64,000 bases of DNA from Rebecca billardiae RCC1528 (taxonomy: Eukaryota > Protista > Haptophyta): the NCBI GenBank assembly GCA_965240325.2, contig OZ251252.1:868001-932000 (forward strand). Direction: 5' to 3'. The notes under the pieces are model-generated. The model was not told the DNA's origin, did not search any database, and saw only the letters and a program-made list of their open reading frames with translations. Positions within the stretch are counted from its first letter, which is position 1, and the number at the start of each line of letters is the position of its first letter. The position numbers were made by a program, and so were the translations under genes. Positions 1-64,000 of this stretch are shown in pieces.

Positions 1-1
1 C

Positions 2-103
2 GACACACCAAAAACCCTAGACATGGACGATGGCGACTTGATCGACGTGTTCATCGAAATGAAGGGCGGCGGCCGTATTCGGCCATGGGCACCTCCCGTG
101 TGA
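2..103 (+). CDS. SUMO-like ubiquitin-fold protein, 3' end (partial at window edge)
   Basis: Frame 2 reads DTPKTLDMDDGDLIDVFIEMKGG-GRIRPWAPPV*. This matches the SUMO/Smt3 C-terminal pattern (DTPxxLxMEDGDxIDxxxxQxGG plus tail). Not in the ORF track. Confidence 0.8.
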   Translation, partial: DTPKTLDMDDGDLIDVFIEMKGGGRIRPWAPPV

Positions 104-262
104 AGCCACCCGTCATCGACGTGTGGCGGCCCGGAACCGTGCGGACGCCGCGGCCCGGTCCGCGTCGCAGGACGCCGGGCGCGGGCCGTAACGGGGGCGC
201 CAGAGTCCGCACGGCCGCACGGCAGCGCGCTCGCGGGCGGCTCGGTCTCAGCATTCATAAAC

Positions 263-290
263 AGAGAGAGAGATAGAGAGCAGAGAGGGC

Positions 291-348
<58 letters not shown>

Positions 349-373
349 GAGAGAGAGAGAGAGAGAGAGAGAG
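263..373. repeat. (GA)n microsatellite
   Basis: Long, nearly pure GA dinucleotide run. Confidence 0.95.
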
Positions 374-391
374 GGTGAGTGAGACTGACTG

Positions 392-3296
392 TAGGGGGGC
401 CAAACCGCCCATTTAAAAATGAAAAGCAAAGTCGCGTCGCATTTTCGCTCCGCCCTCGGCCTCCAACCCCAGGCGAGTCCAACTACTACTAACTTCGGCC
501 ACAACATCATCCACCAGCTGCTGACCAAGAACAGGCTACACCATCGTCCACCATGACCTGCCACTGACCAAGTAGGCGACGACATCATCCGCACCAGCTG
601 CTGACCAAGTAGGGGACGGCCTGGCCGACGCCAACATGCTCACTCGCCTTTGATTTCGTACCCATGCACTTCCTGGTGGGCCTGACGACGTCCGGACGAC
701 GACAACAACGACATCCGCCATGGGGACCAACACCAACGCGCTCACACCACTGCCACTGCTGCAAGCTTCGACCAGTACCACTACAGACGAATCAGGAGAG
801 CTGCGCCCTCGTGCCTGTGTCTTTAAATCATAGAATTGGTCCAGACCTCAGGATTTGGGAAACTCGGAAATTCAAAACCCGCCGCGTGCGCCGCGTGCGC
901 CGCCACAGCCATCCGCCGCGAGGCGCCGCCGGCTGCCGCGCCGCCGCGGTCGTAGACGTGCACGCGGCGATGGCGCACGCCGTCGGGCAGAGGCATAGAG
1001 CCTTTCTGCGCCGCCCTGCGCCGGGCGACTCGCGTCTGCCCATCTTCTCCGCGCCTTGAGCCCGCACGGACGTGTGCGCCGCCTCTCACTTCAGCCGTGC
1101 TGTCATCCCCGCAAAGTATGCGCGCGCTGAGAGCAACCCGAGGCGCGCATCCCAGGAAGGCGTGAGCCATGTTACAGTACGGTCGTAGGCGCGCGCCATG
1201 GTGCCCAGTGGCTTCCCGCGCGTGCGTGCCTCTCTGCTGCCTCGGCAGGCAAGGCGCCCATGTCTCTGGCTGAACGTGGCGGCGGCGCAAGCTCGCGCTC
1301 GCGCGGGCCTCAAGCTGACCTTCCAGGTGCGAGGGCGCGAAGCGCTGCGCCACGCGCAAGCTACAGTAGTTCACCGCTTCGCTACCGCCCCGCTGCGTCC
1401 CATCGGAAGCTCTACTGGACATCGCGCGGCCTCGCCCTGGCGGCGGTAGGCGCGAGCGAGGTGGCGGGCGGCGGCGGCGTTCAGCTTGAGTCCGGGAGCG
1501 CGGCGCCCAGATTTCCACCCGGAAACCCACCTGGGGTGGGTTTTGGTTTTGGCTGGCAAATCCCGAGGTCTGGACCAATTCTATGATTTAAAGACACAGG
1601 CACGAGGGCGCAGCTCTCCTGATTCGTGGTTGGTAGGGTGGCGCGGAGCCTTTTTCTCGGACCTCGCTCGAAAATCGAGCTCCGACGCCTTCGGGCGCTC
1701 AGAGCTCGGTTCCGCTCCAGCACGAGCGGCCGGAGGCAGTGGACCGCCGCGCGCTCGCGACCTCTGAGACGCCGAGATGGTCTCGGGTGCGCGCGCGCGT
1801 GACGCTGGTGGGCGCTACTGACCCGTGCCTTTGCGCCACCAGCGGCTCACCACCCGCTTCTTGGCCACCTCGCGCCGTGCGCGGCGCGCGTCGGCCGGCT
1901 TGAATTGGTGCGCTGCGTACGCCCGCTACGCTACCGCACGGTGTGGCGCATGATCAACTCGGACCAATGAGATCGATGCTCGGACCAATCGTCCATGTAT
2001 GTCTGTGAATGCCCAGCTCGCCTAACCTGCCCTACTGCGCCGGAATCGCCGTCAGCAGACCGGCGCGAGCTCGCGCACAGCACCTCCGCGGAGCTCGCAA
2101 CTGTCATGTTCCGCTTGTAGGGCCCGTGTTTGCACCTGCCGTGGCACTTGCGATGGTCAGTACGTTGGGTATGGGTCACGTGTGCCCTCTGATGGCGTCT
2201 GGGCGCCTCCCATTCGCCTCTCAGGACGTCGCGGACGTGCTCGCAGGCAGCGGTTGGCTCATTCGACAGGTCCGACGTGCACTCGACCGTGCCTGCAAGC
2301 GCGCCCCTGTGACGCTCATGCCTGCAGAAGCAGATGCAGATGGGCCCTCATGCACCCTGGTGCGCCCAAGACCGGCGGGAGCGTCAGAGACCGTCTCAAT
2401 CTTGACACCTTGCACACGCCGGCGCTTGCCGTTGGGCTCCGCGCAGCCAGCCAGGAGCGCCGAACAGCGCCGGATCAGCCTCTGTAGGCCGAATATCCGC
2501 CCCTAAGCCCAGAAATAGCGCGGAACAGGGTAGTGCGTACCTATGTGGACCAATCCCATCCAGCCTGGTTTGGTGCAGACACGCCAGCCACCGCCTGGAG
2601 CAGACGTTTGCTGCCGAATCGCATGCTCGGCACTGTGCCGCACTGCGACGACGACAGATTTGACCTGCCTCGTAGGTCTCGGCCAGGGAGCGGTGACGGT
2701 TGGCTCGAGTGACTTTAAACCTTGACTATGACCGAGAGCACCCCCGGGCTGAGGACGTGGGGCCGGTGCTTTGGGTCTAATATGTCTGCAATACGCCGTA
2801 CGCGTGGCCGTATACACAGTCTGAAAACGTATCTCGCAGCTCGAGATCAGATGAGGCTGTATTCATCAGCATGGCGCCTATATACACAGTGGGTATGTAA
2901 CGATCGGTGGCTTCTAGGAAACTACATATTTGACAGCCTGCCAGTACACAGCCTATATCGCATGTTGCGGGACCTGCTGCTGCGCTGGGGACTCAGAACG
3001 ATAGTCGCTGAGATGCTCTAACAAAGTGAGGTCGACGTACATGGTCTATATGTCACATATAGGACGACCGTTACATGCCGTTTCCAATAAGTTCAGGCTC
3101 ATTCTAATAAGTAAATATGCTAGCCGTTACGCCCTATATTCAGGGTATGTGCACCTGATTTTTTTACATCATGGCCGGCCCAGACCCCTCCAGACTCCAG
3201 AGGGCAAATGATCCAGCCCGAAATCAGCTCTAAACACTCGCTAGGACCCGCGCTCGTGGCCGTCAGTAACGCTACAGTGCCACTTTGGCCCCCCTA
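392..3296. mobile_element. Non-autonomous TIR DNA transposon (hAT-like TAGGG termini, 5-bp TSD GACTG)
   Basis: Perfect 13-bp TIR TAGGGGGGCCAAA (392-404) / TTTGGCCCCCCTA (3284-3296). GACTG flanks both ends (387-391, 3297-3301). The interior is lower in GC and has no recognisable gene. Confidence 0.7.
787..1627. mobile_element. MITE-like element with 71-bp terminal inverted repeats, nested in the 392-3296 element
   Basis: ACGAATCAGGAGAGCTGCGCCCTCGTGCCTGTGTCTTTAAATCATAGAATTGGTCCAGACCTC... at 787-857 is the reverse complement of 1557-1627 (1 mismatch). No TSD visible. Confidence 0.7.
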
Positions 3297-3685
3297 GACT
3301 GAGAGACGGAGAGCCGGGAGAGCGGTGCCAGTCTGGTGAGTGAGACGGTCAGTCGGACCAGATATGCTGACTGCTGAATCGTACGCACTATCCGGGACGA
3401 CTCTGCGACGCCGATGATCTCGCGGCGTGCTGATCGCGCGAGATATGCGAGACTGGGCTGATGAGCAGATGAGCGACGCGTGCCGCCCAGCGCGGCACTC
3501 GGCTGGCGCAGAGCCGCATCGCATCACCGTCCGGCAGCCGCCGGCGCGCGGCCACGGGCAGCACCGCGCGGGTGCGCGCGTCATCGGGCGCCGCCAGCTC
3601 GCGGCAGCGGCTGTGCGCCAATCGGGCGGCGAGCTGCCGCGACACGCACCGATGCAGTACTGCAGTCCTCGCAGTTCTCCTACTC

Positions 3686-4498
3686 CTACTTGCGCATCGC
3701 CCAGGTCGGCCACTTGTCCCACCAGGGCGCCTGGGGCCGCTCGGCGTAGCTCACGACGACCTGCCGCCCGACCTCGCGCGCAAAGTCGTCGACCGCGCCC
3801 TTCACGGCGAGGCCGGTGCGATCGACGGTGCCGTCGAAGTTCACCGTCCAGTTCTGCTTCGTCTGCTGCGGCCCCTCCCACTGCGCGACGTAGTCGTGGC
3901 CTGCGAGCACGCCGCCTCGCCTCAGCTTGGGCCACCACGCGTGCAGGTCGGCCGCGACGCCCTTGCGGTCGTGCCGCGCGTCGACGTAGACGTAGTCGAA
4001 GGTGTCGTCGGCGTACCGCGCCGCGCACACCGTCGTGAAGTTCCGGCACACCTCCACCTTCTGCCGCCACCGCGCCACGTTGCGCAGCGCCACGCCCATC
4101 ACCCGGTCAAAGTCGCCGGCCGCCATGTTGTTCAGGTCCTCGTAGTTCCGCTGCGGCTCCCACAGGTCGACGAGGACGTATTTGCGGCAGGCGGGCCAGT
4201 TATCCAGCGTGTGCTTCGCGAACTTGCCGCGCAGCACGCCGAGCTCCGCGCCCACCGTCAGGTTGAGCCCCTGCAGGATCGCCGCCAGCTCGTCGCGCGA
4301 GCGGAAGGCGGGCAGCAGCGGCGGCGGCGGCGGCGGCGGCGGTGGCCGCGGTAGGCGTGCCGCAACGGCGGGCGCCGTCGAGGCGGTGGGCGCGATGTGC
4401 TGGATGTCGTCGAAGCGCGAGCCACGGCCGATGGTGAGCCCGGCAAGGAACGCGGCCAGCGCGCTGCCGAGCACCACCACGGCCGAGCCGCGCGCCAT
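3686..4498 (-). CDS. Class I SAM-dependent methyltransferase (Methyltransf_24-like) with N-terminal signal anchor
   Basis: GAELGVLRGKFA motif I, VLVDLW, DDTFDYVYVDARH and WWPKLRRGGVLAGHDY. Hydrophobic N-terminus from ATG 4498. Confidence 0.9.
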   Translation of the reverse strand: MARGSAVVVLGSALAAFLAGLTIGRGSRFDDIQHIAPTASTAPAVAARLPRPPPPPPPPPLLPAFRSRDELAAILQGLNLTVGAELGVLRGKFAKHTLDNWPACRKYVLVDLWEPQRNYEDLNNMAAGDFDRVMGVALRNVARWRQKVEVCRNFTTVCAARYADDTFDYVYVDARHDRKGVAADLHAWWPKLRRGGVLAGHDYVAQWEGPQQTKQNWTVNFDGTVDRTGLAVKGAVDDFAREVGRQVVVSYAERPQAPWWDKWPTWAMRK

Positions 4499-4930
4499 GC
4501 TGGTTTTGATTTTATTGACGACGATGGCGGCCGCGCCCCGCGGCATCAAAATACAAAATGCGCGCCACCTTCGTCCTTCTGCCCCCGGTCGGCTTGGCTT
4601 GGAGTTTCAATATAATATGATGATGATGACGATGATGATGATGATGACATGATCTCCGCCTCCGGTCAGTTGATAGCTGATGCCCGATGCCGCAGTCCGG
4701 TGACGGTCGCCTGTATTCGTATGCGATGCGTCTATGCGACGCGGGGCCAGGCAGCACCCCGGCCCCGCGAGTGTTCAGCGCGCCGGCGTCAGTCGTAGTT
4801 GAAGTTAGCCCGGTAAACAGTAAACAGTTATAGGGCCATGCCCATGGCCCGGGCACTTGGCTGTGGCAGCGCGGGCGGCCGTGTTGAGCGGCGGAGTGCT
4901 CCGCCCGCCAGCTGCACCCAGCCTCGGGGC

Positions 4931-6034
4931 TCAGCAGCACGTCCAGTACCCGTTGCGCCAGATCGTCGGCGGCCACAGCCGCATCGGCGGCGGTCGGCGC
5001 ACGAGCGTGCCGCCGGCGCCGCGCGCGCGCCGCCGCGCGCCCAGCCAGAACTCTTGCAGCGTGACGCACGGGTTGGCGTGTGCAAACGGAAAGGCGCACT
5101 CGGGCAGCTCGCGCAGGTAGTCGAGCGCGTCGCGGCGGGTGAGCTCGTACGTCGTGGTGTTCACCAGCGACATCGCCGCGTGCGACGCCGCGAGCAGCGC
5201 GAGCAGCACCACCGCCGGCCACAGCAGCAGCAGGTACAGATACAGCGGCCCGTTGAGGATTACCCATTTCTCAAACGGCGGCTCGGGCTCCGCGTTCGCC
5301 GCCATCGTGCCGTGGACGAGCGGGAGCGTGAGCGCGCACGCGAGGGTCTGCGCGAGGAGGAGCGCGAGGAAGAGCGCGTGGTTGCCCTCGCCCACGCAGT
5401 TCGCCACGAGGAAGCAGTGGTGGTCGTACCGCCACACGCAGCGCCGGCAGTAGGCGCAGTGGCGCGCGCGCAGCGGCCTGGGCTGGTGGTCGCAGCGCGC
5501 GCACTCGCCGGCGAGGTAGAGCGAGGCGGCGGCGTGCTCGGGCGCGCTCGCGTCGTCGCCGTCGGACGAGACGAGCAGCGCGCTCCCCTCCTCCTCCTCC
5601 GCGTGCGGCCCCGGCGCGGCGCGCGGCGGCGCGGCGGCGCCGGGCGCGGCCGCGCCGCGCTCGGCCGAGAGCAGCGCGCGGTCGGCGAGCGCCTCGAGCT
5701 GGCGGAGGACGTCGTCGCGCTCGACGTAGCCCGGGTTGCTGCGCACCACCCGCGCGTACAGCAAGCACGCGCCGATGCTCGCGTACGCGTACGCGAGCGC
5801 GTGCGCCATGCTCGCGCGCTGCAGCGCGCCGTGGCCGAGCAGCAGCGCGCCGAGCGCGAGGTGCAGCGCGGCGTGCGCGCCGATGGCGAGCTCGGGGCGC
5901 GGGCCCTTGGGCGTCCATGACCACGAGCCGCCGATCTGCGCCTCCAGCGTCGCGGCGTCGGCGTCGTCCTCCGCGTCGTCGGCGGCGGCCGCATCGCCGC
6001 CACCGCCCGCTGCTTTTGTCGGGCGCGGCGCCAT
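4931..6034 (-). CDS. DHHC-type S-palmitoyltransferase
   Basis: CxxC..RPLRARHCAYCRRCVWRYDHHCFLVANCVGEGN cysteine-rich DHHC domain, four hydrophobic segments and an NTTTYE (TTxE) motif. Confidence 0.95.
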   Translation of the reverse strand: MAPRPTKAAGGGGDAAAADDAEDDADAATLEAQIGGSWSWTPKGPRPELAIGAHAALHLALGALLLGHGALQRASMAHALAYAYASIGACLLYARVVRSNPGYVERDDVLRQLEALADRALLSAERGAAAPGAAAPPRAAPGPHAEEEEGSALLVSSDGDDASAPEHAAASLYLAGECARCDHQPRPLRARHCAYCRRCVWRYDHHCFLVANCVGEGNHALFLALLLAQTLACALTLPLVHGTMAANAEPEPPFEKWVILNGPLYLYLLLLWPAVVLLALLAASHAAMSLVNTTTYELTRRDALDYLRELPECAFPFAHANPCVTLQEFWLGARRRARGAGGTLVRRPPPMRLWPPTIWRNGYWTCC

Positions 6035-6761
6035 CGTGGGAGCCGCCGCGTTCACCTATGGATAATCACCTTGCGGCTTGCAAACCAAGCCCCCCAAAAC
6101 GGGATGGCGAGCACTGGGCGACGCGAGGGCCCGCCTGCGCAGCGCTCCCAAGGCCGCATGCGGGCGTGACAGCCGTGCGCGGGCACTTTGTGGGGGCTAG
6201 AAGACCCGTAGGCAGCAATCGTGCCGCCTCGCCGACGCCCTCGCCGCCCTCTCCGCGCGCAGAGACCTGCCGGATGGCAAGCGCAGTTCTGGAGAAGGCC
6301 TGTCCGACGAGCGTGATGGGCACGCGTGCGCCCCAGGGACATTCAAAGGTCGGCTTTTTCGCTTCTGCGAGATGGGCATGGGTGTACTCAATATCACTGC
6401 TTCGCCGGCAGCCATGCCGACATCGATCAGACCGCACACACACGCTCAACAGCTGGCAGGCCAGCAACCGGTTGAAATGGCGGCGCGCGTGATCACAAGG
6501 CTGTCGGCGAGGAGACCGCAGTGCGAGCCAAAGGAGGGCGCGCAAGACATGCATCTCGGTCGTGAGGCGTGCATGAGCCGCGAGCACGGGCACGACGTGC
6601 ACGGCAAAGCCCGTCATGCGCCTCGACGCGCACGCGCCGCGGCGGACGACCGAGGAGGGCGCGCGCAGGCTGGCCTTCTTGGCGGCGGCTGTCCGGGAGT
6701 GCCCGCGCACGCGCAACGCGTATTCAAAGAGCTCCCGGAAGGCATCGACTCCTAAGGGACG

Positions 6762-7812
6762 GAGGCCGCTCGAGCGACTTCGTGTCTGGCGAGGCAGATC
6801 GCGCCAGTGCGTGGCGAGGCAGACGCTCGCCTGCCTCGCCGCTTGGCGAGGCAGCTAAGCTAGTAAAGCCGCGGCCGAACTTTACGAAAGCCAAATGTCT
6901 GCCGGTGCGCCGCCCGTCTTTTGCGCACGGTGACAAGGGCGCGCGAGGGCGCTTCCTCACGATCCCGAAGAGCGCTGTGCGCGGCGTCGCGTTGGCGGCG
7001 GCAGCGGCGCTGGGGTGTATCTTGCCCATTCTGCGTGGCGGCGCGCTCTCATGACGCCTCGGCCGCCGCCACGCCATGCGCGACCGGGCGTGTCGCCTTC
7101 TTGACGGGCAGTGCACACGCCCTTGCAAGCGCACAGCCGTGAAGAGCCGAGAGCGTCCGTCGCGAGCACGCCGCCCACGCGGGATGCGTTGCCAGGGCTA
7201 TTCGTATGACACTGGGTGCTCGCGCTCTGGCATGTGCGAGCCAGGATGACCATGGGTAGCTATGATGAGCACTGCTAACCTGCATTTCAGCCGATGACAT
7301 CCTCTCGTTCAGTGATCTTGACTGCTCTGAACGCATGGCGAACTCGGCGAAGCGCATGCGCAAGGTGGCTTCGGTGACGACATAACGCATCCCACGTGGG
7401 CGGCGTGCTCGCGACGGACGCTCTCGGCTCTTCACGGCTGTGCGCTTGCAAGGGCGTGTGCACTGCCCGTCAAGAAGGCGACACGCCCGGTCGCGCATGG
7501 CGTGGCGGCGGCCGAGGCGTCATGAGAGCGCGCCGCCACGCAGAATGGGCAAGATACACCCCAGCGCCGCTGCCGCCGCCAACGCGACGCCGCGCGCAGC
7601 GCTCTTCGGGATCGTGAGGAAGCGCCCTCGCGCGCCCTTGTCACCGTGCGCAAAAGACGGGCGGCGCACCGGCAGACATTTGGCTTTCGTAAAGTTCGGC
7701 CGCGGCTTTACTAGCTTAGCTGCCTCGCCAAGCGGCGAGGCAGGCGAGCGTCTGCCTCGCCACGCACTGGCGCGATCTGCCTCGCCAGACACGAAGTCGC
7801 TCGAGTGGCCTC
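6762..7812. mobile_element. Foldback (long-TIR) element A, 1051 bp, 5-bp TSD GGACG
   Basis: Near-perfect 429-bp inverted arms (6762-7190 / 7384-7812) around a 193-bp spacer. Termini are GAG...CTC. GGACG at 6757-6761 and 7813-7817. Confidence 0.9.
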
Positions 7813-7817
7813 GGACG

Positions 7818-8872
7818 GAGTGCACTCGAGCGAAAACGTGCGCGGCGAGGCCACTTTCGCACGGGGTGGCGAGGCCACTTCGAGGGTGGCCTCGCCGCGG
7901 TGGCGAGGCCACCCTTCGTCGTCTTGCTACGGCAGAACTTTTAGAAACGAAAATGCCGCCTCCGCGCGCCCCATCTTCGTGCACGGCGGCGAGGGGCGCG
8001 CGGGGGCGCCGGCTCGCGATCCGAAGGGCAGTAGCTCGCGACCTCGCGTGGGCTGCGGCAGCGGCGCTGTGGCATGCCAGTCGCCTTCCGCGCGTCTGTG
8101 TGCGATCGCGCGCTCCCGCTCGTCGCCACGCCGCGCGCGACCGTTCACGCCACGGCCTTCCACGCTGCTTGCAGACCCTTGCGAGCACACGGCCGCGGAG
8201 AGCCCAGAGCGCCCGCCGCGAGCGCGACGCACTGCTAGGATGTGATGTACTGATAGCCACGCTGACATGCGCTTGCGTTCCCCTGAGTGCAGCCCACATC
8301 CAGACCATTTCCTACCGCTGCACGAGAGTCCATGGTCTATCACACGACCATCGACCTGTGCACATTACTGCAGCTGCCCATGATCATCACACGTATCTCG
8401 TGGGCTAAAGCGTGCCTCGTAGGGCCAGTGCACTACCAGTACAACACATCCCAGCAGTGCGTCGCGCTCGCGGCGGGCGCTCTGGGCTCTCCGCGGCCGT
8501 GTGCTCGCAAGGGTCTGCAAGGCAGCGTGGAAGGCCGTGGCGTGAACGGTCGCGCGCGGCGTGGCGACGAGCGGGAGCGCGCGATCGCACACAGACGCGC
8601 GGAAGGCGACTGGCATGCCACAGCGCCGCTGCCGCAGCCCACGCGAGGTCGCGAGCTACTGCCCTTCGGATCGCGAGTCGGCGCCCCCGCGCGCCCCTCG
8701 CCGCCGTGCACGAAGATGGGGCGCGCGGAGGCGGCATTTTCGTTTCTAAAAGTTCTGCCGTAGCAAGACGACGAAGGGTGGCCTCGCCACCGCGGCGAGG
8801 CCACCCTCGAAGTGGCCTCGCCACCCCGTGCGAAAGTGGCCTCGCCGCGCACGTTTTCGCTCGAGTGCACTC
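7818..8872. mobile_element. Foldback (long-TIR) element B, 1055 bp, 5-bp TSD GGACG
   Basis: Near-perfect ~440-bp inverted arms (7818-8256 / 8433-8872, one 1-bp indel) around a ~176-bp spacer. Termini are GAG...CTC. GGACG at 7813-7817 and 8873-8877. Confidence 0.9.
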
Positions 8873-9141
8873 GGACGGTGCCTTTCGCCGCGCGACGAGG
8901 TGTTTTGGGGGGCTTGGTTTGCAAGCTTGCGGGCGCGCTCCATCTTCCGTCGGCGCTCCACGCGGGTTGCTGAAAAAATGCGCGGAGTGGAGCGCCGAAT
9001 TTGTTATTTGATGACGGCGCGGACAAAATCATGATCATCGCGGACGCATGATGACTCGTCAGACGCCGTTGCGGCAGCGCGCCGCGCAGGCTCGACGTAC
9101 CGCGCCGCCACGGCGCCAGACGGTGTGCAGGCTCGGCCGGC

Positions 9142-10680
9142 TCAAGCGGGCAGCTGCAGGTAGCCGTTGGCAGCGGCGGCGCCACCGCCAGCGCCCACCG
9201 AGCCCGCCCGCGCGCCGGCTGCCACCGAGCGCGCGGAGCGCCCGCCCGCGGCACGCGCCGAGTGCGCCGCGCCGCCCGCCCGCGGCTTGGCGAGCGCGCT
9301 CGCGCGCGCCGCGTCCGCGTCGGCCGGCGCGGCTCCCGCGTCGAAGCGCACCACGCCCGCGCCCTCGCCGTCGCGCTGCGCGAGCACCGCGAGCGCGTCC
9401 GCGCGCGCCACCCTCGAGAACACGTCGAGGCGCAAGTCATTCCGGTCAACACCAAACGGCATTTCTATTTCGGCCGCGACTTCATTCAGCCCGAGCAGGG
9501 CGAGCGCGACGAGCGCGCTGGCGAGCGGCGTGCCCCAGCCGAAGTGGTGGGCGAGGGTGAGCGGCAGCGTCGAGAGGAAGAGGAGCAGGAACAGGTGCAG
9601 CAGCTGCACGTACGGGGACGGCAGCGGCGTCGTCCGGATTTTGTCCGCGCCCATCCACCCGCTTACCAGCGCGCTCACGTGACCGTCCAACAGCCGGAGC
9701 GCGTCGCCCGAGAGCCGCCCGGCGCGCACCGCGTGGTGGACGCGCCGGCTGAGCCACTGCGCGGCCACCGGCACCGCGCGCTCGTGCGCCAGCAGCAGCG
9801 ACCACTCGCCGGCTGTCGCGAAGCGCCGCGCGCACGCCTCCGCCTCGAGCGCGCGCGCGCGCGCGGCGCGGGCGCGCGCCGACGGCGCGGCCGAGGGGCG
9901 CGCCGCCGGCTTGGGCGACGGCGTGGGCTCGTCGGAGGGGCGCGCGCCCGCGCACGCCGCGCCGCCGCCGCCCGACGCCGCCGCCCACGCGCGCTGCCCC
10001 GCGCCCGCCCACGCGGCGCCGCCGGGCGCGGCGGGCGCGCACGCGCCCACCGCCCCGTCCGCCGCGACTGCAGCTGCCGGCGCGTGCAGTCCATCCGCAA
10101 CCGCCGCCTGCAAGTCGTGCGCCGCCGCCGAGTAGAGGAGAAGGGCGAGGCGGCGGAGGTCCTCGCGCTCGTTGGCGGCGTCGCGGTCGTCGCCGTCGTG
10201 GTACGCCGAGACGATGCGCACGATCTCGCGCAGCGAGAGCACCATCTGCCCCACCAGAGACCGCCCCTCCCTGTGCGTGCGCGCGGCGCGCGCGCGGCGC
10301 GCGCGCGGCGCGCAAGAGCGCGCGCGCGCGCGCGAGCGGGGGGTCGTCAGCGGCACGCGGCGCGGCACGGGGCCGCACGCCGCGCGAGGCCGCGCGCACC
10401 AGTACCGCCCGTACGCGTGGCTCGAGCGGAAGACCAGCATGAACGAGAGCGGGACCATCAGCAGCGTGTGCGCCTTGTCTGGCAGCACCGCGCCGCTCGG
10501 CCGTGCGGGCGCGCCCGGGCCGAAGGCCGTGAGGTCGACGCGCGCGGCGTGCAGCGCGGCGGCGACGAGGCCGAGCAGCGCGGTGGTGAGCACCTCGGGC
10601 AGCACGCGCGGGATCACCGAGCCGCGCAGCTGGAAGATCAGCGCCAGCCAGTGCCGGTCGCGCATCGCTTGGGCGGGCAT
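9142..10680 (-). CDS. Bestrophin family anion channel, bacterial/UPF0187 (YneE)-type; exons 10680-10400, 10270-9142
   Basis: GSVIPRV, LSFMLVFRSSHAYGRYW|EGR (restored by the 129-bp GT-AG intron 10271-10399), ADKIRTTPLPSPY, EIEMPFGVDRNDL. Confidence 0.92.
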   Translation of the reverse strand: MPAQAMRDRHWLALIFQLRGSVIPRVLPEVLTTALLGLVAAALHAARVDLTAFGPGAPARPSGAVLPDKAHTLLMVPLSFMLVFRSSHAYGRYWCARPRAACGPVPRRVPLTTPRSRARARSCAPRARRARAARTHREGRSLVGQMVLSLREIVRIVSAYHDGDDRDAANEREDLRRLALLLYSAAAHDLQAAVADGLHAPAAAVAADGAVGACAPAAPGGAAWAGAGQRAWAAASGGGGAACAGARPSDEPTPSPKPAARPSAAPSARARAARARALEAEACARRFATAGEWSLLLAHERAVPVAAQWLSRRVHHAVRAGRLSGDALRLLDGHVSALVSGWMGADKIRTTPLPSPYVQLLHLFLLLFLSTLPLTLAHHFGWGTPLASALVALALLGLNEVAAEIEMPFGVDRNDLRLDVFSRVARADALAVLAQRDGEGAGVVRFDAGAAPADADAARASALAKPRAGGAAHSARAAGGRSARSVAAGARAGSVGAGGGAAAANGYLQLPA

Positions 10681-13323
10681 GGTGAGGGCGCGACACGATG
10701 GCCGCCTGATCAAAAGCGAGCACCAATGTTATATCGAAAGTGCTCCGCCATCGGCCCTACTGTCGCATCGGCGCCCAGTCGGCGAGTTCGGACGACGACG
10801 TTTTGTGGACGACGGTGGGGCGAGGACGACGGGCGCTGGCGCGCCGCGAGGCGGCCGCAGCCCTCATCCCGGCCTCGCAGGCGGACGGCTTAACGAATCT
10901 TCCGGCGGCGCTACCATCGGCGACGGCTTCACATGGGCGGTGACAGTTGTCAGTTGGCGGGCAGTCTAAATCTCGCCTGCCTGAGCTGTGGCCTGTGTGC
11001 GTCTCTTAAATTCTTAGTAAACTGTATCCGGATTGAACGTAGTAACGACGTGGCAGTAACGTCACACGTGCTGACGTCCCTCCGCTGACGTCAGGCTGGT
11101 GCGTTCCGGACTCAGCGCGCAGATGACACTTCACGTGACGGATATCAGTTCTAGTATTGACGAGACTGCGGGTTCTGCTATGCGCTATACTAGTAGTACA
11201 ACGATGGACGACAGCACAGGCAGGTCGCATGCCGGCGCAGGTCTCGCCTCGGATTTGTCAGCAGATTCACTCAGTCAGTCGGCAAGTCGGCGTTGGTGGC
11301 AGCTAGAGCTCCGCGCCTGCACCGCGCGATCGAAGGAGCTAGCTTTTAGTAAATTATTATTTACATTAAGCGCGTTTTGAGCCGCAGCAGCGAGATCCAC
11401 CTGGCGCTGAGCAGCAGTTACGCATAGAGGGGTCGACGACTTCATATTATTTAGGTTTGGCATATTATTACATGCGGATTCGATCTGCCGCGGCGCAGTC
11501 TGACCCGAGGACACCCAGCCGAGGCCAGCACTGGCCACTCAATGACTCAAACTAAGTACGACGCACAAGCCACTCGGCTGATGACCGTACCGTACTGCAG
11601 TAGTGATGCCGCACTATATTCTTGTAGTGCTGTAGTAGTAGTATACCGCCCTTTAGGTATGTCGTACCGCAGTCATCACACGTACTACATTACGACGACA
11701 CCGCGCACATCGAGATCGACATCGCATCGTCAGCACAGCATTCGTCAATTCGTGATTCGTTCGCGCACACACCGTGTCCGTCAGTCAGCCAGCACCGCAC
11801 GTACTATCTCATTCAGAGACGAACCACTCAGAGGAGCAGCTAGCGAGCTCGTCGTCGGAGGTGTTTAGTGCAGTGTTGGTGTCTGCCTGTGTGCTCATCT
11901 GGCAGGCCTGTCTGTATCGATTCGGGCGCATCGACCGGCTTAGCAGTAGCGAGTCGGAGTAGCGAACGTGTCGATGGATTCTTCAGAGTTCAAGTAGGCA
12001 GACTGGCCACCCGAGCTCACACTCCTCGCAGCGTCAAAGGCCAGCGACGGCTGAAAGCAGTGCAGATTCGCCCGAGTGACGATTCGGTGCGCGGCTCGCG
12101 GCTACGCGGCCAGCGCCATCTTTGACACGGCTAGGTCAAGTTTACTCGACTAGCCGGGCTTATGAAGGTCAAGGTTGGCAACGTCAGTTCAGAGTGTAAC
12201 TGACTGACGGGGCATGTGGCATCCGTGCAACGGTCACAGACCACGGCTACACACTTAATACTGCTAGTGTTGCGGTGGCGGGCCACTCAGCGCGCCGCAT
12301 GCGGCATGGGCGGCGCCGGCGCACCAATCACCTATGCGCTGCTCGACAGGCGAGCGTCTTGCATGCCGCGGCACGTGCGGAGAGGCGGCTAGGTATGCGC
12401 GCGCAAATAATGCCGTCTGCCCGTCGACGCCCCCGTCTGCTCCGTGCTCGCCAGCGTGACTCTGCGACGCCGTTCGGCGTTGTCGCTCGGCGCACGTTGC
12501 ATGCACGGTTTGTGCGCACGCACTGCCCGTCCGACGATGCTAAGCTGGCGATCGGTGATCCTAATGAGATACGCTACTGCTCTTCCTTCCGACCTGCACG
12601 GCCACGTGCACAGCAGTGCCAAGGGCACAGTGTGAGTGTCAGCACCGGCTAGCAGACTTGGCGCTGCCAGACTGTACAGCCTGTAGGCGAGGGCGGAGGG
12701 CAGTTCGTTGGTGATACCCGACTTTCGAGGCTCGGCATAAGGCTTCTTACCCGGCTCGAAAACTGAACGACGACACTAATGCGGGTGAGCACAGTATTCA
12801 CTCATTGGACTAGATATGTGGTGGATCTTCCCATATCGTACCCGCGATCACATTTAAAGTCGTATCACTGTAGTCCGGAGGGTGTCTGATTGGTTGCTTA
12901 AGGTGATGAAGAGGTATTGGGAATGGGAACCAATGCCATACACTATTATGAATGATTCGAAGCTCGTGGAAACCCTCACGCGCGTGGATCATGTTTGTGG
13001 TTCGAGCCAATCAGCGTCCGAGCACAGAGTGGTCTGCACTCAAACGCGCACTCAGAAACCTAACCAAAATGACGGATATCAGACCCATTTCATTTGGCAA
13101 AACGCAACTTGGGTATCGCCGTCTGTAAGCTGGGTATCGACATTAGTAAGGTCAATGAATCTGAATCCGACTCGTTGAACCTGACGAGAATCCTCGCGCC
13201 CCGCCCCACCTGTACTGTGCCTGTTCTCAACGTCGTCACAAAAGGATCCCGCCACGCAAACACGTCGTGCGCCCCCCCGCCCCCCGCCCGATTCCTCCCC
13301 CACGACGCTCTCGGCTCCGAACC

Positions 13324-14286
13324 ATGCCCGATGCCGAACGATCCGACGCGCACGTGCAGCACCGCTGGCGGCCGCGCCCGGCGCAGCGGCTGCTCCTCGA
13401 GTCCGTCTTCAGCGTGTCCAACATGCCCAACCGGCTGACGGTCGATGCGCTCGCGAAGTCGCTCAACGTCCACCCGCGCCAAGCCAGGATCTGGTTCCAG
13501 AACAAGCGGCAGCGCCTGCGCAAGCGGCACGGCGCGGACGCCTTGCCGAACACGACGCTCGAGGGCCCGATCTCCGCCATGCTCCCCGCGCTCCTCGCGC
13601 CGCAGGCCCTGGCCGCCGTCGCGCGGCCGGACGCGTCTCGCTCAGACGCACGCGTGGACGTGTCCGCGACTCCGATCGCCGCGCCGAGTGCGCCGTCGAC
13701 TGCGCGCGCGAGCATGTACACGCCGCCACTGGTCGTGCCGGGCCGGGTGATGGACCAGTCCGACGCCACGGTGCTGCCCGCGCCCGCCGACGCGCTCGCG
13801 TGGCGAGCGGCGCAGCAGCAGCAGATCCCCACCTTCCACGCGCTGCTCGCGCGCGAGCTCGCTTCGGCGGTGAACAGCGGCCTCGTCCAGCTGGCGTGCC
13901 CCTCTCGCTCTGTGCCCGAGCACGCCGTCCAAGAGCGCGCCCTGAAGGCTGAGGACGCGCAGCGCGTCTTTCCGGTCAGCCCGCACGACGTCACCAAGGC
14001 CATGTTCGGCGCCGACCGGCACCACCACCACCAGCTGCTCCTGCAGCAGCAGCAGCAGCAGCCGCCGTACACCGCGGTGCCGTTCGACCCGTTGCCGCCA
14101 CCCCTGCTCAACACGCTCTCGACGGCGCCGAGCGCATCTGCCGGCGATGTGGAGCGCCACACGAGCTCCACGCACGCCGCATGGCAGCGCCGTGTGTGCC
14201 TACCCAGCGACGCCGCGGCGCCCGCGTTCACGAGCGACGACTTTTACGACGCGCTCCTCAACGACATCATCGCACGCGGCGTCTGA
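13324..14286 (+). CDS. Homeodomain transcription factor
   Basis: RWRPRPAQRLLLESVF...PNRLTVDALAKSLNVHPRQARIWFQNKRQR homeodomain near the N-terminus. Q/P-rich body and acidic-hydrophobic C-terminal tail. Confidence 0.9.
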   Translation: MPDAERSDAHVQHRWRPRPAQRLLLESVFSVSNMPNRLTVDALAKSLNVHPRQARIWFQNKRQRLRKRHGADALPNTTLEGPISAMLPALLAPQALAAVARPDASRSDARVDVSATPIAAPSAPSTARASMYTPPLVVPGRVMDQSDATVLPAPADALAWRAAQQQQIPTFHALLARELASAVNSGLVQLACPSRSVPEHAVQERALKAEDAQRVFPVSPHDVTKAMFGADRHHHHQLLLQQQQQQPPYTAVPFDPLPPPLLNTLSTAPSASAGDVERHTSSTHAAWQRRVCLPSDAAAPAFTSDDFYDALLNDIIARGV

Positions 14287-14730
14287 CGTGGACTCGGACT
14301 TGCCGCCTGCAGCCAAGTGGCGCGCACCGTGATGCCATGATGCGCGTGCGCGCTGGCGCCGCCGCAGCCGCGAGGCCGGCCCAGCTCCTGCAGCCCTTTG
14401 GTGGCGCGTCGATCTCCCCCGCCGCCCGGCGATATGCATGAGTCTCCGAATGGCCGCGGCGCGAACGGCGAAGCCGAGCGCGCGACATCAGATCGCGAGC
14501 AAACGGACTACGCGGAGACTGTACCGGGCCGAACACTGATGTGTGCGCATCGTCGTGTCCGAGGACTCGTCGTCATCGCACCGCCAGCGCGACCCCGGCG
14601 TCGGACACTCCCGCGCCAGCATCGTCATTATTATATATTATTAAAATTATTGGAAACAATTCTTAATTTTTAAAAGTGTGGTTATGATGATATTAATAAT
14701 ATTATTATTAATTAAATATATACGGCCACT

Positions 14731-14929
<199 letters not shown>

Positions 14930-15220
14930 CGACGTACTGTCGTAGTGGTATGTCAACGGGCACGGGCGTCAAAGTCAGCAAGCTGAGTAGCAGCAGATAT
15001 CGAGCAGCAGAGACATGATGCTGCAAATAACACCATCGTCATCAGGATCAGCGCTCCTCGCCGTCGTCCCCCCCCCCCCCCCCCCCCCCTCGTAGTCGCC
15101 CATATATCGTCACTCCATCGCCGAGCGGAAGCTCGACGCACCGTCTGGCGGCGTCGACGACGCGCGCGCGCCACCGCGGTGGTCGCGGTGGCCACGCGTC
15201 GTCCGAGCCCGCGGTCTGTC

Positions 15221-15259
<39 letters not shown>

Positions 15260-15494
15260 TATGCTGCTGCTATACATACTGCGACGACGACAGCTCGTCG
15301 CTGTCCACCTGACGTTTGACAGACGCGCTTGCTCATCAGCCGCCGCCACGCTCGCCGGGCGGATCCGACGCGACAACGCAGTCGCGATCGCGCGGCATCA
15401 GGCGGCCAGCAGCCGCGCCGGGCGTGTCCTCGCGCGTCGTCAGCCTCGCCCGTATGGACGCCCCGCGGCCGGCTCTGCACCAACCGCCCCCAAG

Positions 15495-17550
15495 TCAGCC
15501 TGCCTCCTCGAGGGCGAGCCTCGGCCCAGCGTGGGCTGCCGCGGGCGCGGCGCGCTCGGCGCACGCCGGCGCGGCGGCCGGCTCCGGCGGCGGCGGCGCC
15601 TCCGCCGCCGACGGCACCTGCTGCGCGGCCCAACGCGCCTCCGCGGGCGGCTCGGGCGCGGGCGTGCCCACCCCGCTCTCGCGGCCCTCGACAGGCGCGC
15701 CCACCACCTGTGCGGCCACCGGCGCCGAGTCCGCCGCCGGCGCGCCGGCAGGCCAGCCGCCGGCGCCGCCGCGCGCGGCGCTCGCCGCCACCGGCGCGGC
15801 CGCGGGCGCGCCCAAGGGCACGGCTGCGTGCGGCCGCGCGGGGGGCGCAGGCGCGGGCGCACCCCGCGCGGGCAGGGCGTCGGCGCGCGCGCGCGCGAGC
15901 GGCGCGCCGGCGTGCGTGGCCGCACCATAGTGCGCCTCGCGCAGCGCGTGTTGGCCCGGCACCATCCCACCGGTGAGCAGGCCCTCCCCGCGCGCCGCGC
16001 CGCGCCGCCACTCGCCCGCGTACACGGCGCCTGCGGCGGTGCGTAGGCTGCCGACGCCGTGCCGCGCGCCGCGGCGCCACTCGCCGTCGTACTGCGCGCC
16101 GCACGCGTAGGTCTGGCTGCCGAAGCCGTGCCGCGCGCCGCGCCGCCACGAGCCGTCGTACAGCACGGGGCGCAGCCGCAGAAGTCTCCCCGAAAGTTCC
16201 ACCGCGTCGGCGCACGCGGCCGGCGGCTCGGCCGGCGGCGGCGGCGGCGGCGCGTGCGGCGCGTGCGCCGCCGCCAGCGCCGGCTCCGCCGAGCGCTGGC
16301 AGCACAGGGCGAGGCCCTCGCCGTCCCGCGCGCCGTGCGCCCACTGCCCGACGTACCGCTCCTCGCCCTCGCACGCGCACGCCGTGCTTGGCCCCGCGCG
16401 GCCGTCAACGGCGCCGGCGTCGTCGTCGCCAGCGTCGTCGGCGGCTGTGGCGGCGGCGGCGGCTGTGGCGGCGGCGGCGGCTGTGGCGGCGGCGGCGGCG
16501 GCGTTGGCGGTCGGGTCGGGGTCGGGCTGGGCGGCTGGGGCGGGCTCGGCGCGGGCGGTGGGTGAACGCAGCACCACCTGCGCTCCACGCCCGTGCCGCC
16601 GCCCGTGCCGCCAGCCGCCGACGTACAACTCCAGCTCGAGCTCGAGCTCGAGATCGAGATCGAGATCGAGATCGAGATCGGCATCCAGATTGCGATCTCG
16701 CGCGGCGCCGCGCGGCGGCTCAGCGCCGCCGCGCTGCGCGTGCGCTGCGGGAGATTGCAATCTCCCGCGGCGCACGCACAGCTCCACGCCGAGGCCGTGC
16801 GCGAGCAGAGCGGGTCGCGCCGGCTGCGGCCCCGCCCACACCGCGCCATCCACCGCGGGCGCCCCTGCGCGGGAGATTGCAATCTCTGCGGCGAGCGCTG
16901 CGCCCGCCGCGTCGGCGGCATGCGGCGCGGCGGCGAGTGGTGCTGCTGCGGCGTCCGCCGCCTTGAGGCCACCGCCGTACCACGCGCCCACGAGATCGCA
17001 ATCTCCGGCCCGGCCGGGGGCGGGTGCACCCGCCGCCCCAGCCGGCGCGTCCCCGTCGTCGTCGGACTCGCGCTGGCCCTCGCCCGCGCCGCCGCCGTCC
17101 GCGCCCGGCGCGCGCGGCGGCGGCGGCGGCGGCGACGGCGCGCGCCATTGCGGCGCCGCCGCGCCGCCGCTCGCGCGCAGCACGGCCGCCCGCTGACGGT
17201 GCGTCGCGGCCGGGGCGACCGGCGGCGGCGGCGGCGGCGGCAGCGTGTCCGCGGGCACGGCGCCGTGGGCGGGCCCGCCCTCCGCGCCGCCCCCTCCGCG
17301 CGCGTCGGCCGCGGCCGCGAGCGCCGCGCCGCCGCCGCCGCCCGAGCGCGCCGCGGCCGCGGCGGCCGCGCCGCCCGCCGCCGCGCGCGCCAGGCCAAGC
17401 AGCCGCTGGCTGAGTGAGCTCACGGCGGCGCCCGCGGCGCTCTCGGCCACGCTGTCGGCCAGCTGCGCCGCGCCGGCGACCGCCGCGTCCGACGCGCCGC
17501 CGAGGCTGCCCAGCGCGCCGCGCGCGCCGGCGGGCGGCCGCGGCGAGAGA

Positions 17551-17618
<68 letters not shown>

Positions 17619-20192
17619 GGGCGGCGGCAGCTGCGCGGGTGGCGCGAGCGCGCGCTGGAGCCAGCGCGAGGCGGCGCCGAGGCCCGACGCGCGCGCCCAC
17701 TGCTCGAACGGCGCGCCCGCCGCCCACAGCGCGACGAACTCCGCGCCCCACTCCGCGCGGAGCGCGCGCACGCAGTCGGCTGGCGCGCGCGCGCCCATCG
17801 CAGCGGTCGCGCGCGCGCACAGCCCGCTCAGGTGCGCGCCGATGCGCGCCGCGGCCCACGGGGCGGAGCCCGCCCAGACGTGGGCGCTCGGGTCCGCGTC
17901 GGGCGTGCCGGCCGCGCGGGGCGGGGGCGCGTGCCCGCCGCCGCCGCGCGCAGCTCCGCCGCCCGCCGTGTGCTGCACCATGGGCGCAGCAAGGTCGGAG
18001 CAAAACCGCATGGCGGCCGCGGGCAGCGCGGACGCGGCCGCGGCCGCGCCGGGCTCGCGGCCTCCGCCGCCGTGCCCGCCACCGATCGCTGCGTGCTGCG
18101 CGTGCTGCTGCGGCGCTGCCGCCGGCGGGGCGAACCACACCTCCGCCGCCCAGCCGCCGTCCGCGCCCGCGCCCTCCGCGCCGCCCGCGCCCCCCGCGCC
18201 GACGCCCTCGTCGAGGCGCGGCGGCGGCGCGCGCACGCTCACAACCGCCGACGCCAGCGGGCGCAGCGCCGCGGCGACGTGCGCGTCGGCCGTGCCGGCG
18301 AGCCACGCGCGCGCGCGCACGCCGCCGCCGTCCGCCGCGAGCCTCCGCTCCCGGACTGGCGGCTCCCGGACTCGCGGCTCCCGGACTAGCGCGCGCCCCG
18401 CCGGCGCCGCTGTGAGCGCGTGCAGCAGCGGCAGCTGCCATGCTGAGACCGACGGGAGAACGGTCGCCCAGTGCGAGAGCGGCGGGTGCGGCGCGTGCGC
18501 GTCGCTCGGCCGGCGGGCGGCGGCAGCGCCACCGCCGCCACGCCGCCCGCCGGAGTCCGAGCTGTCGGCGTCGAGCGGCGGCGCGCGCTCCGGCGCGGCG
18601 CCGCGCTCGCGCGCCGACCCGCTGCCACTGCCCCACAGACGGCCGAGGCCGCCGCCGCCGCCAGGGCTTGCTGAGCTCGTCGGGTGGGGCTGGGGCGGGC
18701 TGGACCGGGCGGCGGCGGCACGCCGGCCGGGCCGGCCGTGCGCGTCGGCGGCGGCGCACGGCCTGTCGAGCAGCGCTCGCAGCAGCAGCACGACGCCATC
18801 GCTGCCTGCGCCGCCGGCGGGCGCGCCGCCGGGCGGCTGGCTCGCCGACGGTTCGGCGCCGCGCTCGCGCGCGCCGCCGCGCGCCGCGAGGAGCGGGCGG
18901 CCGGGGCGCAGCGGGCTGGGCGCGGCCGCGGCGCCCTCGCCGTCGGCACCCGCGCCGCCCGTGCCGCCGCCGCACCCGCCCGCCCCTCCGCCCGCCGGCT
19001 GCGCGCACACCAAGACAGACCCCCCGGCCAACAGAACTCGACACAGTCGAAGCAGCGCCTCGCAGCCGCACCGCACGCGCGCCTCCGCGCCGCCGGCGGT
19101 GCCGCCGCCGAGGGCGGCGGCGAGCTGCAGCAGCGACGGGCCGTGCGCCCAGCCCAGCGCGTCCGCCTCCTCCTCGCACGCCGCCGCGGCCCCGCCCGAG
19201 ATTGCAATCTCGGCCCCGCCCGAGATTGCAATCTCGGCGGCCGCCCGGTCGCGCGCCGCGTGCCGCGCAAGCGTCGCGCAAAGCCCGGCGTGCAGCGGCG
19301 CGAGCGCCGCGCCGGTGGCGGTGGCGACCGCGTCGTCCGCCGCGCCGACCTCCGCGCCGGCGCGCGGCGCGCGCGCGCCGCCCGCCGAGATTGCAATCTC
19401 GGCGGCCGCGTCCGCCATGGCCGACGCCCAGATTGCAATCTCGGCGGCGAGGGCCGCGTTGAAGGGTCGAGCGGGCGCGACGGCGGCGACGCACAGCCGG
19501 CCGCGCCACGCGCTGACGACGGTGGCCGGGCTGCGCAGCAGCGACGCCGCCTCGAGCACCGCGTCCGCGCCGTCGCCCACGCCCGCCTCCGCCGCGTCAG
19601 GCAGCGACGCGCAGCGCGCGCCCGCGGCGGCGGCGTGCGGCGCGGCGGCGCTGGGCAGATGGTGCAGTAGCGCGCGCCAGTCGGGTGGCGGCGGCGCGTC
19701 GGCGGGGCAGAGGACGCGGCCGACGCGCCAGCCGAACGCACCCTCATCCACCAGCTGCACCACGTAGCACGCCGCGCACGCCGCGCGCGGCGCGGGCGCG
19801 CGGCGCGCGCGCTCGCGCGCCGGCGACGTGCGCGCCGCGGGCGCCGCGCGCGCCGCGGCGTCGGACGACGCGGCGGCGGCGGAGGCGGCGGCGAGCTGGC
19901 GGTTGCGCGCGGCGACGGTGCTCTTCAGCCAGTGCGCCTGCGCCTCGCCCTCGTCGTACGCGCGCCGCGCCCCCTCGTCGCCCAGCACCGCCCACGCCGC
20001 TCCGACTCGCACGAACGCCGCCGCCGCGCCGTCGGCGGCCGCGCGGTCCGGGTGGAGGCGGAGCGCGCGCGCGCGGTACGCGGCGCGGATCTCGGGCGCG
20101 GAGGCGTCGGGCGTGACGCCGAGCGCGGCGTAGTGGCTCAGCTCCGCCGCCACCACGCCCGGGTCGAACGGCGCGTCGCCGCCATCCGCCAT
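15495..20192 (-). CDS. J-domain (DnaJ) + AVL9/DENN-like + MORN-repeat protein
   Basis: J domain: HYAALGV...IRAAYRARALRLHPDR...AWAVLGDEGARRAYD. AVL9-like blocks: PPDWRALL..SLPDAA and WAGSAPWAAARIGAHL..EWGAEFVALW. MORN repeats: YDGSWRRGARHGFG, YDGEWRRGARHGVG, YAGEWRRG. Undetected introns are possible. Confidence 0.8.
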
Positions 20193-21273
20193 GCTCGCAG
20201 GCGGGCGGACGCGCTCCGCGGGCGGGACGGCCGCGCTTGCCGCAAGTCGAGCTCCGGCGCGGCCCACGCGTGCCGAAGCGGGCTGGTCAGTCAGATTTGC
20301 ACGCACGATGGCGGCGAACATCGGCCGCTCCGAGGGATGCGCCCGCGCGGCGGGGACAGGAGCCTGCGTCACGGCGAGGCCATGGCCGTGGGCTCTGACT
20401 GCCGTCTCGGGCTGCCGCCCCGGGCCTGCACGGCGAGCCTGCCCGCGTCGCGCCACGCCTCCTCCACCTCCAATGCGCGCAGCACGCGACGAGTCCTGAC
20501 CGGCGCGGCGGCTAAGCGGCCTGCGACGGCCAGGCGGCCGCGACACGGGCCGGCGCGCCCGCGGCGCGGCGCCTGACGCGCCGCGCCTGACACCGGCTGC
20601 TATTATTGCCATCGTTGGGCGCCGCGGTCGTCCGCGCCGCTAGTTCTTTCACTGGCGCTAGCAGCAGCAGTAGTATCAGTACGGCCCGTGCCTCGGAACA
20701 CTCGCGCGGTGTTGACACGCATCACGCCTGCTCCGGCCAGGCCGGGGCCACCAGCAATCCGCGGGGCGGCCGGGCGGGTGAGTTCCGGCCGACTCCTGAC
20801 GCGATTACTCTACGCCATCCATATCATGCGTTCATTCGTAGTCGTCATCATCAGCATCATCAGCTACTGCTTACTAGCAGCGCACTACGCGGTACTCGGT
20901 ACGGAGCAGTAGTGACGGTTGCGAACTATGATGACTACGTCGTATACTACGCATAGTGCATAGCGGCGGCGGCAGCGCGCTGCGACGCTACTCATCGGCG
21001 TCTGATATGACGACGATGGTCTTATTGCGCGCGTTCATCATCGCAGCGCGCAGGCGGCGGCGGCTGCGTCTGCGACCGCCGCTGGCATCGTCCGCGGCGG
21101 CGCTCGCCGCGGCCAGGCCACGCCACGCGGGCACTCGCCCACTTCACCGCCCTGGCGCGGCGGCTGCCTCAAGCGCCTGGGCGCGCTGTGCGCCCGCCGC
21201 CGGCTCGCCCGATGCGCAGCCAGCCCAACACGCCGCCGGCACCGCGCACAGCGCACCCAGCGCGCGGCTGCAG

Positions 21274-24200
21274 CTACCGCCTGCCGCCGCTCTTGCGCGC
21301 CATCGCCTTGCGCTTGTTCGCGTCCAGCTCCGCCTTGCGCATGCGCGTGGCGCCCGGCGTCACCTCGAGTAATTCGTCACTCGCGACGTACGCGATCGCC
21401 TCCTCGAGCTGGAAGGTGCGCGGCGGCGAGAGGCGCACCGCCTCCTCCGCCACCACGCTGCGCATGTTGGTCAGGTGCTTCGCCTTGGTCGGGTTCACGT
21501 CGAGGTCCGCCTCCTGCGTGTGCTCGCCTATAATCATCCCGCAGTACGTGGGCGCGGCGGGCTCGACGAAGAGCGTGCCGCGCGCCTCGATGGAGGAGAG
21601 AGCGTAGCCGGTGGTGGTGCCGTCGGCGGTGGAGACGAGCGCGCCCTTGCGCGCCGCGCCGAGCGGCCCCGCCCAGGGGCCGTACTCGCGGAACGCGGTG
21701 GTGAGCACGCCGGTGCCGCGCGTGTCCACGTGGAACCTTCCGCGGAAGGACAGCATGGCGCGCGCGGGCACCACCATCGAGAGCTGCGTGCGCCCGAGCG
21801 CCGCGTCCATCGCGCGCACCTCGCCCTTCTGCGCGGTGAGCGCGTCGATCACGCCGCCCACGTGCTCGTCGTCCACCTCGATGAACACCTGCGGACGGGC
21901 GGCGCGGCGCCGCCGCCGCGCGTGGGCACGCGGCGGGGCGCGCGGGGCGGCGGCGGTGCGGCGCAGCGTGCGCGCGCGCCACGCACGTCTTCGTACGGCT
22001 CGAGCTTGCGCCCGCCCTCGCCCTCGCGCGTGACCACCTTGGGCGGCGAGATGCACATCTCGTACCTGCGCCCGGCACGCGGCGCGCACACGCGCACACG
22101 CACGCACGGGCACACACGCGGACACGCACGCGCGGGGCGCACGCAGGGCGGGGCAGGGGGCAGTGAGTGAGGCGGCGGGCGGGCGGGCGGCGCGCGCGCA
22201 CGCAGCGCGCACGCAGCGCGGCCGCCCCCCCCCCCCCCCCCCGCGCAGCCCAGCCCAACGGCCAGCCCGGCCGCCCAGCCCATGCCCAGCCAGGCGCGCC
22301 CCGCGCGGGCTGCCCTGCGGCGCGGAGCACCCGCGCCACCACGGCCGTCGCCGCGCGCCACCACGGCGCCGCACCCCTCCCTGCGCAAGTTCTCGACGAG
22401 GACGCCCAGCTGCATCGCGCCGCGCCCCAGCACGTCTATGCCCTCGGGGTCTGTGGCGCACGGCTCGTGCACGATGGAGACGTTGCTCTGCGCCTCGGTG
22501 AGGATGCGCTCCTTGAGCTTCTGCGAGGTGAGGTGCCGCGACGCCGGGTCCTTGCCGGACAGCGGCCCGGAGTTGGGCAGGACCGTCATCCGGACGGTGG
22601 GCGGGTCGATGGCTGGCGCGGGCAGCGCGCGCTCGACGGCGGGCGCACACACGGTGTGCCCCACCGTGGCGTCGCCCAGCCCCGCCAGCGTGACGATCTC
22701 GCCCGCCGCCGCGCTCTCCGCCGCGACCTGCTGCAGCGCGTGCCGCACGAAGAGGCTCACCACGCGCCCGTCCTCCACCACCGCGCCCCCGCCTTCGCCG
22801 CCGCCCGCGCCAGCCCCCGCGTCCGCGGGCCGCAGCGCGCGCACGCGCTCGCCCACTCGCACGGTGCCGGCGCCGATGCGCCCGGTGAGCAGCCGCCCGA
22901 GGTACGGGTCGTGGCCCATCATGGTCACCACCTGCGCGGGGGGTGGGGTAGCGGCGGGGTTCGGAGCCGGCCGCGGCGGCGGCCGATGCCTGCCAGGGCG
23001 GCGCACGCGGCCGGGCGGCGATGGCGCGCGCGCGCGCGCACACGCCACGCCGCGAGCGCGCGCGCGTGCACCATGGCGAACGGCGCCGCCGGGTCCGCGT
23101 CCGGCGGCGGCACGTGCGCGAGGAGCCGGTCGAGCAGCGGTGCCATCCGCCCCGCGTGCCGCGCGCCCCACCCCTCCGCGCCGGGCGGCTCCTCCGTCGC
23201 CCAGCCCTCCTTGCCTGAGGCGTACAAGATCGGAAAGTCGAGCTGCGCGTCAGAGGCCTGCGCGCAAGGGCGGGGGGGGGGGGGGGGGTGCGGAGTGCGC
23301 GCGGCAGCGCACGGCGCGCGCGCACGGGTGAGCGCACGCAGGGCGCAGTGGCGGGGCGGGCGGGTTGGTGGGGCGAGCATCGGCAGTGGGCTCGGTGCGC
23401 GCACGGCCACCGCCGGCGTCCCCCCCGGCACCGCGCACGCCCCGCCTACATGCGCCCCACCGCGCCGGCTGCCTGCGGCGCCCGATGGCAGCGGGGTGGC
23501 AGGCTGGCGCCGCGCCCCCGCCCTGCGCGCGCACACGCGCAGCCCCAACGCGCCAGCCCTGCGCGTGCGCCCACGCACCCCCAGCGCCACCATCGTGTCG
23601 AAGATGTCGTTGACGGTTTCGTCGATGCGCGCGGAGTCGCGGTCGACCTTGTTGAGAACGACAAGCGGCCGCAGCTGCGCGGCGATCGCCTTGCGCAGCA
23701 CGAACTTGGTCTGCGCCATCACGCCCTCCGACGCGTCCACCAGCAGGCACACCGCGTCCACCATGCCCAGCACGCGCTCCACCTGGGGAGGGGGGGGTGT
23801 GTGTGCGTGTGCGTGTGCGTGTGTGCGTGCGCGTGTGTGCGTGTGTGTGCGCGTGTGTGCGTGTGTGTGCGCGTGTGTGTGCGTGTGAGCGCGTGTGTGT
23901 GAGAGAGAGAGAGGGGGGAGGGGGGAGGGGGGGAGGCCCGCGGTGTGGTCGGGCGTGCGCGACTGCACACCACCACCGCGCCACCTGCCACCGCGCCACC
24001 CCGCGCGCGCGTGCACGCGCACGCGCGCGCCGCCGCACCTCCCCGCCAAAGTCAGCGTGGCCGGGCGTATCGACAATGTTGAGCCGCGTGCCGCGCCAGA
24101 GGATGGAGGTGACCTTCGACATGATCGTGATGCCGCGCTCGCGCTCCTGCGCGTCCGAGTCCATCGCGCGCTCGTCCAGCTCGCCCGACGCGCCCGTCAG

Positions 24201-24437
24201 CTCGCACTGCGCGAGCAGGCGGTCGACCAGTGTCGTCTTGCCGTGGTCGACGTGCGCGACGATCGCGACGTTGCGGATCTCCGGGGCGGCGGCGGGGGGG
24301 CGGGCCGGCGCGGAGAGGAGGCGCGGGCGGGCAGCCGGGGGCGCCGCGGCGCAGTGCGGCGCGTGCCGCCGCGCCGAGCGCGCGCAGTGCGGCAGCGCGC
24401 GCCGCAGCGCCGCGCCCATCTGCGTCATCGTCGCCAT
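21274..24437 (-). CDS. typA: TypA/BipA translational GTPase, organelle-targeted; exons 24437-24039, 23782-23579, 23257-23072, 22931-22375, 22065-21987, 21888-21274 (~679 aa)
   Basis: [38 protein letters not shown]|[27 protein letters not shown]|[18 protein letters not shown]. Five GT-AG introns restore a single frame. R/A-rich N-terminal transit-like peptide. Confidence 0.95.
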
Positions 24438-24681
24438 CGTCGACGATCGAAGACGGTCGATGCAGCCGCCGGCCGCGGCCGCGTGGCCATCGCCGTCGTC
24501 GTCGCCCGGAGTCCAACGGCAAGTTTGAAGTTATTACCATTTTCAATTTATTCCGCCGCCGCGTTATTCGCTCATCCTCTTTTTTTAATTGCTGATGGGC
24601 GGCGGCGGTTGCCGTCAGCCCGCGGGCGCGTGCGGCCCGGCGCGCGCGCGGCAGTCCGGGCAGTCCGGGCAGCCCTGCTCG

Positions 24682-25964
24682 TCACTCCTCGAGCTCGGCC
24701 GTGCGCAGGCAGTGCAGCGCGGCGGGCAGGAACGTCTTGCGCGTCGCTGAGCGGCGCAGCGTCGACAGCAGCAGAGGGCCGTCCGCCGCCGAGCCCGCGC
24801 CGCCGCCGGCCGCTGCCCCTGCCGCGGCCGCGGGCGGCGCAGCGGGCGCAGCCGACACCTCCGCAAAGCGCAGGCCAAAGCCGCCGTCGCCGATGCCCTG
24901 CCGCTGGTACAGCGGCTCGGCCAGCAGGGAGTCCGGGAGCGAGTCCGGGCTGGCCTCGAGCGCGCGGGCGAGGGCGCGCGCGAGCGCCGCGCCGTGCGCG
25001 CCCGAGCCCGCCGCGGCGGCGATGGCGACGCCCTTCAGCCCTTCGAGCACGTCCGGACTCGGCACGCCCGGACTCGGCAGCGGCGCGGTGCCGTCGGCGG
25101 CAGCGGCACCACCATCGACGCCCTCGCCGCCCGCGGCGCCCGCGCCCTCGCCGCCACACCCACGGGCCTCCTCCGCCCCCGCTGCGCCCGCGCCGCCCGC
25201 GCCGCCGCCCGCGCGCTCGCGCGCGGCCGCGGCCGCGCGCAGCACGCGCGGCTTGTCGTCCGCCGCCGTCATCGCCACCACCACCGCCACGCCCCGCTCC
25301 GCGCCGAAGCGCGCGAGCACGCCGTGCAGCGCGGCAGCGGGCGAGGCATGCGGCGCGGTGCGCGCCGCGCGTGCCAGCAGCTCATGCATCGGCGCAAACA
25401 CAGCGGCGACACCGAGCCCAACTGCCGCGCCACCGCCCCCGCCGCCGGTGCCACTGCCGCTGTCGACGCCGCCGCCCGCCGCCGCCGCCGCCGGCCGCAG
25501 CGCGGCGGCGCCCTCGTCAGCCCTCGGGCTAGGGTTGGGGTTAGGGTTGGGGTTAGGGTTAGGGTTAGGGTGAGGCCGCAGCGCGGTGACACCCTTGTAG
25601 TCGAGGGCGAGGAGGTCGGCCGCTGAGAGCGCGCTCACGTCAAAGCGCGCGTCGAGCAGCCCGCCCGCCAGCGCCTTCACCGTGCGGAACCCGCCCGCCG
25701 CCGCCGCCTCGGGCACGGCGGCCTTCCGGAGCCATTTTGCATGCGCGGCGGTCGCGCGCGCCGACTCGGCGCCGCCGAGCGCCGCGGCCGCGCCAAGCGG
25801 CTCACGCGCGGCCGCGTCGGCGCTGCCGAGCGCGGCGAGCACGCGGTGCGCGGCGCGCAGGTCACGCGCGGAGAACTTGTGCTGGTCCGCCGCGAAGCCG
25901 CGCGTGTCCACCGCGATCGCGCCGAGCAGCAGGCAGCGCGCCGTCTGCAGCGCCGAAGCGGCGT

Positions 25965-26007
<43 letters not shown>

Positions 26008-26832
26008 GCCGCCGCCGCCGCCGCCGCCGGCGGGCTGTGCGATCGCGGCGGGCAGCGCCTCGAGCGCCTCGACGACGAGGGTGGAGGCCGAGCCCGCCGC
26101 GACGTCGATCGCGCGCAGCGGCGCCTCCGCGTGCGCGCCCTCGTCGCTGTGGTGGTCCACAATCGCAACGACGCGGCCGCCCAGCATGGCCGCCGCCGCG
26201 CCGTCAAGACGGTTGTGGTCAGTTAGGACGAGGTCGAAGGGGGCGGCGTCGGGGTGCGCGGCGCGCCAGCGCTGCAGCACCTCCGCACTCAGCTCGTCCC
26301 AGAACAGCAGCTCCGCCGGCGCGCCGTCGCCGCTGCCGTCCAGGTCGAAGCCGCAGTGTCGGAACAGCAGCCGCGCGTCGGCGCGCAGGCGGAACGCGCG
26401 GCGCTCGAAGGGGATGAGCGGCACGACGAGCGGCGCGGCGGCGAGGTCGGCGGTGGTGGGACCCAGCGGGCCCTCCCCGCCACCGACCCCCGCCGCCGCC
26501 GCCGCCGCGCGCGCGTACGCCATGCACGCCGAGGATGCGAGCGTGTCAATGTCTCCCGCCATGTTGCCCAGGACGAGCGTCGGGCGCGGGCCGGCGAAGC
26601 CCGGTGGCGGGCCGGCGAGGAGGCGGCGCTTGGCGTCGGCGAGGAAGGCGTGCATCCCGGAGCGGGGCGGCCCGGCCGTGCCGCACGCCGCGCCGCGCGC
26701 TCGGGCGGAGAGGAGGGCGAGCTGCGCGCACGTGAGCAGCCGCGCGACGCTCGCTGGCCGCATCAAGGCGCCTCCGAGTCGACGACGACCGAGAGCCGCC
26801 GACGAGGGAGGGGAGGGCATTGGCATTGGCAT
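24682..26832 (-). CDS. DHH-family exopolyphosphatase (PPX1/PRUNE-like)
   Basis: LVLGNMAGDIDT, LVLTDHN, IVDHH, GSASTLV, LLLGAIAVDT, LLALDYK and C-terminal TRKTFLP, all DHH/DHHA2 motifs of Ppx1/Prune. Confidence 0.88.
25529..25572. repeat. Telomere-like (TTAGGG/TTGGGG)n tract inside the CDS (encodes PNPNPN)
   Basis: CTAGGGTTGGGGTTAGGGTTGGGGTTAGGGTTAGGGTTAGGGTG. Confidence 0.85.
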
Positions 26833-27148
26833 TTTCGGTCATATTCGCACCTGCTACTTTTTTTTTCGTAGTTCGAGAGAGTTCCGCCTCTGATTTCTGC
26901 CGATCACTGCGAGGATGCTGCGACGAATTTCCTCGCGCGCGAGCGGCGCTCGGACCCGCAGACGGCCGCAGACAGGGTCCGCGCCCTCGTGCCCGGCAGC
27001 GGGGCCGCACGCCGGGTAGCGGCCGCGCTGCACACGCGCCATGCACCCTCTGCCCACCGCCCCGCACTGGCGCCGCGTGCGCTCGCGCATGGATCAGCGG
27101 CGGCGCGCCATGCGGCAGACTGAGGTTGAGACTGATGAGAGGGGCCGC

Positions 27149-27685
27149 TCAGCGGTCGATGCGCCGCTGCACCGCCGAGCCGAACTGGTCGATGTCCTGC
27201 GTCGCCATGTCGGCCTTGCTCACGCCGTACCGCACGCACAGGTTCTCCATCTGCGGCGAGACCACCGACATCTGCCCGGCGCAAAACTTGCCCGCCTTCC
27301 CCGAGCGCGAGTCGATCGCGTATTGCAGCGCGCGCTTCTTCTCGTAGTCGGAGCGCGCGCCGACGCCCTGGTACGCGGCGTCGTCGAGGTCGATGCCCTG
27401 CTTCCACGTCCCCTCGCGGATCTTCTGGTCGCGCGCCTCGGACGCCGCCTTGTACATCGTGTACGACGCAGACGCCGGCTCGGGCCGCGCGCCGAGCGCG
27501 CCGAGCGCGCCCGCGGCCAACGCCGCGCACGCGGCTCGCCGCGGCAGCTGCGCCGGGGCGCGGGTGCTCGGGCGAGCCGTGCGCGCGCCCACGCGCCCGT
27601 CCGCCGTGCGCGCCAGCGCGACGAGCGCGAGCGCGCAGACGAGCGCGCGATGCCGCCCCGTGGTGGCGCGCTGCTGGCCGTGCAT
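27149..27685 (-). CDS. Hypothetical protein, probably plastid thylakoid-lumen (signal peptide + twin-arginine lumenal peptide)
   Basis: Hydrophobic signal (ALVCALALVALA), then [21 protein letters not shown] (RR + h-region + AxA), then a compact globular domain with two Cys. Confidence 0.75.
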   Translation of the reverse strand: MHGQQRATTGRHRALVCALALVALARTADGRVGARTARPSTRAPAQLPRRAACAALAAGALGALGARPEPASASYTMYKAASEARDQKIREGTWKQGIDLDDAAYQGVGARSDYEKKRALQYAIDSRSGKAGKFCAGQMSVVSPQMENLCVRYGVSKADMATQDIDQFGSAVQRRIDR

Positions 27686-27848
27686 CGCGCAGGGCCTGCC
27701 TGATGCGCGCCGGTTGGGCGTCGATGGCCGCCAGGGAACCTTTGCGACGACGAAAGGGCCGGATTCCGCTTACCGGATCGGAGAATCTTTGGCCGCCGCT
27801 CGGCGCTGATTGGCCAGCCACGCCGAGCGCGCGTGCGCAGCCGCGCGG

Positions 27849-27890
27849 GCGTGAATGCACGCGCGTGAATGCACACGCGTGAATGCACAC
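27849..27890. repeat. 14-bp tandem repeat x3 (GCGTGAATGCAC[GC/AC]) upstream of the lumen-protein gene
   Basis: Three direct copies, close to a CTGATTGG (reverse CCAAT) box at ~27807. Confidence 0.8.
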
Positions 27891-28409
27891 TCACACGTCC
27901 GCCCGCGGCCGCACCGTCCCGGCGCCGGCCCGTGCAGCCGCGGCACGGGTGGCCTGCAGCGGCAGTCAGGACTTCCTGGCCGCGTCCCGGCAGCGCGCGG
28001 CCGACCGTACTCCGAATTCCGCGCGGGCGCAGTGTTGCACGGATGGTGGCTTGACAGTCGGTGCACGGCGCCAGACGGCGGTGGATCCGGTCAACTCGCC
28101 GCCACCACAGACGGGCGGCGGCGGCTCAGGCAACTGACGCTGGTTCGGTGAGTCGCTGTGGGCAGCGCACGCCCAGCCTTTAGGCCGCGCCGCGCGCACG
28201 GTCCGGTCTGCTCGCAAGCGGGTCCGGGGCCGCAGTGCAATGCCGCGTGCGCCCGGTAATAAGTCGCGGTACTATAGTGGCAGTTCTTGTCGTCAGCAGC
28301 AGCGCGCACTACCGCCGGCTAGTAAGGCTGCAGCATCATCAGCGCACGGCGCGCGCGCACTACAGCACGACTGCTAGCTCGCTACTGCTATACTTATCGT
28401 GCTGCTGCG

Positions 28410-38150
<9,741 letters not shown>

Positions 38151-38378
38151 CGCTCAAAACGCGACTGCGGGGCCTGCGCGGAGGAAACAGTCGAAGGCCC
38201 GGGCGGCCGCGGCCGTCGTTTTCGGCCCACCGCACGTAGTGTGCAAACGGGATTTGGCATTTCATGCGTTCATTTGGCCCGCGCGCCTTTTCCTTTTCGC
38301 TAAATTCGCCGCGCACCCCCGCCTGGCATCAAAGCTGCGGGAACGGCGAGCGTGCTTGGCGCTCGCCGCTCGGCGGCC

Positions 38379-39485
38379 ATGATGACGGCCGCGTGGCGCG
38401 CGCTCGGCGCGCTCCTCGCGCTGGGCGCGACGCCCTCGTCGGCGCTCGCGCTCCCGCCGGCCCCGCGGGCCTCCGCCACCCCCGCGGACCCCCTCTCCGC
38501 CGTCGCCACCGCCGTGCTGCGCGCGCTGCTCGCCGAGTGCGGCGGCGCGAGCGTCGCGGTCGACGGCGCGCACCGGCTGCCGCGCGGCGCGGTCGACGCG
38601 GTGCGGATCGGCGGGCGCGCGTGGCGCTCGCACGGCGGGCTGTCGTGCCGCTCGCTCGACCTGCGCGTCGGCGAGGCGCGCGTCGAGCCGCTCGCCCTCC
38701 TCGCCCAGCGGCGCATCGTGTTCGCCACGCCGGCCTCAGGCGCGGCCGTGGTCGAGTTTGGCGCGGAAGATTTTGGAAACTTCCTCACGCACCCGCTGGT
38801 CGGGCCGGCGGTGGAGCTGCCGCCGCTGCGCGACGTGCCGGACGGCGCGCCGCCCGAGGCCACGGCGCGCGCGCGGCTCGAGTGCGCGCGCCGCGGCGCG
38901 CGCGTGCGCCCGCCCGCCGCTGAATTCAACGCAGCGCTCACGACGCCGGCGGCGGCGCGCGCGCTCCCAGTGCGCGTGCGGCTGACGCCGTCGGCGGCGG
39001 GCAGCGCGCGCGCGTTCGACGTGCACGTCACGCCCGCCCACGCCGCCGCGCGCGCCCCGGACGCCCGCCCGCCGCCGCCCCTCGCCCCCGCCGCGCTCGA
39101 GGCCGTGGGCGCGCGCGTCGCGCTCTGGCTGGGTGGCCTCTGCGTCGATCTCGACGGCTGCGAGATCGGGCCGATCCGGGCGCTCGAGGTGCTGCCGCCG
39201 GGCGCAGGGCTGGCGGGGGCGGGGGGTGGCGCCGCGGGAGCGAGTGGTACGCCGCAGGTGGCGGCGGCGGCGGCGCCAGCCGCTCGCAGTGCGCCGCGGC
39301 GCGTCACGATGCGCTCCGCATCGCAGCAGCAGCAGCAGCAGCAGCAGCAGCGGCGGCGGCGGCGGCTGCGGTCGCGCGCCGCCGATGACGACGAGCGCGC
39401 GCCGGCCGCGGCTGGCGCGGCGCTGCTCCGCTTGACCATGCAGCTGCGCGTGGTGCGGTTCCCGTCGCTCCCGCCCAAGTTCTAA
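38379..39485 (+). CDS. Signal-peptide protein with DUF2993/LmeA-like domain
   Basis: Signal MMTAAWRALGALLALGA, then [51 protein letters not shown]. Family assignment is by recall only. Confidence 0.7.
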   Translation: MMTAAWRALGALLALGATPSSALALPPAPRASATPADPLSAVATAVLRALLAECGGASVAVDGAHRLPRGAVDAVRIGGRAWRSHGGLSCRSLDLRVGEARVEPLALLAQRRIVFATPASGAAVVEFGAEDFGNFLTHPLVGPAVELPPLRDVPDGAPPEATARARLECARRGARVRPPAAEFNAALTTPAAARALPVRVRLTPSAAGSARAFDVHVTPAHAAARAPDARPPPPLAPAALEAVGARVALWLGGLCVDLDGCEIGPIRALEVLPPGAGLAGAGGGAAGASGTPQVAAAAAPAARSAPRRVTMRSASQQQQQQQQQRRRRRLRSRAADDDERAPAAAGAALLRLTMQLRVVRFPSLPPKF

Positions 39486-39487
39486 GC

Positions 39488-39542
39488 CGTCCGGGCGGCG
39501 GCGGTATGGGGCGGAGGCGGCCCGACCGCCGCCGCCCGGACG
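39488..39542. other. 18-bp perfect GC-rich stem-loop immediately after the stop codon
   Basis: CGTCCGGGCGGCGGCGGT (39488-39505) / ACCGCCGCCGCCCGGACG (39525-39542), 19-nt loop. Confidence 0.8.
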
Positions 39543-40754
39543 TCAGTCAAGTCGCGTACAGGCAATCGCGGGCAATAAGAAGTCAGAGACGATCTCACGG
39601 CTAGCCTCGGTTTCTTAGCCGTTCGGTAGCCCGAGCGCCTACGGTGTCTCAGTTTCTTAGGCGGTAGGTCCGCCCGCCGCGCAGGCTCGGGGGGCGCACG
39701 GGGCGCGGGGCAGAGCCCGCGGCGCCGCCGCTGAGTCTGTTTAGTGTTTTGAGTTAGCGGCCCGGCCGGCGACCAGGCCAGACGAAAATGTATTTATTGC
39801 TGATATATGGGCCATTATATTATTTGGAGCGCATCAACAAATACGGCCGCCGCCTGCCCGTTGCATACCACGCGTCGCGTTAATATATCACAGCAGCAAC
39901 GATTTATTTTTTATAAAGCGGCGGCCGTTAAGGAAACTCCGCCGCCAGCAACAAATAATGAATTTTCGCGGCCGTTATAAGTTTATAACGGCTGCATCCA
40001 GCCGTCGCAGTCCGGGCAAATCCCGAGAGAGTCGGTCGGAGCTCGGGCCGCGACGATCGCGCTAGTACTGTAGTATACACGTGCATCATAGTCAGCACAC
40101 TATAAGAAACGCCGGCGGACTACGTCGTCCCCGGGCTCGGACGTCAAGTGGTCCGCCCGGACGGGGCGAGGCGCAGTCGGCCCGTCGCGGGGATGACGCG
40201 CGGCGCCGCGGCCCGATGACTTAGACTACGAGTACATACAGGCCATCAAGTTATCCCGACTTCTCCTGATGATGACGGACGACTCCTGGCCAGTGCACCG
40301 CAGCATCCGCCATATATGCAATTTAACATATCATCAGCATATATATAGATCGAGATGATGATCAGATCGAGCTAGCAGTAATAATAATAATCGGAACCAG
40401 CCCGAATCTGCAGCGGCTAGCCCTCGATCCGACTTTGAAGCAGTAGTTCACACTGCTACGTCGGTCGGCCACTGTTCGGCAGATCCGCGCACAGATAGCG
40501 CAAGCCCCAGTTTCTTAACGTAGTGACATCAGCTCCTTATTGCCCGCGATTGCCTGCTGTAGTAGCATATATCATCATGAATCATGTTGCCATGGCGGGC
40601 GGGGCCCCGCGGCCCGCGCTTTGACCCCGCCGCGCCGCGGCTCTGCCGCGGCGTGCCTGAGTGAGCGGCGCCGGACGCGGCACGGCGCGCGCATTGCATC
40701 CGCCTTGGCCCTTGCTCGGCCATGCGCCGCACGCTGCCCGGTCAGGGGCCCAGG

Positions 40755-41472
40755 TCAGGGGCCCAGGTCAATGAGCGAGAGCTCATCGCCGAGTGCGTTG
40801 GCAGCGACCCCGCCCCCGCCGCCGAGGCCGCTGCTTGCGGGCGCGCGCGCCGGCGCCGCGCCGCTCGCGCCGGCCGCCGCGGCGCCGCCAGTGCCGCCAC
40901 CGCCACCGATTGACAGGAGTAGATCGGCGTCGAAGGGGTTGGTGGAGACGGGCGGCGGCGCTGCGTTGTTCGCGCGCGTGGACACAGCGCCACCAGCGCC
41001 GTCGCCGCCGCCGCCGCCGAGCGTCAGCAGATCCGCGTCGAAGGGGTTTGAGCTGGCTGCCGCTGCCGCTGCTGCCGCTGCTGCTGCCGCTGCTGCTGCT
41101 GCCTCCGCTGCCGCCGAGCGCGGGGCGCCCGAGTGCGCGTGCGCGGCGGGGGGCTGGCTCCGCGGCACTGACGCGGGCGGTGCAGCGCCGCTGCACGCCG
41201 CGGGCCCCACCGCGCCCGCGCCCGCCGATGCGCAGACGGGGGCGATGTCAACCGCCCAAGTCGGCAGCGGCTCTGCGGCCGTGGGCGGCGCGCTCGGCGG
41301 CGGCTGCGCGCTCGGCGCGCCACTGCAGCCGCCCGCACACACGGGCGTCACGTCCGCCGCCCACGGCGGCAGCGAGTCGGCACCCGAGGCGCGCGGCTGC
41401 GCACCCAAAAGCAGCAGCTCAGGGCTCCCCGGCGGACCCGAGGCGCCGGGCGGCGCACCGCCGCCGCCGGTC

Positions 41473-41519
<47 letters not shown>

Positions 41520-42434
41520 CGCACCATCGGCGGTGGCCGAGGCGCGCGCATAGCCGTCCACCTTGTCGCCCTGCGCGACGGCCTGCTGGTAGTCCTGCCG
41601 CTGGCGCCACAGCTCGGTGCCCGGCGGGTGCACCGCGCAGCGGTACCCGCGGAGGTCACACACGCAGCGCTGCCCCTGCCCCTGCTGCTGCTGCTGCCGC
41701 TGCCGCTGCTGCTGCTGCTGCGCGCGCGCCGCGGCGGCGGCGCTGGCCGCCTCCGCCTCGGCGAGCAGCCTGCGGTGCGTCTCCGCCGCGCTCTCCGCCG
41801 CCACGCGCGCCGCCTCCGCCGCCGCCTCCGCCGCGGTGCGCGCCGCCGCGCCCACGGTGCTTGCGGCGCTCTCCGCCGCGCGGCGCGCCTCCGCGAGCAG
41901 CTGCTGCGCGCTGGGCGGCGCGGCGGGGTGCGCGCGCGGCGCGGGGCCAGCGCGCGCCTCCGCGCCGCCGCCGGCGCCGCAGCCGCCGCAGCCGCGCCCG
42001 CTCTGCGCGCGCGCCGCGTGCACCGCCGCGGCGGCCGAGTCGACGGCCGCGTTGGCTTGGCTCCGGCCGGCGCCGCCGAGCTGCTCGCCGCGCGCGCGCC
42101 GCGTGACGGCGGGGTCGCGCTCGACGCGGAGGAGGAGCATCGGCCCCGCCGCCTTCACCAGCGCGCGCGCCGCCTCGAGCTCGGCGCCGAGCACGTGCGT
42201 GCCGTCAATCTCCCGGACGAGATCGCCCGCGCGCAGCAGGTGGCGGTCGTCCGCGGCGTCGGACGCGGCGACGGCGGCGACGACGACGCCGAGCTCGTCG
42301 GCGCGGAGGTCGAAGCGGAAGCGCGCGCTGCTGTCGCGCAGGAGGTACACGCTGAGCACGCTCGGCGCGCCCTCCGCCGGCGTCGCCTCCGCGCGCGTCG
42401 CCTCCGCCAACGGCTCGAGCACGAGCGCATCCAT
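40755..42434 (-). CDS. PDZ-domain protein with NPF/DLL/LIDL endocytic motifs
   Basis: VYLLRD..RFRFDL..GVVVAAV..LRAGDLVREIDG..LLLRVER (PDZ), then coiled coil, two NPFDADLL repeats and a C-terminal LIDL. Confidence 0.8.
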
Positions 42435-42607
42435 CGCGCAGGGCTGCGCCTCCGGGCTCCCGCGGAGCAGCCGGAGCTGCTGTAGTTCCAGCCGCCGCGG
42501 TGTGCCGCGACAAACCGGCAGCCCTGTCGGCACCCGGCGCCATCGATTTCGTCAGCGCAAGCGAAGGCGACGCAGGGCATCCTCCAGCGCTTGAGCTTGC
42601 GTTGTGC

Positions 42608-44497
42608 ATGGGCGCATCGCGTGCCATGGTGGCAGGCACGTCCGCGCGCGCGGCGGCGCTCGCGCTGCTCGCGGCGTGCGCGGCGGTGTTGCCGCGCGCG
42701 GGCAGCGTGCCCATGCTCCCCGTCGAGGTCCCGCTCCAGCACCCGCCGCTCCGCCTGCCGCCCGGCGCGCCCGGCCCGCCGCTGGTCGCCGTGCTCCACC
42801 CGGGCACGTTCAAGACGGGCAGCTCGACGCTGCAGTCGGCGCTGATCGCGAAGCGGCACGCGATGGACACGGCGGGGATGGTGCACCGCGGCAATCACTC
42901 GCGCGCCGCCACCGACGGCCTCAGCGCCATCCTCGCCGGCGCGAACGCCACCGCGGACGACGGCCCGGCGGTCGTGCTGCCGCGCTTCAGGGGCTTCTGG
43001 CGCGGCGCGCTCAACCACGCCAACCTGGCGACGTACCTGCAGTACAAGGAGCCGGAGCAGACGTGGCTCGAGCTCACCGACTTCCTCTCCTCCGCCGCGC
43101 GCAACCGCTCGCACGTCCTCCTCTCCTCCGAGTTCCTCGTGCAGCCGGGCACGCCGAACGCGCCGCTCATCCGCGCGCTGCAGCCGACGTGGCGCGTGCA
43201 CGTCGTGCTCGTGTACCGCCGCTTCTTCGAGTGGCTCGTGTCGGTGCACTACCAGAAGTTCCACTTCCGGGAGAAGCTCTCGGAGCGCGCGGCCGACTTC
43301 CTCACGCTCGTCGAGTTCCTCGCGCCCGCGCACGTGCGCAAGGAGAGCGAGGGCGTGTGGACGGGCGCGGCGTACGACCGGTACCGCCGTTTCCCGGAAG
43401 TGTCCGTGTCCGTGCTCGACATGCACGAGACGACGGACGCGCCGGGGCGCGGGCGGCACAACGGCTCGCTCGTGCGCGCGTTCGTGTGCGACCACCTGCC
43501 CGGCCCGTGCGCCGCGCGCGCGTGCGACTGGCTCGCCAACTCCGAGTCCGGGCGCAAGGTGGCCAACATCCGCGCAAATGCGGGTAAAGCGGGTGAGCAC
43601 ATCCACTATGTGGAGCTGGCGTTTGGCGCCGCGCGGCACAACGGCACGGTGCGCCACGACATCGGCGAGAGGCGCTCGACGAGCCTGGTGTTCCACCTCA
43701 AGCGCACGCTCGTCAACGCCACGCTGCCCATCACCTGCATCAACGAAACTTCCAGAGACTTCCTGTGGGAGCTCTCGCGCGCGGAGGAGGCGCGGCTGCT
43801 GCCCGCCCGGCACGACGAGGCCGCGCTGCGCGCGCGCTTTGAGGCGTACGCCGCGCGCGGCAAGCTGTGCTCGGTGGACGTGGAGGCGGCGCTGCGCAAC
43901 GAGACGGTGCGCGCGGTCTTCCGCGACCTGATCCAGCACCAGCCGCGCAGCCGCAACGCCACCGAGGTGCGCGCGGCGCGCGAGGCGGCCGCGCGCGCGC
44001 GCGCCGCCGCCTGGCGCAACCGCACGGCGCAGCAGCCGGGGGGGGGCGCGCCGGGGGCGCACCGGCGGCGCTCGCGGCCGCGCGCCGCCGTGGCCAGCCG
44101 CACGAGCCGCGCCGCGATCGACGCGGCGCGCGTGCGCGCGCGCGCCGCGCTGCACAAGCGGTACACCGAGTTCGTCGACGAGGGCGCCGTGCCCGCCGGC
44201 GGCTTTGAGAACCGCTCCGAGCCGAGGCCGTACGCCTACGAGCCGGAGGCGCTGCAGGCGCAGTACTCCTCCGCCCTCCCGGACTTCGCCCTCCCGGACT
44301 CCGCCCTCCCGGACTCCGCCCTCCCGGGGAGCGGGGGGAGGGGCGGCGCGGCGGGCGCAGGTGAAGGGGAGGGCGAAGGCGGGGGCCTGACGCCGGGCAT
44401 GGGCGGCGGCGCGGGGCTCGTGCCCCCAGCCGTGCTGCCGCCCGCCGCCGATGCCGTGCTCGCGGCTCCACTCGGTGACGGCGGTGCCGGGCGGTGA
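42608..44497 (+). CDS. Secreted/Golgi P-loop sulfotransferase-like protein
   Basis: Signal/anchor, then VLHPGTFKTGSSTLQ (5'-PSB-like), VLLSSEFL and VVLVYRRFFEWLVSVHYQ (3'-PB-like). Confidence 0.78.
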   Translation: MGASRAMVAGTSARAAALALLAACAAVLPRAGSVPMLPVEVPLQHPPLRLPPGAPGPPLVAVLHPGTFKTGSSTLQSALIAKRHAMDTAGMVHRGNHSRAATDGLSAILAGANATADDGPAVVLPRFRGFWRGALNHANLATYLQYKEPEQTWLELTDFLSSAARNRSHVLLSSEFLVQPGTPNAPLIRALQPTWRVHVVLVYRRFFEWLVSVHYQKFHFREKLSERAADFLTLVEFLAPAHVRKESEGVWTGAAYDRYRRFPEVSVSVLDMHETTDAPGRGRHNGSLVRAFVCDHLPGPCAARACDWLANSESGRKVANIRANAGKAGEHIHYVELAFGAARHNGTVRHDIGERRSTSLVFHLKRTLVNATLPITCINETSRDFLWELSRAEEARLLPARHDEAALRARFEAYAARGKLCSVDVEAALRNETVRAVFRDLIQHQPRSRNATEVRAAREAAARARAAAWRNRTAQQPGGGAPGAHRRRSRPRAAVASRTSRAAIDAARVRARAALHKRYTEFVDEGAVPAGGFENRSEPRPYAYEPEALQAQYSSALPDFALPDSALPDSALPGSGGRGGAAGAGEGEGEGGGLTPGMGGGAGLVPPAVLPPAADAVLAAPLGDGGAGR

Positions 44498-45243
44498 CGA
44501 CGACGATGTGACGACCGCGTCGACCGCCCGGTCCTGCGCGGCTGCTCGGGCCGCCTGGCGCGCGTGCCGTTCGCTGGATAGGTGCAACGCGGTGCGGGCA
44601 CCGCGCTGCCACCGCCTGCCATCGCCGCAGCCTCTGCGTCTCCCGCACGGCCAGCAGCGGGCGCGGTCACATCAGTTACACCACTGGCACTAGTCACTAC
44701 GGCTACGCACGACGGTATCAGCAGCAGCACGGTCCGGACTACGTCGGACATCATCGTAGCCGCAGCCTAGTGACTACGCGCGATATGCATGACGACTCAC
44801 GATATGACGACGAGCACTCGGACCGCCGTCAAAAAGTCCATCGTGGCCCGGCGGCGCGACGTCGTCATTAGACTATTTACTGTGATGAAGTACGTCGCCA
44901 CTCGCAGATCATTATTCGCCGCAGCGCCTGCCAGCAGCAGCGCGCTGCCGGCACGCCCGCGGGGCGGCCCGGCGCGGCGATGGGGCGTCTGCACGAATGC
45001 AGCCACCATCTCGTCGAGCGTGCACGCCGACGGTTGCAGACGCGTCGCCGGCGGGCAGCGCGGCCAGCAGGCCACGCGCCACGCAGCGCCGCACGGCCCC
45101 AGAGTCGATCACACCCGCCGGCTGGCAGCCGCGCGCGCGCTCGGGGGCGCACGGCAGAGGCGCGGCGATGCGACGCGGCGGCGAGATGTGGCGGCGGCGT
45201 GCGCCGGTCGCCCGCATCGGGCGGGCTGGTGCGGCGGCCGTGC

Positions 45244-45453
45244 TCACCTGAAGCGCGCGGGCGACGTCCCCTGCGCCGAGTCGGCCGGCGGCTGCGGTCG
45301 GATGCCGATGCGCTCGGCGGCGGACTTGCCGTGGTGCGCGCCCTTGTCGGATGGCGGTGTCTGCTTGCCACGCCCGCCGCGCTTGTGCGCCTCGTCGAGC
45401 TCCGCTCGGTCGTCCGGCTTGAGCTCGATGCGCGTCGGCGGCCGCTTGAGCAT
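45244..45453 (-). CDS. CDC26: Anaphase-promoting complex subunit CDC26 (APC12)
   Basis: MLKRPPTRIELKPDD matches the conserved CDC26 N-terminus (MLRRKPTRLELKLDD). ERIGIRP resembles the DRIGYKP motif. 69 aa. Confidence 0.88.
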   Translation of the reverse strand: MLKRPPTRIELKPDDRAELDEAHKRGGRGKQTPPSDKGAHHGKSAAERIGIRPQPPADSAQGTSPARFR

Positions 45454-45655
45454 GGCGCACGCGCACTCCCCCCCCGCTATCCCGACGATGGCAGCGCACG
45501 TTGGCCGGGGGGCCGGCGCAATTTTCCGCGCGCTGCCGCGCTCCCTTTTTATTTGCTGAGCAGACGACGCGATTATTTCATTCGTCGACACAACCGCAGT
45601 AGTCCAGTACGTGCCGTGATGTGTCCGATGCGCCTGCCCCTCGGCCAGCCCCGCC

Positions 45656-46348
45656 TCAGCCATCGGGCCCGGAGCGCGTCTGCTCGCCAGCCCGCCCGTC
45701 ATCTCCCCCTGCGCGCCCCACGCCCTCCTCCTGCCCGCCACCGCCACCGTAAGTCCCGCCCGGCCGCAGCGCCGCCGGCCGGCTGTCAAACTCCTCCGCG
45801 GCGGCGATCCAGCTGGGCGCGCTCGCGGCGGGCACCCTGGAGGCGAGGAGGAACTCCGTCACGCCATCGAAGTGCACGCCGTGCCCCACCACGCAGCGCC
45901 AGCGCACGAACACCGCGCGCGCGTGCAGGCACGGCACGAGCGGGCGGACGTACTCGAAGCGCGCGCCGGGCGCCAGCCGCGCAAAGGCGTCGTAGTGCGC
46001 CTTGATGGCGCGCTGGCCGGAGATGGGCTGCGCGTCGGGGGCGCGGCCCGCGGCGTACAGCCGGGCCTCCGGCTCGAAGAGCGACGCGTCCACGCTCCCC
46101 GCGTTGAGCGAGTCGAAGAAGGCGTTGACGACCGCGCGCATGTCCGCCTCCGTGCGCTGCGCCTCGCGCGGCGCGACGCTCACGCTGATGGCCGCGACCG
46201 TCGCGGCGAGGGCCCAGGCGAGCACGCACGCGAACGCGCCGGCGAGCAGCTGCCGACCGTCCGGCGGCTTCACGCTGCGAAGCACCGGCCTGCTGCGCTG
46301 GGCTCGCTGGGCAGCCTTGGCCGGCGGGAGCACGGCCATTGTCGCCAT
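45656..46348 (-). CDS. SnoaL/NTF2-like domain protein with N-terminal transmembrane anchor
   Basis: TM segment LLAGAFACVLAWALAATVAAI, then MRAVVNAFFDSLNAG..SLFEPEA..ISGQRAIKAHY..VFVRW..FDGVTEF. Confidence 0.75.
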   Translation of the reverse strand: MATMAVLPPAKAAQRAQRSRPVLRSVKPPDGRQLLAGAFACVLAWALAATVAAISVSVAPREAQRTEADMRAVVNAFFDSLNAGSVDASLFEPEARLYAAGRAPDAQPISGQRAIKAHYDAFARLAPGARFEYVRPLVPCLHARAVFVRWRCVVGHGVHFDGVTEFLLASRVPAASAPSWIAAAEEFDSRPAALRPGGTYGGGGGQEEGVGRAGGDDGRAGEQTRSGPDG

Positions 46349-47651
46349 GGATGCATGACCTGTTGCTGCCCCTTGTTGCGTCCGGGCGGCGGCCGGCGGG
46401 GCGGCCGGCCCGGGCGGGCGGCCGCCAGTGGCAGTGGCAGCCTCACCCAACGCGCTTGGCTTTGGGGCATTGGGCGTTATTGGGTAGCTCGCTTCGCGGG
46501 CGAGATTTCGAGGGCAGAGGCCGTCTCGCATACCGCAGACCTCACCGGAAGACCCCCCGAACGGCCGCCTCGTGCACGCGCCGTGCCGCCGCTCGACCCG
46601 CCGTGGCCACACCAAGGGCCTAGCCACACTGGGCACGGATCAGGATGGGTGGGTGGCTGCAGAGTGCAGGGCGACGCCGCTTGCGGTCGACTGCACGAAC
46701 AGACAGTCTCGCATCATTCTCGCGCGTGAGGCGGTGGTCGGGGGCGCCAGAGACCACCTTGGCTGTGGCTCGAGCTTGCTGACTAGCACGGGCTCGACAG
46801 GCCCCTGCCGGCTGAGCCTCGTCCGAGGGCAGAGCCTGGCTGCCAGGCTGGCTTTCAACGGTGTGGTCCGAAAAAGCCGGACAGTGAGGTGCACGTCCGG
46901 GCGTCCGCCTCGACCATGGTTGTTGTTGCGCGATGCCGCGACAGATGGAAGACTGCGGTTGGCCCCTTGCCGTGACATGTAGACGCGCATGCTCGGTCAT
47001 CGGGTTGGCTGGGTGGGTTTGTGGGGCCCACGAGGCGGCGGCCATCGTAGTTCTTCAAAGCCGGGGGAGGGGTTTGATGCGCATCTCGAGCGAATCTGGA
47101 ATCTTCGCCAGCAGATTTTCGCCGGGTGCCCACACCTGGACGGGTGCTCGCGTCAGATTGCCGAAATACGAACCAAAAACCAGCCCATGCAACTTTTCAT
47201 GCAACTTTTCAATCGCACCGCATTCGTCGTATGTCGTTCCGAAACACCTACAAGGGTGCAGGGTTGCTCATTGGGGCGGGTGACTCGTCATCACCGAAGC
47301 CCGGGATGACCCCGATATGTGATTGCTATGGCGATATAATCATCTGCCATTTCGTGCATGGGCATCTACCCCCAACATACCCGACCAGGCTGAGGAGTCC
47401 AGAAGTCCAGAGCAGCACATCGCGAGAGTTTTCGGGCAATACTACCATGACTGGCTCGTCAATCCCGAAATCGGCCAACCGGCGCTAATGCCGCGGTGGT
47501 AATAGATGCGTTTAACCAGATGGGCCGGGAGAGAAACGAGGGAAGATGACGAATCGGCCTTCCCGCCTTGTTCCCGCACCGGCCGTAGTCTGGGAAGCGA
47601 GGTGCCCCGAGCTCGGAAAGGCATCCGGGCGTGCATCGCCGGCTGTTGATC

Positions 47652-48774
47652 ATGCCGCGCTCACGCTCGCACTCGCGCTCGCGCTCGCGCAAAGTGACGC
47701 CTGACATAGAGTCTGGCCTGCCGGCCGCGGAGCCCCCGGCCGACGAGCCACCCGCCTGCTTCATCTGCTTCGACACCGGGCCGGCCACAATCGTCGACGG
47801 CCGGCCGCGCGACATGCCGCGCACCGGCCTGTGTCAGTGCACCACGCTCGCTGTGCACCTCAAGTGCCTCGAGTCGTTCGTGAACACGTCGGAGGACGTG
47901 GGCACGTCGTTCCAGACGCGGCTCTGCTGCCGCGTGTGCAAGGCGCCCTACCGCGTCACGCACCACATCCGCCACAGCCCGGCCACGGTCGCGCTCAGCG
48001 CCGCCGCCGCCGACCACAGGACCTGCTCTGAGCGCGCGCTCGTCCTGTGCATCCGCGACCCGCATCGGGCGCACAGGGTGGCGTCGTGGATACGGGGTTC
48101 GTTCCTCGTGCTCAGCGTGCTCGCCGTCGTGCTCCTGATCCTCTCCGCCTACTTCTCGTGGGGGGGCGATGCCATTGGGTGCGCGCGCGCGCGTGCGCGC
48201 GCTGCCGCCGCCGCCCCCGGCGCGGCGCGACGCGCCGGCGGCCGGGAGGCGCCCGCCCCTGTCTGACCGGCGTGGGCACGCGCGCGCGCACCGCCGCGGC
48301 AGGTTTGGCACGTGGGGCATCCTCCTGCCGCTCGCGCTCGTGTGCGTGCCGCTCAGCGCGTGCGGGCCGGGCCCGCGCCAGCTCGAGCGCTGGTGGCGCG
48401 AGCGGCGCGCGCGGGCCGCGGCGGCCGCCTCTGCCGGTGGCACGATCCCAGTGGTTGGGCCGGCGCCCGAGACGGCGCGGATCGAGCTGCGCGAGCTGCC
48501 GTTCGCGCGGTTCGGCAGCCCGCGCAGGTCACGCACCGACGCGCCCGCGCGGCCGCACCGCCACCGCCGCCCCCGCAGCCGCACACCCTCGGGCTCGCGC
48601 TGGGACCGAGAGCTGCGGAGGCAAGCGGCCGCGCGCGGCACCGCGCTGCCGCCGACGGCGACCGCCGCCCCGCCGCCCGCGCCCGCCGCTGCCGCCGCAT
48701 CCGCCCACGGCAGCCCTTTGTCGGGGAGGTCGTCCGTGGGGCCCGCGCCGGCCACGGCGGTGCTCGAGGACTGA
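47652..48774 (+). CDS. RING-CH (RINGv/MARCH-like) membrane E3 ubiquitin ligase; exons 47652-48178, 48303-48774
   Basis: CFIC..CQC..VHLKCL..CRVCK (C4HC3), followed by two TM helices. The second helix is restored by intron 48179-48302. Confidence 0.85.
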
Positions 48775-49479
48775 CCCGCACCCGGCCGTCGTCAGATGAT
48801 CGGGAGTCGGGATCTGGTCCGACGTTCAGTCGGCTCGGATGCCGTCGTCGCGCCCGCCGCGGCCCGCGGCCGTCGCGTGCCGACGGCGGCTGTGTGCAGG
48901 GCGGGCGCCCGCCAAGCCAACAGCGTTCGTTAGCCCAGCGTAGTCGTAGTACTTATATTCACATATCAGTATATTAAGCAGACGGCGCGCCTCGTATCAT
49001 CAGTAGCGCATGCAGCAGGTATATTTAGTACTCCGTGTCCGTCACCGGCCCGCAGACGGCCCGACGGCGGAAGCGGACCAGTCCGCCGGCGCGACGGCGG
49101 CGCGCGGACTGGCTGGCCGACGTGATGCGCGCTGACGATATAGCATCGATCGTCATCATCAGCAGCGAGCAGCCTATCGTCGGTCGTGATGCCGGCTGCG
49201 CCTGCGCAGTGAGCCGCACGCGTTACGATGCCGATGTCACGATGTGCCACTTCGGCACTGCTCTGCTCCGTACTGCGCGCATATCACTGCGCTTATGTGA
49301 TCATCGCGTCGACTCCGCCTGAACGGCGGTGCGAGCGCGGCGCTGCTGGCGAGGCGTGCACTCACACTGCCCAGTTCCACGCGAGCAGTACCAGAGACTG
49401 CCGCCTGAGGCGGACGCAGCCTGTCCACGTAAGCGCAACCGCCCCGGGGCGCTCGGCAGAGGCGGCCGCGTACCGCAGC

Positions 49480-49842
49480 TCACGCCCACTGGCCTCCACG
49501 CGGCGCCGAGCCGGCGCTGCTCGGGGCGGCGCGGTACGACGGGTGTCTGCTCTCGCCGAGCGCGCGGCCAAGCTCGCCCATCAGCGCGCCCATCTCGGCG
49601 TCCGCGCGCCCCAGCAGCCCGCCGAGCCCGCCGTCCAGCAAGCCGCCGCGACGCTGGGCGTCGGCCTCCGCCGGCGCGGTGCGCTGCTCCTTGACGACGC
49701 GGCCGTCGGCGTACTGCCTCCACGTCGTGTACAGCGTCTCGCACCGCTGCTCGCCCGTCTGCGGGTCGGGCTCGCACCGCGTCGACGCCGACTCGGACAC
49801 GGCGACGGGCGCCTCCTCTTCCTCCCTGCTGCCGCGCTGCAT
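49480..49842 (-). CDS. Small hypothetical protein (120 aa)
   Basis: Protein-like composition (SESASTRCEPDPQTGEQRCETLYTTWRQYADGRVVKE). Head-to-head with the gene at 50036. Confidence 0.6.
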   Translation of the reverse strand: MQRGSREEEEAPVAVSESASTRCEPDPQTGEQRCETLYTTWRQYADGRVVKEQRTAPAEADAQRRGGLLDGGLGGLLGRADAEMGALMGELGRALGESRHPSYRAAPSSAGSAPRGGQWA

Positions 49843-50035
49843 GCTGCGTCTGGGCTGGGGCACTGCGCGGATGCGGCCAGCTGCCAGGCCTGGGGAGTCT
49901 GGACGGCGGGTGGACGTGAGAGCGCGCAGCCGCTCCGGCCCAGTCGAAGACGAGCCGCGCTCGTCATCAGCGCGGCGTCGGGTGGCGCGCGCACGAGGCG
50001 CGACCGGCGGAGGCGGCGCGGGCCGCGACGGGGCG

Positions 50036-50458
50036 ATGGCGGGCGAGCCAGCGCTCACGATGCTCATGCCGGCCAGCGTGGCCGTGAGCTGGGCCGCGCT
50101 GCTCGCCGACGGGCTGCGGCCGCGCGGCGCGCTGGTGGCGGCGATCTTCTACTGGGGCTGGGCGCTCAAGAACTGGGTGGCGGGGCCCTTGCGCGGCGAC
50201 GCGGGGCTGTTCACCTTCGCGGCGTACGCGTACGCCCGCCACGCCGCGTGGTCCGCCGGCTCGCTCACCGTGTGCGCCGCCATCGTCGCCGCCAACTACG
50301 GCGCGCCGGCGCTGCTGTTTGCCCCAGTGCCGACCGCCAAGCTCGCGCGCAAGCTGAAGAAGTCGGAGGCGTGGGTGCGCGTGTTCCGGGCGTACTGCGT
50401 GGCGGCGGCGTCGTACTGGGCCGCCGTCGCGCTCGGGCACCACCGCGAGTCGCACTGA
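50036..50458 (+). CDS. Small integral membrane protein (140 aa)
   Basis: Several hydrophobic, aromatic-rich helices (AAIFYWGWALKNW, LTVCAAIVAANY, AYCVAAASYWAAV). Confidence 0.7.
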   Translation: MAGEPALTMLMPASVAVSWAALLADGLRPRGALVAAIFYWGWALKNWVAGPLRGDAGLFTFAAYAYARHAAWSAGSLTVCAAIVAANYGAPALLFAPVPTAKLARKLKKSEAWVRVFRAYCVAAASYWAAVALGHHRESH

Positions 50459-51206
50459 CGACGCCGCCCGACGGCGCGCGCAGAGGCCCCCGCGCCACTG
50501 CCCACTCTCCCTGAGGCCCTCTGTCTGAGTGCGCGCGGGGCCGAGCTCCGCTGTCGCACTCGCTTCACGCGAGTGCAGTGCTGGGCCCGCCGAGGCCCGA
50601 CGGCGGCGCAGTCCGGGGGGAAGTACTAGACATGCGCGAGGCCGCCCGTGGCGAACGGGCCACGCCGCAGCCTACGTCTGATTGGCTCTGTCCCAGCGGC
50701 GGCAGCGTGCTGGCAACTAACTCAAGTCTCAACGACAACGTCGTTATGTACTGTGTACTAGTGATGTACAACGCGCGGGCCGAACGCCAACGGCTGCCGG
50801 GCGCCAAGTGCCGGTGACGAGACGTGCGAGCCAGAGCCGTCAGCTGTCCGAAGCAAGCGTCCAGCTGGACGCGTGTGCGAGAGTGGCATGTCCCCGCCGT
50901 GGGGGGCATGGCTGCCGATGAAGACGGGCGGACGCTGGCGCGGGCCCACATGCCGCTTATCCGTACCATACGGCTTACCGCGTTCGCAGTCTGCCCAGCA
51001 GATCTAGCCGGTTCGGCCAGCGGCGGCCACCCGTCGTCACTTCGGCGCCGCCCGAGCACCGGACTCAAAAATGTCCGTCGAGACTCGACGGAGGCGCCAG
51101 CCAGCGCGCGTCTCGGCGCGAGGCCGACGTCGCAGCAGCAGCGCCCGGGCCGCAGCTCACCACCCGCACACGGTAGCCGCACACGCGAGGGGCGCGCACC
51201 GCACCG

Positions 51207-53028
51207 ATGCCACGCAAGCGCGACGACGACTCGGACGACGAGGTGGAGCGGCGGCGCAAGAAGCGCACGCGCGAGGTGCGCGCGCCCTCGTGAGCCGCAG
51301 CCGCTGCTGCCGCCGCGCCGCGCGTGCCGCGCGCGCCGAGCCGCGCGCGAGCGCGCGCGCCGGCGGCGGGGGCGGGCGCGCGCGGCACAGCTCGCACCGC
51401 GGCCGCTGCGCGTGCGCGGCGCGCGCGTGCGCACGCGCGCGCGCGGCGCCGCGCGGCCGCCGCTCGCCGCCGGCGTGCGGCGCGCTTGGAGGCTGTCCGC
51501 ACGGCGGCCGCGGCCGCGGCGGCGGCGGCGGCGCGCGGCGCGCGGCGCGCGCGCGGCGAGTGTGGCGCGTGGGCTCGTGCCGCGCTGCCGCCCGCGCTCA
51601 CGCCCAGCCGCATCCGCCCATGCGCGTGCTCGCCCCCGCGCCGCTGCTCGTGCGCCATTGCTCCCGCCGCCGCCGCCGCGCCGCACCGCGCCGCCGCGCC
51701 GCGCCGCCGCGCCGCGCCCGCGCGCCGCCGCGCCACGCAGCGCCGTCGCGACGACTCGGGCGGCTCGGACGACGGCGGCAGCGGCGACGACGAGCGGCGG
51801 CGCTCGCGCAAGGCCCGCTCGCGCCGCCGCCGCGACGACGGCTCGGACGACGACTCGGACGACGGCGGCCGCGAGCGCCGTCGCTCGCGCCGCCGCGATC
51901 GCGACGACGGCGGCGGCGACCGGGGCCGCCGCCGCTCCGCCGACGCGGACTCGGACGCGGAGGGGCGCGAGCGGCGGCCCCCGCCGCCGGCGGGTGGCGG
52001 GGCTGGCGCGTACCGCGGGCGCTCGCCCTCGCCGCCGCCGCGCGACCGCGCGCCGCCGCCCCCGCCGCGCGACGGCGGTGGCTACGGCGGGCCGGCGCGC
52101 GGTGGCATGCACCCGGGGGGCGCGGCGCCGCTGCCGTCCGCGCCGCCGCCGCCGCCCGGCGGGTACGGTGGCGGCGGGCTGGGCGGTGGGGGCGGGTACG
52201 GCGGCGGCGGCGCGTACGGCGGCGGCGGCGGCTACGGCGGCCCGCCCGGCGGCGCGCCCGCGTACGGCGGCGGCGGTTACGGCGGTTACGGCGGCGGCGA
52301 CGGTTACGGCGGCGGTTACGGCGGCGGCGGGTATGGCAGCGGCGGCGGCGGCGGATACGGCGGCGGCGGCTACGGTAGCGGCGGCGGCGGCGGCGGTGGG
52401 CCGGAGGAGTGCCGCGACTTCAAGGTGCGCCCGCGCCGCGGCGCGCGCACGCGCGCGTGCGCGCGCCTGCCCGCTGCGCGGCCGCCCTCGGCCGTGCGCG
52501 CGCCCCAGCGGCCGCCGCGCGGCTCCGGCCCAGCCGCGCGCCGCCGCGCGCCGCGTGCCCCGCCCCGCCCGGGCTCACACGCACGAAGCCCGGCCCCGCG
52601 CCGCCGACCGCCTCGCCCGTCGCGGCGCAGATGGGCCGGTGCCAGCGCGGCAGCAGCTGTCGTTTCTCCCACGCCGGCGCGCCGCCCGGCGGCGGCGGCG
52701 GCGGCGGCGGGCCGCGTGCTCCGCTCGGTGGCGGCGGTGGCGGCGGCGGTGGCGGCGCGGCGGGCGAGCCCCCGCTGTGCTTCGACTATCAGCGCGGGCG
52801 CTGCCACCGCGGCGACCTCTGCCGCTTCCGCCACGTCGAGAACTCGGGTGCGCGCGTGCGCGCGTGCGGTGCGTGCGCGCTGCCGGCTGCGCGCTCGGCG
52901 GCGGGGCGGCGCGTGCGCGTGGGCGCGCGTGTGAGTGTGCCGCGCCGCCCTCGCGCAAGCTCACCGCCCCTCCGCCTCGCGCCCGGCGCGCGTGCGTGCG
53001 CTCCGATTGGCGTCGGCGCCGCCGAGTA

Positions 53029-53064
<36 letters not shown>

Positions 53065-53255
53065 TTTTTTGGTGACGATGACAGCGGCCGTGGGCGCGGC
53101 GGCGGCGGGCGCGGCGGCGGGCCGCCGGACGTGCCGTTGCCGCCGCCGCCGCCGCCGCAGCCCGCGGACGGCGACGGCGGCCTGCCGCCGCCGTCCGAGC
53201 TGCCGCCCAACCCCGCGCGCGAGGACGGCAGCGCCGACGGCGGCGGCGGCGCGCC

Positions 53256-53299
<44 letters not shown>

Positions 53300-53388
53300 A
53301 GGAGGGCGAGGGCGGCGCCGCCGGCTTTGCTCTGCTCGACGAGGATGAGGAGGAGCCCGCGGACGAGGACAACTTCCGCCGGCGCTGA
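51207..53388 (+). CDS. Glycine-rich CCCH zinc-finger RNA-binding protein; exons 51207-51275, 51741-52424, 52631-52847, 53030-53388
   Basis: RD/RS-rich N-terminus, GGGY low-complexity region, ECRDFK|MGRCQRGSSCRFSH and CFDYQRGRCHRGDLCRFRH (two C-x7-C-x5-C-x3-H fingers). Three GTGCGC..AG introns restore the frame. Confidence 0.85.
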
Positions 53389-54727
53389 GCTGGGTGGGTG
53401 GGAGTGGCGCTGTGGGCGCAAGGCGGGGGCGGGCGCCGCGTGCGAGAGCGAGCCGCCGGGCCGCCGGCACGCGGCGTGCCGCTCCGGACCCCGGGCTGCA
53501 GCCGGCTACGGCGCTGCAGCAAGTGGCTGCGCCGCCAACGGCTGCGCAGGCTTGCCCGCCCTGGCCGCACGCGGCCGGCTCGTCCGTTGGCGGCGCAGAC
53601 CGGGCCGCCGATCGATGCTTCGCCGGTCGGCCGCGCGCGCCGGTCGGTCGGTCACGGCCGGCGCCTCGCCCTCTGCCGCCTGGCCGCCGCGCTGGCAGCG
53701 GCATGCACTCACTACTCAGATGCAGAGTGCCGGCTTCGTCGGGGCTTGCCGCCCGCCAAGGCGCCAGCCCGGAGCCCCGCGCCGGGTCTGAGGCGCGCCC
53801 GGGCCGGGCCCGGCGGCGCGGCCGGCCATTTCCTGAGGGCGTGCTGCGGCTGACGAGACAGCTCCTGTCGCGTCCATCCGCGCGGCGCGCGCGTTCCGCG
53901 CGCGCGCTAGTTTATTCGTGCCACGCGCCGACGCCGCGGCCGGGGCGCCGCCCGGTCTAACAGTTTCGTAACGTCGTCATCATCATCAGCAGACATCATC
54001 ACATCGCACGCGGCGCCACGGCGGTATTGATGATCATGATGATAATTGAACTCGCTCGGCCGAGCGCGCGAGCCTATATATATATAAAATAAATATTAGT
54101 ATTATTATTATTATTGATGATAATTATTATATATATTATAATAATACTACTTATTAATATATTTTATATAATATATAGTTCCGGCGGGATCAGCAGACGT
54201 GAGACGATCGGTAACTCAGCTGTCTCCGATAGGCGATTAGCGATAGTGCTGGCTGTAGCCTGTTTGACTTTATTAATATTAATATAGTAGTCTGTACGTA
54301 CAATCCGTCAAATACGATGATACTGTACTGCTGCTGTCCGATATATCGGTCGTCGTCCTGCGAGTGGCCCAGTAGAGTCGTGTCGTATCGTTACTCGCAC
54401 GAGCGGCGCCGCAGGGCCTGGCAGGCCAGAACCGTCGGACCGTCCCGGCACGGCCACGCGCCCGCACCCGGGTGCCCGCGGGTCAGCGCGGACGGGCGGC
54501 CGCGGCGCCGCACAGTGCGCGTGGCTCGACAGAGCTGGCTGGCACGCCGCGGCGCGTGAGAAACTAGGCGCGGCCGGTGGCTCCGCGGGCTCGCTGAGCC
54601 TCGCGCGACCGGGAGGGGCGTGCGCAGAAGGAGCACCCGCGCGTGTAGTACGCCGCCGGGTGGCGGCGGCTCTGAGTGCGCTGAGTGCTGAGCGCTCTGA
54701 CGGTCTGCGAGAGGGCGGCGCGGCGGC

Positions 54728-55204
54728 TCAGGCGCCGCCGATGAGGTGGTGCGGGCCGAGCACGAGGTTGAGGTGGCTGCCCATCACCACGCCGCAGCTC
54801 TCGAGGCTCGCGCCCTCGTCGAGCACCTTCCCGTCGAAGATGAGCCGCTGCACGTCCTCGTCGATCCCCTCGGCAAAGTGGATCTTGGACATGACGGCGT
54901 GGACCGAGTCGGTGGCCTGCACGCGGAGGGAGACGGTCTTGCCGGTGGGGCGGTCGATGGTGATGTCCATGCCCGAGACGGCGTGCGGGCCGAGCACCAG
55001 GCTCAGGTGGTCGCCCTCGTGCACGCCGTAGTCGGCGAGCGTGTGGCTGTCGTCGAGCACCTTGCCGCCAAAGATGAGCCGCTGCGTGTCGTCGTCGGGG
55101 CCGGCGAGGTCGTGGATGCGCCGCTTGACGCCGGCAACCGCGTCGGTGGGCTGCACCCACAGCTCGAGCGTCGCGCCCGTCGGCCTGTCCACGGTGATCT
55201 TCAT
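54728..55204 (-). CDS. Tandem di-ubiquitin-like protein ending IGG-A
   Basis: Two divergent ubiquitin folds: MKITVDRPTG..QRLIFGGKVLDD..TLADYGV..LSLVL and MDITIDRPTGKT..QRLIFDGKVLDE..LNLVL, then HHLIGGA*. Confidence 0.88.
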   Translation of the reverse strand: MKITVDRPTGATLELWVQPTDAVAGVKRRIHDLAGPDDDTQRLIFGGKVLDDSHTLADYGVHEGDHLSLVLGPHAVSGMDITIDRPTGKTVSLRVQATDSVHAVMSKIHFAEGIDEDVQRLIFDGKVLDEGASLESCGVVMGSHLNLVLGPHHLIGGA

Positions 55205-55292
55205 CTGCTCGGGCGGTCGGGGGTTGCGGTGTTGTGAGGCTGGGCGTGCGCGGCCGGGTCTGCGCTTTTCGCGTGTTCTCGCGTGCGCGAGA

Positions 55293-55350
55293 GCTGATTG
55301 GCCGGCGTCGGGATGGCCCAACCAGGGCCCAGCTCCATCCGCCAATCAGC
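55293..55350. promoter_or_regulatory. Inverted pair of CCAAT (NF-Y-type) boxes upstream of the di-UBL gene
   Basis: GCTGATTGGC (55293-55302) and GCCAATCAGC (55341-55350), 90-145 bp upstream of the ATG. Confidence 0.5.
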
Positions 55351-55654
55351 GCGCGACAAACTGCCTTGGCCTGCTTGCCGCTGACGAAGCGAGCCAGTGA
55401 TTTACGGCTACCTCGGTGAGTATCTCCCTTGCTTGAAGCCTGGAACGGGGGTTGACCTATGAGCGGGCTCCACCCACTTTACCCGCGGCCGGCCTTGGAA
55501 ATAATGAAAGTGTGGTAAGTAAGTGCCGAGCGGGATGTCTGCTCATATGACGAACACATCCTCGCCGGCCAAGGCCCGCGTGCAGCGCGCCGCCACCGGC
55601 ACCGCGCTGCGCCGCTGCGGGACGCGGACGGCGTGCGCAGGCCGTGCGTGCGCC

Positions 55655-57316
55655 TCAGAACGGCGGCGGTGGCAGAGGCGGCGGCCCGGCCGTGCGCGCG
55701 GCCTTGTGGGCGCCAAACGCGCCGCCCGCGCCATCGAGCCCCACGCCGTCGCCCTCCTCCCCGCCGCCCTCCTCCTCGCCCTCGCCCTCGCCACCGCCGC
55801 CGCCGCCCTTGGGCGCGCCGCCGCCGCCGCGCTTGGCGCCCGCCTGCGCCTTGAACTTGCCCACGCGCTCGATCGAGTGCCGGTACGGCGCGCTCGGGTC
55901 GAGGCGCGCGCGCCCGGCGGCGAGCTCGTCGGCGGAGGGCAGCGGCGCCTCGCAGTAGCGGGAGAGGTGCGCGCCGCGGTAGCCCTCCCTGCGCCCGCCG
56001 CCGCCGCCGCCGCCGCCGCCGCTCGCGGCGCCGCCGCCCGGCCCGGCGGCGGCGGCGGCGCCGGCGGCTGCCACGCCCGCGCCGCCACCGCCGTGCAGCA
56101 GCGCCGGCGGCGGCGGCGGCAGCGGCGGCAGCGGCGGCAGCGGCGGCGGCGGCAGCCCCGCGAGCACCCCGCCCGCCTCCGCGCCGGCACCACCGCCAGC
56201 CCCGCCCGCCAGCCCCGCGCGCGCCAGCAGCGCCATCGCCTTCTTCTTGCGCCGCACGTCGCGCTTGCGCTTCTGCACGAACCACTCGTGTACTTTCTCT
56301 GGCGGCAGGCCAGTCTGTAGCGCGAGCGCGCGCTGCGCGGGCGGCGTCGGGTGCGGCGCGGCGATGAAGGCGCCGAGCAGCACCGCGCCCACGATGCGCT
56401 CGTCCATCTCCGACTGCTTCTGGCTGCGGCGCGCACACAGCACACCACGGCCGCGGGCACGCACGGGCACGCACACACGGGCGCACGCGCGCACACACAC
56501 GCGCACACACGCACACACACACGCACACACACGCACACACACACACGCACGCACGCACACACACACACACACACGCACGCACGCACGCACGCACGCACAC
56601 ACGCACGCACACACACACGCACACGCACACACACACACACACGCACGCACGCACGCACACACGCACGCACACACACACACGCGCACACGGGCACGCACGC
56701 GCGGCGGCGGCGGCGGCGGACGCGGCGGCGGGCAGCGCGCATCTCATGAGCCCGCCGCCGCGCACGCCGCGTGCGCACGCGCGGCTCTCGGCGCCTCGCG
56801 CGCGCGCGGCGCGCCAACGCACGCGAGCTTGCGCCCCATCTCCTGGAGTTCACGGCCCAGCCCGTCCGCGCGCCGCTCGAGCGCCTTGGCCTCGCGCGGC
56901 GTGAGCACGGCGGCGGCGCGGCTGCCGCCGCTGCCCGACCGGGCGCCGCCGAGCTTGGTGCCGCCCGGCGCGCGCGCGCGCTTGGTGGGCGTGGTGGCTG
57001 CGGCGGCCGTGGGCGGCGCCGCCGCCAGCGCCACCGTGCCACCGCCCGCGCTCGCCAAGCCCGCGGCCGCCGCCGCGTGCGCGGCGCCGGCGGCGGCGCC
57101 GGGCGGCCGGGATGCAAGCACGTCGTTGGACAGCGACGCGAGGTCGGTGAAGTGCGCGCTCGGCGGCGCGAGCGCGGGGTCGGCGGCGGGGAGCGTGGGG
57201 AGCATGGGCGCGCTCGAGAGCGCCGCGTGCGCGCCGAGCGGCGCGCACGCGCCCATGCCGCCGCCGCCGCCGCCCAGCCCCGAGTGGTGCGCGCCGCCGT
57301 CGCCCAATGGCTCCAT
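55655..57316 (-). CDS. Atypical homeodomain protein; exons 57316-56823, 56423-55655
   Basis: [41 protein letters not shown] homeodomain-like helices. The GT-rich intron 56424-56822 joins the exons in frame. Confidence 0.78.
56461..56700. repeat. Compound (CA)/(CGCA)n microsatellite in an intron
   Basis: Degenerate CACA/CGCA array. A similar array lies at 23798-23900 in typA intron 1. Confidence 0.9.
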
Positions 57317-57512
57317 TGCTGCTGCCGCGAGAGGGCGCCGCCCCCTGCCGCCGCGCAGCCGCGCTTCGTCAACGCGGCGATCGCGCGCCGAGAGTCCGGG
57401 AGCGTTGCCGGCGCTTGCGCACCCGGACTGAGGACGGCGCCTTGCTCGGTGGGGCAGGGAGGTCGCCGCCAGCGTGCGAGACGCTGCGCCTTGACGCGCG
57501 CCCCGCGGAGCC

Positions 57513-58238
57513 ATGCCGCGCGGCGAGTCGTCGCGGCCGAAGCACGAGCTGGTGCGCGCCGCGCGCGCGCGCGGGGCCGACGGCCCCGCGCCCGCTCCCG
57601 CGCCCAGCGCCGCCTCGGCACGCCGCGCGCGCGCCGACCGCCGTCGCGGCCGCGCCGCTCGGCCGCGGCGCCGTGCGCGGCGCGGGGCGGCGCCGCGCGC
57701 GCCGCCGCTCGGCGGCCGCTCGCCGCCCCGCGCCGCCCCGCGCGCGTGCGCGCGCGGCACAACCGCGCCCCACGCCCACCCACGCCCCCCCACCCCGCGC
57801 CGCAGACCGCCTCCGAACGTTTCGTCCTGGGCGCCATTGTGCGCAGCGGCCGCGATGACAGCGCTTTGCTGACCGCCCTCGCGCGGATCTCGGCGGCGGA
57901 GATTGAGCGGGTGCGCGCGCGGGCGCGGCCGCGCGGCGTGGCGGCGGGCGGCGTCGTCGCGGGCGCGCGCCGTGCGTGCCGCCGCGGCGCGGCGCCCGCC
58001 GGAGAGCTCGCCTCTGCGCGGCCGCGCGGCGCGGTGCGAGCGCGCCGCCGCGCGCGGCCGCGCCGCGCGCTGACGCCGCGCCGCCGCGCGCGCCGCCCGC
58101 CCCCCGTGCGCGCACGGCGCAGGTCGACCTGCACCAGTGGGGCCCGGCGTTCGCAGCGATGGACGCGCGACTGCGCCGCGCCGCCGCGCCGGACAGCCCG
58201 CTGCTGATTGCGCCGCCGCCGCCGCCGCTGCCCGACGC

Positions 58239-58286
<48 letters not shown>

Positions 58287-58859
58287 GGCAGCCGCCGCCG
58301 CCGCCGCCACCGCGCCCGCGGGGGCGTCGGCGCACGGCGGTGCGCCGGCGCCCGCGCCGGCGCCGGCCGCCCTCGCGCCCGCCCACGACACACTCGACCC
58401 CGCCGCGCCGCACACCCCACAACCAACCGCCGGCGGCGGCGCGGCCGCCGCCGCCGCGGCCGCCGGCTTAGCCGCGGCGCCGGCGGCGGACGCGGCCGCG
58501 GCGCCGCGCTCGCTGCCTGTCGACTCGGCGCTGTTCGCCGAGCTGGTGCTGCAGTGCCTGCGCGTGAGCGCCGTGCTGCTCGAGCACTGCGCATCCACGC
58601 GCCACCTCTACCCCTCGCTCCAGGTGTGCCGCGCGCCCGCGCCACCGCCCGCGCCCGCGCCCGCGCCACCGCCCGCGCCCGCGCCCGCGCCACCGCCCGC
58701 GCCCGCGCCCGCCGCCGCAGCGGCCGCCGCGCCCGCCGCCGCCGCCGCCTCACCGCCCGCCCGTCCGTTGCGCGTGTGTGCGCCCGCGCTCGCCCCGTCC
58801 TCGCGGCCGTCCGCGCGGCACACCGGCCACGCTCGCTGCCGCGCCCCTTCGCGCGCGTT

Positions 58860-58901
<42 letters not shown>

Positions 58902-60142
58902 GTGCCGCGTGCGCCGCGCGCCGCGCGCCGCGCGCCGTGCAGTGCGTGAGCGCGCTGCTGGGCTCGGGGCACCACGCGCTGCAGGAGGCGTGCCTGCAGC
59001 TCCTCGTCACGCTCTCGCGCCGCACCTCCGGCGGCGGCGGCAGCGGCAGCGGCGGCGGCAGCGCGCGCGGAGGCGCACTTCTCGCCTCAGACCCGCAGCT
59101 GCTGGCGCGGCTGGCGGCCATTGCGCGCCCGTGGCCGGCCGCCGCCGCCGCCGCCGCGGTGGGCGCGGGCGCGGGCGGGCACGGCGGTGGTGCCGCGGCG
59201 GGGGCGGGCCGCGGGCACGCGCGTGACGCCGCGGGCGCCCCACCAGGCGGCGCCGCGGGCGAGACTCTCCTGTCGCTCTGCGCGCCCGACGCCGACGCCG
59301 ACGACGCCGCCGGCGCCGCCGGCGCGCCGCGCGGCGGCGCGGGCGGCGGCGCGGCGGCGGGCGGCGGCGGCTCTGCGGAGCGCGCCGCGCCGCGCGCCGC
59401 GCTCGCGTGCACGCTCGTGCGCCCGCGCGCCGGCGCACCCGGCGGCGCCGCCGGGCCCGCGCCGCCGCCGCCGCCGCCCGCCGCCGCGACGCGCGCGTCC
59501 GCGCGCGCGGCCGCGCGCGCCGACGGCGGCGGCGGCTCTCCGATGGACATTGACGGTGGCGGCGCGGGCGCGGACGGCGCGGACGGCGCGGGCGCGGCGC
59601 GCGGCGCGGTGCTCGTGTGCGCGGACGCGACGGCGGCGGTGCCGCTCGCGCGCACGCCGCCGCCGCCGGGCACGCGCCCGCACCCGCGCCGCCCGCTCGG
59701 CCCGCCGCTGGCTGCGGAGCGCGGCGCGCTGCGCGGCGCGCTGCGCGCGGCGTGCGCGCTCGCGCGCGCGCCGTGCGCGCCCGCGCCGCCGCCGCCCGCC
59801 GAGGCGGCGGCGGCGGCGGCGGCGCGCGCCACGCTGCTCGGCGCCGGTGCCGACGGCGCTGGCGGCTCGGCCGCGCCGGGCCCGCTCGTCGTCGTGCTGC
59901 TGCGGCGCGCGGCGCACGGCGGCGGCGCGGCGGACGGCGGCGGCGCGGCGCACGGCGGCGGCGCGGCGGACGGCGGCGGCGCGGCGCACGGCGGCGGCGC
60001 GGCGGACGGCGGCGGCGCGGCGGACGGCGGCGCGATGGACGACGACGACGACGGCGGCGGTACTGGCGGCAGCGGCGGCGTGGCCGGGATGCCGGCGCTG
60101 TCGGCCGCACACGCGGCGACGGCGGCGGCGCTCGCGCGCGCC

Positions 60143-60173
<31 letters not shown>

Positions 60174-61074
60174 TCGCGCCGCCACCGCCGACGCCGCGCG
60201 CGCCGTCGTCGCGCGGTGGCGCGGGCGCGGGCGCGGGCGCGGGCGCCGACGTCGGCGGTGGCGAGTGCGCGGCGCTCTTCGAAGCGTACGTGCGGCTGTG
60301 GCGCGGCGCGGAGGCGCGCGCGCGCGAGTGCCGCGTGGGCCACGGCTGCGCGCGGCTGCTCGCGCTCACCGCGCTCGCGCAGTGCGCGCCCGACAGCGAC
60401 GCGCTGCGCGGCGCGTTGCTCGGAGTCGGCGGCGCCGCCGCCGACGGCGACGGCGGCGGCGGCGGCGCGCACGCCGACGCGCTGGCCGAGGCGGTGGCGC
60501 TGCTCGGCGCGGACTGGGCGCTGCTGCGGTGCAAGCTGGGGCGGCACGCGTGCCACCTCCTCGCCGCGCTGCTCGCCGATCGGCGCGCGGCGGTCGCGGC
60601 GGTCGGCGCCGCGCTCGGCGGTGGCTCGGAGTGGGCTGCGGCGGCGCTGGGCGGCGCGGCGGGCGCGCGGCCGGCGGGTGGCGGCGCGGCCGCCGCTTCG
60701 CCGCCCGCGCTCAGCGCCGCGTCGGCCGTGGGCGCGCTGCACTCGCTGCTCGGCGTGGCGGAGCCGCACGGCGCGCTCAGCTCGGCGCTGCGCCGCGGCT
60801 GCGCCGCGCTCGCCGAGGCTGCGGCGGCGCCGGCGTCCGCCGCGGCGGCCTCGGCGCCCGGCCCGGCGTGCGCGGCGGCGGCGACGGCGCCGCCGCAGCC
60901 GCACCCGGCGCCGCCCGCGGCGCACTCGCTCCTCGACGCGCTGCTGCAGCTCGTCTGGTCGGTGGCGGGCACGCACGCGGGCGCGACCGCGCTCGTCGGC
61001 GCGGGCGTGCTCCCCGCGCTGCTGCCGCTGCTGCAGCCGCCCGCGGCGCGCGGCGGCGGCGGCGCGGCCGGCTC

Positions 61075-61105
<31 letters not shown>

Positions 61106-61281
61106 GCGGCGGCGCATGCCCCCGTGCACGGCGGCGCGGCGGACGTGGCGCGCGGGCGCGACGCGCGCGACTCGCTCGCCGCGCGCACCGTGCGCGTCGT
61201 CGAGGCGCTGCTCGAGGCGTCGGCCGGCGCGGGCGCGGCCGAGCGCGCGGCGGCGGGCGGCGGCGGCCTCGGCGGCGCGCT

Positions 61282-61314
<33 letters not shown>

Positions 61315-63103
61315 CGCGGCGGCCATTCTGGTCGAGCTGTCGGGCGCGGAGCTGCTGGTGGCGCGCGTCGGCGCGGAGGTGGCGCTGTGCGAGGCGGCGT
61401 ACGAGGCGCTGTGCGACGCGGCCGAGGCGGGCGCGCCGGCCGCGCCGCCGGCGGCGGGCGGCGCGCCGAGCGCCGCGCCGCCCGCCGCCGCGCCGCCGCG
61501 GCCGGCGGGCGGCGGCGCGGGCGCGCCCGCGCCCGCGCCGCCGCCCGGCGCCGGCGGCGCGCGCGCGCCCATCGTCGCGCCCTCCAAGCGCTCGCTCCTG
61601 CGCGGCCTGCTGCGCACGCTCGGGCTCGCCGTGCACGCGGCGGGCGCGACGCGCGCCGTGCGCGCCGCCGCGGGCAGCGCCGAGCTCGCGGCCGCGCTGC
61701 GCTGTCTGCTCGCCAGGCCCAGGTGCGGGGCGTGCGTGCGCCCGAGCGTGCGCCGTGCACGCGCGCCCGCGTTGGCTTGACGCGCGCGTGCCCCGGTTCG
61801 CCCTGTCGGCGCGCGCACCTGTGCCGCTGTGCGTGTGCGTGCGCGTGCGTGCGCGTGCGTGCGTGCGCGTGTGTGCGTGCGCGCAGCTACTACGGCCCGC
61901 CGCTGTTTGCGATCGCGGCGTCGCTGCTGTGCGACCTGCTGCACAACGACCCGCTCGCCTTCCCCGCGCTGCACGCGGCGGGCGTGAGCGAGGCCGTGCT
62001 CGACGTCATCCACGCGCACGTGCCGCGCACGGACCCCAGCCCTGACCCCAACCCCAACCCGAACCCGACCCCGAACCCACCACCCGGCGCGCCCGCGGCG
62101 GCCGGCGGCGGCGGCGGCGGCGGCGGCGGTACCGCGGCGCAGGCGCCACCGGCCGCCGCGGGCGCGCCGGCTGGCGGCGAGGGCGGCGCGCGCGCGATGG
62201 ACGTGGACGCGCCCGCGGCGCCCGCGCCCGCGCCGCGCCTCCGCCACCTCCGCGGCGCGCCCGCCGAGGCCATCCCGCCCTCGACCGAGGCGGTGTGCGC
62301 GGTGCCGTCCGTGCTGTCCGCGCTGTGCCTGCACGCGGACGGGCTGCGCGTCGTGGTGGCGCGCAGGCCGGTGCACGCCGTGTGCGCGCTGCTCCGCGCG
62401 CCGCAGATGCGCAAAGTGATGCAGGTGCGCGCGGCAGCGGGCGTGCGAGCGCGCGCGCGCGAGCCGTGCGGCCGCGGCGCTCACGCGCGGCCGCCGCCTT
62501 GCGCTTGCTGTGCGCGCGCGCGCGCGCGCGTGCGCGTGCGCCGCTGCGTGCCGCGGCGCGTGCAGGGCGCGGTGCCGCAGCTCCTCGGCTCTGCGGTGGA
62601 CGAGCTGGTCAGGCACGTGCCCGCGCTGCGGCCGCAGGCGGCGCAGGCGCTGCTCGGGGACGGTGCAGGCGCTCGAGGCGGAGGGCGCGGCGCTTGGGGA
62701 CTCGGCGGCGGAGGCGGAGGCGGCGGAGGCGGGCGGCGCGCCGGCGGTGGCGGGTGCGGCGGCGCCAGGCTCGACCGCGGGTGCGGGTGCGGCGGCGGCG
62801 GACGCGCCCGCCGCCGCCGCCGCCGGCGCCGCGGCGTCTGCGGAGGAACCCCCCCTGGGCGTGGGCTGCGCGGTGATGGTGGTGGGTCTGACGCACACGG
62901 CGCACGCGCACTTCAACTCGCGCGTCGGCTCGATCGTCGCCGCAGACCCGCCGCCGCTCGGCGGCGGCGGCGGCGGCGGCGCGGCGCACGCCGCCGCGCC
63001 GGCCGCCGCCGGCGGCGGCGGCGGCGGCGGCGCGTCGGCGCCGTCCGCATCGGCGGCCGCGCCGGCGGCGCGCGTCGGCGGCGCGGCGCCCGCGCCGGCG
63101 CCC

Positions 63104-63136
<33 letters not shown>

Positions 63137-63431
63137 AGCATGCGCTTCCGCGTCGTGCTGCGCGACGGGCTCGCGGACGCGCCGCCGCTGGCCGTGCGCG
63201 CCTCCAACCTGAGGCGCGTGCCCGCGGCGGTGGCGGCGGCGGCGGCGGCGGCGGCGGAGCGGCGCGCGGCGGTGTGCGCGCTGTGCGAGGCCGTGGCTGC
63301 GGTGGCGCACTTCCTCGAGCCTGCGCTCACGCACGCCGAGACGGCCGCGGCGTTCGCCGCGGCGGGCGGCGTGGCCGCGCTGCTGCGGCTGTACAACTGC
63401 CCAGGGCTGCCGCCGGGGATGGCGGTGGGCT

Positions 63432-63462
<31 letters not shown>

Positions 63463-64000
63463 CCTGGCGGGCGGCGGCGGCGGCGCGGCGGCGGAGGCGC
63501 GCGCGGCCGCGGCCGCCGCGGCGCACGCGGGCGCGGCGCCGGCCGCGCTCGCGCTCGCCTCCGCCGTGCGCGCGCTCGCGGCCGCGCAGCCGCCCGCCGC
63601 GCTCCTGGCGCTGCTGCGCGCGGTGCGCACGCACACGGCCGCGCTCGCGCCGCTCACCGAGGCCGCGCTGCGCGCGCGCGGCGCGGCGCGGCGGCGCGGC
63701 GCCGGCGCGCGCGCGGACGCCGCGGGCGCGCCGGCGGGCGCGCCGGCGCCGCCGCGCGACGGCGCGGACGGCGCCGACGGCGTCGGCGGCGGCGGCGGCG
63801 GCGAAGGCGGCGCGTGGGGCGGCGCGGCGCGCGCGTGGGCGGCCGGCGTCGGCCGCCTCCGAGACGTGCCGCCCGCCGAGCGCTCGCGGCTGCTGCGGCA
63901 CGTGCACGCGGCGGGCGCCATCCTCTCGCTATGCGCGCACGTCGCGCGCGCCGTCGGCCCTGCGGGCGCGCTCGCCGCGCTGTGGGCCGCGCCGCCGGAG
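57513..64000 (+). CDS. HUWE1/UPL1/Tom1-type giant HECT E3 ligase, N-terminal part (DUF908/DUF913); exons 57513-57551, 57806-57910, 58123-58623, 58943-61722, 61887-62424, 62566->64000 (apparent +1 frameshift at 62656-62659)
   Basis: VDLHQW..AMD and [20 protein letters not shown] (DUF908). [58 protein letters not shown] and [14 protein letters not shown] (DUF913). The gene runs off the window. Confidence 0.85.

Follow-up and report, generated by a model that had tools for sequence, protein, structure and literature searches.

Two diverged foldback transposons, probably stacked by successive insertion at one GGACG site inside another transposon

In the 64,000-nt stretch of Rebecca billardiae DNA analysed here (the window), two foldback elements, A and B, lie side by side in the order GGACG-A-GGACG-B-GGACG. 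How did two different elements come to share one 5-bp sequence, and what kind of enzyme would move them? The best explanation overall, which we regard as highly probable, is a stacked insertion of two foldbacks of diverged subfamilies at one GGACG within a carrier transposon.

Organization of the foldback elements and their carrier

The locus consists of the following features, some of which recur in X1, an independent public run that was examined as contigs.

6070..6076, no strand: left 7-bp target duplication of the carrier, CTTGCGG, identical to the heptamer at 8926-8932
6077..6756, no strand: left part of the carrier, with a 24-nt terminal inverted repeat (6077-6100) that matches 8902-8925 perfectly
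6757..6761, no strand: GGACG copy 1, target duplication on the left side of A; GGACG is single in the X1 contigs of the empty site
6762..7812, no strand: foldback element A, arms 6762-7190 and 7384-7812, spacer 7191-7383; left junction and spacer found independently in X1
7813..7817, no strand: GGACG copy 2, the A/B junction
7818..8872, no strand: foldback element B, arms 7818-8256 and 8433-8872, spacer 8257-8432
8873..8877, no strand: GGACG copy 3, target duplication right of B
8878..8925, no strand: right part of the carrier, with the 24-nt terminal inverted repeat 8902-8925
8926..8932, no strand: right 7-bp target duplication of the carrier, CTTGCGG, the same heptamer as at 6070..6076

The first-pass annotation had described A and B as near-perfect palindromes of ~1.05 kb, separated and flanked by GGACG at 6757, 7813 and 8873, and all of these coordinates proved exact. 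The arms of A are 429 nt long and 99.3% complementary (3 mismatches) around a spacer of 193 nt, and its tips are GAGGCCGCTCGAGCGA and GAGGCCACTCGAGCGA. The arms of B (~440 nt) are 98.9% alike with one 1-nt indel, enclose a spacer of 176 nt and carry GAGTGCACTCGAGCGA at both tips. Exactly three copies of GGACG border the elements, one on either side of the pair and one between A and B; the background frequency of GGACG in the window is 0.0019 per position, which gives a chance of ~3e-6 for two further copies at two fixed junctions. As expected of a transposable-element dimer, the A/B junction consists of one GGACG identical to the outer two (McGurk and Barbash 2018, PMC5932611). The duplication length of 5 bp is read from one locus and from the symmetry of the element ends; another G follows the last GGACG, and 6 bp with asymmetric ends may be compatible at this locus.

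A and B are foldback DNA transposons built on long terminal inverted repeats (TIRs), non-coding and non-autonomous: their arms are 99% alike, GGACG flanks them, and an empty site with one GGACG is present in two X1 contigs. No Pfam family was matched at an E value of 0.01 or better by 8 ORFs of A, B and the carrier, and Rfam gave only sub-threshold matches, with none above threshold for A. An ORF in the B arm has zero homologues among 5.8 billion proteins. A conserved small protein across the A and B spacers was considered and rejected, as protein-level conservation is absent between the ORFs of A and B.

That A and B are nested in another transposon, as first proposed, is borne out by the 24-nt inverted ends of the carrier (tip CTTGCAAACC), its 7-bp direct repeat (CTTGCGG, background 1.1e-4 per position in the window) and contigs that break at or just inside its ends. 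X1 contigs enter unlike sequence exactly at 6075 and 8925, and same-strain Logan contigs (L022 and L023) end at 6103, 27 nt inside the carrier. The carrier (6077-8925), which without A, B and two of the GGACG copies measures ~733 bp, is thus mobile and repeated in the genome. The three transposition layers (carrier, then A, then B) occupy 2.85 kb and lie 42 nt upstream of the start codon of a DHHC gene.

Kinship of A and B and the order of insertion

The first-pass annotation held that A and B are homologous along their arms without being duplicates, and this is upheld throughout: the arms are ~65% identical across their full length, both stop at a homologous position, and the 16-nt tip GAG...CTCGAGCGA is common to A and B. 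Each arm contains four GGCGAGGC boxes at like offsets and in like orientations (+26, +51, +71 in reverse and +83 in A; +26, +50, +71 in reverse and +84 in B). The boxes read GGCGAGGCAG in A (6788, 6813, 6833 in reverse, 6845) and GGCGAGGCCAC in B (7844, 7868, 7889 in reverse, 7902), with a mirror set in each right arm; the tail of the box differs consistently between the elements (AG in A, CAC in B), and a head-to-head box palindrome is kept in both. Box density is 7.6 per kb within A and B versus 0.39 per kb elsewhere in the window. Judged by these sequences, A and B are two long-diverged subfamilies of one family, the hallmarks of which are GAG...CTC ends, the conserved tip, four subterminal boxes per arm and the 5-bp target duplication. 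Identity is 99% within each element and 65% between the two, a contrast that bears on how the identity of foldback arms is kept up over the long term.

The spacers, which had been thought unrelated, show no similarity in forward orientation. When the A spacer is aligned with the reverse complement of the B spacer, the global score lies 3.6-4.6 SD above shuffles; the local alignment reaches a z of only 2.3, a level also attained by 42 of 1000 dinucleotide shuffles, and the best common block is GATGAYCATGGGYAGCT. This similarity weakly contradicts the earlier view and hints that B may be homologous to A over its full length, but with the centre inverted.

Homology over the whole arms, together with the same size and layout, is also what would result if one ancestral foldback and its duplication had been copied in tandem in place, by unequal exchange or replication slippage, and had then diverged. 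Such an origin is very improbable: A and B are ~35% different, yet the GGACG copies and the 24-nt carrier ends are perfect and the arms of each element are 99% alike. The spacers, if related at all, are oppositely oriented, and X1 has A and the empty site, with no B.

X1 also bears on the order of insertion. An empty (single GGACG) carrier site was looked for and found in two variants, one contig being identical to the window flanks and the other having a 2-bp deletion nearby; of the words sampled from unique DNA nearby, X1 contains a fraction of only 0.06, and the empty sites may belong to paralogous copies of the carrier instead of to alleles of the locus. One X1 contig runs from the left flank into A and provides the flank-to-A junction; an A arm, the right flank and the A spacer (with 5 substitutions and a 3-nt insertion) are also present. 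Apart from a 67-nt related fragment, B was not found in the X1 contigs, which show presence better than absence, and the A-to-right-flank junction was not seen there either. The empty sites, the flank-to-A junction and the A spacer, seen with no B, support the view that A and then B truly inserted here, each duplicating 5 bp of the target.

Assembly easily goes wrong at palindromes, and the X1 contigs give no independent support for B or the A-GGACG-B junction, as would be the case if the locus were an artefact assembled from palindromic reads. We nonetheless give this reading hardly any weight, because the left junction, A arm, spacer, empty site and right flank are all found in the independent run, and because two different foldbacks with clean, identical 5-bp borders are unlike the chimeric products of palindromic reads.

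Proposed history and the search for a transposase

In the favoured history of stacked insertion, the ~733-bp carrier with its 7-bp duplication would already have been in place when A inserted into a GGACG within it. B would then have entered the right-hand GGACG copy, directly against the tip of A, generating the third GGACG. A cut-and-paste transposase acting in trans probably binds the tip and the boxes and would cut the target with a 5-nt stagger; it may be drawn to this spot by a strongly preferred target or by protein already on the end of A. The first-pass annotation had proposed same-site targeting as a habit of the subfamilies. For this locus the proposal holds, with two independent insertions (~35% divergence; A without B in X1), and a site preference as a rule goes further than a single locus reaches.

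Alternatively, GGACG might be no target duplication but the core at which a site-specific recombinase, of the tyrosine or serine type, crossed over and integrated A and B as circles, in the manner of Crypton or integron cassettes. The same five bases are present three times, with one copy at the empty site, and reciprocal recombination would leave precisely the order core-A-core-B-core. The long inverted ends, conserved tip and ordered subterminal boxes, however, are the layout of cut-and-paste elements; GGACG is absent within A and B, although a circle junction would require it; and no recombinase gene was found nearby. A recombinase core is accordingly improbable, if somewhat less so than tandem copying or misassembly.

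A long copy with a transposase ORF was sought, and neither a transposase nor an autonomous copy was found in the 64,000-nt window or in the sequence collections searched. What the lower-GC stretches of the window contain is ordinary: a homeobox-like ORF, a ubiquitin-like repeat and a RING-type ORF. A dispersed GAGATTGCAATCTC palindrome was rejected as a mini-relative, its flanks being without a 5-bp duplication. A strict pattern of tip plus first box had zero matches in metagenome or viral contigs. A looser pattern of tip plus two boxes matched 16 metagenome and 5 prokaryote-genome loci, none of which aligns to A, B or the carrier; they are therefore chance hits and were rejected as relatives. 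In exact-product look-ups of public assemblies, the DHHC gene was the only product found: ORFs spanning the A-B junction, carrier ORFs, and, with the starts tried, the neighbouring methyltransferase and a downstream 523-aa ORF are not on record. A literature search found nothing specific on haptophyte foldbacks or pavlovophyte transposable-element families.

Comparison with known systems

The non-coding nature of A and B, their near-identical long inverted arms, short centre and motifs repeated near the tips recall the Drosophila foldbacks FB and Galileo. Satellites are absent from the arms of A and B, and the ends differ: Galileo, of the P superfamily, has CA ends and a 7-bp duplication and FB has a 9-bp duplication, in contrast to GAG and 5 bp here. 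P/Galileo-type foldbacks in general have 7-8-bp duplications and CA tips, a combination shared by neither A nor B; the 7-bp duplication of the carrier agrees with it and the carrier tip does not. Mutator-like elements, including Pack-MULEs, offer a likeness in their G-rich tips (GAG or GGG), their subterminal repeats, their numerous non-autonomous derivatives and their inverted ends, which run to hundreds of bases, and the 429-440-nt arms of A and B, which begin with GAG, conform to this pattern. The Mutator duplication, however, is 8-11 bp rather than 5 bp. For Sola3 the duplication is TTAA or 4 bp, and the earlier statement that a 5-bp GC-rich duplication is foreign to both Sola3 and Mutator agrees with what GGACG shows. 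Elements of the hAT superfamily have an 8-bp duplication and a YARNG tip; here the duplication is 5 bp and the tip begins with G instead of C or T.

Transib was described as the only eukaryotic DNA-transposon superfamily with a 5-bp duplication, and its targets are GC-rich, CGGCG being one example (Kapitonov and Jurka 2005, PMC1131882); GGACG agrees with this, at one site only. Transib ends, by contrast, consist of a 38-bp repeat in which a 23-bp spacer separates a CACAATG-like heptamer from an A-rich nonamer (PMC1131882), in place of which A and B have the tips GAGGCCRCTCGAGCGA and GAGTGCACTCGAGCGA (tip motif GAGNNCRCTCGAGCGA) on arms of 430-440 nt, with no linked RAG1-like gene in the window. 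A 5-bp duplication has also been reported for TDD-4 and TDD-5 of the Ginger2/Tdd group, the tips of which follow the TGTNR pattern of LTR elements as opposed to GAG (PMC2836005).

GAG ends together with a 5-bp duplication thus match none of the end and duplication rules that were checked, namely those of Transib, Tdd, Mutator, hAT, P/Galileo and Sola3. To this extent the view of A and B as an unclassified long-TIR family stands; it does not stretch to a new superfamily, no transposase having been found in the window or in the collections searched. There is roughly an even prospect that the family belongs to a known superfamily, as a branch whose transposase cuts with an unusual 5-nt stagger, most likely Mutator-like, or else Transib/RAG1-like or hAT-like. 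GAG tips, long inverted ends and subterminal repeats generally resemble those of MULEs, and the 5-bp GC-rich duplication is that of Transib (PMC1131882), but each candidate departs in one defining feature (the 8-11 bp of Mutator, the CACAATG tip of Transib, the 8 bp of hAT). More tentatively, and with a distinctly smaller likelihood, the GAG...CTC long-TIR elements of this very GC-rich alga may be moved by a transposase lineage that is undescribed as a eukaryotic superfamily and that would also integrate beside resident ends of the family, producing stacked foldback dimers. Because its GAG ends and 5-bp duplication fit no checked rule, the family is a good place to look, within a little-studied group of algae, for a transposase that is atypical or has not yet been described.

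The closest precedent for the arrangement itself is provided by P elements, two of which lie at one site in the singed-weak allele. Tandem P-element dimers hold a target duplication at their junction and arise by double insertion at strong target sites (McGurk and Barbash 2018, PMC5932611). Double insertion at one site is therefore known behaviour, and the array building first suggested for A and B comes down to a dimer of two elements, of a kind already documented (PMC5932611). As at the present locus, cut-and-paste elements in P-element dimers stand side by side, and the junction is one target duplication identical to the outer two. P-element dimers are, however, copies of one element with an 8-bp duplication, whereas A and B are 35%-diverged foldback subfamilies with a 5-bp duplication at a site inside another transposon; because A and B are clearly different elements, the locus provides a clean natural example of two insertions at a single target.

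Structure of A and B and other repeats in the window

The foldback elements A and B, each composed of long inverted arms around a spacer, are about 1.05 kb long and are stacked at the pentamer GGACG. The first-pass annotation had described the arrangement GGACG-A-GGACG-B-GGACG, and this layout was confirmed by re-deriving coordinates, arms and spacers from the sequence.

Features of the stacked elements
6757-6761, 7813-7817 and 8873-8877: GGACG copies that flank and separate A and B
6762-7812: element A; arms 6762-7190 and 7384-7812 (429 nt, three mismatches), spacer 193 nt
7818-8872: element B; arms 7818-8256 and 8433-8872 (~440 nt, 98.9% alike, one 1-nt indel), spacer 176 nt

GGACG occurs at 0.0019 per position in the window, which is eukaryotic and has a GC content of 75%, and the probability that both fixed junctions would carry a further copy by chance is ~3e-6. 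There is no second copy of A or B elsewhere in the 64 kb window.

The arms of A and B align end to end with ~65% identity and few gaps and terminate at a homologous position; judged from these alignments, the elements are relatives and not duplicates, as had been claimed. Both carry a common 16-nt tip (GAGGCCRCTCGAGCGA in A, GAGTGCACTCGAGCGA in B), whose bases 1-10 are fully palindromic in B and nearly so in A. Every arm of both elements also carries four GGCGAGGC boxes, short motifs repeated near the tip.

Positions of boxes in the arms
A: +26, +51, +71 (reverse), +83
B: +26, +50, +71 (reverse), +84

The bases following the core switch consistently, being AG in every A box and CAC in every B box, and in each element boxes 3 and 4 face each other head to head as a palindrome, whose stem measures 10 bp (A) or 14 bp (B). 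Box density is 7.6 per kb within A and B vs 0.39 per kb outside. The arrangement of tip and boxes is that of transposase-binding ends, and the boxes may be bound by protein.

The spacers had been described as unrelated. This description holds in the same orientation, in which no similarity was found, but alignment of the A spacer with the reverse complement of the B spacer gives a weak signal (global score 3.6-4.6 SD above shuffles; local z 2.3, with 42 of 1000 dinucleotide shuffles scoring as well; best common block GATGAYCATGGGYAGCT). This is weak evidence that the spacer centres are homologous but flipped.

Within A, B and the surrounding transposon, none of eight ORFs has a Pfam match, Rfam matches are all sub-threshold, counterpart ORFs in the two elements are dissimilar at the protein level, and no homologues of the B-arm ORF were found.

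The window contains further repeats. An inverted-repeat element of ~840 bp has ends at 787-857 and 1557-1627 (71-74 nt, 98.6% alike) that start with ACGAATCAGGAGAGC, and no clear target duplication is seen there. The 14-nt palindrome GAGATTGCAATCTC is dispersed (16751, 16873, 19198, 19222, 19387), with variants, including some starting with CAG, at 16686, 16992, 19429, 35223, 35253 and 35283; three of the variants have a 30-nt spacing near 35.2 kb. This palindrome is often in frame as EIAIS within a long ORF, its flanks tend to lengthen it, and its copies have no surrounding 5-bp duplication. The ORF at 13267-14286 was rejected as a transposase candidate: it has a homeobox-like motif (WFQNKRQRLRKR), lies in a lower-GC stretch and is an ordinary gene.

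The carrier transposon and its neighbouring genes

The claim that A and B lie inside another transposon is borne out by the anatomy of the carrier (6077-8925). A perfect 24-nt inverted repeat (6077-6100 with 8902-8925) is flanked by CTTGCGG at 6070-6076 and 8926-8932, and contigs of X1, an independent public sequencing run, turn unlike the window exactly at 6075 and 8925. The carrier is thus itself a transposon; minus A and B, it comprises ~733 bp and is non-coding.

A DHHC-domain gene (Pfam DHHC) lies on the minus strand with its ATG at 6034, so that the left end of the carrier precedes this start codon by 42 nt, and the right end is ~216 nt beyond the stop of the next downstream ORF. The three nested elements therefore occupy almost the whole intergenic space. 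Two Logan contigs from two public runs (L022 and L023) match 4617-6103 with 100% identity and extend 27 nt into the left end of the carrier before they stop, as expected where a repeat begins in a k-mer graph. Besides the DHHC gene itself, these contigs include 69 nt of upstream and 314 nt of downstream sequence, and their other end is at an imperfect ATG/CAT microsatellite near 4600-4650. If they are transcripts rather than DNA assemblies, the 5' end of the DHHC gene would be inside the carrier.

Empty and A-only states in run X1

The first-pass annotation had proposed looking for empty sites that contain one GGACG, and comparison of X1 contigs with 5200-10200 of the window revealed two variants. 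One contig joins 6747 to 8873 via TCCTAAG; it contains just one GGACG and has a deletion of 2 bp close by. Another runs from 6718 to 6762 and then into the right flank, without that deletion. A third contig passes from the left flank (6733) through the A arm to 7190, and a fourth covers the A spacer, from which it differs by five substitutions and an insertion of 3 nt. B is uncovered in these contigs, which show presence better than absence, except for 67 nt (8087-8153) with four differences, followed by unlike sequence. The contig concerned has the highest depth seen (19.4), and the match is a relative from elsewhere, more abundant, in which the common segment is limited to these 67 nt.

Hence an empty site and an A-bearing carrier copy without B sequence both exist in X1. 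Together with the A-plus-B state of the window, these states support a true 5-bp duplication and insertion of A first and B second, the right junction of A and the A-B junction being absent from X1 contigs. Judged by the filled junction together with both versions of the empty site, the carrier appears to be present in several copies in X1, in which case the empty sites may be paralogues and not alleles; in either case, the pre-insertion state is shown. The share of sampled words present in X1 is 0.36 for 6000-9000 vs 0.06 for 10000-16000, which indicates either a low-coverage set, in which only repeated DNA was assembled, or a diverged strain. Relative to the window, one empty carrier copy in X1 lacks the 2 bp AC at 6748-6749 beside the insertion site, and X1 carrier copies show a deletion of 3 nt at 8893 and one substitution each at 6183 and 6655.

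Over the same span, arm identity is 99% within each element vs 65% between A and B, which reflects either young copies from a lineage that keeps a palindromic master or homogenised arms. Arms do drift after insertion: position 6978 is T in the left arm of A in the window, and C in the right arm and in the X1 contig. All three A-arm mismatches (6768, 6978, 7180) are transitions at CpG sites, a pattern absent from B-arm mismatches; the pattern in A would be consistent with deamination of cytosines in methylated DNA, three sites being too few for a conclusion.

Classification and parallels with known transposons

Mutator elements have GAG or GGG tips, long ends and 8-11 bp duplications, hAT elements duplicate 8 bp, P/Galileo elements duplicate 7-8 bp and have CA tips, and Sola3 targets TTAA. 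Set against these descriptions, A and B break one rule of each family. Among the DNA-transposon superfamilies of eukaryotes, Transib has been described as the sole one that duplicates 5 bp; it prefers GC-rich targets, and its ends combine a CACAATG heptamer with a nonamer (PMC1131882). The tips of A and B fail this heptamer/nonamer test. GingerRoot and Polinton have 6-bp duplications (PMC6839031). Compared by ends and duplication, the long-TIR family accordingly stays unclassified, as first proposed. Its signature is unusual and may be new. Scans for the pattern in contigs from metagenomes, viruses and prokaryotes yielded no genuine relative. Overall, the observation is confirmed and its first interpretation partly supported: two diverged foldback transposons were genuinely inserted one after the other at one 5-bp target inside another transposon.

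No transposase is present in the 64 kb window. From their anatomy, A and B would be non-autonomous, and a cut-and-paste transposase acting in trans would recognise the common tip and boxes and cut the target with a 5-nt stagger. Random integration of B at exactly the five bases duplicated by A is very unlikely. A transposase bound to an A tip might instead have captured adjoining DNA as its target at this one locus. Preferred-target double insertion, which could equally explain B beside A at this locus, has a documented parallel in P elements: in the majority of intact P dimers, the junction contains one 8-nt duplication, and such dimers arise by double insertion, at sites nearest the preferred target (PMC5932611). 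The dimer architecture is a known phenomenon.
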